In this document: in pieces, positions 1 through 64,000 of the stretch | How positions within the stretch are numbered: position 1 is the first letter of the stretch | Layout of the letters: every line of letters begins with the position of its first letter | From: Candidatus Nanopelagicaceae bacterium | GTDB lineage: Bacteria; Chloroflexota; Dormibacteria; Aeolococcales; Bog-877 | Direction of reading: 5' to 3' | Assembly (NCBI GenBank): GCA_035531535.1 | Contig: DATKSV010000099.1 | Location: forward strand, 340 to 64,339 | Length of the DNA stretch: 64,000 nucleotides | The notes under the pieces: generated by a model | What the model saw: the letters and a program-made list of their open reading frames with translations, nothing else | Database searches by the model: none | What the model was told of the DNA's origin: nothing | Position numbers and translations under genes: made by a program

Positions 1-28
1 TACCCAGCGACTTCACCGGATGGCACAG

Positions 29-1313
29 TCATCCGACGGGCGTCCAGATTCGGTCGACCGGAAGAAGCAGCAGCCGTTCCGCGAAGGTGTACGAAGGATA
101 AACCGGGTACAACGCGGGCCCGGCGATGAATGCAGGGCCGACGGCATCGCATAGCTTGGCCAACGACCGCATCCCATCGCCCAGGCACCAGCGCGGAGGC
201 TTTGCCCTCAAAGGCGACGACGGCCCCGTCGTGGGTACGCCAGCGAGGGTAGCCGGGATCTCATCCAGCCAGCTCGCCTGCTTCACGAGTTCGCCAACTG
301 CGAACGTCTCCAGCCGGTGCCCGAACTCAGTCAGAGCAGTGGGATCGTTCCCCTCCAGTCTCTCAGTGCTCAACCGCAGCGACCCAGCCGCGAGCCCCGA
401 GTCGACGAGGTGAACCTTGGGGACCCCGCTGCTCGGGGCTGCAACGCCGCTCGCTAGGCTCGGAGCCTATAGATCAGAAACCCAGCTTCCAGCAGCCGGA
501 GGTAGTCGGAGGCCACAGTCCGATCCATGCCCAGGACGAGCGCTGCCGCATTCACGTTCAGCACCTGGGCCGTCTGAGCGGCGACCTGGCGCAATAGCGG
601 AGGCAGCTTCTCGCGCAGACGGATTCTTGCCAGCTTGCGGACAGCTCGCTCCAGCACCAAGGTGACGTAGTCGTCGAGCCACCGGTTGCGTCCGGCACCT
701 GCAGAACGGGCCAGCCCCAGTGGCAAGCCGCCCCAGTCACCAGCTGGAGGTAGTGATGCCGGGTCGTGGAGGACGATCCTTGTGCGACAGTGGCTTCCGG
801 ACTGGACACTGCGGCTTCGAGGAGGTTTTCGCGCACACCCCCGAGTTCGGCTGGGGAGGCGGCCAGATGGGCAGAAGGTGAAGGCGGCGGGTCAAAGACT
901 GCTCGGCCCGGGGGACGGCCCCGTACAGGGTCGATCCGGCCAGGACGAAGCGGCCGGGGCGAGATCGCGATTCAGCTCCGACGTAATGGCGTCGGGGATG
1001 CCGGGAACGTGCTGATACTCATCGACTCACACGGTGTCCGGCCGGCCACCAGCATCGCCGGGTCGGCTGGAGCGATCTCTCGGAGCGCAGGATCGCCGAG
1101 GTCCACGATGTCGGCGCCCAACTCGCGAGCCAGTTGCTGAAGCAGCGTCGACCGGCCCACGGTGGGCGGACCCTTAGCGGCCACGACGGGCTCTACTGCC
1201 AGTCGGCTCGCTGCAACCTCAAGTGCACGCCGGGCAACCAGGTGGGAGAGGCGTGGTTCCAACCTGGCGCTCGCCCTGGGCCATCGCCTCCATCGACCAA
1301 GCCCGGACGTCAT
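29..1313 (-). pseudogene. AAA+ ATPase (AAA_14 N-terminal domain + DUF4143 C-terminal domain), disrupted by frameshifts
   Basis: Three minus-strand ORF pieces in different frames (972-1313, 454-726, 29-373) together read like one ~428-aa protein. N-terminus has Walker-A-like GPPTVGRSTLLQQLA. Middle has DUF4143-like LLRQVAAQTAQVLNVNAAALVLGMDRTVASDYLRLLEAGFLIYRL. C-terminal end is ...AERLLLLPVDRIW. At least two frame changes are needed. Confidence 0.6.
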
Positions 1314-1602
1314 GGAGAAGGCGGCGCCATACCACCATAGCGAGGAGGTTTACGCCGCGAGTTCGCGGGTGGTTACGCCACGTTTACGAGGGCTGTGCGA
1401 GCGGCCCTAGACCAATACCCAGGGTCACCACCCAGCAAGACTCGGGGACCACCTGGCCGGAGAGTCTGACCTTCCCCCGCTCGTCTCCGGCAACACCGGC
1501 ACAGTCACGGGACCGGTTCTACCCCGCGAGAGTCGGGAGGAGCTCTGTGGTCCACCAATCCCCTGCCGACTACCATCAGGAGACGGAGGGAAAGCAAGGG
1601 CC

Positions 1603-1905
1603 TTAGCCAGAAACCGGGGACAACCAGCCCTGATCGAGGTCGAGGTGGCGGCGGACGTCAGGCCCGGCCGCTTTCACCGAGACGCGCACTGACCGACGAG
1701 CGGGTGATCTACCGCAACGGCTACCCGGCCAGGACCTGGGACACGAGGGGGGGCCGGCTGGAGTTGGAGATCTCCAGGGTCCGTCAGTGGAGCTTCCTGG
1801 CCATGCTGCTAGAGCCCAGGTGGCGAATTGAGCTGGCCCTCGGGCCAGCGCAGAGGTGGGGAATTTCAGTGATCAGGTCTGGGGAGTTTCAGATGACCCT
1901 CAGCA
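1603..1905 (+). mobile_element. Degenerate IS256-family transposase fragment, copy 1 (ends with 39-bp element A at 1867-1905)
   Basis: Translation ...LIEVEVAADVRPGRFHRDAH*PTSGVIYRNGYPARTWDTRGGRLELEISRVRQWSFLAMLLEPRWRIELAL matches the conserved RNGYxxRxWDTRxGxxxLxIPKxRxGSYFPxxLEPRRR core of IS256/mutator transposases. It has an in-frame stop and covers only ~90 codons. It is a 303-bp direct repeat of 3450-3752. Confidence 0.65.
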
Positions 1906-2086
1906 GTGGCCGGTTTCAACCAGAATGGGTGGCCGATTTGCTCCGGAATCCACAGTATCTCGAGATTGGCGGCTACCCAAAGGCAGTTGGCGGCCGGCGG
2001 CGGGCCAATCGCATCGAGACGCCGACCTGACAGGCCACTTGGGACGTCGTGCGCGGCGACGCCGTCACGAACGCGATGAACGAGAT

Positions 2087-2125
2087 CAGTGATCAGGTCT
2101 GGGGAGTTTTAGATGATCCTCAGCA
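2087..2125 (+). repeat. Solo copy (B) of the 39-bp element cagtgatcaggtctggggagttt[c/t]agatga[c/t]cctcagca
   Basis: Two mismatches to copy A (1867-1905) and several more to copy C (3714-3752). Lies 12 nt beyond the stop of the AbiEii-like gene. Confidence 0.8.
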
Positions 2126-2137
2126 ACCCTCCGGACC

Positions 2138-2932
2138 CTATGGTTGGTCGTACACCAAACCGCGGCGGCTCGGAATGGCGATGCGCCGGGTGACGCTCTC
2201 GGCTTCACGCAAGAGAAAACTCCGGAGCGTAGCGTCATCAAGTGGAACCCGCATCATGCTGCGCAGGCCAGGTGGGACTATCTCCTCGGTCTGCGTCGGA
2301 GCCAGGAACGCATCCACCCACCCGAGCCGGTCCACCAGCATCCCCTGGTCCTTCGCGAACAACAAGGGTTCGAGGTCGGCGATGTCTTGCTTCAGGATCG
2401 TGACTATGGCCCAAACGTCCACGGCGTCGCGGGGGGCACGTCGGCTGTAGAAGGCATGGAGCTTGTCCACGAACAGGTCGAGGGCGCCCAGAACGTTCAC
2501 CCCCTCGATTCGGCCGAGGTCCCCGAGCCTCGGAGCGGCGGCCACCCCGATGTCCACCTTGAGGGTGCCATCGGAGCGCGTTACCAGGAAGCCTTGGAAC
2601 GTCGGGTACCGCCGGGAGCGACTGACAGTTGCCCCGGGGAGGATGGTGGGCAGGTCGCTCATCACGCGCTCACCGAGCAGTGGGACTGCGTCTGCCTCGA
2701 AAGAGAAGATGTCCAGATCCTCGCTCAGCCGATGACCCAAGTAGTACTCGGACAGCGCAGTGCCACCCGCGAGGGCGAACGACTCCGCCTCGGGGATACT
2801 GAAGACGGCTTGGAGCGCCTCCTCTTGGAACGGGGTGATGATCCCGTGCTTACGAGGCGCTGGCGGCGTGCTCAAGGAAGAACCTCCATGTTCTCTTGCG
2901 ACGAACCGGCAAGGCGTCCAGCTCGCTGGCAA
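2138..2932 (-). CDS. Nucleotidyltransferase AbiEii/AbiGii-type toxin (DUF1814 family)
   Basis: FALAGGTALSEYYLGHRLSEDLDIFS matches the GGTAL...R.S.DLDF signature of DUF1814 nucleotidyltransferase toxins. Sits directly downstream of, and overlapping, an HTH gene. True start is uncertain: TTG at 2932 or TTG at 2875. Confidence 0.8.
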   Translation of the reverse strand: MPASWTPCRFVAREHGGSSLSTPPAPRKHGIITPFQEEALQAVFSIPEAESFALAGGTALSEYYLGHRLSEDLDIFSFEADAVPLLGERVMSDLPTILPGATVSRSRRYPTFQGFLVTRSDGTLKVDIGVAAAPRLGDLGRIEGVNVLGALDLFVDKLHAFYSRRAPRDAVDVWAIVTILKQDIADLEPLLFAKDQGMLVDRLGWVDAFLAPTQTEEIVPPGLRSMMRVPLDDATLRSFLLREAESVTRRIAIPSRRGLVYDQP

Positions 2933-3344
2933 TCAAAGTCGGAGAGACTAGCCGCCATATGTCTTCCCACTTCGCCTCGTCCAGAACAGTGGCGAGCATG
3001 GCTCGACGCCGCGCCACGTTCTGGCTTTGCAAGGCGTTCGCCACTTCCCTCCAGGAGGTGTCCGACGACCACATGAAATAGGGCCGGCACCCCCACTCCC
3101 GCTCGGTCATCGGGAAGCGGCCAAGCATCGGTCGGATGGGGGCTGCCCCTTGGCCGCCCTTTGGCCTGGTCGTTCCTTCGCGACAGGCATCCAACAGTCG
3201 AGCAAGCGTCCTGACCGAAGGCGAAACCGTACCTCTCTCATAACAGCTCACCGCCGCTTGGGATGTACCCGCCAGCCGAGCCAGCGTCCTTTGGGACAGG
3301 CCAGCGCTCTCTCTCGTAGTCCGAAGCATCGTCACGGAGTCCAT
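2850..3344 (-). CDS. XRE-family HTH protein, presumed antitoxin/regulator of the AbiEii-like toxin
   Basis: N-terminal HTH RESAGLSQRTLARLAGTSQAAVSCYERGTVSPSVRTLARLL. Overlaps the downstream nucleotidyltransferase gene in operon arrangement. Confidence 0.7.
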   Translation of the reverse strand: MDSVTMLRTTRESAGLSQRTLARLAGTSQAAVSCYERGTVSPSVRTLARLLDACREGTTRPKGGQGAAPIRPMLGRFPMTEREWGCRPYFMWSSDTSWREVANALQSQNVARRRAMLATVLDEAKWEDIWRLVSPTLIASELDALPVRRKRTWRFFLEHAASAS

Positions 3345-3449
3345 GCCGACATGATATCACATCTGATATCAGCCGATCACTGGGACGCCTTGCCAACGCC
3401 CTGGCAAGGCGGAATGCAAGTGGTCGACTATCCGGGTTACTGGCAGGTT

Positions 3450-3752
3450 TTAGCCAGAATCAGGGGACAACCAGCCCTGATCGAGGTCGAGGTGGCGGCG
3501 GACATCAGGGCCGGTCGCTTGCACCGGAATGCGCACTGGCCGACGAGCGGGTGATCTACCGCAACGGCGACCCGGCCAGGACCTGGGAGATGAGGGTGGG
3601 TCGGCTGGAGTTGGAGATCCCCAGGGTCCGTCAGTGGAGCTTCCTGGCCATGCTGCTAGAGCCCACGTGGCGAATTGAGGTGGCTCTCGGGCCGGCTCAG
3701 AGGTGGGGAGTGTCAGTGATCAGGTCAAGGGAGTTTCAGATAATCTTCAGCA
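3450..3752 (+). mobile_element. Degenerate IS256-family transposase fragment, copy 2 (ends with 39-bp element C at 3714-3752)
   Basis: Same length (303 bp) as 1603-1905 and collinear with it, with scattered substitutions. Translation ...IYRNGDPARTWEMRVGRLELEIPRVRQWSFLAMLLEPTWRIEVAL. The frame is broken by a stop upstream. Confidence 0.65.
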
Positions 3753-3833
3753 CCGTGTGATCATCTTCTCCCTCGGGGATGGTCCTCAGCACCGGTCCCG
3801 TACTCCTCGAAGAGAACTGCGGAAAGTTGGTAG

Positions 3834-4271
3834 TGCAGGCCGTGGCATGTTGGCATCAAGGGAAAGCGCTACATCGTCGACTCCGGCCTCGCCGCGGCCG
3901 TGGCCGGAGTCACTTCCGCGGCGATCTTCGCGGACAGTGACCTCCTGGGCCGTTGCTTCGACGCTTTCGGGATGGGACAGTTGAGGCCGGAGATCGCCAT
4001 CTCCCAACCATTCCCCCGGATCCATCACTTGCGCGTCGAGGCGGGTCGGCGGGAGGTCGACCTTGTCGTCGAAGTCGGGCCTACGCGCGTGGTTGGTCTC
4101 GAGTTCAAGGCGGGGTCGGCCGCCGGCAGGAAAGACGCGAAGCACCTGTTCTGGTTGCGAGATCAGCTGGGTGCGGGAGTCGCCGCTGGCGCTGTTGTCC
4201 ACAGCGGACCCGGCCTATACGAACTTGGTGAGCGGGTGTATGCGGTCCCCCTTTGCGCGCTCTGGTCGTGA
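3834..4271 (+). pseudogene. 5'-truncated AAA_14/DUF4143 ATPase gene (C-terminal DUF4143 part only)
   Basis: In-frame translation ...KGKRYIVDSGLAAAVAGVTSAAIFADSDLLGRCFDAFGMGQLRPE...HLRVEAGRREVDLVVEVGPTRVVGLEFKAGSAAGRKDAKHLFWLRDQLG...GERVYAVPLCALWS resembles DUF4143 C-terminal halves. No ATPase N-terminus is present. It abuts the IS256 relic. Confidence 0.55.
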
Positions 4272-4783
4272 CGCCGTCACACGCGAATTCGGAGCGGGCC
4301 CTCGATTGGGAAAAGTTAAGCGCCAGTGGGGAAGGTTAGGTAAGGTTCGTGCGGCGACCGGCGGTCTGCTCCAGATAGTGTCGACCCGATCGAGTCCGTG
4401 GTCCGGTTGGCCCATCTTTGGCGCCATGTCGACAGGTGTGGCACCCCCGCCTCGAGCATCCTCGTGTGGTCAATTCCGGTGACCGCCACCGTCAGATTCA
4501 CGGCCGTCCCCGGTCAGAATCTCATGGCCGCCGACAGGGTGGGACGCGAAGTGAGCCGGACTTCGCCAGGGCACCGTTGTGGGCCTCAGCGGCGGCGGGT
4601 CACTCGCACAAGAATGGGCGCACGGAGTCGCCGGCACCCAAAGCTGTGGGCACCTGCACGTCGACGCGCCCCCCTGCTCGTCGTCCCACGAGGGCGTCAT
4701 GTGTCGGTCAAGTAGCTAACAGCGGATATAGTCGTTGCTATGTGCGATAATGGCGCCTATAGTCCTCATTAGGATCACGCCTG

Positions 4784-5080
4784 ATGTACAAGACACCTCC
4801 AGCGGTCGAGCGAGGCGGTCGTCGCCTCGGCGAGAACATGACGACCTGGCGGAAGCTCAACGGGCTCTCGGCCGGAGTCGTCGCGGAGCGTGCCGGGATC
4901 TCGAGGGACACCCTTCGCTCGATCGAGCATGGCACCGGCTCGGCGAGCTCGGAGAACCTGCTCCGGGTCATGAGGGTTCTCGGGATCCTGGACAGGGTCG
5001 TCGACGCGGCTGACCCGTACGAGACCGACGTGGGCCGCCTGCGCGCCGACGAGCGCCTGCCGCAGCGCGTGCGGACCTGA
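4784..5080 (+). CDS. hipB: HipB-like XRE-HTH antitoxin
   Basis: HTH WRKLNGLSAGVVAERAGISRDTLRSIEHG. Ends 6 nt before hipA. Confidence 0.75.
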   Translation: MYKTPPAVERGGRRLGENMTTWRKLNGLSAGVVAERAGISRDTLRSIEHGTGSASSENLLRVMRVLGILDRVVDAADPYETDVGRLRADERLPQRVRT

Positions 5081-5086
5081 TCGGCC

Positions 5087-6388
5087 ATGGCCATCGAGCG
5101 CGAGCCGGTCGAGGTGACCGTCGAGATCGACGGCGACGAGCTTGTCGCGGGCGTGCTTCGAGTCCACGACCGTCGCGGGCAGAGCGCGACGTTCGCCTAT
5201 AGCGAGGGGTACCTTCGGGATCCGCGCGCCTATCCGCTCGACCCCGCGCTCCAGTTGGGGCTTGCCAGCTACCAGACACCGCCCGGAAAGGAGATCTTCA
5301 ATGCCTTCTCCGATGGCGCTCCCGACAGGTGGGGGCGGAGTCTGATGATGAGAGCGGCGCGCGGCCGGCAGCCTGGCACCGGCCCGCGGTCGCTCACCAC
5401 CGCCGACTTTCTCCTCGGAACCCGCGACGACCTGCGTCAGGGAGCGATCCGCCTCCGACGCCCCGGGTCCGGTCACTACTGGTCGCCATCAGGCGAGGGT
5501 GTCCCACACCTCCTTTCCCTCCCGGCGCTTCTAGGCGCCACGGACCGCTTCGTCGAGGGCGACCTCGACGACGAGGCGCAGGCGATCAAGGATCTCGTCG
5601 CCGCCGGCTCGTCGCTCGGAGGCGCCCGCCCGAAGGCAGCCATGCGCGCCTCCGACGGCGCGCTCGCCATGGCGAAGTTCCCCCGCAAGGGGAGCGACGA
5701 ATGGGACGTGGCCGGATGGGAGAAGCTGGAAGCCGATCTGGCCGATCGCGCCGGGATCTCGGTAGCTTCGAGTGAACTCATCAAGGTCGCCGGACGCAAC
5801 GTGCTGGTCCTCGCTCGGTTCGACCGCGCAGGCGATCGCCGGATCGGCTTCGCCAGTGCGCTCACGATGCTGGAGGCAAGCGACCATGAGACGCGCAGCT
5901 ATCTAGAGATTGCCGAGGTCCTCACCAAGGAGTCGAACTCCCCCGGCAGAGACCTGCAGGAGCTCTACCGGCGCATCGTCTTCTCGGTGCTGACGAGTAA
6001 CACCGACGACCACCTCCGCAACCACGGCTTCCTTCGCCAGGGCCGCGGGTGGGCCCTCGCTCCAGCCTATGACATGAACCCGAGCCCCGAGGCATCCGGC
6101 CACCAGGCGACGGCGGTCGGGATCGACGACACCCGGTCGAGCCTGGAGCTCTGCGTCGAAGTCAGTTCCGAATTTAGGCTTCAGCTGGCGGAAGCAAAGC
6201 TCATCGTGGCGTCCATTGCTGCCGCGACGTCGACCTGGCGGCAGGAGGCGACGCGCATGGGCCTGCCCGCTCAGGAGGTTGCTCGCATGGCAGCTGCCTT
6301 CGAGTCACCGGAGCGTGCCCTGGTGCCCAAGCTGACGGCGCCGCGCGTGGCGATGGATGGAGCCCCTCTCGGTGAGGTGGGCCCCTGA
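5087..6388 (+). CDS. hipA: HipA-family serine/threonine kinase toxin
   Basis: Has LGGARPKAAM, the catalytic-loop-like NTDDHLRNHGFL and APAYDMNPSP. The 433-aa length is typical. Confidence 0.9.
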   Translation: MAIEREPVEVTVEIDGDELVAGVLRVHDRRGQSATFAYSEGYLRDPRAYPLDPALQLGLASYQTPPGKEIFNAFSDGAPDRWGRSLMMRAARGRQPGTGPRSLTTADFLLGTRDDLRQGAIRLRRPGSGHYWSPSGEGVPHLLSLPALLGATDRFVEGDLDDEAQAIKDLVAAGSSLGGARPKAAMRASDGALAMAKFPRKGSDEWDVAGWEKLEADLADRAGISVASSELIKVAGRNVLVLARFDRAGDRRIGFASALTMLEASDHETRSYLEIAEVLTKESNSPGRDLQELYRRIVFSVLTSNTDDHLRNHGFLRQGRGWALAPAYDMNPSPEASGHQATAVGIDDTRSSLELCVEVSSEFRLQLAEAKLIVASIAAATSTWRQEATRMGLPAQEVARMAAAFESPERALVPKLTAPRVAMDGAPLGEVGP

Positions 6389-6487
6389 GCCGGCCATGAT
6401 CGCCAAGGCGATCGTCTGGTCGCCCAAAGCCGCCGACTGGCGCGCGCGGTGCGGCCGCCCGGGAAGTCCTCCCGGTCATGGACCCAC

Positions 6488-7098
6488 TCAGCCGTCGGGG
6501 TGGAACACGGGTGCGAACCACAAGACCGGAGATGCGAAGGGCTGGTTCGCTGGGCCGATGTTTCGGTCCACAACCAAACGCTGGCCGCCGCGACTGTCAT
6601 ACAAGTACTTATCGAGGCGCTCGGCAAAGTGTTCGAACGCGTTTCGCACCCGCCGCGTCTCCAGCGGTGACGGTGCCTTGAGATTATCCAGAGCGCGTCG
6701 GAGTTCTCTTCCGCGCCCCCGCGCCTGCGCGCCGTCTTCGGCTGCCCCGGGGGACAGCGGTCGGCCGTGGCTGTCAACTCCACCTGGCGTCGGCCACAGG
6801 AGCTTAGACAGCATGGCCGCAGCGCCGAGCAGCGCCGAGCAGCGCCGAGCAGCGCCTGCGCACTCGCCAAGTCACGAGGTACGGCCACTGCTCCTGACAG
6901 CGCCAGGGACCCGTTGAGCTCCGTGACCGCGAGGCTGTCCGCGCTGGTGTTGGGGATGATGACACCGAGGCGGGCGCGGCCCATGCGGCCCGCATTGACC
7001 TCCACGGAGGGCTTCGACCGCAAGCGGATCGTGGCCCGGGGGCCCGCCCCAAGTACATCCTGGCCGACCTGGCCAGCCCTCGGATCACCACCCACCAC
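6488..7098 (-). pseudogene. Possible HEPN-motif protein gene split by a frameshift inside a 10-bp tandem repeat
   Basis: The downstream piece (6488-6814) contains RRVRNAFEHFAERL, i.e. the RNxxxH (Rx4-6H) HEPN motif. A protein-like N-terminal piece starts at 7098 ([10 protein letters not shown]...SAQALLGAA) in another frame. The two frames meet at the repeat 6821-6856. Confidence 0.4.
6821..6856. repeat. Tandem repeat (agcgccgagc) x3.6
   Basis: Read directly: agcgccgagc agcgccgagc agcgccgagc agcgcc. The unit is 10 bp, not a multiple of 3. Confidence 0.95.
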
Positions 7099-7425
7099 GA
7101 CTCCGACAGGCTGGCGCAGATCCTGATGAAGAGGGTCTGGGCTAGCAGCTAGGGCCTGTGCCGCAGGTCCTCTTGCCCCGGGCTATGGCCACGGTGCCCC
7201 TGGCAGCAGGGCGGACGGGATCCCCAGCCGCAACTCTTCAGGTCGGTGGGGCCAAGCCTCCTGGGACACCCGCGACCGGAGCACGGCGGGGGGAGCCGAC
7301 GCGCCCATGGCACGTTGCCGCAGCTCACGGATCTAGGTCAACCTTTCATCAAGGTGGTGCTGGGGCGGAGTCTGGGCCATCTGGGTCGTGGTGCCCGCAA
7401 CATCGGCTCTGACCGGCTGCAGAGC

Positions 7426-7857
7426 TCAGATCGGCACCACCGTCACGTCTGCCATGTCCGCGGTCAGAGCTCGGAGGTCACCCGCATCACCGGTGAGGAG
7501 GCGTACCCGGCGGCCGAGCGCAGCCGCGGTCACGGCAACGATTGCGTCGATGGTGTCGTCCCGGCCGGTTCGGCCGAGTAGCTCCCCGGCGGAGCGGCCA
7601 ATCTGCGATGTCACCGGCTCCTGTTCCAGTCCGGCCAGCAGGCCATGAATCCGAGCGTCGCGAGGGTGGCCGCGGAGGACCTCGGCCAGGGTCACCGCGC
7701 TCAGGTGTACGCTGGCGCCGACCTGCTCTGCGACCGCCAGTTCCGCGCGCACACGTGCGTCGCCCTGGGCACCGGCACCGAGCGCGGTAGCGTCGAGGAC
7801 CACTGCACCCGGTACCGGACCGGACCTCAGCGAGAGGCGCCGACGGCGCTGAGCCAC
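7426..7857 (-). CDS. vapC: PIN-domain toxin (VapC-like)
   Basis: VVLDATALGAG...AVTLAEVLRG...DAIVAVTAAALGRRVRLLTGDAGDL is typical of a PIN fold. The likely real start is GTG at 7803 (MVLDATAL), just after the antitoxin stop. Confidence 0.8.
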   Translation of the reverse strand: MAQRRRRLSLRSGPVPGAVVLDATALGAGAQGDARVRAELAVAEQVGASVHLSAVTLAEVLRGHPRDARIHGLLAGLEQEPVTSQIGRSAGELLGRTGRDDTIDAIVAVTAAALGRRVRLLTGDAGDLRALTADMADVTVVPI

Positions 7858-8069
7858 TGGTCCCGCACCTCCTCGATGACCTCGGCGGGGATCGGGCCGT
7901 ATTCCGCTTCCTGGCCGGTAAGCCAGGCGCGAAGCACCGCTCTGCGTTCCTCGGCCTCTATGGCTTTCGCCACGTAGCGAGAGAGTCCCCTGGCCCCAAC
8001 CCTGTCCCTGATCCGCTCGACGAGCCCGGCGGGCAGGCTCACTGACACCTTGGCGTATTCGCTAGCCAT
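7827..8069 (-). CDS. vapB: Ribbon-helix-helix (CopG-like) antitoxin
   Basis: KVSVSLPAGLVERIRDRVGARGLSRYVAKAIE has the RHH pattern. Lies immediately upstream of the PIN gene. Confidence 0.75.
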   Translation of the reverse strand: MASEYAKVSVSLPAGLVERIRDRVGARGLSRYVAKAIEAEERRAVLRAWLTGQEAEYGPIPAEVIEEVRDQWLSAVGASR

Positions 8070-8076
8070 GTTGCAA

Positions 8077-8093
8077 TCCTACCACCAGTAGGA
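8077..8093. promoter_or_regulatory. Inverted repeat tcctac-N5-gtagga upstream of the RHH antitoxin gene (possible operator)
   Basis: Arms are 8077-8082 and 8088-8093, 8-24 nt upstream of the start codon at 8069. Confidence 0.3.
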
Positions 8094-8234
8094 CTAGGAA
8101 GCCAATCCTCGGTGGCGGCTGGGCCAGGGTCAACGATCTCGCCCTGGCCGTTGTGCGCTAACTCCGCAGTCCGGTCCAAATCCGCCCGATTGTGCAGTGG
8201 GAACCTTCCCCCCGCCAGCAGGCGGCTGAAGCGC

Positions 8235-8253
8235 TAGCACGGTAGCCGTGCTA
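8235..8253. promoter_or_regulatory. Inverted repeat tagcacgg-tag-ccgtgcta upstream of the Phd/YefM-like gene (possible operator)
   Basis: Perfect 8-bp arms, 24 nt upstream of the ATG at 8277. Confidence 0.35.
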
Positions 8254-8276
8254 CGACCAGTGTCAGACTAGTCGTA

Positions 8277-8516
8277 ATGAACATAGGAGCGTACGAGGCC
8301 CGGACTCACCTCGCGCACCTCCTGGATGAGGTGGCGGCTGGCCGGCGCTTCACCATAACCAAGCACGGGGTACCGGTTGCCGTGATCGCTCCGCCGGGCC
8401 CTGGCCATCCCCCGGAATCCCGACAGGCAACCCTGGCTGCTCTGAGAGAGTTCCGGCGAGGTCTGACCCGGGGACAGCTCGAGCTGAGCACGCTGATCGA
8501 GGAGGGACGCCGGTGA
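8277..8516 (+). CDS. Phd/YefM-family antitoxin
   Basis: MNIGAYEARTHLAHLLDEVAAGRRFTITKHGVPVAVIAP is the typical Phd/YefM N-terminus. Has a 4-nt overlap with the downstream PIN gene. Confidence 0.8.
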   Translation: MNIGAYEARTHLAHLLDEVAAGRRFTITKHGVPVAVIAPPGPGHPPESRQATLAALREFRRGLTRGQLELSTLIEEGRR

Positions 8517-8938
8517 CGTTCGTCGTCGACGCCTCGATTGCGCTGGCGTGGTGCTTCGCAGATCAGACGACTGCGATCTCCGAGTCCGCCCTGGATCGGC
8601 TGGGTCACGATGACGCGCTGGTGCCTGGTCTTTGGGCTCTTGAGGTCGCCAACGTGCTCGTCTTGGCGGAGCGGCGTGGCCGGCTCAACCCAGCTCAGAC
8701 AGCGCGCTTCCTGGAGCTGCTCAGGCAACTTCCCATCACGGTCGAGGAGATCGGGCGCGACGCCATCCTCACCACCGTTCTGGACCTGGCGAGGTCAAGC
8801 GAGCTGACTGCGTACAACGCTCCATACCTCGCCCTCGCGGCGGCCTCCGGAGTGCCGCTGGCTACCGGCGATGCAGCCCTGCGCCGGGCTGCTCTCGCGG
8901 TGGGTGTGGATCTGGTCATGCCCTCAGAGGGTCGCTGA
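8513..8938 (+). CDS. vapC: PIN-domain toxin (VapC-like)
   Basis: MTFVVDASIALAW...LWALEVANVL...AYNAPYLALAAASGVPLATGDAAL. Confidence 0.85.
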   Translation: MTFVVDASIALAWCFADQTTAISESALDRLGHDDALVPGLWALEVANVLVLAERRGRLNPAQTARFLELLRQLPITVEEIGRDAILTTVLDLARSSELTAYNAPYLALAAASGVPLATGDAALRRAALAVGVDLVMPSEGR

Positions 8939-9163
8939 GCGGCGGGCGGGGAAGATGCTCAGTGGCGTCTCCACCTCCCCGACAGCGATTGGAGGCATTC
9001 TCTTCGGGCACCCAGCTCACGCGCTCCAGCACTTCGGTCCCAAGGCGCTCGGATACGCCCCGTTCAGAGTCGCTTAGAGTTGCAGAGACGCTGCCAAGCC
9101 GGCACCGCACGGTGCCGGAACGATGGGAAACCACGTGGGCAATCTCGTCGGGAGCGTAGCCCG

Positions 9164-10666
9164 TCAGTTGGGACTCGGAGGGCCCATCGTAGCCAGGAGT
9201 TCCAGGGTGTCGGCAACCCGCTCGAGGGCACTCCGTGCGGCAGTCCCGCGAGCATAAAGCAGAGGGCGGACAGGAACCGGTAGGTGGTTGGCGCGGGAGA
9301 GAACCAGGGCTGACGCCGCCGTGATCAGGTCGCTGTTCAAGGGGACGGCGCTCAGCGTTCCAATGGCCGCCTCCGCGAGTCGGAGCGAGGTCAGCCCAGA
9401 GACGGTTTCGGCTGGAAGCAGCTGGGTGGCTCGAAGGGCTCGTGCAATTGCCGCTTCGGCTTGGTCGACCAGCTCAGAAAGTGGCCCCGAGCCCGGTTGT
9501 CCTTGGGGTGGCCCCGGTGCCCCGGGACCTGGGGCGGGCTCCGCCCGGTTCGTCAAACAGTTGCGTGGCGTGGCGTAAGCGGGACCCTCCCTGGGGGCGG
9601 CGATAGCCGCGAAGTCGATGCTGTCGGCGGCTGCGCGCTTGTCCGCCATGGTGGCATGCAGGTAGCGGCCGGTGGTCTTGATGTCGGTGTGGCCCAGGAG
9701 CTCTCGCACGACCTCGATGTTGCGCACTTGGCGGAGGGCGTTGGTGGCAAAGGAGTGGCGGAAACGATGGGGGAAGTGGCGCCCAGCAATGGCCGTCTCT
9801 CCCATCAAATCGCGCACCAGGCTGACCAGAGTATTGGACTCCATCCTGCCCCAGTAGGGCCCGTGGCGCAGGGAACGAGGATTGGCGATGAAGTAGGAGG
9901 ACTGGGGCAGGTGAGGGCGGAGGTCGTCCAGGTAGGTGGCAAGCACCTCGGCCGTGGCTGGACCGAAGGGGACAGTGCGGGTCTTCGAGCCCTTGCCGAC
10001 CACCGTCAATTGATGATGAGTGAGGTCGACGTCGGTGGTTCGCAGGGTTAGGAGTTCCCCGTTGCGGATGCCAGTTCCGGCCAGGATGGTGAGCGCGACG
10101 TAACCCACCCAGCGGCGTCGGTCACGGGAGTGCTCATATTTCTGCGCCAGCGCGAGGAGGTGGCGGACTTCTGGTTCGCTGTAGGCGTCGATCGGAGGGG
10201 GGACTGCGCTCGGTGGCCTGAGCCCCAGAGTCGGGTTGGAACGGGTGGGATCGCCGGCGAGGGTGAACGAGTAGAAGCTGCGCAGGGAGTGCAGGATCGT
10301 CGCCAGGGTGCTCCCTTTAACCCGCTGTCCGCGCTTGCAGGCGAGGAACTCCTGGAGCACCTCCGCGGTCGCCGCCTCCAGCCCGAGGCCGGGATGGGCC
10401 ATCTGCAGCCACTGGTGGAAATTTCGAACCCATTTGGCGTAGGTGTGGCCGGTTGCCCCGGAGCGGTACTCGACCTCGGTCAGGTGCCGGGTGAAGGCGT
10501 CGAGAAGCGTCTCAAAGGAGTCATCGGACGAGCGACGTCCACCCAGACGGCGAACTGGCAGACCATTGGCGTAGCGGGGCGTGCGCGGCTGTGCCGGGGG
10601 ACTCTCGGAGGTGTCGGTTGGCCCGGATAAGCGAGTGTCCAATTCCTCTCCCCATGTCAGGCGCAC
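9164..10666 (-). CDS. Tyrosine recombinase/integrase with a ~130-aa C-terminal extension
   Basis: Catalytic-domain motifs GTGIRNGEL, HRFRHSFATNAL, LLGHTDIKTTGRYLH (R...HxxR...H...Y). These are followed by a Pro/Gly-rich linker and a helical tail. Confidence 0.85.
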   Translation of the reverse strand: MRLTWGEELDTRLSGPTDTSESPPAQPRTPRYANGLPVRRLGGRRSSDDSFETLLDAFTRHLTEVEYRSGATGHTYAKWVRNFHQWLQMAHPGLGLEAATAEVLQEFLACKRGQRVKGSTLATILHSLRSFYSFTLAGDPTRSNPTLGLRPPSAVPPPIDAYSEPEVRHLLALAQKYEHSRDRRRWVGYVALTILAGTGIRNGELLTLRTTDVDLTHHQLTVVGKGSKTRTVPFGPATAEVLATYLDDLRPHLPQSSYFIANPRSLRHGPYWGRMESNTLVSLVRDLMGETAIAGRHFPHRFRHSFATNALRQVRNIEVVRELLGHTDIKTTGRYLHATMADKRAAADSIDFAAIAAPREGPAYATPRNCLTNRAEPAPGPGAPGPPQGQPGSGPLSELVDQAEAAIARALRATQLLPAETVSGLTSLRLAEAAIGTLSAVPLNSDLITAASALVLSRANHLPVPVRPLLYARGTAARSALERVADTLELLATMGPPSPN

Positions 10667-11009
10667 CGCCCCTCCCCTGCAGGCCGGCCTCGCGTGCGGG
10701 GGGCCTTCCGAGCCACGGGCTCAGGCACGACTGAAGTCCCCTCGGCTGCGGCCCGGGGATGGGTCTCGATCAGCGCCGGTGCTGGCCCCGGTTCAGTCCC
10801 AGTCCTATTTGGTCGAGGAGTCGGAGCTGGCTACCGCGCCACCACGACACGGCCCCTGCCGCACCCGGACAGCTGCTTCGCCGGACCAGCCACCACCACC
10901 ACCAGAGCGCTGCAGGTTGCGCTCCGCCGGTGCATCTGGACCCCAAAGCGGCGGAGTATTCCCCGGGCTACAGCGCGCCGGACTCTGCCCCCTTGGCGCA
11001 AGCCGCCGT

Positions 11010-13895
11010 TCAGCTGTAGTAGCCGAGCACGTCGATGACCACGTCGGTTGAGCCGGCATAGTTGTAGACGCTTATGCCCCCGCTGGGATTGAGGGTGGCG
11101 ACGACCAGGTTGGGCACGGTCATGCCGGCTCCCCAATTGAGATTGGAGGCGAGCGGCGCGGTCCCCGATGGGAAGACGGTGAGGTAGCCGGCGGCGGTGG
11201 TGTTGGTGGCGGTGACGTTGATCACCACCGCGGTGGCACCCGCCGGCACTCCGGCCAAGCCCGTCACCTGCACGGTCATGGTGCTGCTGGCGGCCATGGG
11301 GTGGCCGGTGCACTGGGTCCCGCTCCCAGCCCTGGTGTCGCAGATCCGGGTCGGAGTCGGCAGCGCGCTGAACTCGCCGCCGACACCCCCGGCCGGGGTG
11401 TAATAGCCCATGACGTCGATCACCACATCGGTGGATCCAGAGTGGTTGTAGAGGGTGATCGCCCCACTCGAATTCAGCTTCGACGTCACCAGGTTGGCCA
11501 CTGTCGACCCGGCCGCCCAGTTGAGGTTGGAGGCGGTCGGCGGCGACCCGCTCGGGAACACGGTGAGGTAGCCGGCCTGGGTGGTGTTGGTCGCAGTGAC
11601 ATTCAGGACCGCCGCGACGGCGCCAGCGGGCACCCCTGCCAGCCCCGACACCTGCACGGTCATGGTGCTGTTCCCGGCCATGGTGTGCCCGGTGCATTGG
11701 GTCCCGCTCCCAGCCCTGGTGTCGCAGATCCGGCCGGGGCTGAGGCCCTGGTAGAGGCCGAGCCCGGCCGCCGACGCCGCCGTAACGTATCCCTCCACGT
11801 CGACGATCACATCCACATGGAGGGCGTTGCTGACCACGGCGACCTGCCCTCCGGCGCTCAGCCCCACCTCAACGGAGTTGGCCACCGTCTCGCCGCTGGT
11901 GAAGTTGAGGTTGGAGGCGAGGGGGGCGGTCTGCCCGGCCGGGTAAACGGTCAGATAGCCACTGCTGGTGGGGTTGGTGGCGGTGACGTTGAGCATCACG
12001 GCGGCGACCCCGCTCGCGGGGACCCCCGGCAGGCCGGTCACGTTCACGTCCAGAGTGGTTCCCGCGCCCAGGGTCTTGCCGTCGCACTGGGCGGCGGCGC
12101 CCGACAGGCCGGAGGGGTTGCCCGATCTCGTGTCGCAGACCCTGACTGGAGCTACCGGCGTGTACCCGGTCGGGTCTACTCCGCCCACGGTGTAGATGAA
12201 GAGGTCGCCGGCTGACGTCCCACTGGTACCCCCCGAGGTGCTCACGGTCACGTCCACCCTCCCGGCGGCTCCGGCCGGGCTGGTGGCGGTGATCGAGGTC
12301 GGGGAGACCACGGTGACATTGCTGGCCGGATTCGCCCCGAAGGCGACGGTGGCCCCGGTGGAGAAGTTGTTGCCGGTGATCGTCACAGTCGTCCCGCCGG
12401 TGGTGGCTCCGAAGTAGGGCGCCACCGCGGTCACCTGAGGTGGTGGGGAGAACACCCCGTAGGAGGCTATCTCCGTCACCGCCGGAATCGCCTGCCCGGT
12501 CTGCGACGCCAGGGCGGTCCAGGCCTCGCTCGCCGTCAGCGTCCCCGAGACCGCCTCCACCATCACCCCGGTGAAGGTGATGCCGGGCACGCTCGGGCTG
12601 GTCTGGAAGGCGGTGCTCAAAGCGCTCCACTCCGTGGCCATGGACGTGTAGTAAATCTCGGGCACGGCACAGGTCCCCGGGGTGCCCTGGGCCACCGCGT
12701 AGACCTGAGCCGCGGTCCAGCCGTCCCCGGAGCCGGAGCCTCCCAGGATGTCGTCTCCGTAGTCGCCAAGGAACGTGGGTGTGCTCAGCGAGCAGAGCTG
12801 GGCGGTGGTGAACCCGGCCGCCTGGGAGTAGTACTGGACCCAGGAGGTGGAGTCGGCGCCGTCCCACCACCCCGAGCTCGCCTGCTCGATGTCACTGGCT
12901 CCCCAGCGCACGATCGGGGCGCTCCCCGGGATGCTGTAGGGGGCGGTGACCAGCTGGTACCAACCCTGAGCCGACAGCTGCAGGCTGGCCGGCTCGTAGG
13001 GGTAGTTGGGGTCGATGGCGTTCTCGCTGTTGCTGGTGCCGATCCCCAGCGTCATAGCGGGGGTGCCGGAGCCGTGGTCTGACTCGTAGCCGTCGATCCA
13101 CGCCTGAATCAGCGGCTGGAGGCTGCTGTCGGGGGTGCATACCGTGCCCTCGAAGAGTTGGGTCCCGTACTGGGCCGGGCTGGTCAAAGTGGAGCACGGG
13201 GCCCCGAAGTCGAGCACCACCAACCCGGCTGCGGCGCTGGTGGCCTGCCCCTGCTGGTAGAGGGGGCAGCCGCTGCCCGATCCGGTCGCGCACTGCCCGA
13301 CGTAGGGGTAGTACTCGTAGTAGGAAGGGGTGGTCGGCGGGACGCTGCCCTGATTGGAAGTGAGCGGCGTCGAGTTTGAGAGCAGCTGAGCGGAGGTGCC
13401 GCCGGCCGGACCCGACTGCCGGGGACAGGCGGCGGTGGCCAGATTGGAGATCGCGCCCAGGCTAAGATCGAGGGCGTGGTAGCGGCCGTGGGCGTCCTCG
13501 ACGCAGGCGGACCCCGACCCGACCTCAACCACCCGCAGGCTGCCCGAGTCGTTCAGGGTCGCCACCCGCTGCGTCTGGCCCTGGATCACCGCGACCACTC
13601 CGCGAGCGGGCTGGGACGGCTGGCTCCCCGCAACCAGCAGCGAGGTGGGCCCGGTCTCCCAGCAACTGCCGGGCTGGATGAGGGCGCTGCTGATGGGAAG
13701 GTCGAGGCAGCTGATCCGTCGAGTGGTGGACCGTGGTGCGGCCAGTTCCTGGGCGCTTGGAGAATGGTGAACCAGATCGGCCCCGGGGCGGGAATGTGTT
13801 GTCGGCTGCGGGGCCGAGGTCAGCCAGATCAGGCCCCCGGCGAGCACCGTCAGCAACGCGGTCGCGGCCAGCAGTCTGGTGTTCATCGACACCAC
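11010..13895 (-). CDS. Secreted/cell-surface protein: signal peptide, N-terminal unknown domain, IPT/TIG domain, three tandem ~120-aa repeats
   Basis: N-terminal signal peptide MNTRLLAATALLTVLAGGLIWL. IPT/TIG-like PQVTAVAPYFGATTGGTTVTITGNNFSTGATVAFG...VTVVSPTSITATSP. Three repeats each carry R[IV]CDTR...LNVTATN...GYLTV[FY]P...ASNLN...VIDV.GY. Confidence 0.8.
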   Translation of the reverse strand: MVSMNTRLLAATALLTVLAGGLIWLTSAPQPTTHSRPGADLVHHSPSAQELAAPRSTTRRISCLDLPISSALIQPGSCWETGPTSLLVAGSQPSQPARGVVAVIQGQTQRVATLNDSGSLRVVEVGSGSACVEDAHGRYHALDLSLGAISNLATAACPRQSGPAGGTSAQLLSNSTPLTSNQGSVPPTTPSYYEYYPYVGQCATGSGSGCPLYQQGQATSAAAGLVVLDFGAPCSTLTSPAQYGTQLFEGTVCTPDSSLQPLIQAWIDGYESDHGSGTPAMTLGIGTSNSENAIDPNYPYEPASLQLSAQGWYQLVTAPYSIPGSAPIVRWGASDIEQASSGWWDGADSTSWVQYYSQAAGFTTAQLCSLSTPTFLGDYGDDILGGSGSGDGWTAAQVYAVAQGTPGTCAVPEIYYTSMATEWSALSTAFQTSPSVPGITFTGVMVEAVSGTLTASEAWTALASQTGQAIPAVTEIASYGVFSPPPQVTAVAPYFGATTGGTTVTITGNNFSTGATVAFGANPASNVTVVSPTSITATSPAGAAGRVDVTVSTSGGTSGTSAGDLFIYTVGGVDPTGYTPVAPVRVCDTRSGNPSGLSGAAAQCDGKTLGAGTTLDVNVTGLPGVPASGVAAVMLNVTATNPTSSGYLTVYPAGQTAPLASNLNFTSGETVANSVEVGLSAGGQVAVVSNALHVDVIVDVEGYVTAASAAGLGLYQGLSPGRICDTRAGSGTQCTGHTMAGNSTMTVQVSGLAGVPAGAVAAVLNVTATNTTQAGYLTVFPSGSPPTASNLNWAAGSTVANLVTSKLNSSGAITLYNHSGSTDVVIDVMGYYTPAGGVGGEFSALPTPTRICDTRAGSGTQCTGHPMAASSTMTVQVTGLAGVPAGATAVVINVTATNTTAAGYLTVFPSGTAPLASNLNWGAGMTVPNLVVATLNPSGGISVYNYAGSTDVVIDVLGYYS
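11013..12170 (-). repeat. Three tandem coding repeats (~385-bp period) inside the surface-protein gene
   Basis: The two C-terminal copies share long identical DNA runs, e.g. ggtcccgctcccagccctggtgtcgcagatccgg at ~11316 and ~11700. The third copy is more diverged. Confidence 0.7.
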
Positions 13896-14411
13896 CTTGA
13901 AGGAGTGAGCGCCCCGGGGTTTGAATGAGGTCGATCATCGTGGAGAGCGCGCGTAGTAGCTCCGGAGCTTCTACAGGGTACCCGACAGTGCCAATTTGAG
14001 CAACGGACCCGATCTGGGCACCACCGTCCCCGTCCCGAGCCGGCCGACCGCGACGGACAGGATGCCGGGGCCCCAGAGAAGGCTGTGGGGAAGTCCAAAG
14101 GTGGCGGGATCAGCTGACTCCGCTGAGCCCCGGCGGCAACAAGGTGATCTACCCGTATCAGGTCCACAGGCGCGAATGGGGGCCATCCCTGTCTCGGCAA
14201 GGGCCCGCATTCGCGGCTCTCGGCCGCTTCCGGCCGGGCCCCCGAGGTCCCGCCGAACGCTCGCAGCCGACCCGTCCGGCGGCGCCGCCTGGCCGTGGCG
14301 GACCGGGCCGGCCACCGGGGTGGTCCCTCGCTCTCCCCCTGACCCGCAGGGCGGAGGGGCCCGTACACACCAACCTGCACCGGGCCGAGCCCGCCTTGGG
14401 GGCGGACGAGA

Positions 14412-14912
14412 TCAGTGGGGTGGCGGCGGCAGCGACTCGATCCCCGGCGGCCCGTCAGGCCATACCAGCAGCACCGCACAGGGCGCGTGATCAACCACGA
14501 ACCGGGTGGCAGGTCCCAGGCTCTTGGGCCCCAGCCGCGAGTGGTCACCGTCGCGCGCTACGACCAGCAGGTCGACGTCCTCGGCGACAGCTCGGACGAC
14601 TTCGCGCTCGACCCGTCCCTGACGCTGGATCAACTCCACGTCCTCGCGGCCGAGCCGAGCGGCGGCGGTGGCGAGCAGCTGCGCTCCCGCCTCAGCCGCA
14701 ATCTCCTGAAACTGGGCGGTGGGTTTGCCCCCGCCCCAGGCCCTCCCCAAGAGGCCGACCCCCGCCGCCTCGGCGACGTCACCGACGTCGGAGGGCGTCA
14801 CGTGCAGGAGGGCGACGGGGTTGCCGGGGGGAAGGTGCTGGGCGGCCACGTCAACGCATCCCTGCCAGGTTCCCTCGACCACCCAGATGACGGTCCGCAC
14901 GGCAGGCATCAT
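14412..14912 (-). CDS. Universal stress protein (UspA family)
   Basis: ...VALLHVTP...DLLVVARDGDHSRLGPKSLGPATRFVVDHAPCAVLLVWP. The start ATGATG overlaps the stop of the upstream permease gene. Confidence 0.8.
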   Translation of the reverse strand: MMPAVRTVIWVVEGTWQGCVDVAAQHLPPGNPVALLHVTPSDVGDVAEAAGVGLLGRAWGGGKPTAQFQEIAAEAGAQLLATAAARLGREDVELIQRQGRVEREVVRAVAEDVDLLVVARDGDHSRLGPKSLGPATRFVVDHAPCAVLLVWPDGPPGIESLPPPPH

Positions 14913-16159
14913 CCCACCAACCGCAAGGAGACCCACAGCGCTAGCGTCGCCGCGACCAGCACGGCGGGCACGCTGATGGCGCCCAGACGCGTGAACTCCA
15001 ACATGGGGAGTTCCTCCCCGCGCTGGCGGAGGACCCGCCGCCAGAGCAGGGTGGCGAGCGAGCCGACGTAGGTGAGGTTGGGGCCGGTGTTGACCCCGAT
15101 CAGAACGGCGAGCACCGGACCCACCCCGGCGGCGGACGCCGCCGGGAGCAGGATCAGGACCGCTGGGAGGTTGTTGATCAGGTTGGCGAGGACCGCCGCG
15201 ACCACCGCGATGAGGAGGAGCGAGCCCAGCGCCGTCCCCCCGGGGATGAGGTGGGCCACGAGCGCGCCCAGCCCGTGGAGCGAGACTGCCTTCACGATCA
15301 GCCCCAGGGCCAGCACGAACGCCAGGAACGGCACCTCCAGCGCCAGGCCGACATCGCGGATCGCCACCCGCCGGCTGACCAGCCCGGGTACCGCCAGGAC
15401 GACGGCTCCGCCGACGGCCGCGAATGCCGGAGCGATGTGGAAAACGGAGGTCACGAAGAAGCCGACGAGCGTGAGCGTCAAGACCGCGCCGGCGAAGACC
15501 GGAAATGGCTGAGGAGTCGCCGCGGTGGTCTCACCGCGGCCCACGAGGTCGGTGGCGAAGAATCTTCGCAGCACCAACCACTCCACCCCAATCGCCGCCA
15601 GCCAGGGGAGCGTCATCGTCGCCCCGAAGCGGGCGAACGACAACCCGCTGGCGCTGAAGGCCAAGAGGTTGGTCAGGTTCGACACGGGCAGGAGCAAGGA
15701 CGCGGAGTTGGCCAGGTGGGTGCAGGCGTAGACGTGCGGCTTGGCCCGAATCCGGAGCCGGGCCACCGTGGCGAACACCACGGGGGTCAACAGCACCACG
15801 GTGGCGTCGAGACTGAGCACGGCGGTGATGGTGCTGGCGACCGCGAACACGAGGGCGAGGAGAGTGACCGGCCGGCCCCGGGAACCGGTCGCCATCCAGG
15901 CCCCGGCGGCCTCGAAGAGGCCGTAGTGATCGCAAAGGCTCGCCAGAACCAGGACGGCGGCGAGGAAGCCGATGGTCGGTCCGAGGACTCTGGCCTCGGC
16001 GCCGGCCTGGCTCAGCGGCAGGACCCCCAGGAGCAACAGAACGCCCGCAGCCGGGACCGCGACCACCGCCTCGGGCAACCCCTTGGGCCGAAGGATGGCG
16101 CCGGCCAGTGTCGCGACGAGAAGCAGTCCGGCGAGCGCCTCGGCGATGGGGCTGGACAT
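14909..16159 (-). CDS. ArsB/NhaD-superfamily (SLC13-like) anion permease
   Basis: 416-aa polytopic membrane protein. The N-terminus LLVATLAGAILRPKGLPEAVVAVPAAGVLLLLGVL and overall pattern resemble arsenical-pump/citrate-transporter-like permeases. Confidence 0.75.
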   Translation of the reverse strand: MSSPIAEALAGLLLVATLAGAILRPKGLPEAVVAVPAAGVLLLLGVLPLSQAGAEARVLGPTIGFLAAVLVLASLCDHYGLFEAAGAWMATGSRGRPVTLLALVFAVASTITAVLSLDATVVLLTPVVFATVARLRIRAKPHVYACTHLANSASLLLPVSNLTNLLAFSASGLSFARFGATMTLPWLAAIGVEWLVLRRFFATDLVGRGETTAATPQPFPVFAGAVLTLTLVGFFVTSVFHIAPAFAAVGGAVVLAVPGLVSRRVAIRDVGLALEVPFLAFVLALGLIVKAVSLHGLGALVAHLIPGGTALGSLLLIAVVAAVLANLINNLPAVLILLPAASAAGVGPVLAVLIGVNTGPNLTYVGSLATLLWRRVLRQRGEELPMLEFTRLGAISVPAVLVAATLALWVSLRLVG

Positions 16160-16710
16160 TGACGCGTAGAGCGTAAGCCCGAGCGACCACCAAGACCGGG
16201 ATGGGGGGACCCAGATGCGGAACTGCCCATGAGGCGGGTAGTTACGAGTGGCTCGCCACCTTGGAAGGTGGAGGTTGCGACGCGCCCCCGCCCCGGATCA
16301 GGAGGCCCGCAGCGGGCCCCGGCCTACCGCATCCGCGCCCAGCGGTCGTCGAGGTGCCTACGACCCCGACCGGGCGGGCTGGACGGCTGCCGCTGCGGCC
16401 CTGATCCGCCCGCGTATGGCCTCATCAGCCCGGTTGTAGGACCAGGTTATTTGGGGACGGGCTCGGAGCGACCAGGCCCGCCCGCGCCAGCCGGCCCTCG
16501 GGCTGGCGGTGGATCCCCTTCCCTCCGACTGTTCCAGCCTGATTCCGCCGCTTGGGGGAGAGCCCCGTCTGGTTGCCTCGGGCCGGGCTCTCTAAAGAGT
16601 TGCCTGGGCGCCGCCGGCGTACTACCCAAGCCCGTGGCTGGTTGGGCCAGTCCCGACTCCACCTTCAGCGGGTGCGGCTGGTCGGTGTCCCTTGCCGGTC
16701 TCGGCCTAAC

Positions 16711-17592
16711 ATGTCGGCCGTGACCGTTGTGAGCGGGGAGGGCTCGGTCGGGGCGCGAGTTCAGGTCCAGGTTGTCCTACACCACTCCGAGCGCTGGCTC
16801 CGGCACCTTGGCGCGGGCCTGCGCCAGTTACTGCCTCCCCCTGGGGGCTTCACGATTGCGCTGTGGGACAACGCGCCCGGGGCCGCCGGCCAGGCCTCGG
16901 TCACGGCGGCAGGGCTGGGCTCGAGCTACCTCGCCTCCCCGGTCGGCAACATCGGATTCGGGGCGGCCCACAATGCGCTGGCCCAGCGGGCGGGGGCGAA
17001 GACCGAGTACCTGCTCCTGCTGAACCCTGACGCGGTGCCCCAGTTTGACTGCCTCCAACAGCTGGTGCGAGCTGCGGAGAGTGACCGCCAGGCCGCCCTG
17101 ATCGAAGCGGCGCAGTTTCCCATCGAGCATCCCAAGGCCTACGATCCCGCGACCCTGCAGACCAATTGGAGCGCGGCCGCCTGCCTTCTGGTGCGCAAGC
17201 AGGCGTTTCTCGATCTGGGCGGATTCGCCGAAGAGCTGTTCCTCTACTGTGAGGATGTGGACCTCAGCTGGCGAGCGTGGCTGGCAGGCTGGCACTGCCT
17301 GTATGTGCCGGGCGCCCGCTGCCTGCACGTGACCGAGGCTCAGGACCTTGCCAAGGATCGCTCGACCGAGGTCTTCAACAGCCACGTGGGCCACCTCTAT
17401 CTGCGGCGCAAATACTTCGGCGCGGCGGCGGTCGCGGAGTACGAGAGTGCCCTGCGCGAGCACCTCGCCCCGTCCGCAGTCGGGGAGATCCTGGATCGCT
17501 TCTCGAGGCTGCCTCCAACCGGCCCGACACGGGCTCAGGACCCACACATCATGCTGACCCCCGGGGAGATCTATGCCGAGCGACGCTGGTAA
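16711..17592 (+). CDS. Family 2 glycosyltransferase
   Basis: LWDNAPG, GNIGFGAAHN, LLLNPDAVP, ACLLVRKQAFLDLGGFAEELFLYCEDVDLSWR. Start chosen at the internal ATG 16711, because the upstream part of ORF 16552 is Arg/Pro-rich junk. Confidence 0.8.
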   Translation: MSAVTVVSGEGSVGARVQVQVVLHHSERWLRHLGAGLRQLLPPPGGFTIALWDNAPGAAGQASVTAAGLGSSYLASPVGNIGFGAAHNALAQRAGAKTEYLLLLNPDAVPQFDCLQQLVRAAESDRQAALIEAAQFPIEHPKAYDPATLQTNWSAAACLLVRKQAFLDLGGFAEELFLYCEDVDLSWRAWLAGWHCLYVPGARCLHVTEAQDLAKDRSTEVFNSHVGHLYLRRKYFGAAAVAEYESALREHLAPSAVGEILDRFSRLPPTGPTRAQDPHIMLTPGEIYAERRW

Positions 17593-19291
17593 GTACGACT
17601 TCGTCGTCGACCCTGGCAACCGCAACAGCACCTATGGCCTGATCTGCGAGCGGGTGCCGGAAGGGGCTGCGGTGCTCGATATCGGCTGCTCCTCGGGCAA
17701 CCTGGGACTGGTCCTGGAGCGGGTCCGCCGGTGCCGTGTGCTGGGGATCGACATCGACCGGGATGCGGTCGCGATCGCGCGCGGCAAGGGGATCGAGGCG
17801 ATGGTGGCCGACCTCACCCAGCAGCCGGCGGCGGTCGTGGTCGGGGAGCGCCGATTCGACGTTGTCATCCTGGCCGATGTCCTGGAGCATCTGGTCAACC
17901 CGGCCAGCATCCTGGCCCCGGTGGGGGCCCTGCTCAAGCCCGGGGGCAAAGTGCTCTGCTCGTTCCCCAACATCACCCATGTGGACGTCCAGACGATGCT
18001 GGCCCAGGACGAGTGGCGCACGCAGCCAACGGGGATCCTGGACGAGACCCATCTTCGCTTCTTCACCGAGGCCAGCTTCTCCGAGCTCGCCTTTCGCTGC
18101 GGCTACGATGTCGCCGCCGTGGAGCGGGTCACCCTGCCCTTGCTGGGGACCGAGGTTCTCGACTACGGCCGACGGCTCGGCTTGCGCGCCCCGGATCTAG
18201 CCGCCCTGGCTGCGGTCTCCCAGCGGTCCAATCCCAACTGGGACGTCTACCAGTACGTCTTCGAGCTGCGGCGGGCACCCGAGCGCGTAGGGCTCGCGGC
18301 GCCGCCCAGGCTCGAGCCAACGCCCGGACTCCCCGCACTGCCCGCTCTGGAGTTGGGCCGTCTGGAGGTGTTGGTGCGCACTGTGGAGGGCCGCTTGGGG
18401 TACCTCAAGGACGCCCTCTATTCCCTGGTCGGGGTGACCTATCCCTCGCTGCGGGCGATCGTCCTTGTCGACAGCTCCTCTCCGGCCTACGCGGACTCGG
18501 TGCGCGAGCTGGTGGGCCACCTGGAGGGCCTGCTCGAGGTGGTGGTGAGCGTGGTGCCCGAGCACCAGGCGCAGCGGGGGCGGCCCCTCAATTGGGGGCT
18601 GGACCTAGCCAGCGGCGAGTACATCTCGTTCCTTGACGACGATGACGTCTACTACCCGAGCTTCGGAGATCGCCTGATTGGCTGCCTCCAAGACCATCCC
18701 GAGGTGACGGTCGCCTACGGAATCGGCCAGGTGGTGCGGGGCGAGGCCACCGAGACCGGCTTTCGCGCGCTGTCACATCTGAAGCAGTACGACGAGCCGT
18801 TCGATCGGGCCCGTCTCTTCCTGGAGAACTACATCCCGATCAACACCCTGGTGGTGCGCCGCGCCGCCGTCAAAGCGGCCGGGATTCGGTTTGACGAGAC
18901 CCTGCCGATCTATGAGGACTGGGCTTTCCTGCGGGAGCTGGCGGCCCGGTTTGAGTTTCGGTTTGTCGACGCGGTGGTCTCCGAGTATCGCCTGAGGACG
19001 GACGGGTCGAACGCCGTGCCGGAGGGCTCCGAGGAGCGCTGGGAGCGGACCGCGGCCCAGGTCCGCCAGCGTTACCAGGCCCAGCCGGTCCGACTCCGCG
19101 GCGAGGAGCTGGCGACCCTGGCGGAGCGTGCGCGCGCTCTGGCCGAGCGCACCCGCGCCGAGCTGGACGCGCTAAGGGCAGAGCTGGCCGCTACCAAGAA
19201 CCTCAACCGTCGCCTGCTCTCCTCCCGCAGCTGGAAGCTCACCCGACCGCTGCGACGGCTGCTGGGATCGGGACTCCCCGAAGACACCTGA
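17573..19291 (+). CDS. Fusion protein: class I SAM methyltransferase + GT2 glycosyltransferase + C-terminal coiled-coil
   Basis: Methyltransferase motif I VLDIGCSSGNLG and ILADVLEHLVNP. GT2 part has LEVLVRT...AIVLVDSSSP...GEYISFLDDDDVYYP. The tail ELATLAERARALAERTRAELDALRAELAATKNL looks like a coiled coil. Confidence 0.8.
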   Translation: MPSDAGKYDFVVDPGNRNSTYGLICERVPEGAAVLDIGCSSGNLGLVLERVRRCRVLGIDIDRDAVAIARGKGIEAMVADLTQQPAAVVVGERRFDVVILADVLEHLVNPASILAPVGALLKPGGKVLCSFPNITHVDVQTMLAQDEWRTQPTGILDETHLRFFTEASFSELAFRCGYDVAAVERVTLPLLGTEVLDYGRRLGLRAPDLAALAAVSQRSNPNWDVYQYVFELRRAPERVGLAAPPRLEPTPGLPALPALELGRLEVLVRTVEGRLGYLKDALYSLVGVTYPSLRAIVLVDSSSPAYADSVRELVGHLEGLLEVVVSVVPEHQAQRGRPLNWGLDLASGEYISFLDDDDVYYPSFGDRLIGCLQDHPEVTVAYGIGQVVRGEATETGFRALSHLKQYDEPFDRARLFLENYIPINTLVVRRAAVKAAGIRFDETLPIYEDWAFLRELAARFEFRFVDAVVSEYRLRTDGSNAVPEGSEERWERTAAQVRQRYQAQPVRLRGEELATLAERARALAERTRAELDALRAELAATKNLNRRLLSSRSWKLTRPLRRLLGSGLPEDT

Positions 19292-19342
19292 CCGCAACCT
19301 GAGCGGATTGAGGGGCCCGGGGGCCCAGTTCCGGCCGGGCGT

Positions 19343-20332
19343 TCAGCCGGGCGCCTGGGCTCCGAGTCCACTCCGGTGAGCCATCCGACCCAGCACCTGG
19401 CCAACGGCCGTTGCTCTCGAGTACTGCACCAGGTCAGCCGCCCGGCGAATCGCCAGCAGCTCGTCCACGCTCAGCTCGATGTCGGCCGCGGCCACGTTGG
19501 CCTCCAGCTGGGCGATCGAGTTGGCGCCTGGGATGGCGATCACCTGGGGCTGGGCGATGAGATAGGCGAGGGCGACCTGAGCCGCGGTGGCGCCTCTGCG
19601 CTCGCCGATCTCCCGCAGCAGGGATACCAGCGGCGCTGCGGCCTCCAGTGCGGCGGGGGCGAAAAGATGGTTGATCCGGCGCACCCCGGAGGGCAGGTTG
19701 TCACGGCTGTACCTGCCGCTCAATGCCCCCTGGGCCAGGGGGCTGTAGGCGATCACGATCCGGTGTTGGCGCTGGGCCCAGCCCAGCAGCTCCCGCTCCG
19801 GCCTGCGCTGGAGCAGGTTGTAGCGGACCTGGTTGGAGATGATCGGAGCGCCCAGCAGGCGTTCCGCTCGCCGCCAGCGCGAGAGGGTGAAGTTGCTCAC
19901 CCCGGCATAGCGGCTGAGCCCATCGGCCAGGATCTGACGCATGCCTTCCATCTGCACCCTGAGAGGGATCACCGGGTTGGGAAGGTGGATCTGGTAGAGG
20001 TCCACCAGCGGCCGCTGCAGCCGTTCCAGGCTCCGCTTGCAGTGGCTGACCATGACCTTGGGCACAGGCATGATGGGGAGGAACTTGCTGGCCAGGAACA
20101 CCTCCCCCGACCACTCTCGAAGGGCGGTGCCCACCAGTGACTCGCTGGTCCCGGCACCGTACAGCTCGGCGGTGTCGAGGACCGTGATCCCGAGCTCCAG
20201 GGCGCGCCGGATGATGTCGATCGAGTCCTGGGGGCCGTACCCGTCCCCGTAGCCCCAGCCCGGCTCGCCGAACTGCCAGCAGCCCAGCCCGATCCGAGAC
20301 AGCTTTCGGCCGTCGAGTTCCAGATATCGCAT
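19343..20332 (-). CDS. Aldo/keto reductase
   Basis: MRYLELDGRKLSRIGLGCWQFG...LDTAELYG...FLASK...SNF. Confidence 0.9.
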   Translation of the reverse strand: MRYLELDGRKLSRIGLGCWQFGEPGWGYGDGYGPQDSIDIIRRALELGITVLDTAELYGAGTSESLVGTALREWSGEVFLASKFLPIMPVPKVMVSHCKRSLERLQRPLVDLYQIHLPNPVIPLRVQMEGMRQILADGLSRYAGVSNFTLSRWRRAERLLGAPIISNQVRYNLLQRRPERELLGWAQRQHRIVIAYSPLAQGALSGRYSRDNLPSGVRRINHLFAPAALEAAAPLVSLLREIGERRGATAAQVALAYLIAQPQVIAIPGANSIAQLEANVAAADIELSVDELLAIRRAADLVQYSRATAVGQVLGRMAHRSGLGAQAPG

Positions 20333-20707
20333 GGCTTTGATTATGGCCCGCCGCCTTGGGCCAACCTCCGCCGGGTGCTCTCGGTGGCCGTCGCTCGGAC
20401 CCGGCCGACCTACTCACTGGCATCCCCGGGCTGCGCCGGGTATTCCCGGAGCAGCGCCTGGGAGGGCCGCCGGGCGCGGCGCGACCACCAGCGCGGCGGT
20501 GACCCGGCGGGCTGGTCCGGCTCGCCTCAAGCCCGCCCGACGCTGCCCCGGCTCCGCAATCGGGGCCGATCCTCATCCGGCGGCGGTCCCCGCCCCAGGC
20601 AGAAGGGCCCGGTCCACGAAGGCAGATAATGGTTGGGTCACCTGCGGTGCGCCGGCGCGCCCGATCTGGCGACTAACCCAAGGATTCAAATTGGAGGCGA
20701 CCTTGCC

Positions 20708-21680
20708 CATGGACTACGTGCATCTCGGCCGCTCCGGCCTGCGGGTCAGCCCGCTGTGTCTGGGCACCATGAACTTCGGACCGCTCACCGCTGAGGCGGA
20801 CTCCTTCCGGATCATGGACCGCGCCCTGGAGCTGGGGATCAACTTCTTCGACACCGCCAACGTCTACGGGCGCTCGGTGAAGTTGGGGCTGACCGAGGAG
20901 ATAGTGGGGCGGTGGTTCGCCCAGGGTGGGGGTCGCCGGGAGAAGGTGGTGATCGCCACCAAGCTCTACGGATCCACCACCGAATGGCCCAACGACACCT
21001 TCCTGTCAGCTCGCAATATCCGGCACGCCTGTGAGGCCTCATTGCGCCGGCTGCAGACCGACCACATCGACCTGTACCAGATGCACCACATCGACCGCGA
21101 GACCCCCTTCGAGGAGATCTGGGAGGCCTTCGAGGTGCTCCGGCAGCAGGGCAAGATCATTTATGCCGGCTCCTCCAACTTCGCGGGCTGGCACATCGCC
21201 AGGGCCCAGGAACAGGCGCGGGCCCGCCACTTCATGGGCCTGGTCAGCGAGCAGTCCCTCTACAACCTGATGGCCAGACAGGTGGAGTTGGAGGTGCTGC
21301 CCGCCTGCCGCGAGTACGGCTTGGGCCTGATCCCCTGGAGCCCACTGGCCTCGGGAATCCTTGGGGGCGCCCTCCAGAAGGCGCAGGAGGGCCGGCGCTC
21401 CGACCAGCACAACCAGGAGCGGATAGCCCAGCACCGCGCTCAACTGGAGGCGTACGAGGAGTTCTGCCGGGCCAAGGGCGAGCAACCGGCCGATGTGGCG
21501 CTGGCCTGGCTCCTGCACCAGGAGGGCGTGACCGCCCCCATCATCGGGCCCCGCACCCAGGACCAGTTGGATGGCGCTCTCCGGTCCATCGAGGTCAAGC
21601 TGAGCCCCGAGGAGCTGGACCGGCTGGACAAGATCTTCCCCGGACCGGGCGGGGCCGCGCCTGAGGCCTACGCCTGGTAG
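20708..21680 (+). CDS. Aldo/keto reductase
   Basis: MDYVHLGRSGLRVSPLCLGTMNFG...FFDTANVYG...IATK...DLYQMH...GSSNFAGW. Start at ATG 20708, preceded by ggagg. The upstream 125 codons of ORF 20331 are not protein-like. Confidence 0.9.
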
Positions 21681-21871
21681 ATGTCTCCCGGGCGGGGCAG
21701 GGCGGGCATTCGGGAGGGCAGCGTGTCTGCAGCCCTTTGGCCGTGGCTTCCCCCCGGTCCTGAATCTGGCGGATCGATGCCGGCGGCTCGGACGGTCGCT
21801 CGGGATCTGCTCGGCTGCGGCTCGGGCGCCCTCCAAAGTGACGGCGCACCTAGATGCGCTTTGGTGATGCT

Positions 21872-22147
21872 ATGATGCGCCCAGTGAGAACCACGGTCAA
21901 CATCGACGATCGGCTCTTGGCGGAGGCGAAGGCCAGGGCCGTAGCCCGGAATCGGACCCTCGGCGAGGTGGTCGACGACGCGCTCAGGGTGCTCTTGGTC
22001 GAGCGGGCGGAGCTGGCTGCCGTTCGGCCAAGGGTTGTGCTGCCCACCGATGGCGGCTCAGGGCTGCAGCCGGGAGTGGACCTCGAGGACAGGGATGCGC
22101 TCGCGGAACTCCTCGGTGACAACGGGTTGCGGCATGCTGCTGGCTGA
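21872..22147 (+). CDS. vapB: VapB-type antitoxin (MRTTxxIDDxLL type)
   Basis: MMRPVRTTVNIDDRLLAEAKARAVARNRTLGEVVDDAL. Overlaps the downstream PIN gene. Confidence 0.7.
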   Translation: MMRPVRTTVNIDDRLLAEAKARAVARNRTLGEVVDDALRVLLVERAELAAVRPRVVLPTDGGSGLQPGVDLEDRDALAELLGDNGLRHAAG

Positions 22148-22565
22148 CGTCAACATCTTTGTCTATGCTCGTCGGCGCGAGAGCGAGCGCCATGCGGAGT
22201 ACAAAGTCTGGCTGGAGGATCGTCTCAGCGGCGACGAGCCGTTTGGAGTCAGCGAGCTGGTGCTGAGCTCATTCGCCCGGATCGTGACCAACCACCGGGT
22301 GTACCGGGATCCCACGCCACCAGAGGCGGCCATCGAGTTCTGCGAGCTCGTGCTGGCGGCTCCCGCGGCGGTCCCCATCCGTCCGGGCCCGCTGCACTGG
22401 TCGATATTTGTCAGTCTGTGCCGCCGGGTGCGGGCGAGAGGCAACTCTGTCCCAGACGCCTATCTGGCAGCCCTTGCCCTTGAGCAGGGCGCCACCTGGG
22501 TGACCGTCGATGCTGGCTTCGCCCGCTTTCCGGGCCTGCGGGTCCAGCAGGCCCTGGAGAGCTGA
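22134..22565 (+). CDS. vapC: PIN-domain toxin (VapC-like)
   Basis: MLLADVNIFVYARR...SELVLSSFARIVTN...VPDAYLAALALEQGATWVTVDAGFARF. Confidence 0.8.
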   Translation: MLLADVNIFVYARRRESERHAEYKVWLEDRLSGDEPFGVSELVLSSFARIVTNHRVYRDPTPPEAAIEFCELVLAAPAAVPIRPGPLHWSIFVSLCRRVRARGNSVPDAYLAALALEQGATWVTVDAGFARFPGLRVQQALES

Positions 22566-22780
22566 AGCGGGGTCGCTCCAGTCCCGTTCGTGTCCCAGCC
22601 GGTCTTCGTGGGGCCCTCGGCCCTCTCCATCCCAACGTCGCCCGCGTCGCTCGGCCGGGCCTCGGTCCGGTTCCGATCGCGGGCATGAGCGCGGGCGGGT
22701 AGCTCCGGACTGCGGGGCAGCGTCACTCGGGCCAGCCAGCTCCCAGCCGAGCCGGCCCGGAGGGTGGGGTCATATTGTGG

Positions 22781-24562
22781 TCAATCCACCTCCGCCCCTG
22801 ATTTAGGGGGAGTGCCCAGTGGGTGCCTCCCGCCGGCAGCCGGCCGGGCATTCGCGCTGCCCCGGGTCGATGCCGGCGTCCCCGGGTCGGCCACCTGGAA
22901 ACCATCCCCGCCGGCGAGCTTGGCCAGGTACATGGTCGTGTCCGCCCCTCGCAGCAGCCCCTCGGCGGTGTTGTTGGCGCCGGAGCTGATTGCCACGCCG
23001 ACGCTGATCCGGATCGGCACCAGCTCCTCCCCCAGGCGGAATGGCCGCCGGATCGCATCGAGGATCCTGGCCGCGGTGGCGGTAGCCTGCTCTGAGCCGG
23101 TCAGACCGTCCAGCAGGACCACGAACTCGTCGCCACCCAGGCGCGCCGCCGTGTCGACCTCCCGGATCGAGCCCCGCAGGCGGTCGGCCACCGCGCAGAG
23201 CACCAGATCGCCGGCCTGGTGGCCCAGGCGGTCGTTGATGGCCTTAAGGCCATCCAGGTCGCAGAAGAGGACCGCCACCCGGTGGCGTTGGCGCCTGGTC
23301 CTGGTCAGGGCCCGCTCGAGGCGGTCTTCCAGCAGCAGCCGGTTGGGCAGGCCGGTGAGGGGGTCGTGAAAGGCCTGGCGCACCAGCTGCTGGCGGCGAA
23401 GCTGCTCCTCGGTGACGTCCTGGTACTGGGAGATGAAGTACCAGGGCTCCCCGTCAGGGTGACGCATCAGACTGGCAGTGACCTGGACCCAGACCAGATG
23501 GCCCTCCCGGTGGATGTAGCGCTTGACGAACTGCTGCTCTGGGGCGCGCTGCTCGAGCACCTCCCGGGTCTTTCCACGGTCATCCGCAACGGTGAGATCC
23601 ACGACTTCCGTCCCCACCATCTGGGCGGCACTCAGCCCCACCATCCGGCCCAGGGCGGCGTTGACCTGGAGGTACCGTCCATCCAGGCTGACGGTGGCCA
23701 TTCCCAGCGGGGCCCGCTCGAAGATGAGGCGGGATCGCTCCTCGGCCTCCTTGAGGGCGGCCGTGGTCTCCCGGTCCCGGGTCACGTCGCGCACCGTGCT
23801 GAGCCTGCCGATGACCTGGTCGTGGTCATCGAGCAGGGGAGTGCTGGACACGTCGGCCCAGTACATGCGGCCATTGGGCAGGTGGTGGGCGACCACGGAT
23901 CGCTGCGGCTCGTCCGGGTTGGAGGAGCGCTCGAAGGGCATCTGCTCGCGGCCGACGCCGCCTGGATCGTGGAAGGCCTCCAGGCTCCGCCCCACCGCGT
24001 CCTCGGCCGATGCCAGCCCTTGGAGCTGGGCCCAGGCCCGGTTGGCGTAGGCGATGGTCCCGGCCCGGTCGGTAACGCACACCCCGTCCATGAGCTGGTC
24101 GGCAACCCGGGTGACCCCGCGCAGCCGGGCGGCCTCCACCTGCCGGCGGGTGGAGGCCCGCTCCAGGTCAACTAGCCTGCCCGCCGCCGCCGCGATCGCG
24201 ACCAACAGCAGCAGCATGGTGGCCTCGGCCCAGCGCAGCACTCCGACATCGACGAGGATCACGTTGGGGACCAGGAGCAGCCCAACCCACAAGGCGGTGG
24301 GGAGGGACCCCCGCAGACCGAAGCGCATCGCCGCGTAGCCCACCGGGACCAGCGCCAGGACGACGGTCACGAATGGGGGAATCGGGAGCACTCCCTCGCG
24401 ATACAGAGTGGCGTCGACGAAATGGATCCCGAGGACCCCCAGCACCATAGCCTGGGTCGTCCAGAAGTAGGGGTTCCGCCAGGATCCAGCTGCCAGCGAG
24501 GAGCAAAGGTGACGGACGAGGAACCGCGCACGGCCGGGGTCGACTGCCGGCTCAGCTGCCAT
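22781..24562 (-). CDS. Membrane-anchored PAS-PAS-GGDEF diguanylate cyclase
   Basis: Hydrophobic N-terminal segments and two PAS-like regions. DPLTGLPNRLLLEDRL...LFCDLDGLKAINDRLGHQAGD...ARLGGDEFVVLL has an intact GGDEF motif. Confidence 0.9.
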   Translation of the reverse strand: MAAEPAVDPGRARFLVRHLCSSLAAGSWRNPYFWTTQAMVLGVLGIHFVDATLYREGVLPIPPFVTVVLALVPVGYAAMRFGLRGSLPTALWVGLLLVPNVILVDVGVLRWAEATMLLLLVAIAAAAGRLVDLERASTRRQVEAARLRGVTRVADQLMDGVCVTDRAGTIAYANRAWAQLQGLASAEDAVGRSLEAFHDPGGVGREQMPFERSSNPDEPQRSVVAHHLPNGRMYWADVSSTPLLDDHDQVIGRLSTVRDVTRDRETTAALKEAEERSRLIFERAPLGMATVSLDGRYLQVNAALGRMVGLSAAQMVGTEVVDLTVADDRGKTREVLEQRAPEQQFVKRYIHREGHLVWVQVTASLMRHPDGEPWYFISQYQDVTEEQLRRQQLVRQAFHDPLTGLPNRLLLEDRLERALTRTRRQRHRVAVLFCDLDGLKAINDRLGHQAGDLVLCAVADRLRGSIREVDTAARLGGDEFVVLLDGLTGSEQATATAARILDAIRRPFRLGEELVPIRISVGVAISSGANNTAEGLLRGADTTMYLAKLAGGDGFQVADPGTPASTRGSANARPAAGGRHPLGTPPKSGAEVD

Positions 24563-26721
24563 CAGCGTGGGCCCTGGAGGCTGCTCGGGACTGTGGCCGC
24601 GGGGACGATGCTTGGCCGCGCAGCGCCACTGGTGACCGCCAGTCCGGCCCGGACCGGGCGGCCCAGCAGGAAGCCTTGAACGTAGCCGACCCCCAGGGCG
24701 CGCAGGGTAGCCAGCTCCGAGACGGTCTCCACCCCCTCGGCGATGAGGGCACAGCCGGAGTGCCGGGCGAATGCGACCAGGCCCGTGACCATAGCCTGCC
24801 GCATGGGGTCCTGGTCGAGGTCGCGGACCAAGGAGATGTCCAGCTTGACGTAGGCCGGCCGGAGTTCGACCACATGGCGCAGGCTGGCGAAACCGGCCCC
24901 AGCGTCATCCACGGCGACCTTCAGATCGGTTGTGAGCTCAGCCAGGGCTTCCCGCAGGCGGCTGTAATTGTCGATCAACTCATGCTCGGTGACCTCCAGC
25001 ACGACGGCCCGGTCGGCCGTCGCCAGCAGCGCGTTCAGCGCGTCCCCCTCCGTCAGCAGCAGGGCGGGCGAAACGTTCAGGCTCAGCCAGCCGGTGCTTC
25101 CCGGCAGCTGGCGCGCCTCGCCGATGGAGGCCGCCAGACAGGCGAGCTCGAGTTGGGTGCCCATGCCAGCGCTGGCCGCGCTGGTGAAGATCTGGTCCGG
25201 AGGCACCCCATTCTCGAAGCGGGTGAGGGCCTCGTGGCCGATCACCAGGCCGCTGTCCACGGCCACGATCGGTTGGAACACGGGGTGGAAGCTGCCCTCG
25301 CGCAGGATCCCCTGAACCTGATCGCACACCCGCTCGCTGGTGCGGAGAGTGCGGGTGCCGGTGGCGAGCAGCACGGACGCCATCGCGGCGACGTCAGCCA
25401 GGGTGGGCAGCATCTGGGTCAGATCAGCGACGGCGGCGCCGTCGCTGGCGGCTCCGCGGCCGGCCGTGAGCACCCACTCGACCCGGCCGCCCATCACCAC
25501 CGGGGCGTGCGCCATGGCGCGGAGCCCCGCAGGCCGCAGCTGGGCTGGGTAGCCGCCCGGACCGGGGGAGCTGGCTCTGGCGCTGGGCAGCACCTCCACG
25601 AAGCCGCCGTCCCGGGCGCACCGCCCCATCAGCCGTTGCCAGGTCTGCGGGGCCATGGAGTCGCGGAATCCCAACTCGTGAGGTTCCGGCTCGGGGCAAG
25701 CGCCCACCACGACGCCCAGCCCAGAGCGGCCGGACCGGATCAACGCGGCGTAGTCGAGCCCGGCTCGGTGCTTGAGCTCAGTGCAAAGCGCTGTCGCCAG
25801 GCTCTCCACTGAACTGGTCGGGTCCAGCCGGCTGAGGGCGTCGGTGATCGAGGGGCGCAGCCGGTCGGTGGGGTCGACGCGGTTCCGGGAGATGGCCTCG
25901 CCGACGCACACCAGCGCCATCAGACCGGCCGTGGCCGCCCACAACACCCAGGCGGCGTCCCAGCCCAGGGAATAGCGGCGCGCTGCCACGATGGTCAAGA
26001 GCATGCTGGCGGACCCGACCAGGGCGATGGCGGTCAGCGACCGCTCCAGCTGCGGGGCCTGCCCCAGGCGCCGGAGCGCGGGCACGGCCAGCACCAGGAT
26101 CAATCCCAGCAGGAGACCGGCCACCACCTGCCAGAGGCCCGCGTAGCTGGTGCCGCGGAGAGGGGGCGGGCCGGACGCCGCCGCCAGTTCGGCCCCCAGC
26201 AGGGACACGAGGGCGAGCCCGGTCGAGGTCATCAGCACCCATGGAAAGGCGTCGCCGCTTGAACCATCGCGGCCGGGCAGCGTCCTCCTTCGGGCCGGAA
26301 GGAACCGGTCGGGCAGGCCGAGCACCACCACCAAGCAGAGCAGGGGCCCCCCTTGCCAGGCGAGGCGCGTCCAGGCGAAGGCCTCGGGAGGCCCGCCGAG
26401 CACTCCATGGAGTGCCATCAGGCGGGGGTAGGTGCCCAGGAAGACCAGCGCCATCAGGCCGGAGAAGGCGAAACAGGCCGCCAGCCAGGGCCGCCGCGGG
26501 TTGCGCCCACCGTCGGATCTGAGCAGCACCGCGGCCCCCACGCCGTCGGCGACCAGGATCAGGGCCGCGGCTATCGGCACCAAGCCCGGCGCCACCACCG
26601 TGGTCCGGGAGGCGATCGGGATCAGGGCCAACGCCAGCAGGCCCAGCACACCCGCCACCCAGAGCTCAGGATGCCGCGTCCAACCAACACCAGCAGAGGC
26701 TGGGCGTCCTTGCCTTGTCAA
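24562..26721 (-). CDS. Polytopic membrane sensor with C-terminal EAL phosphodiesterase domain
   Basis: FHPVFQPIVAV...GHEALTRF...LSLNVSP...LEVTEHE...VAVDDAGAGFASL...VKLD...IAEGVETVSE...VQGFLLGRP. Its stop shares 1 nt with the GGDEF gene's ATG (ctgATGg). Confidence 0.85.
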   Translation of the reverse strand: MTRQGRPASAGVGWTRHPELWVAGVLGLLALALIPIASRTTVVAPGLVPIAAALILVADGVGAAVLLRSDGGRNPRRPWLAACFAFSGLMALVFLGTYPRLMALHGVLGGPPEAFAWTRLAWQGGPLLCLVVVLGLPDRFLPARRRTLPGRDGSSGDAFPWVLMTSTGLALVSLLGAELAAASGPPPLRGTSYAGLWQVVAGLLLGLILVLAVPALRRLGQAPQLERSLTAIALVGSASMLLTIVAARRYSLGWDAAWVLWAATAGLMALVCVGEAISRNRVDPTDRLRPSITDALSRLDPTSSVESLATALCTELKHRAGLDYAALIRSGRSGLGVVVGACPEPEPHELGFRDSMAPQTWQRLMGRCARDGGFVEVLPSARASSPGPGGYPAQLRPAGLRAMAHAPVVMGGRVEWVLTAGRGAASDGAAVADLTQMLPTLADVAAMASVLLATGTRTLRTSERVCDQVQGILREGSFHPVFQPIVAVDSGLVIGHEALTRFENGVPPDQIFTSAASAGMGTQLELACLAASIGEARQLPGSTGWLSLNVSPALLLTEGDALNALLATADRAVVLEVTEHELIDNYSRLREALAELTTDLKVAVDDAGAGFASLRHVVELRPAYVKLDISLVRDLDQDPMRQAMVTGLVAFARHSGCALIAEGVETVSELATLRALGVGYVQGFLLGRPVRAGLAVTSGAARPSIVPAATVPSSLQGPR

Positions 26722-27106
26722 CCGCGAGGGGCCATGGTCAAAGCCGCCAAGTGGCTAGCCCTCCCGGAAGAGAGACCTCATCGGCCGGGCTTGGGTCAGC
26801 TCATGCATGCTGCCGACTATCCCCCGGGAGCATCCTGGCTCCGACCGCGCCTCCGTTACGATCCTGCGGCCGTTCGTTACAGGCCGGGGCGGGTGAGGCC
26901 AGGTTGGCAGTCCGCCGGATCTCTTGCCCATGGCGGATTGGGCATGAGGGCAACCCAGCCGACCCCGCGACGATGCCCGGGTGGGTGGCCGGCTCGCTCA
27001 GGTCGTCGCTGCTGGGGCGGGCCGGCGTCCGGGCGATCTCCGGCACCGCGGAGCGGAGACTGCGGGGATTTAGGAGCCCCAGTCTCCGGCGGCCTGGCTG
27101 GCGGCG

Positions 27107-27631
27107 TCAGTCCCTGTCCCGGGGGCGGACTCGAAGGCGAGCGATGGTCGCCGCCGTCGTCTCCGCCGCGATCGCCACCAGCTCCTTGGGCACAGGCGCT
27201 GGCCGACCATCACTGAGCCTCACCCAAACCCACTCGGTGAAGACCTCAGCCAGGAGGAGTCCCTCTGACCGCCGCTTGATGGTGGTGCGTCGGTGGGCTC
27301 GGGTGCCTTTGATTAGTTCCACCTGCACCCTGAGCTCCAGCTCGTCTCCGAAGCGGGCGGGAGCATGGTAGGTGATCTCGCTGTGGCGGATCACCCATCC
27401 GCCCTGGTGCCTCGCGGCCCACTCGGCGCCGATGCCGCTCGCCTCGGCGTGGCGCGAGGCCATCTCCTCAGCCCAGTTCAGATAGACCGCGTTGTTGACG
27501 TGGCCGAAAGCGTCGATCTCATACTGGCGCACCCGCCAGTGGTCGCTGTAGACGAGCGGGTCCGAACTCACCAACCCATTATCGAAGCGGGGTCCCGCAA
27601 GGATCTCAGGGCGACCCGTTGGCACCGACAC
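27107..27631 (-). CDS. 4HBT/YbgC-type acyl-CoA thioesterase
   Basis: HWRVRQYEIDAFGHVNNAVYLNWAEEMASRH...GGWVIRHSEITYHAPARFGDELELRVQV. Only the C-terminal ~175 codons of ORF 27107-28120 are protein-like. The start (GTG 27631 or nearby) is uncertain. Confidence 0.75.
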   Translation of the reverse strand: MSVPTGRPEILAGPRFDNGLVSSDPLVYSDHWRVRQYEIDAFGHVNNAVYLNWAEEMASRHAEASGIGAEWAARHQGGWVIRHSEITYHAPARFGDELELRVQVELIKGTRAHRRTTIKRRSEGLLLAEVFTEWVWVRLSDGRPAPVPKELVAIAAETTAATIARLRVRPRDRD

Positions 27632-27674
27632 TCCCAGCCCTCTTTCAGGTAACTCCCAGCGCTCCGGTGTTTGA

Positions 27675-29108
27675 TTGTCGAACTGCGGCCCCACCGCCAC
27701 CAGGAGAGCGCGCCCATTGAGCAGCTGGAGAGCAGCACTGGCCCGGATGCGGCCCCAGTGGCGGCCATCGGGGGAGTTGGGCGATCGGCTGGCGCTGCTG
27801 CTGGCGGCCATGGTCGCCTTCAAGTTCTCCAACTGGCTCTGGCTGTCGGCGCGGGTGCCCGGCAAGCCGGCGCTGCTGGCCAACCTGATCATCCAGTACC
27901 TCGCCTTCACCGTCTTCTGCATCCTGGTGGCGCTGGCCCTCCGCCGTCCGCTGCCGCGGGCCATCAGCCGGCTGCGCTTGCACCGGGTGCTCTGGTTCAG
28001 CCCCGCGGTGGCGGCCGTGGTGCTGGTGGTGATCGGGATCGTGATCGCCCGCCCGATCGCCCAGAACCGCCTTCTGCTCGATGACGCCAACGTCATGGCT
28101 GTCTGCGGGGCTCGGGCCATTCTGGCCGGCCACGATCCCTACCAGGTGGCGGAGATCCCCTGCCTGGCCAGCTTCAACCTGCCCGCCACCCTGGCCACCC
28201 CCTTCCGCGAGGGCCCCTTCGCCAAGGTCAAGGTCTACCCCACGCCGGCTCAGATCCTGGCCGTCGCCGACAGCCCCGGGCACGGCGGCACCAACCTGTT
28301 CTCGCCCCTGGGCAAGCCTCCTCTGGCGGCCCTGTTCATGGTCCCGGTGGCGCATGCTCCCGCCTGGCAGCGGGCGGCCTGGGCTCTGCTTCCGATCCTG
28401 GTGTTGCTGCTGGCGCTGGCGGTCGCGGCCGGTCCCCTCTGGCCAGCGGTGACCGCTATGGTGCTGCTCACCCTCTACCTGAACGGATCCGCGATCAACT
28501 TCGCCGCCAACGGCAACGGCGAGGCCTTCGCCTACAGCCTGATGGCCCTCTCGGTGGTCTGGATACGCCGGCCCTGGCTGTCGGCGGCCTGCCTGGGGCT
28601 GGCGATCGGGGGCAACCAGCTGGCCTGGTTCTTCCTGCCCGGATACGTCTTGGTGGCGGCCGAGCTGGGCGGCCCGGCGAAGCGCGTGGCAGGCCTGGGG
28701 TTGACCCTGTTGGTGGCGGTCGTGCCGTGGCTGCTGATCTACCCGGACTCTCTGACCCGCATCTATGGCAGCCTGCGGGCCAGCACCTTCCCCCTCGGCT
28801 CCGGACCCATCGAGCTGGTCTTGGGCGGCTTGGTGGCGCCTCCCCCGAGGCTGCTCGCCCTGGTCGCCGCCGGGCTCGCGATCGCGCTCATCTGGCTCTG
28901 GGGAGCGCGCTACCCTGCCTGGAGAATCGCGGCTGCGATCCTGGTCCTGGCGGCCTTCTGGATCAGCTGGCGGAGCCTAGACGAGTACCTGGCCCAGATC
29001 CCGCTGCTGGCCCTGGCCGCGGTGATCGTCCTGCTGAGGGGAAGGCAGGGCCGGCCAGCGCCGTCGGGTGTCGCAGCGCAGCCCACCGCCGCCCGGCTCC
29101 CAAGCTGA
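27675..29108 (+). CDS. Polytopic membrane protein, possibly a GT-C/DUF2029-like glycosyltransferase
   Basis: At least 10 hydrophobic segments and an early loop AILAGHDPYQV. The family assignment is a weak recollection only. The start could be 27675 or 27747. Confidence 0.55.
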   Translation: MSNCGPTATRRARPLSSWRAALARMRPQWRPSGELGDRLALLLAAMVAFKFSNWLWLSARVPGKPALLANLIIQYLAFTVFCILVALALRRPLPRAISRLRLHRVLWFSPAVAAVVLVVIGIVIARPIAQNRLLLDDANVMAVCGARAILAGHDPYQVAEIPCLASFNLPATLATPFREGPFAKVKVYPTPAQILAVADSPGHGGTNLFSPLGKPPLAALFMVPVAHAPAWQRAAWALLPILVLLLALAVAAGPLWPAVTAMVLLTLYLNGSAINFAANGNGEAFAYSLMALSVVWIRRPWLSAACLGLAIGGNQLAWFFLPGYVLVAAELGGPAKRVAGLGLTLLVAVVPWLLIYPDSLTRIYGSLRASTFPLGSGPIELVLGGLVAPPPRLLALVAAGLAIALIWLWGARYPAWRIAAAILVLAAFWISWRSLDEYLAQIPLLALAAVIVLLRGRQGRPAPSGVAAQPTAARLPS

Positions 29109-29170
29109 GGGGCGCGCCGCCCAGGCGGTGGGAGTCGTGGTCGGCGGCTGCTGCCGACAGGCTGGTCCCA

Positions 29171-31483
29171 TCACGCGGCGTCGCCCTCCTCCCGGGCAGG
29201 CACGGGGGGCGGATGGGACAGCCGCGATGGCCACCAGTTCCAGCGTCCGAGCAGGACCACGAAGGACGGCACCACCAGGGTCCGGATGATGAAGGTGTCC
29301 ATGAACACCCCGGCCGCGATGCCGAAGCCGATCTGCTGGATCTGGGAGCCACCGGAACCGCCGCCCGCGATCGCCAGCACCGCGAAGGTGCCCCCCAGGA
29401 CCAGCCCGGCGGTGCTGACCGTGGTCCCGGTCATGCCCACCGCGCGGCGCACCGCCTGGCGCAGGGGCATCTGTTGGACCTCCTCGCGGATTCGGGTCAT
29501 CATCAGGATGTTGTAGTCGGAGCCCAGCGCCATCAGGAAGACGAACATCAGGAAGGGCAGGATGAAGTTGATCCCGTTCTGCCCCAGCAGGTGCACGAAG
29601 ATGACCGCCACCAGGCCCAGCGCCGCCAGGTAGGAGAGCACCACGCTCACCACCAGGTAGAGGGGAGCCACCAGGCTGCGCATCACCATCGCCAGCAGCA
29701 GGGCGATCAGGACCGCGACCAGGGGGATGATGTGGATCAGGTCGCTGGTGGAGAGGCTCTGCACGTCGTAGGCGAAGGGCAGCACCCCGAACAGGCCGTT
29801 GTCCTTGGCGCCGATCCGGCCGGCCACCTGGGCGACCGCCGTGCGCACCGCCGGGACGGCCGCGATCGCCTGGGGCGAGCTGTCACTGTTGTTGAGCAGC
29901 AGGGCGGAGAACTGGATGGTGTGGCCGTCCTGGCTGATGAACTGGGCCAGGGCTCGGTAGGAGTTGTAGAGGGCGGGGCTGACCGTGAGCTCAGCTGGCT
30001 CGGTCGGGGGCAGCAGCCCGGGGGCGCCCAGCTGGGCATGGAGAGAGGTGATCTGGCTGGCGGTGAGGCCGGAAGCTCCCACCGGGCCGATGACGCTGCG
30101 GAACTGGTGGGTCCGCTCCAGGTCCTGCTGGGCGGCGGCGAGCACTGCGGGGTCACTCCAGGCGGAGCTGGGCAGTTTGAAGAGCACCGCTGAGGCCTGC
30201 ACGTTGGAGGCGGGGAAGTCCTTGGCCAGCACCGCCGCTCCCGCCGCCGAGTCGGTCCCGCTGGGAGCGCTGGTGTTGGCGAAGCCGGCGGTGGTGCTGG
30301 TCAGTGAGCCGATCGCGAGGCCGCCGAAGACCATCACCCCGGTCAGCACGATCCAGAGCGGGTGCCGCACCACTGCGCCCGCCATGCTCCCGTAGATCCC
30401 GGTCCGGGGAACCTCCTCCCTGGCCGTGCTGGTGGGCCAGAAGACAGCCCGCCCGAAGATGGCCAGCAGGGCGGGCAAAAGGGTGAGCCCGGCCAGCAGC
30501 ATCAGCCCGATGCCGATGGCCAGCGCCGGCCCCAGGCTCTGGTAGATGCCGAACTGGGCCAGGATCAGGCTGAGCAGGGCGGCGATCACGGTGAGGGCCG
30601 AGAAGGTGATCGACTCGCCGACCGTGCTGACCGCGGTCACCACCGCCTGCTGGGGATCGAGGCCACGACGCAGCTCCTCCCGGACGCGGAAGACCAGGAA
30701 GAGGCCGTAGTCGGTCCCGGCGCCCAGCACCAGCACGATCAGGATCACCTGGGTGATCACCGAAACCTGGACTCCGAGGTGGGTCGCCTCCGCCACCACC
30801 GGGCCGGAGAGGGCCAGCACCAGAGCCGCCGGCAACAGGGTTATGAACGGGGCCAGGACGGCCCGGAAAGCCAGCAGCAGCAGCCCGATGATGAAGATCA
30901 GCGAGAAGAGCTGGGTCAGGTTCTGAGACTGCTTGGAGGACTGCTGACTGTCGATAACGGTGGGCAGGTCGCCGGTCAGGTGGTAGGTGAGGCCGGGCAC
31001 ACTCGCGGCCTGGAAGTCAGCCCTGATGGCCGCCACCAGAGCTGGCCCGCCACCACCTCCGAAGGCGGGCACCGCCGCCTCGATCAGGGCTTGGCGGGCC
31101 TGCCCGTTGGGCGAGGTGCCCAGGTCCCGCACCAGCTTGACCTTGGGTAGCTGGCTGATCTTGGCCTCGAATTGGGTGATGGCCGCCTGCTCGGCGCCCG
31201 AGAGGGGCCCGGAGCTGCTGGCCGCGACCAGGGTGGATGCTGCCAGAGTCGAGTTCTGGAACGGACTGGCCAGCTGGGCCGCTCGCATGCTGGGAGCGGT
31301 GCTGGGCAGGAAGGCGGAGTTGGTGTCCTTGCTGACCGATGCCAGGGTGGGCAACAGGTGGATGCAGACTACCGCCACCACCACCCAAGCGACCACCACT
31401 GGGCCCCGGAATCGCACCACGAACCGGCCCAGGCCGGCGAAGAAGCGGTTCACGACTCGGCTCGCTCCGTGAGGGGCCGGCAA
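29171..31483 (-). CDS. MMPL-family (RND superfamily) transporter
   Basis: 770 aa with two 6-TM blocks and duplicated motifs LGAGTDYGLFLVFRVREEL and LALGSDYNILMMTRIREE. Confidence 0.9.
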   Translation of the reverse strand: MPAPHGASRVVNRFFAGLGRFVVRFRGPVVVAWVVVAVVCIHLLPTLASVSKDTNSAFLPSTAPSMRAAQLASPFQNSTLAASTLVAASSSGPLSGAEQAAITQFEAKISQLPKVKLVRDLGTSPNGQARQALIEAAVPAFGGGGGPALVAAIRADFQAASVPGLTYHLTGDLPTVIDSQQSSKQSQNLTQLFSLIFIIGLLLLAFRAVLAPFITLLPAALVLALSGPVVAEATHLGVQVSVITQVILIVLVLGAGTDYGLFLVFRVREELRRGLDPQQAVVTAVSTVGESITFSALTVIAALLSLILAQFGIYQSLGPALAIGIGLMLLAGLTLLPALLAIFGRAVFWPTSTAREEVPRTGIYGSMAGAVVRHPLWIVLTGVMVFGGLAIGSLTSTTAGFANTSAPSGTDSAAGAAVLAKDFPASNVQASAVLFKLPSSAWSDPAVLAAAQQDLERTHQFRSVIGPVGASGLTASQITSLHAQLGAPGLLPPTEPAELTVSPALYNSYRALAQFISQDGHTIQFSALLLNNSDSSPQAIAAVPAVRTAVAQVAGRIGAKDNGLFGVLPFAYDVQSLSTSDLIHIIPLVAVLIALLLAMVMRSLVAPLYLVVSVVLSYLAALGLVAVIFVHLLGQNGINFILPFLMFVFLMALGSDYNILMMTRIREEVQQMPLRQAVRRAVGMTGTTVSTAGLVLGGTFAVLAIAGGGSGGSQIQQIGFGIAAGVFMDTFIIRTLVVPSFVVLLGRWNWWPSRLSHPPPVPAREEGDAA

Positions 31484-32016
31484 GCCGCGGCAGCGAGGGC
31501 GCTGGCCTTCGGGTCCGGACCGGTCTCTGTGACCCTCTCCAAGAGCCCGACCAGGGTTGCCAGCTCGCGATCGTTGAGCTGCCCAACAAGAGTCTTGGTG
31601 CCCGCCAGGAGCAGACTTCGGGCCTGCTCGGCCATCTCCCGGGCTGGTCCGGTGAGCTGAACCACCACGGCCCGGCGATCATTGGAGGTGGGCAGGCGCT
31701 CGACCCAGCCGTGCTCGACCAGGCGGTCCACCAGCTCGGTGGCGCTGCTGGCGCTCACCCCGAGGTGCCGGGCCAGCTCGCCCATCGCCAGGGCTCCCTC
31801 CTGGTTAAGCGCCATGAGGACCGCCCGCTGGTTCGGGGTGGCCGCCTTGACGGCAGCGGAGACGGCCTCGCCGCTGGCGCCCAGGGAGGCGGTCAAGGTG
31901 GTCCGGATCGCGTGACCCAGCCGCCACTGCAAGCTGATGAATCGCTTGACCAGGTCTTCCCTGCCGGCCGGAGCTGGGTCTTGTTCCGGCGCCATGTCGT
32001 TCACTTGGTTGAACAT
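31450..32016 (-). CDS. MarR-family transcriptional regulator
   Basis: QRAVLMALNQEGALAMGELARHLGVSASSATELVDRLVEHGWVERLPTSNDRRAVVVQLT. Its 3' end overlaps the MMPL ORF start by 34 nt. Confidence 0.85.
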   Translation of the reverse strand: MFNQVNDMAPEQDPAPAGREDLVKRFISLQWRLGHAIRTTLTASLGASGEAVSAAVKAATPNQRAVLMALNQEGALAMGELARHLGVSASSATELVDRLVEHGWVERLPTSNDRRAVVVQLTGPAREMAEQARSLLLAGTKTLVGQLNDRELATLVGLLERVTETGPDPKASALAAAACRPLTERAES

Positions 32017-32125
32017 GCGGAGTCACGATAGTTAATCGTCCGAAGGTGCGATCAAAACGAGTTCATCGGCCCATTCCGGGCTCCCCACCTCCGCTCTCCC
32101 GACTATACTTGGACTCGGGAGCACT

Positions 32126-32214
32126 GCTCCCAGCTAGGGGTGCGCCGACAGGGCGCTGAGAGGCAGGAAGCCAACCCTGAACACCGGATCTGGCTAGTAC
32201 CAGCGTCGGGAAGC
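32126..32214 (+). promoter_or_regulatory. TPP (THI-box) riboswitch
   Basis: gctcccagCTAGGGGTGCgccgacagggcGCTGAGAggcaggaagccaACCCTGAACaCCgGATCTGGcTAgTACCAGCGTcGGGAAGc matches the conserved THI-box cores. Downstream, gcctcctcctg can pair with cagggaggc covering the SD before ATG 32259. Confidence 0.85.
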
Positions 32215-32258
32215 CTCCTCCTGTCGGCCCCATCAGCGCGTGGTGCAGGGAGGCTGAG

Positions 32259-33758
32259 ATGGCCGGGACGAGGGACTCTGAATTGGCGGTGGCTGAGGTC
32301 GAGGCCGACTCGGCGCCGATTCCGACTGACGACGACGAGTTTTTGCGGATCGAGCTGAGGGGCCTGGAGCCAGTGCCGGCGGCGTCGCGCCACGGTCGGC
32401 CGAGGGAGCTCTTCTTCATCTGGGCAGGCGCCCTGTCGGACTTCTTCTCCCTCTTCGCCGGGGCGCTCCTGATCTCCGCCGCCGGACTGGGCTTTTGGGA
32501 CGCGGCGCTGGTGCTGCTGGCGGGCGCCGCTGCCGGTGGGGCGCTGTTGGGGCTGCTGTCGGTGACCGGGGTCCGCAGCGGCGCGCCCCAGATCGTCCAG
32601 TCTCGAATGGTGTTCGGGCGCCGCGGCGCCTTCGTGGGCGGCTTCCTGACCATGACCATCGCCATCGGCTGGTTCGCCTACGACTGCGCCATCGCGGTCA
32701 CCACCACCAGGGCTCTGCCGGTCTTCAACGGCACCCCGCTGTGGGTGGCCGGGGCGCTCCTGGTGGCCATCACCGGAGTCTCCTTCCTGGTGGCGGTCTA
32801 CGGGCATCGCACGATCTCAGTGTTTCAACACATCCAGGTGCCGGCGTTCCTGATCGTCTGCGGCGCGTTGGCTCTCTTCACCTTTCCCAAGTGGGACCTG
32901 CTCCTGCAAACTCATCTCGCCCTGGGCCCCCACTTGGCGGCGATGGTGCTGGGATTCACCCTCACCTTCGCTCTGGTGGTGTCCTGGGTCACCTACTCCG
33001 CGGACTACTCCCGCTATCTGCCGCTGGACTCTGGCCGCGGTCGGGTCGCTCTCGCCAGCGGAGGCGGCAGCGTCGCCAGCCTGGTCGGCTGCGGGCTCCT
33101 GGGCGCCGCCATCCAGACCGCCGACCCCGGCCGCCTGCTGCCGAACCTGATCGTGGCCTCGGTGCCGGTCGCCTTCGCCTACTGCTTCGCCGCCTTCATC
33201 ATTCTGGCCGAGCTCAGCTCCAACTATCTGAACGTCTACTCGGCCGCCCTTTGTGCTCTGGCGATAGGGATTCGGGTCCGGCGCTGGCTGGCAGCCACCT
33301 TGGTTGGGGTCCTGGGCGGCCTGATCGCCGCCCTGGTGCTCTTCGCGGGCAGCGGGTTTCAGGGCAACTACGTCAACTTCCTCACCATCACCTACGTTTG
33401 GTTCCCCGCCTGGGCGATGGTGGTGATCCTGGACGGGTGGCTGGGGGCTAGGCGGGTGGATCCCCGGCAGCTGGTCTCCCGGCGCGGGTACTGGTTCCGG
33501 GGAGGCATTCGCTGGACCGCGATGTGGCCCTTCCTGCTGGGCACGTTGGCCACCCTCCTCTTTTTCAACGAGCCTCCTCCACCCGGTGAGTGGGGCTTCG
33601 TTTCGCCACTGGCCCAGCACCTCTTCCAGGGCCAGCCCGCCGACATCAGCTCTTTCGTCGGGGTGGCGGTCACCACCGTCGCTTACCTCCTGTTCCGTCG
33701 CCGGGAGCGGCGCCTCGAAACTTCGGACGCGGGCCTGGCCGTCGCCGGGGCGCTCTGA
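32259..33758 (+). CDS. NCS1-family permease (CytX-like; probable hydroxymethylpyrimidine/thiamine-precursor importer)
   Basis: 12-TM purine/cytosine-permease-like protein. Preceded by a TPP riboswitch and overlapping thiD (TGATG). Confidence 0.8.
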   Translation: MAGTRDSELAVAEVEADSAPIPTDDDEFLRIELRGLEPVPAASRHGRPRELFFIWAGALSDFFSLFAGALLISAAGLGFWDAALVLLAGAAAGGALLGLLSVTGVRSGAPQIVQSRMVFGRRGAFVGGFLTMTIAIGWFAYDCAIAVTTTRALPVFNGTPLWVAGALLVAITGVSFLVAVYGHRTISVFQHIQVPAFLIVCGALALFTFPKWDLLLQTHLALGPHLAAMVLGFTLTFALVVSWVTYSADYSRYLPLDSGRGRVALASGGGSVASLVGCGLLGAAIQTADPGRLLPNLIVASVPVAFAYCFAAFIILAELSSNYLNVYSAALCALAIGIRVRRWLAATLVGVLGGLIAALVLFAGSGFQGNYVNFLTITYVWFPAWAMVVILDGWLGARRVDPRQLVSRRGYWFRGGIRWTAMWPFLLGTLATLLFFNEPPPPGEWGFVSPLAQHLFQGQPADISSFVGVAVTTVAYLLFRRRERRLETSDAGLAVAGAL

Positions 33759-34618
33759 TGGCGACCGGCACCGCCATCGCCTGCACCGTGGCCACCACCG
33801 ACAGCGGGGGCGGCGCCGGGATCCAGGCTGACCTCAAGAGCTTCGCCGCCGCCGGCGTTTACGGGGTCAGCGTGGTGGTGGCTCTGACCGCTCAGAACAC
33901 GCTCGGAGTGACCGCTGTCGAAGGCCTGCCGCTGGACTTTGTGAGGGCGGAGTTCGCGGCTCTGGACTCGGATCTGAGGCCCCAGGCGGTCAAGACCGGG
34001 ATGCTGTTGACGGCCGCCCACATCGAGCTGGTCGCCGAGCGCCTGGGGGAGCTCTCCTGGGGCCCGCTGGTGGTGGACCCGGTGATGGTGGCCAAGAGTG
34101 GCGACCGGCTGCTGGAGGAGGCGGCGGTGGCCACCATGCGCCGGCTGCTCCTGCCGCTGGCCCATGTGGTGACCCCCAACTGGCCCGAGGCCGAGGCTCT
34201 CGCCGGACTGGCGATCGACTCCGAGGCAGCCGCGATCGCCGCCGGTCGGGCCATCCTGGACCTGGGGCCGGACTTCGTGGTGGTCAAGGGGGGCCACGCG
34301 CCCGGAGACCCGGTCGATCTGGTGGTCCACCGGGGCGGGGTGGAGCGGCTGCCGGGGACCCGCATCGCCAGCCGTCACACCCACGGCACCGGCTGCACCT
34401 TCTCGGCCGCGATCACGGCGCAGCTGGCCCGGGGCTGCAACACCGATATGGCTATCGCCAGGGCCAAGCAGTACGTCACAGCCGCCATCCGCCACGCTCC
34501 CGGACTGGGGTCCGGGCACGGTCCCTTGGAACACTTCCCGCCCCAGTGGAGGGGGCGCCAGCCCGCCCCCAGCCCCCGAGCAGGCGGGTCCGCTCCCCCA
34601 AGGGCACGCTCGAATTGA
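33758..34618 (+). CDS. thiD: Hydroxymethylpyrimidine/phosphomethylpyrimidine kinase
   Basis: TVATTDSGGGAGIQADLKSFAA.GVYG....ALTAQNT...VKTGML...LVVDPVMVAKSGD...VVTPNWPEA...VVVKGGH...HTHGTGCTFSAAI. Confidence 0.9.
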   Translation: MATGTAIACTVATTDSGGGAGIQADLKSFAAAGVYGVSVVVALTAQNTLGVTAVEGLPLDFVRAEFAALDSDLRPQAVKTGMLLTAAHIELVAERLGELSWGPLVVDPVMVAKSGDRLLEEAAVATMRRLLLPLAHVVTPNWPEAEALAGLAIDSEAAAIAAGRAILDLGPDFVVVKGGHAPGDPVDLVVHRGGVERLPGTRIASRHTHGTGCTFSAAITAQLARGCNTDMAIARAKQYVTAAIRHAPGLGSGHGPLEHFPPQWRGRQPAPSPRAGGSAPPRARSN

Positions 34619-34676
34619 GCATTCGGGAAAATCCCGGGTAGACTGCCCTTAGAGCGTCAGATCTGGAGGATCCGCC

Positions 34677-35276
34677 ATGGGGTTGTTACGCCGCAAGCAG
34701 CGGCCGATCGATAGGTTGGGGGCCTCCGCCGCCGACGCCGCCGGCGCGGTGGCCGAGGTCATAGGCACGGGGGTCCGGTCCGCAGGGGAGTCGATGGGGC
34801 CCGCTCTGGCCGCCGCCACTCACCAGGTTCCCGAGTTCGCTGGCAGGCTCGCCGAGCAGATCCACCCGATGGCGGACAGCGCTCAGCGACATGCCGTGGA
34901 GGCAGTTGAGATGGCTCGAGAGCGTTCCTCCGACCTGGCTGAGAAGGTGGTGCAGGCGGCCTATGAGGCGACCAAGTCGCTGCCCCCGGACACCCGCAAG
35001 CGGGTGCTCAGCTCCCTGGCCAAGACCGGAATCAAGCCCCCCGCTCAGAAGCGCCACGGGATCTCGAAAAAGTGGATGGCAGCCGGGCTTTTCGCCACCG
35101 CCGGAGTGGCCTTCCTCTTCTCCGGCACCGTCCAGGACAAGGTCTACGACCTGGTCGACCGCCTGCGCGGCGAGGACTTGGACACCCCGCTCGGAGGCTA
35201 TCCGCCCGTGGCACCGGCCGCGGCCAACGGCGCTCAGCCGGTCGCTCAGGAGAGCGAGACTTCTCCTCCGTCCTGA
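34677..35276 (+). CDS. Hypothetical protein, helical with one TM segment
   Basis: ATG start, protein-like composition, TM segment WMAAGLFATAGVAFLFSG. No recognisable family. Confidence 0.55.
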   Translation: MGLLRRKQRPIDRLGASAADAAGAVAEVIGTGVRSAGESMGPALAAATHQVPEFAGRLAEQIHPMADSAQRHAVEAVEMARERSSDLAEKVVQAAYEATKSLPPDTRKRVLSSLAKTGIKPPAQKRHGISKKWMAAGLFATAGVAFLFSGTVQDKVYDLVDRLRGEDLDTPLGGYPPVAPAAANGAQPVAQESETSPPS

Positions 35277-35290
35277 GCGCTCGCGGCTGA

Positions 35291-36178
35291 TTGATGAGTC
35301 CGGTCGCGGTGCCCTGGCTGGCGAGACCCGCCGGCCGGGGGGTCGGATGGCGGGAGTTCACCCTGATTCTGGGCGGCGCCGCGATCGTGCTCCTCCTGCC
35401 CCGGGTATTCGGCGATCCTCAGGGGGTCGACCCCGACGCCTGGCGGCTGACTGGATACTTCGCCGCCCTGACCGCGGCCAGCCTGCTGGTGCGCCCGCTG
35501 CGCGCCGCGGCCCCCCTCTCGTTCGCCTTCCTCACCCTTGGGCTCCCCTTCTCCACCTGGCTCTGGCTGCTGGGCTACGCGGGCCCGGCGCCGGGGTTGA
35601 TCGGCGGGCCGGACAGCCTGGCTCGCAACGCCTTCGCCGGGATCGCGGAGATGGTTCTGGCCTTGGCCATGGCGGCCTGCTTTCACTACTTCACCCCGGC
35701 TCCCCGGCCCAACCTCCGGCTCTGGGTGCGCCCGACCTTGCTCATGCTGGGAATGGGGGTGGGCGGCTCTCTGTTGTTCCTGGCCATCGGGTTCGCGCTG
35801 CCCGCGCCCCTGCTGGGCCGGGAGGGGGTCCCGCTGCTGGCTCTCAACGGCTCGGCCGCCCTGGCGCTCGGAATCGCCAACGCCACCAGCGCGATCGCCC
35901 AGGAGATTCAGTTCCGAGGTGTGCTGATGTCGGCCCTGGAGCGTCAGCAGAGCCGCCTGGTCGCCATGCTCACCCAGGGAGTCATCTTCGGAGTCGCCCA
36001 CATCGCCATCCAGTACGAGGGACCAGCCGCGACCTTCATCCCGATCGTGATCCTGCTGGGCTGGCTTTGGGGTTGGATGAGCGTTCGCAGCCGTAGCCTG
36101 TTGCCGGCGATGCTGGTCCATGTCGTGGCCGACTTCTTCATCGTGGCGGTGGTGGTGAGCGGACTCTACGGTGGCTGA
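35291..36178 (+). CDS. CPBP-family intramembrane glutamic endopeptidase (CAAX protease-like)
   Basis: Motifs AQEIQFRGVL, GVIFGVAHIA and AMLVHVVADFF in a polytopic membrane protein. Confidence 0.8.
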   Translation: MMSPVAVPWLARPAGRGVGWREFTLILGGAAIVLLLPRVFGDPQGVDPDAWRLTGYFAALTAASLLVRPLRAAAPLSFAFLTLGLPFSTWLWLLGYAGPAPGLIGGPDSLARNAFAGIAEMVLALAMAACFHYFTPAPRPNLRLWVRPTLLMLGMGVGGSLLFLAIGFALPAPLLGREGVPLLALNGSAALALGIANATSAIAQEIQFRGVLMSALERQQSRLVAMLTQGVIFGVAHIAIQYEGPAATFIPIVILLGWLWGWMSVRSRSLLPAMLVHVVADFFIVAVVVSGLYGG

Positions 36179-37295
36179 TCCCAGGCGCCGCCGATGGCTC
36201 GCCGCGCTGCTCTCAGCCGGCCTGGGGCTGGCTCTGGCGGCGCTGGCGACAGCGCCGGTCAACGCGGCCTCGCTGTGGTGGTCGGCGGCGCCCGGACCGG
36301 CCCGCTCCTGGTCCCAGATCGCCTCTGACTCTGGCAGTACAACTCTGGCCATCTCGGGGGGGGTCGCCGGCTGGCTGGATCCCCTGACCGGCTCATTTCA
36401 GCCAGTTGCGGGGGGCGCCGGGGCGGCCTACGTGGCAGCGCAGGGCCCCTCTGGCCTGGTCCTCCTGCGCGATGGGCGTCTGCTGGCTACCCAAGCCGGC
36501 GGTACCACCCACGTGCTGCGGCTCCTGCCCGGGCAACCCAGGGGCGTTGGGATCGGCCCTGGCCGCCGCCCCAGGGTGGTGGCGGCGACATCCTCGGGCC
36601 TTTTCTGGGGCCCGCTCGGCTCGCTTCTTCCGCACCGGGTACCGCTCCGAGAGAGCGCAACTCCGATCCATCTGACCTCCCCGGTGAGCGCCGGCGAGCC
36701 CTTTGTGGTGGTGGCGTCGAACGGCGAGCTGCTGTTTCTCGGCACCAATGGACGCCTCCATCCGAGCGTCGGCGCGCCGCGGCTGGGGACCCACCCGGTG
36801 GTGGTGGAGCTGGGCGACGGGGTGCTCCTGGCCGGAGGCCGCAGCGGTCTGGTTTGGGGCCTTTTTCGGAGCGGCTGGCAGCCGGTGTTGCAACTCTTGC
36901 CGTACGGGGGCATCGGAGGCGTGCCGGCTCTGACCGCGATGATCTCGGACGGGCCGACCGCCGCCTACCTGGGCACTTATGGATTCGGGACCATGCTCAC
37001 CCCCGACGGCGGTTACACCTGGTACCGGGCGGCCCCTCCGGTCGCGGATGTGGTCGGCCTGGCCACGCTTGGCCCGGTGTTCGCCGCCCGCCCCCGCGGG
37101 GTGGTCGTGGCAGCGACTCCGGGCGGGCTCTTCCTGCACCGGCTCCAGGCGCTGCCGGGGCCGCCAAGCTACCGCGGCGCCAGCCTGGAGGGACAGATCC
37201 TGGGCACCGCCGGGGTCACGGTGGTGACCGCGGCGCTGGCAATCCTGCTGATGTGGTGGCCGCGGCGCCGCGAGCGGCGCCGACTGTTCGTATGA
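36171..37295 (+). CDS. Secreted, C-terminally anchored hypothetical protein (possible beta-propeller/BNR-like)
   Basis: Twin-Arg-like signal RRRRWLAALLSAGLGLALAALATAPVNA. One BNR-like TPDGGYTWY. C-terminal TM segment plus RRRERRR. Confidence 0.6.
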   Translation: MADPRRRRWLAALLSAGLGLALAALATAPVNAASLWWSAAPGPARSWSQIASDSGSTTLAISGGVAGWLDPLTGSFQPVAGGAGAAYVAAQGPSGLVLLRDGRLLATQAGGTTHVLRLLPGQPRGVGIGPGRRPRVVAATSSGLFWGPLGSLLPHRVPLRESATPIHLTSPVSAGEPFVVVASNGELLFLGTNGRLHPSVGAPRLGTHPVVVELGDGVLLAGGRSGLVWGLFRSGWQPVLQLLPYGGIGGVPALTAMISDGPTAAYLGTYGFGTMLTPDGGYTWYRAAPPVADVVGLATLGPVFAARPRGVVVAATPGGLFLHRLQALPGPPSYRGASLEGQILGTAGVTVVTAALAILLMWWPRRRERRRLFV

Positions 37296-37349
37296 TCGGA
37301 CCGGCAAGATCGGCGGCGGCGCCTTCTTGCAGCCGGTGATGCCAGGAGG

Positions 37350-39875
37350 GTGGGCGTGAAGGCGGTGGTGATGGCCGGAGGCGAGGGCAGTCGACTGCGC
37401 CCGCTCACCAGCCGACGACCCAAGCCGCTGGTGCCGGTGGTTGGGCGTCCCTGCCTGGAGCACGTTCTCCGGCTGCTGCGCCGCCACGGCATCACTGAGG
37501 TTGTGATCACCCTGCAGTATCTCGGGGCCAGCATCCGCAACTACTTCGGCGACGGCGCCGAGCTGGGAATGCATCTGGAGTACGCGGTCGAGGACCGCCC
37601 CCTGGGCACGGCCGGCAGCGTCAAGAACGCCGGTCCACTTCTGGACGGCACCTTCCTGGTGATCAGCGGCGACTCACTCACCGACATCGACCTCAGCCAG
37701 GCCCTGGCCTTCCACCGGGAGCGGAGCTCTCAGGCCACCATCGTGCTCTCCAAGGTGGGCAACCCGCTCGAGTACGGGGTGGTGGTGACTGGGGCCGATG
37801 GGCGCATCGAGCGCTTCTTGGAGAAGCCCAGTTGGGGGGAGGTCTTCAGCGACCAGGTGAACACCGGCATCTACGTGATCGAGCCGGAGGTGCTGGACTA
37901 CATTCCCGCCGACCAGTCGTGCGACTGGTCCCAGGACGTCTTCCCGGAGATGCTGCGGCGCCAGGACTCACTGTGGGCGGTCGTGGGGCGGGGCTACTGG
38001 TGCGACATAGGCAGCATCCAGAGCTACCTGCAGGCCAACTGGGACGCCCTGGAGGGCCGGGTCCAGTGCGAGATCGCGGGCCGTCGGGTGGGCGACTCCC
38101 AGTGGATCAGCGAGGGCGCCGAGGTGGCCGAGTCGGCCCATATCGAGGGCCCCGTGTTCATCGGCCGCGACGCGGTGGTGGGAGCGGAGGCGTTCCTGAA
38201 CGGGCCGGTGGTGCTCGACCGCTTCGCCGTGGTCAGCGGCGGGTCCAAGATCAGCAGCAGCGTCATCTGGCCACAGGCCTACCTCGGCGAGCGGTCCCGG
38301 CTGCGCCAGGCGGTGGTGTGCAGCGCCGCCACCATCAAGCCGGATGTGCTGTTGGACGACGGCAGCGTGATCGGTGACGACTGCATCATCGGGGCCGGCT
38401 CGGTCGTCGCGCAGGGGGTTCGGATCTGGCCCGGCAAGGACATCGAGCCGGGCTCGATGGTGCATGAGTCGGTGATCTGGGCAGGGACCTGGCGGTCGGC
38501 GCTGTTCGGCTCGGCTGGGCTGACCGGGCTGATCAACGTGCAGCTGACTCCGGAGTGGTGCGCTCGGTTGGGAGCCGCCTGGGCCGCCACCCATCCCCGA
38601 GGCGCCGAGCTGGCCATCTGCCGTGACCGCAGCCCGGGATCCCGGATGATCAAGCGGGCGATGATCTCAGGCATGCTCTCGGCGGGGGCGGCGGTGGTGG
38701 ACCTCAGCGAGCTGCCGGTGCCGGTGACCTGCCACTACACCCGGGACTCGGCAGCCGTGGGCTCGGTCCACATCGTGGCCTCCCCGCTCGACCCTCGCTC
38801 GGCCGACATCGAGGTCCTCGACGAGCAGGGTATGGCCCTGGACCGCCGGCAGGAGCGCAAGCTGGAGAACACCTTCTTCCGGGAGGACTTCCGGCGGGTG
38901 GTGCCGCGCGAGATCAGCGCCATCGCCTACCCCGAAGGGGTCCAGACCTCCTACGTGCGCGCGGTTTTGGCGAGGCTGGATCTGGATCGGGTCAGGGCCG
39001 CTCACCCGCGGGTCCTGATCGACTTCGGCTTCGGGAGCACCTCGATGGTGCTGCCCCAACTGCTCCACGAGGCCCAGATCCAGACCATTTCGCTGCGCTC
39101 CGGTTTCGAAGAGGAGGCCTTTGAGTCTCCGGTGCCGCGCGACCCGGACGAGGAGTTGCAGCAGGCGGCCAGCATCACCAAGACTGTCTCGGCCGCAGTC
39201 GGGGCCCGCATCGACCCGGCCGGCCAGCGCCTCTACCTGATCGACGATGAGGGCCAGGTCTTCGACCACCGGGACGCCATCTGCCTGCTGGCCATGATGT
39301 CCCTGCGCGCCCATCCGGGCAGCCCCGTGGTGGCACCGGTCTCCGCCCCCTGGATGCTGGAGCGGGTGGTCGCCGAGATGGAGGGCCGCCTGCTGCCGGC
39401 CAAGGCAGACATCGCCTCCGTGATCCGGCTGGCGGCTCGTAGCGGGGCCACCCTGGGAGCCGACGGCACCGGGGGCTTCGTGTGGCCCGCCCACCTGGCA
39501 GCCTACGACGCCATGTTCACGCTTCTGGCCGCCATCCAGCTCATGGTGGAGCTTGGCGAAGGGCTCTCTCAGCTGCGCCGCCAGCTGCCCGTCGGCTTTC
39601 ATCTGCAACGCGATGTCGCCTGTCCCTGGGAGGTCAAGGGCGAGGTGATGCGACTAATGGTGGAGGCTCACCGTCAGGACAGGGTGGACCTCACCGACGG
39701 GCTGAAGGTGAGGCGTGAGGACGGCTTCACGCTGGTCCTGCCCGATGCCGACGCCCCGTGCTACAAGGTGATCTCCTCCGGGGCCGACTCGGCCCTAGCC
39801 CAGCGATCCCTGGAGGACTTCGCCGCGGAGCTACAGGCCACCGTCCAGGGGAGTGTCGGACCCGCCGCGTCCTAG
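37350..39875 (+). CDS. Bifunctional sugar-1-phosphate nucleotidyltransferase / phosphomannomutase-phosphoglucomutase-like protein
   Basis: N-terminal [25 protein letters not shown], then a left-handed beta-helix region, then a ~450-aa PGM/PMM-like C-terminal half. Confidence 0.85.
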
Positions 39876-39884
39876 GCGCTGCGC

Positions 39885-40163
39885 TCAGTCGACGCCGAGA
39901 TCGTAGGCCGCCGAGATCTCCTCTTTGTTGTAGCGGCGCATCGCCAGGTGGGTGCTGGTGGCGATGATGCCGTCGAGCAGTGCGAGATGGTCCTGGACCA
40001 GGTCCGCCAGCCCCTCCAGGTCGGTGACCGCCACCTTTGCGATGAAGTCCACCTCTCCGGTTGTGGTGTAGACCTCGGTCACTCCAGGGCAGGCCGCCAG
40101 CTGGGGTCCGAGGGTGCCGAGGCTCTCCCTCTCGGCGTTGATGAGCAGGAACGCGGTGATCAT
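39885..40163 (-). CDS. Lrp/AsnC ligand-binding-domain protein (no HTH)
   Basis: MITAFLLINAERESL...CPGVTEVYTTTGEVDFIAKVAVTDLEGLADLV. Confidence 0.8.
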   Translation of the reverse strand: MITAFLLINAERESLGTLGPQLAACPGVTEVYTTTGEVDFIAKVAVTDLEGLADLVQDHLALLDGIIATSTHLAMRRYNKEEISAAYDLGVD

Positions 40164-40234
40164 GAAAGTGTCTCCTTGGAGGTCCGATGCTGGGGGCCGA
40201 CGCTACCACACGGTCGCGATATACTCCGCCCCAG

Positions 40235-40310
40235 GCGGGAGTAGCTCAGTTGGCAGAGCGTCTGCTTCCCAAGCAGAAGGTCGCCGGTTCGAACCCGGTC
40301 TCCCGCTCCA
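40235..40310 (+). tRNA. tRNA-Gly (anticodon CCC)
   Basis: Hand-folded cloverleaf: acceptor gcgggag/ctcccgc, D stem gctc/gagc, anticodon stem tctgc/gcaga with loop ttCCCaa, T arm gccgg-ttcgaac-ccggt, encoded CCA. Confidence 0.9.
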
Positions 40311-40323
40311 AAGCGAACTTTCG
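40255..40323 (+). repeat. attL: 69-bp direct repeat covering the 3' two-thirds of tRNA-Gly plus 13 nt
   Basis: Matches 48047-48115 at 68 of 69 positions. The only difference is c at 40296 versus a at 48088. Confidence 0.85.
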
Positions 40324-40483
40324 AGTTCAGTAACAGCATCTGCGGGTGCGGTTAGGGCAGCATAAAGCCGCCTGAAATAGATCCAAAACCTAACACGCGC
40401 GGACGCTGGTAAACGGGTGTTTTGTCAAAATCGCCACCATCCCCCAATTCAGGGAGCAGAAGCCACCCGGGAGTCGGGACGCG

Positions 40484-41426
40484 ATGCCAGCCACACTCAA
40501 GACGGCTATCCCAGGGGCCAGCTCGGTACCAGATCTGGTCAACGACTACCTGAGCTCCTGCCCGGCCCGAGGACTCTCGCTGCGAACCATGGAGAATGCC
40601 AGTGGGTTCGCTCTCAACAGGATTTTCTTCCCTGGTGCCGCAGGGAGGGAGTCGCCACCACCGACGACCTCTCTCAGTCCACACTGGATCGATTCACCAC
40701 TGACCTCCTGAGACGCCCGAGCGAGCGAGGCAGCCCCTCTCCAAGGCGAGAGTCCACAGTTACGCTCGCCCGGCGTGGCAGCTGCTGGCCTGGGGAGAGG
40801 CTCGCGGGGAGGCTGTCGGGGGCCGGCCACAGCTGCGAAAGCAGCCGAGACGAGAGAGGGAGGTGCTCAGCTGGGCTGAGATCAACCACCTCGAGGACAG
40901 CGCTCGGACCGAACGGGACAAGGTCATCGTCCGGCTCTTCGCCGACCGCGGCCTGCATCTGGCGGAGCTGGCTGGGCTTAGCGTGGAGGACATCAGGCGA
41001 GGCGGCAACCGGACCTACCTGCGGGTTCGGGGCAAGGGCGACCGCGAGCGGCTGGTGCCGATGCTTCCCGATCTGGCGCGGCGGGTGGAGCGCCTGAGCC
41101 GAAACCGGCCGGCCGACGCCGCCGGAGGTCGAATCTTCTACTCGAGCCGGCGGCTGCACGGCGACACCTACGAGCCCCTGACGGAGTCCGGGGTGGCCCA
41201 GATGGTGGGATTGCTGGGCAAACAGGCGCAACTGGGCAAGCCGGTCCACCCGCACCTGCTCCGGCACTCGTGGATCACGGAGATGCTGCGGCGGGGAATG
41301 AACCCGATTCAGCTGGCGGCGATAGCTGGCGCTTCGGAGAAGGTGATCGCTGATCACTACGCGCATCTCAGCCAGGACGATGCCTACGACGCCATGGCCA
41401 AGGCGCTGGAGATGCGCCCCCGTTAA
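40484..41426 (+). pseudogene. Tyrosine integrase, interrupted by two frameshifts
   Basis: N-terminal piece LVNDYLSSCPARGLSLRTMENASGFALNRIF (starting at 40484). Middle piece FLPWCRREGVATTDDLSQSTLDRFTTDLL (frame of ORF 40417). C-terminal piece SKARVHSYARPAWQLLAWGE...VLSWAEINHLE...RGKGDRERLVP...HLLRHSWITEMLRRG...IAGASEKVIADHYAHL (frame of ORF 40863). Frames switch near 40625 and 40738. Confidence 0.8.
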
Positions 41427-41532
41427 CTCACCGGGCCTGTGGCGGGGACGGGACCTTCAGGTTCACCCCACTTCCAAGTACGCAGAGGCGAATGATCGGG
41501 TCTCGACCCAACCTCTCGGCGCGCCGGCTCCG

Positions 41533-42144
41533 TCAGGTGCTCGGAGTTGGCGCCACCGACTCCAAGGCGCTGGTGCTCATTACTCGACGCGTGTTGGCGT
41601 TGATGATGGCCGATGCGACCACCGAATTCCAGCCTGCCTGGGGCGGGGCGGCCAGCGTCACGATCCACAGGTTCTGTGGACTAGTTGAGGAGTAGGAGGA
41701 CTGGGTGTCGATGCGTACCGACTTGGCTCCCGCCACATAGAACCCGCCCGTGATCCTCAAGTGCTCGATACGCACTCTCCGGGTGGACTTTGTCCCGTTC
41801 ACCCCACCCGTCCAAGGCGCGGCGAGTGCGGCCCTGGTGACCCACCCCGGCACGAATTGGCTCGCGAGTCGGCCCTGGGTCGCGGACGCAACCTGGATCC
41901 GCCCCAGCCCGGGCGCGACGACTGAACTGTAGGTCAGCTGGGCAGGCTGCAGCCAGACCGCGAGTCCCAACGCGACTACGACCACAGCGGCAGTCAGTCC
42001 CGTGGGAACCAAGCCGAATCTGGCGCGGTTGCCCACACGTCTGTCGCCCAGACTCCAACTGGTAGTGGTTCGGCGCGCGGAACTCTCCATACGCTGGTCG
42101 AGGAACGACCGCAGTCGTCTCTCAAACTCGGGGTCGGTACTCAT
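41533..42144 (-). CDS. Single-pass membrane protein, putative anti-sigma factor
   Basis: Start MSTDPEFERRLRSFLDQ overlaps the sigma-factor stop (ATGA). TM segment GLTAAVVVVALGLAVWL, then an extracytoplasmic domain. Confidence 0.5.
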   Translation of the reverse strand: MSTDPEFERRLRSFLDQRMESSARRTTTSWSLGDRRVGNRARFGLVPTGLTAAVVVVALGLAVWLQPAQLTYSSVVAPGLGRIQVASATQGRLASQFVPGWVTRAALAAPWTGGVNGTKSTRRVRIEHLRITGGFYVAGAKSVRIDTQSSYSSTSPQNLWIVTLAAPPQAGWNSVVASAIINANTRRVMSTSALESVAPTPST

Positions 42145-42659
42145 GACGACAGACTCCTCCTGATCGTGGTCAGTGCGCGTGCCAGATGGCTCCGAGCGGT
42201 GCCGGGTCGGCATCCCAGCAACCCGGCACATTCGTCGAGGGTGTATCCGTGGAAGAAGTGCAATACCAAGACCGCTCTCTGCCGAGGCGTGCAACGCCCG
42301 AAGCCGACACCTATGTCCGCATCTCCGGGCAGGTCGGCCAGGGCAACCGGGTCGGCCTCGACCAAGCGGTGCCAGAGGTCAGTCCGGCGGAGGCGGGTTC
42401 GTCTCCAACTGAGGGCTCTGCGCACACAGATCTGGAGCAACCACTGCTCTCGTTTGGCCGGGTCGCGACATGAGCTCCACTTCCGCCAGGCCATCTCGAG
42501 ACTCTCTTGGGCCACATCCTCGGCGGCCGCGTGATCGTCCAAGATGACGGCGGCCGTGGCGACCAACTTCGACCAGCTGGTCGAGGCCAAGCCCTCAAAC
42601 GAGGTGTTCCGGTCCGCCTCCAAGCCCGGGACCGCTGGCAGCGACTCGTCCATGTTCAT
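42141..42659 (-). CDS. ECF-type RNA polymerase sigma factor
   Basis: Region 2 DDHAAAEDVAQESLEMAWRKW. Region 4 QRAVLVLHFFHGYTLDECAGLLGCRPGTARSHLARAL. Start at ATG 42659 (MNMDESL). Confidence 0.85.
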   Translation of the reverse strand: MNMDESLPAVPGLEADRNTSFEGLASTSWSKLVATAAVILDDHAAAEDVAQESLEMAWRKWSSCRDPAKREQWLLQICVRRALSWRRTRLRRTDLWHRLVEADPVALADLPGDADIGVGFGRCTPRQRAVLVLHFFHGYTLDECAGLLGCRPGTARSHLARALTTIRRSLSS

Positions 42660-42892
42660 ATGACGCTGGTAACTATCCGTTGGTTTACGCGGCGGCGCCG
42701 CAGCCCTTCTTGAGGATCCTCGGCTCGAGGCAACAAACCCAGCGCGGCCACCCACGTCGGCTGGCTGCGGGATACTGGTTGGTGGTTGCATTGACGGCAG
42801 CCGGTGGCCGATCGTCGGCTTTGGGGCTGGGCTAATCGGGTCGGCACTGGCCGGCGAACGCACCTCGGAGCCAGGCGAAACGGTGGGTCAGA

Positions 42893-43660
42893 TCAGAGAG
42901 CCCCAGTGGGTTTCGGCCCGGGCCAGGACAGGCGCGTCAGGTCCGCCGCATAGGAAGTCTCCAACAACTCCAGTGAGGTCTCCGAGCGGTAGCCGGCGTC
43001 CAGGCCAGCCAGCACTCCGAGGTGTCGGGGGACAGCCGCCCCGACTTCAGCGAGCCACCTCCGAGCGCCGTCCTTGTCCGCTCCGTCTCTGACCACAGCG
43101 AAGAGGACAAACTGTGGCGGCGCCGACTGGTCGTCAAACTGCATGAGGACGTCGTGCAGTTCGGCGGTGAGATGGCGCTGCGAGGGCCGTTGGGCCCGCT
43201 TGGCAATATCCCTCGCAAGATCGACCAGATGGACCGGCACGGCTGGCCGGTCATAGCGATAGCCGAGCCAGGTCTTCAGTGCGAAGGTGCGGTCACTGCT
43301 GAGAACGCCAGGCTGAAGCATCCCGTCGGTGAGGGTGACCAGGGCGGCAGGGGGTAGGTGGATCGGTGGCTCATCACCCAAGACGCACTCGGTCTCATTC
43401 AGCCGGAGGATTCGGGACCGGATACCCCATTCGGCGGACGGATCGGGGACGGGATGCCTTGCCCTCAGTTCGACCAGCGGTTCGGTGAGAGTGGTTTCCC
43501 AAAAGGCGAGATCGCAATCCTGAGTCACCAAGACCCAAGCCGGGTGCGACCCAACCCGGGGCGTGAGCTGGCCATCTTCGCCCGTAGCGAGGCCGCCGAC
43601 CGGCAGCTCGGCATAAACGAGACTCCCCTGGCGCCAGCCGTGTGCGTAGAGACTGGCCAC
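42893..43660 (-). CDS. Hypothetical 255-aa protein, third gene of the island operon; carries a Pol-beta-nucleotidyltransferase-like GS..DxD string
   Basis: ATG start 1 nt after the upstream stop. VGSHPAWVLVTQDCDL fits hG[GS]x9-13Dh[DE]h. No RES, PIN, HEPN or other toxin motif was recognised by eye. Confidence 0.6.
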   Translation of the reverse strand: MASLYAHGWRQGSLVYAELPVGGLATGEDGQLTPRVGSHPAWVLVTQDCDLAFWETTLTEPLVELRARHPVPDPSAEWGIRSRILRLNETECVLGDEPPIHLPPAALVTLTDGMLQPGVLSSDRTFALKTWLGYRYDRPAVPVHLVDLARDIAKRAQRPSQRHLTAELHDVLMQFDDQSAPPQFVLFAVVRDGADKDGARRWLAEVGAAVPRHLGVLAGLDAGYRSETSLELLETSYAADLTRLSWPGPKPTGAL

Positions 43661-43661
43661 G

Positions 43662-44237
43662 TCACTCTTCGTGGAGTGGCACCCACGCTTCGCCTGCGCG
43701 GCGTGGGAAGCGCCCCCGCATCATCCCGCCCGTCCGGGGCGGCGCGAGCACATCGAGCGCCGCGAGGTAGCTGCCTGGCACATCATCTGCCTCCAGCATC
43801 TCAAGCGCCGATGGTCGGTTGCCAACTGGGGGCTCGCTCAGCACGCGCGTCAGCTCGATGCGGTCCCCGCCGACGACAGTCCATAAACGGCTCACCAACA
43901 TGTGGAGAACCATGATGCGGTGGACAAGGCCAGGTACGCGAACGAGCTGTGAGCGCCCCCGAAGGATCGCATCCACGGTCGGATGGCTGGTGCCAATCGC
44001 CTGGGCGAGCGTTCGTGACGACCAGCCTGTCCACTCCTTGACCTGACGAAGCTGCTCTTGAGTCCGTGGCACTCTGGACGGCTCGCTTGCGGGGACGTGC
44101 CAGAGTGCTGTGAGATCGCGCAAGGGGGACGACAGCTTCTCTCCCCGAGTGAGGTTCCACTCATCGACTAGAGTCGTCCCCCAAGGCTCGGCAATGTCCA
44201 GCGAGCCGGGCGCGGTCGCTGGGTTCATGACCGTCAC
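43662..44237 (-). CDS. HTH protein with C-terminal Xre/MbcA/ParS (DUF2384)-like domain, antitoxin-type
   Basis: HTH WSSRTLAQAIGTSHPTVDAILRGRS. C-terminal ...RVLSEPPVGNRPSALEMLEADDVPGSYLAALDVL resembles the toxin-binding domain pattern (P..L.g.sPlelL....G...v...L). Has a 4-nt overlap with the upstream gene. Confidence 0.55.
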   Translation of the reverse strand: MTVMNPATAPGSLDIAEPWGTTLVDEWNLTRGEKLSSPLRDLTALWHVPASEPSRVPRTQEQLRQVKEWTGWSSRTLAQAIGTSHPTVDAILRGRSQLVRVPGLVHRIMVLHMLVSRLWTVVGGDRIELTRVLSEPPVGNRPSALEMLEADDVPGSYLAALDVLAPPRTGGMMRGRFPRRAGEAWVPLHEE

Positions 44238-45085
44238 GAGACTTCCTCGAAGCCGAAGTGATCTTCACCTTGGGGAGTGAGCGACCAACGGAAGAACGCG
44301 TCGATCTCGCGGTGGAGGGCCTCAAATTGCCGGCGCAGGGCACCAGCGTCGAAGGCCTGAGGCGCCTCGACTGAGAGGTCGAGGCCAAGGATGTAGCTCG
44401 CGGCGGTCGTCGTTATCGGAGGGATGCCGGGGATCCCGGATCCGCCCGGTACAAGCCCGTGCTGAACCGCACAGCGGATGTCGGGGGTAAGACCGGAGAA
44501 CGGCCCTTCCGCAGCAGCTCGAAGTTGGATCTGGCTCAAGGCGACCTCAGGGACAGTCTGGTCATCAAGCAAGTTGCTGGCTACCCAGCCAGTCAGCTCG
44601 GGGCGGAACCACTCCCGCCAGCTTGTCTCCCCGCCGGGCGGGGTCTCGGCCACCGACAGATATCGAACGCCGAGACGATCGCATCGGGGGACGCCTGCCT
44701 CCTCGCCAAGCACCGAGAGGATCTGCTCAAGGCGCTCGGCGAAGTCGTCGACGCCCTCGTAAGCTGAGCCGACGGTCAGGGTGGCGCTTCCGGTGCTGAT
44801 CACCGCCATCCGTCCACCGTCATCGGTCAGCTCCCAGGCCAGTCCGCCGACCACCCCCGGCGTCGGTCCTGTCGGTCCCGGCGTGATTTGCAGGGCGACC
44901 TCTTGGCGCTGGGCCATGTAGGGATAGCGATCCCGAAGCCGCTCCTGGATCGGAGCGATGCCTTCCGCTGACTGGATCCGGGCGATGAGTGGGAAACGGA
45001 CCTGAACGAGCGCTTGCGCCAACGGGGCGCGCGTGAGGCGGTAGCGCGTCGGAGCTTGCAGCCGGAACACCTTCAATCCTCCCAA
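44234..45085 (-). CDS. TIGR04255-like conserved hypothetical protein, first gene of the island operon
   Basis: N-terminus ...YRLTRAPLAQALVQVRFPLIARIQSAEGIAPIQERLRDRYP resembles the '..nPLvEvv.elRF...' opening I associate with the TIGR04255 family. 283 aa. Confidence 0.5.
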   Translation of the reverse strand: MGGLKVFRLQAPTRYRLTRAPLAQALVQVRFPLIARIQSAEGIAPIQERLRDRYPYMAQRQEVALQITPGPTGPTPGVVGGLAWELTDDGGRMAVISTGSATLTVGSAYEGVDDFAERLEQILSVLGEEAGVPRCDRLGVRYLSVAETPPGGETSWREWFRPELTGWVASNLLDDQTVPEVALSQIQLRAAAEGPFSGLTPDIRCAVQHGLVPGGSGIPGIPPITTTAASYILGLDLSVEAPQAFDAGALRRQFEALHREIDAFFRWSLTPQGEDHFGFEEVS

Positions 45086-45328
45086 TCGCAGCTGCTTTCC
45101 ATGTGCTTACCACTCTAGCGACCCGAGGTCTCAGGCGGTGGGCGGCGCAGAGGAACGCGACGGTCGGCGATATAGAGGACCTGGCCGGGGATGGACGACA
45201 GCGCTGCCACTCGCCCTCTGGCCGACATCCCGGGGCCTGATTGGACTAGGCGGAGACACGGGCAATGGGAAGGTCGGCGCTCTGTGTAGGGCGGGAACTC
45301 AGCTGCCATCGCCAGCTGGTCTGGGAAC

Positions 45329-45802
45329 TTGGCGGCGATGGACGAGGTGGCCGAACTGACGGTCCGCGACCTTGGCGACGACCGGGCCGCCCGTGCCGCC
45401 CAACAGGCGGCCACAGGGCGGCTCCGTGAGATCGCCAGGCTCGGGAGATCGGTGGACATCCACCTCGTCTGCTGCACCCAGAGACCGGATGCCGAGGCGG
45501 TGCCGGGGCAGCTGAAGGCCAACCTCGGCGGCACGGTCGCCTTCCGGGTCAGAGCCGCCGTGAGCAGCTTCATCCTGCTCGACTGCGACAGGGCCTCGCT
45601 GCTACCGCCGCACCCGGGCCGGTCAGTCTTCGCCCTTGAGACCGTGGAGGAGTTCCAGGCGGTCGGCTGCTCGATCGATGAGAGCCGGGAGCTGCTGCTG
45701 GCCAGGTGGGGTTCCGGGAGAGTCTCACCCACCACTGGCCCTGTATCACAGTGGTGGCAAAGTACGTGCCCGACTTCAGACGAGCTCTCGGATCCATCGT
45801 GA
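45329..45802 (+). pseudogene. FtsK/SpoIIIE-family DNA translocase, C-terminal fragment only
   Basis: Walker-B-like AAMDEVAELTV, then GRSVDIHLVCCTQRPDAEAVPGQLKANLGGTVAFRVRAAVSSFILLD. No Walker A region. The frame is closed by a TAG ~40 nt upstream. Confidence 0.6.
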
Positions 45803-46353
45803 TGAGAGCGCTCAGGATTCTGAGCGCTGGGGTGGATACGCTCCACTGCTCCGTCCCGGGGGAGCTTCAGGACGGGCTGTTGGCCTTCCTAGAGGCGCTC
45901 AAGCAGGAGTCTCAGCGTACCAACGAGCTTCAGGTGGTCACCTGGGCGGAGCAGTCCCTCTCGGTAGCCCTGCGGCCCCACTGCTGGCGAAGCTATCCGT
46001 TCTGGGCCAGCTCCCCCAACATAGAGGTGGTGATCGGGGCCGCCCCTCCTTTCCCGCCGGTATTCATCCAGGCTCACTCCGCCTATCTGCACTCCAGAGG
46101 AGCGGACCAGGCGGTGGCCGAGATATCCCAGTGGCTGGACGCCAACGTGATGCGCGATGAGCCGGTCTTCGGAATCTCCCGTCGTGACCTTTACTGCGAC
46201 CTCCAGGGCTGGTCGCCAGTCATCGAAGACTTCGACCGCTTCCACTGCCGGGGGGCCGCCGACTCCGATGAGGCGGTGGTTCCGTTCGACATTCACGTGG
46301 ACGGTCAGCGTGTTCACCTGGTGGCCCGTGCGCCCCTCGTTGTTGTTGTCTGA
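45802..46353 (+). pseudogene. Possible replication-initiator (Rep_trans-like) fragment
   Basis: MRALRILSAGVDTLHCSV... and ...FGISRRDLYCDLQGW resemble Rep_trans motifs (iDwl.fT; RiDla.D). The ATG overlaps the FtsK-fragment stop (TGATG). It ends prematurely at 184 codons. Weak assignment. Confidence 0.35.
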
Positions 46354-46519
46354 AGCCCGGAAGTAGATTCCTTGCGTCTGGCGCCGGCACCGGCATGCCG
46401 TATGGGTGGCCAATGCCACACCTATACATCGTGGCGGCACGAGAGCATACCGGTCCGCGAGTCGAGCCGCAGCGCTCCGTTCGCCTCTATGCGCTCGCTT
46501 GCGGTCTCGCCCATCCAGA

Positions 46520-46795
46520 TCACCGGTCGTAGTGCTTCGACACAGTCAGCATCCGCTTACGTCCTGCCTCCAACCGCTCGAAACTGAGGCGAAGAGACCC
46601 GGTGGCAGAAGCCGACCATGACCCGTCTCGGTCGCCAGTCAGTTTGTGGATGCGCAGGGATGGATGGCGCTCGTTCTCGTCAAGCAAGCGAAGAGCCTTC
46701 AGGAGGGCGGCTCGGTCGGTGGCCGTAAAGTCTCTGGCGGCGAAGGGCTCCAAGAAGGTCGCCGTGAAGTCGAGGGAGCGATAACTGTCCGCCAC
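46520..46795 (-). CDS. RelE/ParE-superfamily toxin-like protein
   Basis: 91 aa, LRIHKLTGDRDGSWSASATGSLRLSFE. Lies directly downstream of an AbrB-type antitoxin gene. Confidence 0.6.
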   Translation of the reverse strand: MADSYRSLDFTATFLEPFAARDFTATDRAALLKALRLLDENERHPSLRIHKLTGDRDGSWSASATGSLRLSFERLEAGRKRMLTVSKHYDR

Positions 46796-46799
46796 CGGG

Positions 46800-47066
46800 T
46801 CAAGAGCCCAGGGTCTGCAGCTCGGCCTCGGTCAACTGGTGGACCCGTCCCTCCCTGGAGTCTGCGTGAGCTCGGGAGAGCAGCGCACGGTGCTCTGGGG
46901 TGTATGCCCAGGCATCCTCGCGGCGTAGCACGATCGCTGGGCGCAGGATGATCGCCTCACCATCCACTTCGACCTCAACTTCGGTCTCGCCCTCAAGGCC
47001 AAGGCGGCGGCGCACTTCGACCGGCAGGGTCAGCCGCCCCGACTCGCTCACAGATACCGTTTTCAT
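46800..47066 (-). CDS. AbrB/MazE/SpoVT-family antitoxin
   Basis: MKTVSVSESGRLTLPVEVRRRLGLEGETEVEVEVDGEAIILRP. Start taken at ATG 47066. Confidence 0.75.
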   Translation of the reverse strand: MKTVSVSESGRLTLPVEVRRRLGLEGETEVEVEVDGEAIILRPAIVLRREDAWAYTPEHRALLSRAHADSREGRVHQLTEAELQTLGS

Positions 47067-47206
47067 ACTGACAATGTACCAGATAGGCGAAACGGCAAAG
47101 CGGGGCACCTAGCGATCTCAGCCAGACGGCAACGGCACCAGAGACGCCTGCCGGCCATGTCGGGATGGTGCAGGGCCTCCGCGCACAACGATGCTAAGAT
47201 GCCAAG

Positions 47207-47437
47207 ATGACTAAAACCCGCACCACTCTCACCATCGACGAGGACGTTCTGCGTGCGGTGAGGGTGCGCGCGGCCCGCACCGGACAGGGCGACAGCGCGG
47301 TGATCGAGGCGGCCATCCGGCGCGACCTGGGCCTGGACCTCCTCGACCGGCTGTGGGCCGCCAACAGCCTCCAGGAGGGCGAGGCGATGGAACTCGCCGT
47401 CGAGGCACAACACCAAACTCGGCGCGCCAAGCGCTGA
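47207..47437 (+). CDS. vapB: Ribbon-helix-helix antitoxin (VapB-like)
   Basis: MTKTRTTLTIDEDVLRAVRVRAARTGQGDSAVIEAAIRRDL. Confidence 0.7.
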   Translation: MTKTRTTLTIDEDVLRAVRVRAARTGQGDSAVIEAAIRRDLGLDLLDRLWAANSLQEGEAMELAVEAQHQTRRAKR

Positions 47438-47440
47438 GCT

Positions 47441-47854
47441 TTGCGGGCGGTCCTCGACCCCAACGTCATCAGCTCGGCCCTGCTGGCACCGGACGGGTCG
47501 CCGGCGAAGGTCTTGCGGGCCGGGTTGGACGGTGCCTATGACCTGGTTGCCTCTCCTCTTCTCCTGGCCGAGCTGGAGCGAGCTCTTGCCTACCCCAAGA
47601 TCCGTCGCCGCATTCCCGCCAGCGATGCAACAGCGTCGGTCAGCTTGGTTGAGCGCCAAGCGCGGGTGGTCGATGACCCCACCGAGCCGCCGTTGGTTCG
47701 GTCGCCTGACCCGGGTGACGACTACCTCATCGCCCTGGCGGTGGCGGCCCGCGCCGTCCTTGTTTCGGGCGACCGCCATCTTCTCGGGCTCGACCAGACC
47801 TTGCCGATCCACTCCCCGGCCGCCTTCCTGGCGCTGCTCGGAGACGGTGCGTGA
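47441..47854 (+). CDS. PIN-domain toxin (TIGR00305-like)
   Basis: RAVLDPNVISSALLAPDGSPAKVL...PDPGDDYLIALAVAARAVLVSGDRHLL. Confidence 0.8.
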   Translation: MRAVLDPNVISSALLAPDGSPAKVLRAGLDGAYDLVASPLLLAELERALAYPKIRRRIPASDATASVSLVERQARVVDDPTEPPLVRSPDPGDDYLIALAVAARAVLVSGDRHLLGLDQTLPIHSPAAFLALLGDGA

Positions 47855-48046
47855 TCCACCTCGTGTGCGATCGCCGGCCAGTTCCCTCCGCCCCGGACCA
47901 TCGAGTGAAGATTGGCCGTGGGTCATCTACCCCGGCAGAAGCCTTGCTCGTTTATGGCCCATGTAGGCAACTGCTCTTGGATAGGGGCCCTTCGATCTAA
48001 GTCGCTGTTGTTGACATCGCAGCCGAGCGATTCTGGCCTCGCGAGG

Positions 48047-48115
48047 AGAGCGTCTGCTTCCCAAGCAGAAGGTCGCCGGTTCGAACCAGGTCTCCCGCTC
48101 CAAAGCGAACTTTCG
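48047..48115 (+). repeat. attR: 69-bp copy of the tRNA-Gly 3' portion (non-functional fragment)
   Basis: Lacks the tRNA 5' acceptor and D arm. Its single substitution (a at 48088) disrupts T-stem pairing. Confidence 0.85.
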
Positions 48116-48154
48116 GGACGTGGCCCGGTCTGCCGGCAATCGCCACCTTGGTGA

Positions 48155-48516
48155 TGGCGGCCGTCGCGCCCCAGCCAGGGTGTCCATCTCGGCGGTGGTC
48201 GGCTCCTGATCGCGAGGGGTCTGCTGGTGCTGCTGGCCGTCACCTGGGGCGCCCTGGCGGCCCTGGTGATCACCCGAGTCCCCTTAGTCACGGTGCCTTT
48301 GCTTGCTGCCATCGCGGTGGTCTCCTTCTACTTTCCCCTCCTGGCGCCCCTGCTCAAGTGGCCCGACTCGACCCTCAACATCTCGCTCTTCCACCTCGAC
48401 GGCGAGCCACTCACATCCCGCTGTACTGGAGCGGCCTCTGGATATTGGTGGCGATCGTGCTCGCCAGCCTGGGCGGCACGCTGGCGGCGATGCGGGCGCG
48501 CGAGGCGGGTCGCTGA
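48155..48516 (+). pseudogene. C-terminal fragment of an ABC-type permease, frameshifted
   Basis: ...LLVLLAVTWGALAALVITRVPLVTVPLLAAIAVVSFYFPLLAPLLKWPDSTLNISLFHLDGEPL, then in another frame HIPLYWSGLWILVAIVLASLGGTLAAMRAREAGR*. No 5' part is present. Confidence 0.35.
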
Positions 48517-48898
48517 GGTCGGCTCACCGCGGCCCGGGCGCGGCTGTGGAGCGGCTGCGCCGCAAACCACAACCAGCTTGCTCGCTGGGCCGTCGTGCCA
48601 ACACCTGTCGGGGGCTCTCGATGCCATTGCTGGCACCAGCTGCCTCGACAACTGGGCGGATCTGGGGGCGAGCTTGGCCGGGTGCGCCTGAGTTCTGGTG
48701 GCGGACGCTCGCCGCGACCGCCTAGCCGCGCCGCATCTGGAGTTCGCAGCGGCCGCCAGGATCTGCTGCCGAGCCGTACCCACATCCGCCCCGTCAGGGC
48801 CTTCGGGAGTGAGGTTCCGGGGGCGTGGCCAGTGCTTCCCCTTCAGCGGGTGCTGCGGCTGTATAGGCGCACGCATATCGGAACGACGATGAGGATGA

Positions 48899-49514
48899 TC
48901 ACGAGGGCGGGCCCGACGGGGGTGACGATCGGGTGGTCACATCCGCCGCCTGCGCCGAGCCTGCCAGTAACCCCGGATTTAGGCTCGCATCTCGCCGCGG
49001 CTGGACGGGGTCCAATCCCGTGGTGGGCTCGTCCAGGAACAGCACCTTGGGCTCCCCGATCAAGCTGGCCGCGAGGTCGAGGCGCCGCCTCATCCCGCCG
49101 GACTATCGCTTCACCAACCGGGTGCTGGCGTTGCGGAGATCGAACTGCCGGAGCCGCTCGTCCGCACGCCGGCGCACGGCGCTTGACCCCAGGTGGCAGA
49201 AGCGCCCGATGGTCTCGAGGCTCTCGGACCCAGTGAGCAGCTCATCTATGGTTGCGCTCTGGCCGGTCACGCCAATCCTGGTCCGGACCTGGTCTGCCTG
49301 GGTGGAGACGTCGAAACCTTCGCGCCATGGCGCTGCCGCCGTCAGCCCGGAGCAGGGTGGTGAGGATGCGGACGGCCGTGGCCTTGCCGGCTCCATTGCG
49401 GCCCCGGAGCGCGCGCCCGCCACCGGCTGGAACGTCGAAGCTGACATCCACCAGGGCTCGGATGGCTCCGAGCGAGCGGGAGAGCTGCTTTGCTAAGACG
49501 GCTGGGGCGGTCAC
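48899..49514 (-). pseudogene. ABC transporter ATP-binding protein (DrrA-like), frameshifted and 3'-truncated
   Basis: Pieces in three frames: Walker A region RGRNGAGKATAVRILTTLLRADGGSA; then GFDVSTQADQVRTRIGVTGQSATIDELLTGSESLE; then [29 protein letters not shown] (signature/Walker B). Homology is lost after that point. Confidence 0.7.
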
Positions 49515-50149
49515 CGCCCCGGGTTGTCGGCGTCGGTCGTCTCGTCTTCGGCCAGGATCCGGTAGAGCCCGCGCTTGGTCTCGCGCACCAGCTGGGCGGC
49601 CCTCGCCACCTGAGCCGGGTCGCCGGCGTGGACCACCTGGACCAGGGCGCCGGCCGTCTGGCGCATCAGCGCGAAGAGTTCATGGACATCGTCACCAACG
49701 GCGCCCGAGACTTTGTCCCATGGCGAACCCAACTCCTCTCGGTGCTCGCTGGTGTAGGCAACTCCCGTGTCGGTGAGGGTCAGCAGACGCTGCCCGTCAC
49801 TCTCCTCGGTCCGCACCAATCCCTCGTCCTCCAGCAGTTGCAGGGCCGGGTAAACCGAACCCGGACTTGGTCGCCAGACTCCCTTGCTCCGCTGCGCGAT
49901 CTCCTCCATGATCTGGTAGCCATTTAGGGGCTGCTCGGATAGCAAAAGTAGAATCGCCGCGCGCACGTTGCCTCTGGGGACTCTGCCGCCGCCGAAGCCG
50001 CGCCCGCGGCCGCTCCAACCGCCCCGCATGGCGTGCCGAATGTCGCCCTCGGCAAAGGGGCCTAGTTGCCAGCGGCGCCTGCCGCCCTCCCAATTGGGCG
50101 CGCCCCCCCTGTCAGATCGACCTTGCTCAAACCTGAACCCGCTCCTCAT
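49511..50149 (-). CDS. PadR-family transcriptional regulator
   Basis: NVRAAILLLLSEQPLNGYQIMEEIAQRSKGVWRPSPGSVYPALQLLEDEGLV. Its stop overlaps the ABC ATPase start. Confidence 0.85.
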   Translation of the reverse strand: MRSGFRFEQGRSDRGGAPNWEGGRRRWQLGPFAEGDIRHAMRGGWSGRGRGFGGGRVPRGNVRAAILLLLSEQPLNGYQIMEEIAQRSKGVWRPSPGSVYPALQLLEDEGLVRTEESDGQRLLTLTDTGVAYTSEHREELGSPWDKVSGAVGDDVHELFALMRQTAGALVQVVHAGDPAQVARAAQLVRETKRGLYRILAEDETTDADNPGR

Positions 50150-50167
50150 ACGCTGATCTCCTGTGTA

Positions 50168-50210
50168 GCGATATATCGCGTGTGACTAGAGTAGCACAAC
50201 GATATATCGT
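50168..50210. promoter_or_regulatory. Two 12-bp perfect palindromes (gcgatatatcgc, acgatatatcgt); probable PadR operators
   Basis: Located at 50168-50179 and 50199-50210, with centres 31 bp apart. They start 19 nt upstream of the padR start codon and are the only AT-rich tracts in the region. Confidence 0.5.
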
Positions 50211-50734
50211 TGGCAACTCCGCATCCGTCCCAACCAAGCCACGGCTGGCGAGACTCCCCATACCGCCGCTGGATCGGAAGATTGCCGCGGCGACGCCGTC
50301 TCAACCCAGGGCTGGTGAACAAGGCCCGCAGGATCGCTGCTGCCGTTGACCGTGGATGCCATTGGCAGTGGCCCCGGACCGGACTGGTGGCTCTCTCCAT
50401 GGCAACCGGCGATGGCCCTTCGTTGGCGGCGACCTCAGGTCGCGCTGCCGCCTTTGCCCGGGTGGCGGTCCTGATCGGGCTGGCAAGCTCGCGGGACTCT
50501 CGGTTCCGGCCACTGCGAGAAAGACCCACGCCCTGCGCTCTCGGGCCCCATGGCCGGTCTGGAGTCGAAACTAGCTGGGACATACCGGGTCGCATAGTTC
50601 CCCATTCGCCCGGCATCTCCTCGCCGCCGAGTCACCCGGTTACGTGGGGCCGTCCTCGCTGGCGCCGGGAGCGAGCAATCTGGGCGGTTGCGTGGTCGGG
50701 GCAGTCTTGCTTTCGGTGGGGGTGGCCCAGGTTG

Positions 50735-51982
50735 TCAGACCGGGCCCTTTGAGCCCGCCGGCGGGGCCGGGCCCGGCGCTTGGTTCGATGGCGGTCGACT
50801 TGGCTCCATCTGAGGCAGCGCCGCGACTCCTCCAGCCCTTCTGTAGGCCTGGCGCTTCCTGGTCACCTTGAGCAGCTGGTCCCGCTCCCGCGCCGGCGCC
50901 CGGTGGGGTGGGCGCAGCGGGATCATCGACGACTCCAGCTGGCCGCGACGGGTGCCCGACCAGGGACCCGGTGGCGCGTCGATCAGGCTGGCCAGCCGGT
51001 AGGCCGTGCTCTCGTAGTTGACCCGCCATCCGCGGAAGTGGGGCCAGGCGTCCTCGCCACTGCGCTCTGGCTCCCAACCCACCGCCAGGACCCTTTCCAC
51101 TGCCTCCTGGAACTCCTCGGCCGTGATCTCTATGGGATCGTCTGGCATGGGATCGGAGGGGAAGGGGATGTTGGTCACGTCGGCGATGGAGCGCAGGCAG
51201 ACAATGCCCATCCGCAGGAAGGGGCGGGCGGAGGCGGGAGCGGTGAGCGGGTTCAGAGCCAGTTGCATCGAGGCGGCATCCATGCAGGCGAGCAGGGCCA
51301 GGACCCATGAGGTGCGCGGTTCAGGCGAGCGAAAGTAGAGCAGGGTGGCGTAGCTGGTGTGGCTCTCGGCGATGTCGGCGGCCCACTGCTCCCAGTCGTG
51401 ATAGAGGTCGGTGAGGTGGTCCTGGTTGTCGATGAGCGCGTGGCGGGCCAGGATCTCCGGGCCCCATGGGGGTGACCCGCTGCTGCTGTTGAGCATCGTG
51501 ACCAGGGTCTCGCGGCGGTTGAAGGAGCTGTATAGGCTGGGAAGGTAGGCGATCTGCAGGGCCACCACGATCACTCCGGCGGCCGACTCCAAGAAGGCGA
51601 TGGCGGTCGCCAGCCCGGAGGTGGCATGGGTCAACCCGAGAGGAAGGATGGAGGATGCGCTGAGGCGCAGACAGGCGGCGAGGTCGCCTACAGACGAGCC
51701 CCAGAAAAGCAGGGTGAATCCCAGCACCAGCAAACCTATCCACACCACCAGACGGACCACCAAGAAGAGCGGCGCGCCCTGGGCCAGGATGGCATCACGG
51801 CGCAGGTAGTCTGCCCTGGTCCGGGCAAGCGTGGAGATCATCCCCAAGACCAGGCTGGCGATCAGATTGGAGAGGCGCGACGAGGTGGGGCGCGGCACGA
51901 TGACGGTCTGCACCACGCTGCCCAAGGTTCCAAGGGTGAGCACCAGACCCGCCAGCAGGCCCAGGATCCGCAGCAAGATCAC
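50735..51982 (-). CDS. Membrane protein of unknown function (N-terminal TM bundle + soluble domain)
   Basis: MILLRILGLLAGLVLTLGTLGSVV... has about 5 TM segments, then a ~200-aa soluble region. Composition is protein-like throughout. Confidence 0.65.
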   Translation of the reverse strand: MILLRILGLLAGLVLTLGTLGSVVQTVIVPRPTSSRLSNLIASLVLGMISTLARTRADYLRRDAILAQGAPLFLVVRLVVWIGLLVLGFTLLFWGSSVGDLAACLRLSASSILPLGLTHATSGLATAIAFLESAAGVIVVALQIAYLPSLYSSFNRRETLVTMLNSSSGSPPWGPEILARHALIDNQDHLTDLYHDWEQWAADIAESHTSYATLLYFRSPEPRTSWVLALLACMDAASMQLALNPLTAPASARPFLRMGIVCLRSIADVTNIPFPSDPMPDDPIEITAEEFQEAVERVLAVGWEPERSGEDAWPHFRGWRVNYESTAYRLASLIDAPPGPWSGTRRGQLESSMIPLRPPHRAPARERDQLLKVTRKRQAYRRAGGVAALPQMEPSRPPSNQAPGPAPPAGSKGPV

Positions 51983-52216
51983 CCTGCAACCTTCGCACAG
52001 ACGGAGCCCCTACGGGCCTTGCATCCGTTTCGATCTGGAACGCCCTCAGTGGCCCGCGCCGCCGCTCAGGCACGTTGCAGCGAGCACCTTTCCGGCCGGG
52101 CATCTGGCGCCAGTTGCCGGCGCTGTGACCGCCCGCGGACGGGGGCCGAGGCGCCGGTTCGACGACTGCTAGCTTGCATACTTGCGTAAGTAGAGGACTT
52201 CTGGTAACCTCCGATT

Positions 52217-52588
52217 GTGACTGAGTTGAGGGTGGCTCCGACCAGGGTGGCTCAGGTTCTCTCCGGCAGCGACCGGCTGGCGGCCTATCGTCTCCATGCG
52301 GAGCTGTGCAAGGTGCTGACGGACCCCAAGCGGCTGATGATCCTTGATGCCCTGCGTCAGGGGGAGCAGTCCGTCACCGGGCTGGCGGCGCAGTTGCAGA
52401 TCAGCCTGGCCAATGCCAGCCAGCACCTGAGCGTGCTCCGCCACGCTGGCCTGGTCGAGGTCAGGCGGGCCGGCACAACCATGCATTACCGGCTCAGCGA
52501 GCCGCGGATCACCCAGGCTTGCGACATCGTCAACGCGATCGTCGTCAGCCGCCTCGGAACCGGCTGGCGCCTGGGCGGGGAGGTTTAG
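52217..52588 (+). CDS. ArsR/SmtB-family transcriptional regulator
   Basis: LCKVLTDPKRLMILDALRQGEQSVTGLAAQLQISLANASQHLSVLRHAGLVEVRRAG. Confidence 0.85.
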   Translation: MTELRVAPTRVAQVLSGSDRLAAYRLHAELCKVLTDPKRLMILDALRQGEQSVTGLAAQLQISLANASQHLSVLRHAGLVEVRRAGTTMHYRLSEPRITQACDIVNAIVVSRLGTGWRLGGEV

Positions 52589-52656
52589 CCACCCCGCCCA
52601 GCCGGAGCGACCCCCCAGACCGCCTCACCACCCCGACGACCAAGAGGAGATACGCC

Positions 52657-52926
52657 ATGCCATCGACGCCCAATCTGGCGGCGACCAAGCCCCACAAGGT
52701 GCTGGTCTTCACCACCCCCACCTGCCCCTGGTGCCAGCGGGCCAAACTCCACCTGAAGGAGCAGAAGGTGCCCTTTCGCGAGGTGGACGTGTCGCGGGAC
52801 GCGAGCGCGGCCAGGGACCTGGTCCGACGAACCGGGCAGATGGGGGTCCCCGTGATCGAGATCGACGGCCGTCCGGTGGTCGGTTTCGACCGCAAGACGA
52901 TCGACCGCCTGCTCGGTATCAACTGA
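52657..52926 (+). CDS. Glutaredoxin-like protein (YruB/NrdH-like)
   Basis: VLVFTTPTCPWCQRAKLHLKEQKVPFREVDV...GQMGVPVIEIDG. The SD sequence aagaggaga lies before ATG 52657. Confidence 0.8.
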   Translation: MPSTPNLAATKPHKVLVFTTPTCPWCQRAKLHLKEQKVPFREVDVSRDASAARDLVRRTGQMGVPVIEIDGRPVVGFDRKTIDRLLGIN

Positions 52927-53042
52927 GTGAGAGACGGGTCCGTGCCGGTGGCGGTAGTGGAGATCTTTACTGAAAGTGTGGGCGTCGCCCCCACGGGCCT
53001 TGCCTGAATCGCGACTTGTCAACCAGAAGAGGAGTGACGTTC

Positions 53043-53327
53043 ATGAGCGATGCTGTGCAGCCACTAGGAAGCCGGGTGCTATTGCGATTGGTGGAGGAGG
53101 AGAGCGTGACCGCCAGTGGGCTGGTGCTCCCCGACACCGCCAAGGAGAAGCCGCAACGTGGAGAGGTGGTGGCGGTGGGCGACGACGAGGAGACGATCAA
53201 GGTACATCCCGGCGACCTGGTCCTCTTTCCCAAGTATTCCGGCACTGAGCTGAAGCTGGACGGCACCGACCACCTGATCCTGGACGCCACCGACCTGCTG
53301 GCGGTCATCCGCTCCCAGGCGGCCTAG
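53043..53327 (+). CDS. groES: Co-chaperonin GroES (no adjacent groEL)
   Basis: VQPLGSRVLLRLVEEESVTASGLVLPDTAKEKPQRGEVVAVG...GDLVLFPKYSGTELKLDGTDHLILDATDLLAVI. The SD sequence agaagaggag lies before ATG 53043. Confidence 0.9.
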   Translation: MSDAVQPLGSRVLLRLVEEESVTASGLVLPDTAKEKPQRGEVVAVGDDEETIKVHPGDLVLFPKYSGTELKLDGTDHLILDATDLLAVIRSQAA

Positions 53328-53702
53328 TCGCCTCTGCCCGAATCAGCCCGGGCACTAGCCGGGGCGCCGCGTGGACCGGCGCCCCGGCGGATCTGGGCGC
53401 GGACGGGAGCGCGTCTTCGGCGCCCACCTTCAGGCGCTGCTCCGGGTCCGTGCTGGGCGGGATGGCGGTGTCCCTGAGCTGGCGCCAATGGCTGCAAACG
53501 AGCCCGCCGGGTGCACACTGGCGCCAGACAGATTGGCCACCGGAGGCGCGTGTGAACTCAGGACTTCTTCGAAACAGCCTAGGCGGTGGGGACATTCCCC
53601 GCCCAGCCGCGGATCGCTTGGGCCGGCTTGGCCCAGGTGGGGCTCTGCTCCAGGTGGGGGCCGGGTCGGTCATGGACAGCGCCAACAGAGAGACCGGCGG
53701 TC

Positions 53703-54260
53703 ATGCCTGAGGAGGCCTACCGGCCCGGCTCCAAGGCGGACTTCGATCGCCTATATCAGGCGAGTTATCCCCGAATCTACGCCACGCTGGTCACCCTTCT
53801 CAGAGACCGGGAGGCGGCCGAGGACTGCGCCCAGGAGGCCTATCTGCGCGCCTTCCGGGCCTGGAAAGGCTGGAAGCGCGACGCTCCGGCTGAGGCCTGG
53901 GTGCATCGGATCGCCCTCAACGTCGCGTTCTCCCACGGCCGCCGCGAGCGGCTGCGCGAGGTGGGGGAGTTGGTCCGCCGTCTGGGCCGTCCGGACCCGC
54001 CTCCCGACCCCGCCGCCGAGGTGGGCTCGCCGCTGCTGGCGGCGCTCAGGCAGTTGCCGCCCAAGCAGGCCGCAGTGGTCGTGCTGCGCCATCTGCACGG
54101 CTACAGCAATCGCGAAATCGCAATCTCGATGGGCATCCCAGAGGCCACCGTGGCGTCCCGCCTGGGCAAGGCCAAGGCCAGGCTGCGCGCCCTGCTGGAT
54201 CAGCCCAGCCCAACCGTAATGGTTACTTTGGGCGAGGCAGGCGTCCCTTCTGCAGAGTAA
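53703..54260 (+). CDS. ECF-type RNA polymerase sigma factor
   Basis: FDRLYQASYPRIYATLVTLLRDREAAEDCAQEAYLRAFRAW... and QAAVVVLRHLHGYSNREIAISMGIPEATVASRLGKAKARL. Confidence 0.85.
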   Translation: MPEEAYRPGSKADFDRLYQASYPRIYATLVTLLRDREAAEDCAQEAYLRAFRAWKGWKRDAPAEAWVHRIALNVAFSHGRRERLREVGELVRRLGRPDPPPDPAAEVGSPLLAALRQLPPKQAAVVVLRHLHGYSNREIAISMGIPEATVASRLGKAKARLRALLDQPSPTVMVTLGEAGVPSAE

Positions 54261-54264
54261 GCCA

Positions 54265-54828
54265 ATGGGAAGTAGCAACGGATTCGACCTTGACCGGATG
54301 CTGGAGCAGGAACTCAGGCAGAACGCCGCCGAGCATCATGCTCCCACCCCGCTGTCGCACGGGTCGCGATACCACGCCGCTTCCCTCGCAGGAGGAGCCC
54401 ACATGTCGTTCTTGCCCCAATTCGTCGCCGCTCTGTCCACCAAAGCCGCAATCGGGCTGGCCACCGCCGGTCTGGTCCTGGGGGGTGGGACCGCTGCCAC
54501 CATAGCGACCAGGACGGCCAATCCGGTGACCTGGGGCCAAGACGTGGTCAATACGCTAAAGGAGTGCAAGACCTCGCTCCCTTCGGGAGACCGGAACGTG
54601 GGCCAGTGCGTGAGCGCGTTCGCCAAGACCCACGGCGCCACGGAGCGTGCCAAGCACTCCCAAGCCGCCTCCGCCGGCGGCACGGGCATCGGCAGGCCGA
54701 CCTCGCCGGGGTCGCAGAAGGCTGGGCACGCCAGCGGCAAGCCCGCATCCCTTCCCGCCGAGGCGACGGCTCCGCACCCCAGCGGCCGGCCGCAGGGACT
54801 TCCGTCCGGGCACTCCAGCAAGCCATAA
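54265..54828 (+). CDS. Single-pass membrane protein, putative anti-sigma factor
   Basis: Starts 4 nt after the sigma-factor stop. TM segment AAIGLATAGLVLGGGTAATIA. Low-complexity C-terminus. Confidence 0.5.
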   Translation: MGSSNGFDLDRMLEQELRQNAAEHHAPTPLSHGSRYHAASLAGGAHMSFLPQFVAALSTKAAIGLATAGLVLGGGTAATIATRTANPVTWGQDVVNTLKECKTSLPSGDRNVGQCVSAFAKTHGATERAKHSQAASAGGTGIGRPTSPGSQKAGHASGKPASLPAEATAPHPSGRPQGLPSGHSSKP

Positions 54829-54971
54829 GCCAAGGTGCGGGCGCGCCGAGCCCTCAGTGTCGGCGCGCCCGCACCCCACGCCACGACCGCCCGCGGCTGC
54901 TGAGTGCCCTGGGAGTTTGAATCGAGCGCCGATGCTGCACTCTCGTTAGGCTGCAGAAGAGCTGGGACGGG

Positions 54972-55454
54972 ATGCTTCGGACGCTGCTAGCCGCGGGGGC
55001 ACTGCGAGTGGTTGTCATCTGGGTGGCTTTGGGGATTGCCCTGATTGTGCACGAGGGCTCTCACTACTTGTTGCTGCGACTGGCTGGCCTTCACCCCCGC
55101 CCCTCGTTCCACTTCCCCGGCCTCGGCTGGCGGTTCAGCACCGAAGGCGCCACTCCCCGCCAGCTGGTCAGTATCTGGCTGGTCGGCCCCCTCATGGAGG
55201 GCTTGGTCTGGGCCAGCGCGGCCTGGCTCTTCCCCCCCCAGGCATGGAAGCTGCTGCTGGTGATGGTGGTAGAGATGGGGACCAACCTGCTGCTGCCGGG
55301 CAGCGACGGCCGCCGTGCCTACCGGCTGCTGCGCCGGATCCGGGCCACCGCAGTGGCGGCCGGCTCGGCATTAGCAGTCGGCCCCGCTGGCAGCGGCCTA
55401 CCGTCAGCCAGGGGCCATGCCTGGTCGCACCTGCAGGGGGGCCGTCGCCGCTGA
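54972..55454 (+). CDS. Small membrane metalloprotease, site-2-protease (M50)-like
   Basis: HExxH inside TM1 (LIVHEGSHYLL) and a second membrane motif NLLLPGSDGRRAY resembling the S2P NxxPxxxLDG motif. Only 160 aa. Confidence 0.55.
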   Translation: MLRTLLAAGALRVVVIWVALGIALIVHEGSHYLLLRLAGLHPRPSFHFPGLGWRFSTEGATPRQLVSIWLVGPLMEGLVWASAAWLFPPQAWKLLLVMVVEMGTNLLLPGSDGRRAYRLLRRIRATAVAAGSALAVGPAGSGLPSARGHAWSHLQGGRRR

Positions 55455-55502
55455 CTTCGCGGACCAGACGATGCCGCGCTCTCCCTTTGGCGACGCACAG
55501 GC

Positions 55503-56732
55503 TCAGCCTGGGCCGGGTGCGCTCGCCTCCCGCCTGATCCTCTCCCGGAGCATCCGGCGGCCCAGCAGCAGGGTCGTCGCGCCCAGCGCCGCCTCCCCCG
55601 CCGCCAGCCCCCAGGCTCCCGTATAGCCCACGTGCTCGACCATCACTCCGAACACCAAGGGGCCGAGCACACTACCCAGCCGACCCCCGGTCTGGGTGAT
55701 CCCGGTGGCCCGGGCGGGATGGTGGGGGTGGCTCTGGACGACGGCGAAGTTGAAAAGTCCGTTCCAGCCCCAGCCGATCCCGAAGGCGACCGCGGCGCCC
55801 AGGATGAACAGCCCCGGCAGGCGCAGCCAGGAGCCCACGGCCAGAGCGCCGAAGCCGAGGGCTCCAACTGTGATCATGCGCACCACGAGGAGCAGGTGGC
55901 GGCCGCCACGGCGATCAGCCAGCAGGCCGACCCCCACTCTGACCGCGATGCCGCAGACGCTGACCAGAACCGCCACCAAGCCCGCCCCCACGCTGCTGAG
56001 CCCAGTCGAGACTGCGGCCAGGACCAGGAAGGCGCCCAGCGAGGAGCAGGCGGTCAAGGTCAGGCCGAATCCGATGGCCAGCGCGATCAGGGGCCCGGTC
56101 GGCTCGTGCCGGGCTCGAGGCGCCGCCCGCTGGGCCCCGATCGAGATCCTGGGTCGAGGCACCCACATCGCGGCCGCCAACGCCACCACCGCAGCGCCGG
56201 CAAACGCCCAGCGCCAGCCGACTGTGAGGGCGACGGCGGGCACCGCCAGCCCACCCAGGAGGAAGGCCAGAGGCACGGCCGATTGCTTGATCCCGAAGGC
56301 CACGCCCTGATGGGCAGGGTCGATCCGGCGCGCCAGCACCAGGTTCGATGCGGTCTGACCAGATGCGCCGGCGGCCCCGGCGAGGAAAAGGGCGCCTGCC
56401 AGCTCGGGCCAGGACTCCACCACAGTCGCGATCAGGCCCATGGCGACCGCGCCGGCGATGGCCGAGTAGCGCAGCATCCGGACCCCGCTGAATTGCTCGG
56501 CGAGATTTCCTGAGGGTATGGCGAAAAGGGTGCTGGCGGCATAGGACGCGCCCACCACCAGTCCCAGTTGGGTGGGGGTGAAGCGCAGCTCGGCGCGCAT
56601 CTGGACCGCCAAGGTTCCCACCATGAATGTGGGCAGAGTGATGGCCGTGAAGGCCGCGACCGCAGACCAGAGCACGCGGCCGCCTCGGGAGCGCGAAGGC
56701 GGCTTGGCGGCGGGCAGGGCTTGAGAGTTCAC
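55503..56732 (-). CDS. MFS transporter
   Basis: 409 aa, about 12 TM segments, with an LADRRGGR-type loop between TM8 and TM9. Confidence 0.85.
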   Translation of the reverse strand: MNSQALPAAKPPSRSRGGRVLWSAVAAFTAITLPTFMVGTLAVQMRAELRFTPTQLGLVVGASYAASTLFAIPSGNLAEQFSGVRMLRYSAIAGAVAMGLIATVVESWPELAGALFLAGAAGASGQTASNLVLARRIDPAHQGVAFGIKQSAVPLAFLLGGLAVPAVALTVGWRWAFAGAAVVALAAAMWVPRPRISIGAQRAAPRARHEPTGPLIALAIGFGLTLTACSSLGAFLVLAAVSTGLSSVGAGLVAVLVSVCGIAVRVGVGLLADRRGGRHLLLVVRMITVGALGFGALAVGSWLRLPGLFILGAAVAFGIGWGWNGLFNFAVVQSHPHHPARATGITQTGGRLGSVLGPLVFGVMVEHVGYTGAWGLAAGEAALGATTLLLGRRMLRERIRREASAPGPG

Positions 56733-56922
56733 AGGCGTCTGATTCTGGGCCAGGAAGGAGGTTGGGGGCTGTGCGGACCGCGGTGGCGCTGGGAGGCGCC
56801 GCCGAAGTTTGAGCGCGCGGGACTGCGCCCGCGCGGAGCTCCCAGGGGCGCCAACGTGGGCCCCCGCTCGGTCCGGCTCCCCACTGTCAAAGCTGGCTCC
56901 AGGTCGGCCACAATCGGACGGT

Positions 56923-57504
56923 CTATCCGGGTATGGAGATGGTCATCCGGCCGGACACGGTCGCCCAGAGGACCCGGCACCCGGCGCCCGACGATCGAGG
57001 GCCGTAGTGGGTGAGCCGCGCCCGGAAGGTGCCTATCGGGGATGAATTCGCCGCCCCCGAGATGTAGAGCCGGTCGGTGACCGCAAAGGTCTGGGTGCAG
57101 ATGGCGCCCAACCTCTGGCCTAGGTCCTCCAAGCCTGAGGCAGTGGCACGGAAGTATCCGGTGATGCGCCTACCGGAGCCGGTACGGAGAGTGAAGCTGC
57201 CGCTGTCGATGTAGGCGTACCGCCCCTTTGTGGTGGGCAGGCCGGGGTGAACCACCCGGGCCGCCCAGAAGCCGGAATCACCCCGGTGGCGGGTGTTGAA
57301 ATAGCCGACGAAAGTGGCCACCTGGCAGCCAAGCTGGCCATTTCCCGAGAGCGGGCACGGCACCGCAGCCGGGTAGGCGCTCTCGAAGCCCGACAGGGTC
57401 CCGCTGATCGCGCCAGAAGCCGGACGTGGGAAGGCCCCCGTCACCAGGATTGCCGCAGCGATCACTCCGATCCTGAGCACTCGGCCGACGCCTGACGCCA
57501 TCAC
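56923..57504 (-). CDS. Secreted hypothetical protein
   Basis: Signal peptide MMASGVGRVLRIGVIAAAILVTGAFPRPASGA. No family recognised. Confidence 0.6.
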   Translation of the reverse strand: MMASGVGRVLRIGVIAAAILVTGAFPRPASGAISGTLSGFESAYPAAVPCPLSGNGQLGCQVATFVGYFNTRHRGDSGFWAARVVHPGLPTTKGRYAYIDSGSFTLRTGSGRRITGYFRATASGLEDLGQRLGAICTQTFAVTDRLYISGAANSSPIGTFRARLTHYGPRSSGAGCRVLWATVSGRMTISIPG

Positions 57505-57707
57505 CTGCTTCCCCAGGGGGACGATCGCATAGTGGGGACAGGGTAGAGTTGTGAAGGTGGCTGTGCCCTGCGCCCATCCGGGGGCCTGGCGCGGGCCCTG
57601 GGCTCATGATCGCCGGCAGCGGCCAGGTCCGGCAGTCCGCCGAGGGACCTGGCGGAGTCCCCGGGGCCGAAAGCAGGCACGATCCAGGATTCCCCCATTA
57701 GCATGAA

Positions 57708-58394
57708 GTGGTGCCAGAAACTTCAAGTAGACATTGCAAACTCGCCCGTTGGACGGTCTGGATCGCGCTGGCGACCTCGTCCTTGATGCTGGCCGCTTGC
57801 GGCTCCACCCCGAGCGCCACCAGCCCGCCGGGAGGATCTGCCTCCCCCTCCAGGCCCGCGACCAGCAATGCCGCCGCCGGGGCGCGCGATGGCCTGGATC
57901 TTGCCAAGCTGGGGGTGCTTACCAACTACAGCGCGACGACGACGGACAACGGCCAGTTCATCCAGACCTACCGGGTTTACTCGCCCAGCGATTGGGAGGT
58001 CTTCGAGGGCAAGCCCACCCCGCTCAGCGTCAATGTGAGCGGCTTCACGTACCTTGACGTCCCCGACGTCACCGGTACGGCGGTGACGTACACGTGGCAG
58101 AGGAGCGGCAGCGCCCAGCCCTACGCCCAATCGCCCTACCCGAGCTACGCTGCGGGCTTTGCCGCCCTGACCCACGTCACCGGGGCCAAGTTGGTCCGGG
58201 CCGGGGCGTGCAGCCAGGCGGGCATAGCCGGTCATCTCTGGCATTTCGCCGCCGCCGCCCCGGGAGCGGTGTACCCCCATGTGTCCGCCTGCATCGCGGA
58301 CCAATCGGGTGCCCTCCTGACCTACGACCAGGCGCCTATTCAAACCTTCGCGATCACGGGCGTCAACGACGTTGCGGCGATCCCCGTACCCTAG
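57708..58394 (+). CDS. Lipoprotein of unknown function
   Basis: Signal peptide with lipobox WIALATSSLMLAAC, followed by a Ser/Pro-rich linker. Confidence 0.7.
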   Translation: MVPETSSRHCKLARWTVWIALATSSLMLAACGSTPSATSPPGGSASPSRPATSNAAAGARDGLDLAKLGVLTNYSATTTDNGQFIQTYRVYSPSDWEVFEGKPTPLSVNVSGFTYLDVPDVTGTAVTYTWQRSGSAQPYAQSPYPSYAAGFAALTHVTGAKLVRAGACSQAGIAGHLWHFAAAAPGAVYPHVSACIADQSGALLTYDQAPIQTFAITGVNDVAAIPVP

Positions 58395-58823
58395 CGACGG
58401 CACTGGCGGGGGAATCGGATCGGCCGTCTGACCAGAGACGGCGGACCTAGGGAGACCCGGCTCGCATCACGGAGAGTTGTTCGGGTGCCTCGATGCGGCT
58501 CGCAAGGTCACCGCCGGGACGCTTGGGCGCTGCGCCCCGCCCGCACCTGCGTGCCGACCGTCATGGTGGGCAGCTTCTGGCATTCGCCTGATCGTGCCTA
58601 ATGGCGACCGTGGGCCAACCGGAGGTGCTCGTCGCAGGGCCAGCGCCAGAAGAACGAACAGCATGGGGAAGCCGGCGTTGTGGTGGAGCCGGTTGCCAAG
58701 GTCCAGCAGGGGCCATCCGATGGGGGGCCAGGTCCGTCACAAGGGCCCAATCGATGGCGAGCCGGCGCGGCCCCGCCCGAGGAGCGGTACTGCCTCGACA
58801 ATGGATGGGATGGGCGGCAACCG

Positions 58824-60035
58824 ATGGCGGAGGATCGAGTCTTGACGGAAGTTGTGATCGTGGACGGGGTGCGCAGTCCGGTGGGACGCTTCGGGGGCGG
58901 GCTGGCGTCGGTCCGCCCCGACGACCTGGCCGCCCTGGTTCTTCGTCAGTTGATCGCGCGCAACCCGGTCGAGGCTGCCGACCTTGAGGACGTCTATCTG
59001 GGCTGCACCAATCAGGCGGGCGAGGACAACCGCAACGTGGCCCGGATGGCGGTTCTGCTGGCCGGGCTTCCCTTGGAGGTGGGAGGTTGCACTGTCAATC
59101 GCCTCTGCGGTAGTGGTCTAGAGGCGGTCGCTGATGCCGCTCGGGCCATCCGCGCCGGGGACGGCAGCCTCTTCATCGGCGGAGGCGTCGAGTCGATGAG
59201 CCGAGCTCCGTGGTCGGTGCCCAAGCCGGACCGGCCGCATCCCCGGGGCGAGCGGGTCATGTACGACACCGCTCTGGGCTGGCGCTATGTCAATCCCCAG
59301 ATGGAGGCCATGTACGGTACCGACTCCATGGGTCAGACCGCCGAGAACCTGGCTCAGCAGTACAGGATCGCCAGGAGCGACCAGGACCTCTTCGCGCTCG
59401 CCAGCCATCGCAAGGCGGTGGCCGCCCAAGACGCTGGCCGGTTTGCCGACGAGCTGGTCCCGGTCGCCACCGCTGGCGCGCTGGTCGAGAGGGACGAGGG
59501 TCCTCGCGGCGACACGTCGCTGGAGCGCCTGGGGCAGCTCAAGCCGGTTTTCGCCGCCGGCGGGTCGGTCACGGCCGGCAACTCCAGCCCGCTCAATGAC
59601 GGGGCGGCGGCGCTCCTGCTGGCATCGCAGGAATTTGCAGGAGAGCACCAGCTCCGGCAGCTGGCGCGGATCCGGAGCGTGGCCGTCGCCGGCGTCCCTC
59701 CGAGGATCATGGGAATCGGCCCGGTCCCGGCCACCAGCAAGGCGCTGGAGCGGGCCGGGCTTGCCCTGTCCGACATCGGCCTCATCGAGCTCAACGAGGC
59801 TTTCGCGGCCCAGTCTCTGGCCGTGCTGCGGGAGTGGGGAATGGATCCCGACGACCACCGGCTCAACGTCAACGGCGGCGCGATCGCCCTGGGCCACCCG
59901 GTGGGGTGCTCCGGCAGCCGGATCCTGGTCAGTCTGGTCCACGAGATGCGTCGCCGGGAGGTCCAGTTCGGTTTGGCGACCATGTGCATCGGGGTGGGGC
60001 AGGGGATTGCCATGGTGGTGGAGCGCATGGTTTAG
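58824..60035 (+). CDS. Acetyl-CoA C-acyltransferase (thiolase)
   Basis: VVIVDGVRSPVGRFGG, active-site NRLCGSGLEA and NVNGGAIALGHPVGCSG. Start at ATG 58824. Confidence 0.9.
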   Translation: MAEDRVLTEVVIVDGVRSPVGRFGGGLASVRPDDLAALVLRQLIARNPVEAADLEDVYLGCTNQAGEDNRNVARMAVLLAGLPLEVGGCTVNRLCGSGLEAVADAARAIRAGDGSLFIGGGVESMSRAPWSVPKPDRPHPRGERVMYDTALGWRYVNPQMEAMYGTDSMGQTAENLAQQYRIARSDQDLFALASHRKAVAAQDAGRFADELVPVATAGALVERDEGPRGDTSLERLGQLKPVFAAGGSVTAGNSSPLNDGAAALLLASQEFAGEHQLRQLARIRSVAVAGVPPRIMGIGPVPATSKALERAGLALSDIGLIELNEAFAAQSLAVLREWGMDPDDHRLNVNGGAIALGHPVGCSGSRILVSLVHEMRRREVQFGLATMCIGVGQGIAMVVERMV

Positions 60036-60421
60036 AGCCGGTCCGGTCCCCATCTGGATATCCGGCGAGCTTTTGATCCGATGGCGACCGCGTCGGACCA
60101 GGCCCCGGCCGGAGGTGACCGCCACGCTCTGGCCGGACGTTTGGGAAGGCGGGCGAGTTCGACTGGACTTGGGCCCAGTCGCAAATTTTGACTACCGCGA
60201 GTTCGGCCTGACTAAATCACGCGGCCCGGGGGACCCCGCCCTTCTGTCTGCAATCTCCGCCCCCGCGGAAGTCGGGACGAACTTAACGAACGTCCAGCCC
60301 TCCGTCCAGCCCCGTCCTGAGCCGGTAGGGAGATGTTGCGCCTGGTCCTGACGGCGCCACCTCTCCCGTGGTGGGCGCTGCCCCTGCGCCGGCTGGCTGC
60401 GTCTGCCAAACTAGTGGCGAC

Positions 60422-60874
60422 GTGGAATCCCCGGAAATCGAGAACCTGATCCTGGCCAATCACGTGGAGGCGGTAAACGGCCTTCTCTACGTGTCCGGAG
60501 GGGGCTGGACCGATCACTGGCGGCCCCAGGCGCCCCAACCAGGGCCCCCGGTTGTCAGCCACCTCGGCGTGGCGGTGACGGTCGTGATCCCGGCTGCGGC
60601 GCCCCAGGTGCCCCAGCAGCTGAGCGTGGGTATCGAGGACCAGCAGGGCCACCAGGTGGCGGGGATGCAGACGATGCTGAATCAGGCCCGCCCCCCAGGT
60701 CTGCCTCAGGGCCAGGCCCAACGGACGGTCCTGGCGCTCTCCTTCAACATCGTCTTCCCAGCAGCCGGCGAGTATCGCGTGGTCGCTCGGCTCGGGATCT
60801 CGCCCCCCCGTGAGCTGCCGTTCCGGGTCCATGACGTGGTCGCCGGAGAGCCCGGGGTGCCTCCCGTAAATTAG
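60422..60874 (+). CDS. Hypothetical protein
   Basis: Protein-like from VESPEIENLILANHVEAVNGLLYVSGGGW onward. The upstream part of ORF 60368 is less convincing, so the start is uncertain. Confidence 0.5.
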   Translation: MESPEIENLILANHVEAVNGLLYVSGGGWTDHWRPQAPQPGPPVVSHLGVAVTVVIPAAAPQVPQQLSVGIEDQQGHQVAGMQTMLNQARPPGLPQGQAQRTVLALSFNIVFPAAGEYRVVARLGISPPRELPFRVHDVVAGEPGVPPVN

Positions 60875-60886
60875 GCCGGGCGGACC

Positions 60887-62311
60887 CTAAAAGCGGCCGG
60901 GTAGGTGGAGGTCGTCACCGGGGTTGATCCAGCGCGCCCGGCCCAGCCTCTCCACCATGTCCTCCGCGCTCTCAGGGCCCCAGGAGTGTTGCGGGTAGAC
61001 CTCAGGGTGGCCGTCGGCCTCCCAGGCCTCGATCAGCCCTCCGACTATCTCCCACGAGCGGTCTATCTCGGCGCCACTGGGGAACACGGTATGCACTCCG
61101 GCCAGGACCTCGGAGAGCACGTGCTCGTAGGCGTCGGGAAGCTCGGATTGAGAGAGCCGGCCGTACTCCAGGTCCATTCCTGCCGGCACCATCTCGAAGC
61201 GAGTGCCGGGCCGCTTGGCGCCGATCCGCAGGGTGATGCCCTCGTGGGGCTGGATTCGAATCTGGAGCTGGGTGGGAATCGGCCGTTGGCGGAGGCCCTC
61301 GAGCCGCAGGGAAGGTGAGTCTCGAAACCGGATGACCACCTGGGTGCTGCGCCGGCGCAGGGCCTTGCCCGTACGTATGAAGAACGGAACTCCGTCCCAG
61401 CGCCAGTTCTCCACGCTCAGCATGGCGGCGGCGTAGGTCTCGCGCCGGGATCCGGGGGCCACGCCCCCCTCCTTGAGGTAGCCCTGGTACTGACCGCGCA
61501 CCGAGGTCTGCGGGTCGAGCGGTTGCACGGCCCGCAGCAGCTCCAGCTTGGCCTTGCGAATGTCATTGGCGTCGAAGGTGGTGGGTGGCTCCATAGCCAC
61601 CAGGGCCAGCAGCTGGAGGACATGGTTCTGGACCATGTCCCGCACCGCCCCCGCCTGATCGTAGTATCCCGCCCTGGTTCCGATCCCCTCCTCCTCAGCG
61701 GCCGTGATCTGTACGCTCTGGATCAGGTTGCGGTTCCAACTGGCTTCGAAGATGGCATTGCTGAAGCGGAAGGCGAGCACGTTCTGGACCGTATCTTTGG
61801 CCAGATAGTGGTCGATCCGGTAGATCTGCTCCTCGCTGAAAGCCTCCTGCAGCTGCCGGTTGAGCTCCCTGGAACTGTCCAGATCGTGGCCGAACGGCTT
61901 CTCCACCACCACCCGCCGGCTGGGGTCTCCCCGCTGGTTGAGGTGGGCCGCCGCCAACCCCGCCAGGATTGGAAGGAACACGGTGGGCGGCGTGGCCAGG
62001 TAGTAGACGACCTGGCTGGCTGTGGCCTGGCAGGTGGCCAGCTGGTTGTAGGCGGCGGGGTCGGAGTAATCCAGGCGCACCCACTCCGAGTCCGCCGCGA
62101 GCCTGGCCGTCTTGGGATCAGCCGCCAGCTCGGCCTGGAAGGTGGCGGTGTCCCAGGCCGAGCGCCCAACCCCCACCACCCGAACCTGCTCCCGCACCTC
62201 GCCGCGTTCGCTGGCCGTCTGGAGGGCTGGCAGCACCTTGCGGCGGGCGAGGTCGCCGGACGCCCCGAAGACGACCAAGACGGTGGTGCTGTCGGCGAGA
62301 TTGGAACTCAC
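60887..62311 (-). CDS. zwf: Glucose-6-phosphate dehydrogenase
   Basis: VVFGASGDLARRKVLPAL and the signature RIDHYLAKDTVQNVLAFRFSN. Confidence 0.9.
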   Translation of the reverse strand: MSSNLADSTTVLVVFGASGDLARRKVLPALQTASERGEVREQVRVVGVGRSAWDTATFQAELAADPKTARLAADSEWVRLDYSDPAAYNQLATCQATASQVVYYLATPPTVFLPILAGLAAAHLNQRGDPSRRVVVEKPFGHDLDSSRELNRQLQEAFSEEQIYRIDHYLAKDTVQNVLAFRFSNAIFEASWNRNLIQSVQITAAEEEGIGTRAGYYDQAGAVRDMVQNHVLQLLALVAMEPPTTFDANDIRKAKLELLRAVQPLDPQTSVRGQYQGYLKEGGVAPGSRRETYAAAMLSVENWRWDGVPFFIRTGKALRRRSTQVVIRFRDSPSLRLEGLRQRPIPTQLQIRIQPHEGITLRIGAKRPGTRFEMVPAGMDLEYGRLSQSELPDAYEHVLSEVLAGVHTVFPSGAEIDRSWEIVGGLIEAWEADGHPEVYPQHSWGPESAEDMVERLGRARWINPGDDLHLPGRF

Positions 62312-62412
62312 TTGACAATTGTGACAGCGGCGCTCTCCGCTCAGCTCTGCCGACCGCCGCCGAGCGTGTCGGGAGTGGCCCCGCCCGTAACGATCTAAAC
62401 TCGGGCTTGTCC

Positions 62413-63393
62413 ATGCAGAGGCTTTCCCTGGGTCGAACCGGCCTGTCGGTCACCCCGCTCGGGCTTGGCCTGGCGGCCATCGGCCGGCCCGCCTATATCA
62501 ACCTCGGCCGGGAGGGAGACCTGCCCTCGGAGCGCGGCCCAGAGGCGCTGCGCCAGCGAGCCCACCAACTGCTGGACCGCGCCTACCAGCTCGGTGTGCG
62601 CTACTTCGACGTGGCCAGATCTTACGGCCTGGCCGAGGACTTCTTGGCCTCCTGGCTGCGGCTCCGGGAGCCGCTGCCGGAGCCGGTCGTGTGTGGCTCG
62701 AAATGGGGTTACACGTATGTCGGGGAGTGGCGTATGGACGCGCCCGTCCATGAGCTGAAGGATCATTCCCTGGCCACTCTGCAGCGCCAGTACCAGGAGA
62801 GCCGGGATCTGCTGGGACACCACCTCCAGCTCTACCAGGTGCACTCGGCGACAGTCGAGAGCGGGGTGCTGGAGAATTCCGAAGTCCTGGCCGAGCTGGT
62901 GCGGATGAGGTCCGATGGCATCGCGATCGGGCTTACTGTCAGCGGGCCCAGCCAGGCAGAGGTGATCGACACGGCGCTGGCGGTCAGTGTGGATGGCGTC
63001 AACCCCTTCTCAACCGTGCAGGCGACCTGGAATCTGCTCGAGCCTTCGGCGGGGGCCGCCTTGGGGCGCGCCCACGCTGCCGGTTGGGGGGTTCTGGTCA
63101 AGGAGGCGCTGGCCAACGGCCGGCTTCTGGCTTCGGATGCCCCCGGCCTGGCGGGCCTGCGCGAGCTGGCGCGGGACCGGGGAGTCGGGGCCGATGCGCT
63201 CTGCCTGGCTTCGGTTTTGGCCCAGCCGTGGGCGGACGTGGTGCTCTCCGGGGCTGTCACGGTGGGCCAGGTGGAGGGCAACGCCGCGGCGGCGACGATC
63301 GGCCTTTCCCAAGCGGATCTGGATGGGCTGGATGGGGTCCGGGAGCCCGCGTCTCAGTACTGGTCGCGGCGGCGAGCTCTGTCCTGGAGCTGA
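62413..63393 (+). CDS. Aldo/keto reductase
   Basis: MQRLSLGRTGLSVTPLGLGLAAIG...YFDVARSYG...GSKWG...LYQVH. Start at ATG 62413. The upstream 148 codons of ORF 61969 are antisense to zwf. Confidence 0.85.
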   Translation: MQRLSLGRTGLSVTPLGLGLAAIGRPAYINLGREGDLPSERGPEALRQRAHQLLDRAYQLGVRYFDVARSYGLAEDFLASWLRLREPLPEPVVCGSKWGYTYVGEWRMDAPVHELKDHSLATLQRQYQESRDLLGHHLQLYQVHSATVESGVLENSEVLAELVRMRSDGIAIGLTVSGPSQAEVIDTALAVSVDGVNPFSTVQATWNLLEPSAGAALGRAHAAGWGVLVKEALANGRLLASDAPGLAGLRELARDRGVGADALCLASVLAQPWADVVLSGAVTVGQVEGNAAAATIGLSQADLDGLDGVREPASQYWSRRRALSWS

Positions 63394-63556
63394 TGCCGTC
63401 CAGGAGCCGGATCGTCCCATCTGGTCGCGGATCCCGGCCCTGGAGCCGAGCGGTGCTTCGACGGGGCGGCTGGGGCGCAGGCGTGATGGGCTGCGGTGCC
63501 TGAGCTGGGGCTCTGTCGGCCAACGGCAACCGGCGGTCGGGCCGCTGCTGGAACCG

Positions 63557-64000
63557 TCAGGCGGTCGGCTGCGGTTGGACCGGGGGCGCGAGCTGCTGGC
63601 GTCCCGCTCGGTACGTCGGCTCGGCTGAGGGGCTGCTCGGAACAGCGTCCTTCACCACGGTGATCCTACGGTGACGCTGGGTGGCGCTGAAGGTCAGCTG
63701 GTAGCGGACGCCGGCGGCGACGGCGAAGCTGGTGCTGGCTCGGTCACGATCCAGCCGGGAAACCCTGGTTGAGGCCTCCACAATTGACCTCAGAGCCAGC
63801 CCGGCGCAGTTGGGCACACTCACCTGGGTGCTCACCGCGCTGATCACGGTGGCGCTGCGGCAGCGACCGCGGTCGTAGTGGTAGATCACCAGCCCCTGAG
63901 CGTTGGCCAGGGTTCGGGCGGTGACCTGTCTGCCCACTTGGTAGGTCCAGCCACCTGTCGGGAGCCAGGCCGCCTGCCCCTGGCCGCGCTCCTGTCCGAT
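63557..64000 (-). CDS. Hypothetical protein, 5' end outside the window
   Basis: The reading frame stays open from 63937 to the window edge (…IGQERGQGQAAWLPTGGWTYQVGRQVTART…). Stop at 63557. Confidence 0.45.
   Translation of the reverse strand: MGQERGQGQAAWLPTGGWTYQVGRQVTARTLANAQGLVIYHYDRGRCRSATVISAVSTQVSVPNCAGLALRSIVEASTRVSRLDRDRASTSFAVAAGVRYQLTFSATQRHRRITVVKDAVPSSPSAEPTYRAGRQQLAPPVQPQPTA

What the first reader, a model, noticed from the sequence alone, without database searches (positions are those of the whole stretch)
42893..45085. Uncharacterised, tightly coupled three-gene operon on the tRNA-Gly island: possible new TA/abortive-infection-type system
Three minus-strand genes are packed with a 4-nt overlap (44234-44237) and a 1-nt gap (43661), which implies co-translation.

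- Gene 1 (283 aa) opens with ...APLAQALVQVRFP..., which I associate with the sporadically distributed, functionless TIGR04255 family.
- Gene 2 (191 aa) has an HTH (WSSRTLAQAIGTSHPTVDAILRG). Its C-terminal segment (PSALEMLEADDVPGSYLAALDVL) looks like the toxin-binding DUF2384 domain of Xre/MbcA/ParS antitoxins. Those antitoxins normally sit upstream of RES-domain NAD+-targeting toxins.
- Gene 3 (255 aa) occupies the toxin position but shows nothing RES-like. It does contain VGSHPAWVLVTQDCDL, which fits the Pol-beta nucleotidyltransferase signature hG[GS]x9-13Dh[DE]h. That fold is used by MenT/AbiEii toxins and CD-NTases.

The trio sits on a mobile island next to two classical TA pairs. An antitoxin-type protein paired with a non-canonical partner plus an extra conserved unknown protein is the pattern expected of an undescribed three-component toxin/defence module.
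Basis: partly seen in the sequence, partly recalled or inferred. Interest (0 to 1): 0.72.

Follow-up and report, generated by a model that had tools for sequence, protein, structure and literature searches.

The report
Mobile TIGR04255 three-gene cassette, function unknown

Summary
The three minus-strand ORFs, their 4-nt overlap and their 1-nt gap are real. Gene 1 more likely starts at GTG 45070 (278 aa).

- **Gene 1** is a true TIGR04255 protein. Its confident model is a tandem beta-alpha-beta4-alpha fold with no close solved relative.
- **Gene 2** is an XRE-type HTH protein. Its C-terminal domain resembles DUF2384 only at motif level (no Pfam hit, hhalign 21%).
- **Gene 3** belongs to a family with no domain annotation. 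The proposed nucleotidyltransferase signature fails: G-S is not conserved, the first Asp is lost in other phyla, and no fold match exists. The conserved core is [ST]-Q-x-C-D...E-x-R plus WLGxRYDRPAVP.

The trio is co-inherited in about 50 of 66 genome loci. It recurs on a Vibrio plasmid and, probably, a cyanobacterial one. TIGR04255 cassettes with other partner genes occupy the P2-type defence hotspot of Burkholderia phages.

A new finding is a conserved operator: two TGGAA-type repeats 11 nt apart upstream of gene 1, co-varying with gene 2's recognition helix.

Best reading (about 0.45): an autoregulated three-part conflict module. No PADLOC model or paper describes it. Toxicity and defence are untested.

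The parts
45095..45112 (-). Putative operator: two direct repeats, TGGTAAG-CACA-TGGAAAG, 11 nt start-to-start. It lies 42 nt upstream of gene 1's start.
   Evidence: It is the only conserved block in otherwise unalignable upstream DNA of six relatives. It is the only occurrence of the pattern in the 64-kb window, against 0.01 expected. The strict phased pair is present in 41 of 56 distinct upstream regions against 9 of 10,376 background windows. Half-site variants co-vary with gene 2's recognition helix.
45112..45117 (-). TAGAGT, a -10-like hexamer abutting the first repeat (inferred promoter element).
   Evidence: Read from the sequence. A TAnnnT box sits at the equivalent place in most loci. 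The sigma-70 consensus scan found nothing, so this is inference only.
45077..45083 (-). Shine-Dalgarno GGGAGGA for gene 1.
   Evidence: It lies 7 nt upstream of GTG 45070.
44234..45070 (-). Gene 1: TIGR04255 family protein, 278 aa from GTG 45070 (the ORF as listed runs from TTG 45085). Acidic, soluble, with a tandem beta-alpha-beta4-alpha fold.
   Evidence: NCBIfam TIGR04255, E 3e-36. Homologues are named TIGR04255 by their sources. AF2 gives pLDDT 92.6 and pTM 0.89. Foldseek finds only remote AdoMetDC, TBP and helix-grip matches at TM about 0.25. Family mean pI is 4.8.
43662..44237 (-). Gene 2: 191-aa XRE-type HTH protein (HTH about residues 62-109) with a variable N-terminus and a conserved helical C-terminal domain plus tail (...AYLAALDVL.PR...P.R.G.AT..LHE). 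Proposed autorepressor and partner-binding adaptor.
   Evidence: Pfam HTH_31, E 1e-6. HTH_31 is found in 39 of 45 family members. DUF2384 was not detected and hhalign gives 21%. It is the fastest-evolving of the three genes. Its recognition helix co-varies with the operator.
42893..43660 (-). Gene 3: 255-aa protein of an unannotated family. It has a beta-rich N-domain carrying GWRQG, [ST]-Q-x-C-D and E-x-R, a basic helical linker with WLGxRYDRPAVP, and a ferredoxin-like C-domain. Proposed effector.
   Evidence: No hit in Pfam, NCBIfam, PADLOC or PHROGs. More than 422 homologues in one search and 744 cluster representatives in another. Invariant residues come from alignment A1. AF2 gives pLDDT 84.3. 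No significant structural neighbour. The Vibrio homologue scores 96% by hhalign.
40255..40323 (+). Left copy of the island's 69-nt direct repeat (3' part of tRNA-Gly plus 13 nt). Context, not part of the cassette.
48047..48115 (+). Right copy of the 69-nt direct repeat, which bounds the 7.8-kb island. Context.

Best explanation
The locus is a self-contained, horizontally mobile three-gene cassette transcribed from one promoter upstream of gene 1.

**Gene 2.** Its XRE-type HTH binds two 11-nt-phased TGGAA-type direct repeats that overlap the transcription start or 5' leader, and so autoregulates the operon. This step is inferred from conservation and co-variation. Its conserved C-terminal helical domain and tail probably hold one of the other two proteins in check.

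**Gene 3.** It is the most likely effector or 'toxin'. It has a two-domain fold with no solved relative. Its N-domain carries an invariant Q-x-C-D...E-x-R cluster, a candidate catalytic or metal site.

**Gene 1.** The TIGR04255 protein is an acidic tandem TBP-like/helix-grip fold with a conserved cluster of Arg, Tyr, Asp and His residues (their position on the beta-sheet was not mapped). It is the constant component of a wider set of cassettes and most likely acts as the ligand- or protein-sensing subunit.

**Overall.** It behaves like a tripartite toxin-antitoxin, abortive-infection or defence-type conflict module carried as cargo by integrative elements, plasmids and temperate phages.

**Shown versus inferred.** Anatomy, conservation, co-inheritance, mobility, the operator and the lack of known homology are shown. 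DNA binding by gene 2, the role assignment of genes 1 and 3, toxicity and any phage phenotype are inferred.
For: **The three genes form one unit**
- Same order and tight junctions in about 50 of 66 loci.
- Pairwise identities of the three genes correlate at r = 0.85-0.88.
- The same TIGR04255 - HTH - gene 3 homologue trio is on a Vibrio plasmid (hhalign 96%). A probable equivalent is on a Chroococcidiopsis plasmid (46%).

**Mobility and conflict context**
- The window copy sits on a tRNA-Gly island with integrase and two TA pairs.
- The commonest families among 150 flanking ORFs are integrase, RepSA, ResIII, Mu transposase, IstB and DNA methylases.
- L069 is flanked by BrnT, IS1595, Mrr and ArdC.
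- TIGR04255-led cassettes occupy the portal-adjacent variable slot of P2-like Burkholderia phages, where relatives carry NYN or TA cargo. This corresponds to the P2 old/tin defence hotspot (PMC9122126).
- A Rhizobium copy lies beside a multiubiquitin-ThiF cassette and an IS110.
- Two divergent copies occur in single genomes: L008 and L039 in one, L004 and L029 in another.

**Regulation**
- The operator is present in 41 of 56 upstream regions against a 0.09% background.
- It is absent from cassettes whose middle gene lacks an HTH.
- The residue after His in the recognition helix tracks half-site base 6: H-P-T with TGGAAAG, H-[TS]-T with TGGAACG, and [ST]-R-x-T with GTGTAAAG.

**Antitoxin-like behaviour of gene 2**
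- It is the most divergent gene in 98% of pairs.
- Its DUF2384-like motif aligns in register with solved antitoxins.

**Gene 3 as effector**
- All clear solo copies (L052, L053, L061) lack the N-terminal 48-90 residues.
- L016 has an IS inserted after about codon 17 while genes 1 and 2 stay intact.
- Where gene 3 is split from genes 1 and 2 (L013, L014, L043), it is still overlapped by 4 nt with another small HTH-like ORF.
- The third gene is swapped for another family in the Burkholderia-phage and Rhizobium cassettes.
Against: - No experiment or homology shows toxicity, neutralisation or phage defence.
- Neither gene 1 nor gene 3 resembles any known toxin, nuclease, NADase or defence effector by sequence or fold.
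- The CcdB, MazF and MafB-CT fold hits are not significant (E 0.06-0.12).
- About half of the flanking genes are ordinary cellular genes.
- The actinobacterial-type trio was not found on IMG/VR viral contigs.
- The phage-hotspot evidence comes from cassettes whose second and third genes are not detectably related to genes 2 and 3.
- Direct repeats are unusual operators for XRE dimers.
- The operator/helix co-variation follows clades, so it is not phylogenetically independent.
- The truncated or solo copies are few and come from MAGs that are prone to assembly errors.
- Genes 1 and 2 stay coupled when gene 3 is uncoupled. That fits gene 1 as the partner of gene 2 equally well.
Confidence: 0.45

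Rival explanations
1. The module is the same, but with reversed roles. The TIGR04255 protein (gene 1) is the toxin or effector and gene 2 is its downstream HTH antitoxin, in the toxin-first order of higBA or mqsRA. Gene 3 is then an accessory, sensor or second effector.
For: Genes 1 and 2 overlap in every cassette, including those in distant phyla. They stay coupled when gene 3 is moved to the other strand. TIGR04255 is the only component constant across all cassette types. It has conserved polar residues (R129, R132, R136, D229/D231, H253 in P0133 numbering). XRE-HTH antitoxins encoded after their toxin are established for HigA and MqsA (own knowledge).
Against: Disrupted copies preferentially lose gene 3's N-terminus, not gene 1. 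Swappable third genes look more like effectors. Gene 1's helix-grip/TBP-like fold is typical of binding proteins. No toxin-like homology was found.
Confidence: 0.17
2. It is not a conflict system. It is a regulatory or maintenance module of integrative elements, for example control of excision, transfer or lysogeny. Gene 2 would be the element's repressor and genes 1 and 3 would be co-factors.
For: The cassette lies directly next to tyrosine integrases on the Vibrio and Chroococcidiopsis plasmids and in the Burkholderia phage. Integrase and RepSA are the commonest neighbours. The operator-controlled HTH fits a repressor. The partner ORF in the divergent loci looks like an excisionase-type HTH (by eye).
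Against: Many copies have no integrase or transfer genes within reach. The window's island is decaying, with a split integrase and an FtsK fragment, yet the trio is intact. In the P2-like phages the slot is accessory and variable, not the lysogeny-control region. Cargo next to integrases is typical of defence and TA genes.
Confidence: 0.15
3. Gene 3 is a Pol-beta-fold nucleotidyltransferase toxin (MenT, AbiEii or CD-NTase-like), neutralised by a DUF2384-type Xre antitoxin (gene 2).
For: The string GS-x10-DCD exists in the window protein. The gene 2 C-terminal motif aligns in register with DUF2384. One NTase-domain protein appears at rank 15 in BFVD.
Against: G36/S37 are not conserved. D48 is Ser or Thr in other phyla. 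The motif sits after a long beta-hairpin, not in an NTase alpha/beta core. There is no NTase among the top 50 PDB fold matches. The BFVD hit has E 0.25 and TM 0.25/0.38. PF09722 hits no member.
Confidence: 0.03
4. It is an ordinary XRE-regulated operon for an unknown cellular (metabolic or stress) function that happens to be horizontally transferred.
For: Some loci have housekeeping-type neighbours. All three proteins are soluble and acidic or neutral, with no toxin signature.
Against: Distribution is sparse and patchy: 66 loci among 185,579 species genomes by this method, spread across Actinomycetota, Chloroflexota, Eremiobacterota/Vulcanimicrobiota, Melainabacteria, Vibrio and cyanobacteria. 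Decayed and IS-hit copies exist. Multiple divergent copies occur per genome. It is carried by phages and plasmids.
Confidence: 0.08

Closest known systems
Xre/MbcA/ParS-type antitoxins paired with RES or ART toxins (MbcTA, ParST, Xre-RES, NatRT)
   Same: The middle protein has an XRE-class HTH followed by a small helical C-terminal domain. That domain's L-x-[ST]-P-...-G-x-[ST]-[AP]-x-[DE]-L motif aligns in register with the DUF2384 core of five solved antitoxins. The putative effector is encoded immediately downstream and is translationally coupled. The module sits on mobile DNA.
   Different: PF09722 and PF20432 are not met at Pfam thresholds. The downstream protein is not a RES or ART domain and has no known fold. 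There is an extra conserved upstream TIGR04255 gene. The operator is a pair of direct repeats.
Tripartite toxin-antitoxin systems (for example the TAC toxin-antitoxin-chaperone system, omega-epsilon-zeta, paaR-paaA-parE). Comparison from own knowledge.
   Same: Three small co-transcribed genes on mobile elements, one of them a DNA-binding regulator. Junctions are tight. The regulator or antitoxin-like component evolves fastest.
   Different: No component is homologous to any of those systems. The regulator is the middle gene and is fused to a putative partner-binding domain. The two other proteins are large (255-278 aa) and of unknown activity.
Accessory defence cargo of the P2-like phage hotspot between the replication gene and the portal gene (old, tin and others; PMC9122126)
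   Same: TIGR04255-led three-gene cassettes occupy this variable, portal-adjacent slot in seven Burkholderia Peduoviridae, next to a TA pair. Near-identical phages carry other cargo there.
   Different: In those phages the second and third genes are unrelated to the window's genes 2 and 3. No defence activity has been shown for any TIGR04255 cassette. PADLOC has no model for it.
TBP-like, AdoMetDC-like and Bet v1/START helix-grip folds (for gene 1)
   Same: Two tandem beta-alpha-beta4-alpha units. The best Foldseek hits are AdoMetDC proenzyme (E 2e-4), TBP (E 7.5e-3) and PYL/START proteins.
   Different: TM-scores are only about 0.25. The protein is acidic (pI 4.8), unlike DNA-binding TBP. No invariant Ser is present that could serve for pyruvoyl self-processing. 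No sequence relation was found.

Membership tests
TIGR04255 family (gene 1) | Full-length match to the NCBIfam TIGR04255 HMM above the curated cut-off of 30 bits | tested here: met
   125.5 bits, E 3e-36, profile positions 1-251 of 252. Homologues are named TIGR04255 by their sources.
XRE-family HTH regulator (gene 2) | HTH_31 or HTH_3 domain above the Pfam gathering score | tested here: met
   HTH_31 scores 29.3 bits against 27, residues 62-109. HTH_31 is found in 39 of 45 family members.
Xre/MbcA/ParS antitoxin class (gene 2) | C-terminal toxin-binding domain PF09722 (DUF2384) | tested here: not met
   No hit in 45 full-length or 35 C-terminal-domain sequences at E<=10. The domain profile finds no MbcA, ParS or Xre chain in PDB.
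Xre/MbcA/ParS antitoxin class (gene 2) | Remote profile-profile similarity of the C-terminal domain to solved DUF2384 domains | tested here: inconclusive
   hhalign of A4 against A5 (8GUG, 6GW6, 6D0H, 8QNL, 6FKG segments) gives probability 21% over 31 columns, in register with the W-L..P...G..P.dL core.
Xre/MbcA/ParS antitoxin class (gene 2) | N-terminal Xre-like-HTH (PF20432) above the gathering score of 25.8 | tested here: not met
   6 of 45 members hit, all below threshold (best 19.8 bits, E 9.6e-4), among many generic HTH families.
Xre/MbcA/ParS antitoxin class (gene 2) | Downstream partner is a RES-domain or ART-fold toxin | tested here: not met
   Gene 3 has no Pfam or NCBIfam hit at E<=1. 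No RES or ART structure appears among its Foldseek neighbours.
Pol-beta nucleotidyltransferase toxins (MenT, AbiEii, CD-NTase) (gene 3) | Conserved hG[GS] motif | tested here: not met
   G36 and S37 are variable in the 40-sequence alignment and absent from the invariant and near-invariant lists.
Pol-beta nucleotidyltransferase toxins (gene 3) | Conserved [DE]h[DE]h catalytic pair | tested here: not met
   D50 is invariant, but D48 is Ser in the Vibrio homologue and Thr in the Chroococcidiopsis homologue (SQSCDI, TQTCDI). The conserved core is Q-x-C-D.
Pol-beta nucleotidyltransferase toxins (gene 3) | NTase alpha/beta fold | tested here: not met
   The model (pLDDT 84) places the motif after a long beta-hairpin. 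No NTase appears in the top 50 PDB matches. The single BFVD NTase-domain hit has E 0.25 and TM 0.25/0.38.
Type II toxin-antitoxin system | Adjacent, co-transcribed, translationally coupled genes with a DNA-binding autoregulator | tested here: met
   4-nt overlap and 1-nt gap. HTH protein present. The conserved operator co-varies with the HTH. Binding itself is inferred.
Type II toxin-antitoxin system | One product is toxic and is neutralised by direct binding of the antitoxin | not testable with these tools
   Only indirect hints exist: N-terminally truncated or IS-disrupted gene 3 copies.
Catalogued anti-phage defence systems (PADLOC-DB v2) | HMM match of any component | tested here: not met
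   No hit for genes 1 and 3. Gene 2 has only a weak generic HTH hit (E 0.044). The same holds for the Vibrio, cyanobacterial and phage cassettes and the Rhizobium third gene.
CcdB/MazF-fold toxins (gene 3 N-domain) | Significant structural similarity to CcdB, MazF or Kid | tested here: inconclusive
   3TCJ_B E 0.061, TM(target) 0.55. 1UB4_A E 0.12, TM(target) 0.52. These are not significant, and the aligned region is unknown.
TBP-like / AdoMetDC-like fold (gene 1) | Significant structural similarity | tested here: inconclusive
   1MSV_A E 2e-4, probability 0.96, but TM 0.25 and rmsd 15 A. TBP chains score E 7.5e-3 to 1.5e-2. The secondary-structure order matches beta-alpha-beta4-alpha twice.

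The most novel reading that the evidence does not exclude
TIGR04255-led cassettes would be a widespread, previously unrecognised family of mobile-element-borne defence or abortive-infection systems. They would have a constant TIGR04255 sensor subunit and swappable regulator-effector pairs. The gene 3 family would define a new effector fold that uses an invariant Q-x-C-D...E-x-R site, kept in check by an Xre-like HTH protein that reads clade-specific 11-nt-phased direct repeats.
Probability: 0.3. Interest if true: 0.75.

Novelty: new variant of a known kind. Interest (0 to 1): 0.55.

Why it matters
If the cassette is a conflict system, it would give a first function to TIGR04255. That family has been catalogued for years as 'sporadically distributed, function unknown', and the held literature has no paper on it. 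It would also add a three-part architecture with two uncharacterised folds to the toxin-antitoxin and defence repertoire.

The cassette is compact (2.2 kb) and carries its own promoter and operator. Versions exist in culturable hosts (Streptomyces, Kribbella, Actinoplanes, Vibrio, and Burkholderia thailandensis or B. pseudomallei phages), so it can be tested directly.

The operator/recognition-helix co-variation also offers a natural series for studying how paralogous cassettes in one genome stay insulated from each other.

If it proves to be only an element-maintenance module, the interest is modest.

Tried and rejected
- **Family scans of gene 3.** Pfam, NCBIfam, PADLOC and PHROGs gave nothing.
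- **PDB sequence searches.** Profile or single-sequence searches for all three proteins and for gene 2's C-terminal domain gave only chance hits.
- **Foldseek on the gene 3 model.** Neither PDB nor BFVD gave a significant match. The NTase, RES, Sir2, HAD, caspase, papain and PD-(D/E)xK readings of the TQDCDL motif were considered. All were dropped because the predicted secondary structure and the conservation pattern do not fit. There is no invariant His, no Rossmann-type beta-alpha-beta, and the first Asp is not conserved.
- **P0366.** This 503-aa 'fusion' of genes 2 and 3 has an out-of-frame, low-complexity tail. It was treated as a read-through or assembly artefact.
- **L052 and L053.** At first these looked like alternative architectures, but they are truncated remnants.
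- **IMG/VR scans.** Searches for genes 1 and 3 returned no confirmed relatives.
- **E. coli genomes.** The Vibrio cassette DNA found no match.
- **Promoter and terminator scan.** The consensus scan found nothing in 42500-45500, and only one weak inverted repeat lies upstream of gene 1. The operator turned out to be direct repeats instead.
- **Literature.** A full-text search for TIGR04255 found no paper.
- **The 142-aa HTH-like ORF in L014.** A PDB sequence search was negative.


Full report
**1. Observation**

The three minus-strand ORFs are present exactly as described: 44234-45085, 43662-44237 and 42893-43660. I read both junctions from the sequence. Gene 1 ends TCGTGA and gene 2 starts at the overlapping GTG, with GAGGAAG 5 nt upstream. 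Gene 2's TGA is followed by a single base and then gene 3's GTG.

Gene 1's true start is more likely GTG 45070, giving 278 aa. A GGGAGGA ribosome-binding site lies 7 nt upstream of it and overlaps the TTG at 45085, and the database copy P0133 is 278 aa.

The island claim holds. tRNA-Gly(ccc) lies at 40235-40310. A 69-nt, 99%-identical direct repeat at 40255-40323 and 48047-48115 bounds a 7.8-kb insert. The insert carries:
- the C-terminal part of a tyrosine integrase
- an ECF sigma factor
- an FtsK/SpoIIIE fragment
- a MazE/AbrB-type gene with a 91-aa partner
- an RHH-PIN pair

G+C drops slightly across the island, to 0.64-0.67 from about 0.70 on the tRNA-proximal side.

**2. The three proteins**

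*Gene 1* is a bona fide TIGR04255 protein (125.5 bits against a cut-off of 30). Its relatives are named so by their sources.
- With a 41-sequence alignment, AlphaFold gives a very confident model: pLDDT 92.6, pTM 0.89.
- The secondary-structure order is beta-alpha-beta4-alpha twice.
- Foldseek finds only remote neighbours: AdoMetDC proenzyme at E 2e-4, TBP at 7.5e-3, and PYL/START helix-grip proteins. All have TM about 0.25.
- Profile searches of PDB sequences find nothing.
- The family is acidic (mean pI 4.8). This argues against TBP-style DNA binding and for ligand or protein binding.
- Conserved polar residues include R129, R132, R136, D229/D231 and H253 in P0133 numbering.

*Gene 2* has an XRE-type HTH (HTH_31, E 1e-6, residues 62-109).
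- I extracted the middle gene from all loci and scanned 45 members. HTH_31 is found in 39, and PF20432 (Xre-like-HTH) in 6, all sub-threshold. PF09722 (DUF2384) is found in none.
- The 35 isolated C-terminal domains also give no PF09722 hit. Their profile finds no antitoxin in PDB.
- I recovered the true DUF2384 segments of 8GUG, 6GW6, 6D0H, 8QNL and 6FKG from PDB using a bait consensus. Comparing profiles, the gene 2 motif aligns in register but with only 21% probability.
- The DUF2384 idea is therefore a reasonable lead that is not established.

*Gene 3* has no hit in Pfam, NCBIfam, PADLOC or PHROGs.
- It has more than 422 homologues of about 250 aa by word-based search. A profile search finds 744 representatives among 1.84 billion clusters.
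- Invariant residues include W9, Q11, G12, Q47, C49, D50, L51, E64, G79, S82, R124 and the block W131-L-G-x-R-Y-D-R-P-A-V-P142.
- The model (pLDDT 84.3) shows three parts: a beta-rich N-domain, a basic helical linker (pI 10.9) and a beta-beta-alpha-beta C-domain.
- No structural neighbour is significant in PDB or BFVD.
- The weak partial hits are to CDF/MamM C-terminal domains and to CcdB, MazF and MafB-CT.

**3. The nucleotidyltransferase claim**

- G36/S37 vary within the family.
- The first Asp is Ser in the Vibrio homologue and Thr in the Chroococcidiopsis one.
- The motif follows a long beta-hairpin rather than an NTase core.
- None of the many NTase structures in PDB appears among the top matches.
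- The one BFVD NTase-domain hit is at noise level (E 0.25).
- The cross-phylum core is [ST]-Q-x-C-D followed by E-x-R.

**4. Conserved linkage**

A genome scan returned 66 loci. Most are from Actinomycetota (Acidimicrobiia, Streptomyces, Kribbella, Actinoplanes, Solirubrobacterales, Gaiella). Others are from Chloroflexota, Eremiobacterota/Vulcanimicrobiota, Limnocylindrales and Melainabacteria.
- tblastn finds genes 1, 2 and 3 in the same order in about 50 loci.
- A middle ORF fills the gap even where it is too diverged to detect by tblastn. The g1/g2 junctions are overlaps or near-abutting gaps, and the g2/g3 junctions are gaps of 0-29 nt.
- In 38 complete cassettes, mean pairwise identity is 0.44 for gene 1, 0.33 for gene 2 and 0.43 for gene 3.
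- Identities correlate at r = 0.85-0.88, and gene 2 is the most divergent in 98% of pairs.
- The cassette is therefore inherited as one unit, with a fast-evolving middle gene.

**5. Wider family**

tblastn against annotated collections and the annotated regions show TIGR04255-led three-gene cassettes elsewhere. All four leader genes are full-length TIGR04255 members at E 1e-43 to 1e-47.
- **Vibrio plasmid:** between an integrase and an IS3. Its third gene is a gene 3 homologue (hhalign 96%).
- **Chroococcidiopsis conjugative plasmid:** next to an integrase. Its third gene is a probable homologue (46%).
- **Seven Burkholderia pseudomallei phages.**
- **Rhizobium plasmids:** next to a multiubiquitin-ThiF-DUF6527 cassette and an IS110.

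The Burkholderia-phage and Rhizobium third genes are unrelated to gene 3. They resemble each other through an H-x-G...H...G-L-T-C-[SA]-T motif. Their middle genes have no recognisable HTH. So TIGR04255 is the constant component, and the downstream pair comes in at least two types.

**6. Context**

The two nearest ORFs on each side were taken in about 50 loci, 150 ORFs in all. The most recurrent Pfam families are Phage_integrase (5), RepSA of pSAM2-type elements (3), ResIII (3), Mu transposase C-terminal domain (3), IstB (2), N6_N4 methylase (2) and Type I R-M pieces. The rest are singletons.

Gene-called contexts range from mobile or defence-rich (L069: BrnT, IS1595, Mrr, ArdC, helicases) to ordinary cellular genes.

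In the P2-like Burkholderia phages the cassette sits between the replication gene plus integrase and the portal gene.
- phiE202 carries an NYN-domain gene and a BrnT-type TA pair at that position.
- phiE12-2 carries other genes and a different TA pair.
- This matches the P2 hotspot between gpA and gpQ that holds old, tin and other defence systems (PMC9122126).

Two caveats apply. The actinobacterial-type trio itself was not found on IMG/VR contigs. No PADLOC model matches any variant.

**7. A conserved operator (new)**

Aligning the upstream DNA of six relatives shows one conserved block in otherwise unalignable sequence: GCTAnAGTGGTAAGCACATGGAAAG. It consists of two TGGAA-type heptamers 11 nt apart, just after a TAnnnT -10-like box and 24-47 nt before the start codon.
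- The strict pattern [TC]GG[ATC]A[AC]-N5-[TC]GG[ATC]A[AC] occurs in 41 of 56 distinct upstream regions.
- It occurs in only 9 of 10,376 background windows (binomial p about 5e-113).
- It occurs once in the 64-kb window, at 45112-45095.
- Most misses are one-base variants.

Variants follow clades and track the gene 2 recognition helix:

| Recognition helix | Half-site |
|---|---|
| S/T-H-P-T | TGGAAAG or TGGTAAG |
| S-H-[TS]-T | TGGAACG |
| S-H-[AT]-[QE] | [TC]GGAACA or TGGAAC (up to 3-4 repeats) |
| [ST]-R-[QP]-T (Chloroflexi) | GTGTAAAGT |

The Vibrio cassette has TGTGTAAT-N4-TGTGTAAT and the cyanobacterial one has TTCACA-N6-TTCACA. The two cassettes without an HTH middle gene have no such repeats.

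This is good in-silico evidence that gene 2 autoregulates the operon. The co-variation is not phylogenetically independent, and an RNA-level role for the repeats is not excluded.

**8. Hints on which gene is the effector**

- The three clear solo copies of gene 3 (L052, L053, L061) all lack the N-terminal 48-90 residues that carry GWRQG and Q-x-C-D.
- In L016 an IS1595-type element is inserted after about codon 17 of gene 3, with genes 1 and 2 intact.
- In L007 an IS lies 70 nt upstream of an intact gene 3, at a contig edge.
- In L013, L014 and L043, genes 1 and 2 lie on the opposite strand. Gene 3 is instead overlapped by 4 nt with another small ORF of 142 aa that looks like an excisionase-type HTH by eye.
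- So gene 3 is always coupled to a small HTH-type protein, as toxins are to antitoxins.
- These observations are few, come mostly from MAGs, and do not exclude gene 1 as the partner of gene 2.

**9. Verdict**

The finding is real and the cassette is conserved, mobile and uncharacterised. One is unproven (DUF2384) and one is refuted (the NTase).

The most likely explanation, at about 0.45, is an autoregulated tripartite conflict module with this role assignment:
- gene 2 as repressor and adaptor
- gene 3 as effector
- the TIGR04255 protein as a sensing subunit

The rivals are:
- a reversed role assignment (0.17)
- an element-maintenance module (0.15)
- an ordinary regulated operon (0.08)

I rate it a new variant of a known kind. 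It is a good, directly testable candidate, but it is one of many such candidates until toxicity or defence is shown.

Noticed in passing
window 45095-45117 (minus strand); equivalent positions in L001-L072: There is a conserved pair of 11-nt-phased TGGAA-type direct repeats after a TAnnnT box upstream of gene 1. The half-site variants are clade-specific and co-vary with the gene 2 recognition helix. L057 and L059 have 3-4 repeats.
   Followed up: yes
L014 about 5577-6004 (also L013, L043): In three loci, genes 1 and 2 are on the opposite strand to gene 3. The gap between them encodes a 142-aa ORF (MARLVGVREVSKLLGVSRQRADQLVRTKGFPDP...) that looks like an AlpA/excisionase-type HTH.
   Followed up: partly
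L075 5300-6010 and L076 5473-6129: The third genes of the Burkholderia-phage and Rhizobium TIGR04255 cassettes are unrelated to gene 3. They resemble each other (HVGIAF...HLAWHRQL...GLTCSTFIAEVF against HVGVLY...HLWWHHRL...GLTCATYVTSVF). The His-before-Cys pattern is reminiscent of permuted papain/NlpC-type hydrolases, which is a memory-based lead only. No Pfam or NCBIfam hit.
   Followed up: partly
window 40417-41426 and 45329-46353: The island looks like a decaying actinomycete integrative element. Only the C-terminal catalytic part of the integrase is in one ORF (40863-41426), with possible N-terminal pieces in other frames. Only a short FtsK/SpoIIIE fragment remains (45329-45802). The trio is nevertheless intact.
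   Followed up: partly
window 41533-42863 (minus strand): An ECF sigma factor (42141-42863; regions 2 and 4) lies directly downstream of gene 3 on the same strand. It is followed by an overlapping 253-aa ORF with no family hit, possibly an anti-sigma factor. Sigma-70 families were not among the recurrent neighbours in other loci, so this adjacency seems specific to the window.
   Followed up: partly
window 46520-46795 (minus strand): A 91-aa ORF lies just downstream of the MazE/AbrB-type gene (46800-47108) and presumably encodes its toxin partner. It has no Pfam or NCBIfam hit. Its HKLTGDRDGSWSA...LRLSF string looks RelE/ParE-like by eye.
   Followed up: no
L008 and L039 (both OZ220743.1); L004 and L029 (both JAVKSL01): Single genomes carry two divergent copies of the cassette. 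In OZ220743.1 their operator half-sites differ (TGGAAAG-type against TGGCGAC/TGGAGAC), which suggests insulation between paralogous cassettes.
   Followed up: partly
L016 4360-6001; L007 95-1501; L052 7159-8913: IS elements lie in or beside the cassette. An IS1595-type transposase gene is inserted after about codon 17 of gene 3 (L016). A DDE transposase lies 70 nt upstream of gene 3 at a contig edge (L007). A TnpB-like gene lies next to a truncated gene 3 that is fused to a fragment of an FAD-oxidoreductase (L052).
   Followed up: partly
L076 1147-3444: On Rhizobium plasmid pCB3060_2 the TIGR04255 cassette lies immediately after a multiubiquitin - ThiF adenylyltransferase - DUF6527 cassette. 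From my own knowledge, this kind of ubiquitin-like conjugation module has been linked to phage defence.
   Followed up: no
L062 2835-4988 and 7778-9781: A Melainabacteria contig carries two cassettes in inverted orientation. One looks intact and the other has genes 1 and 3 broken into several frames.
   Followed up: no
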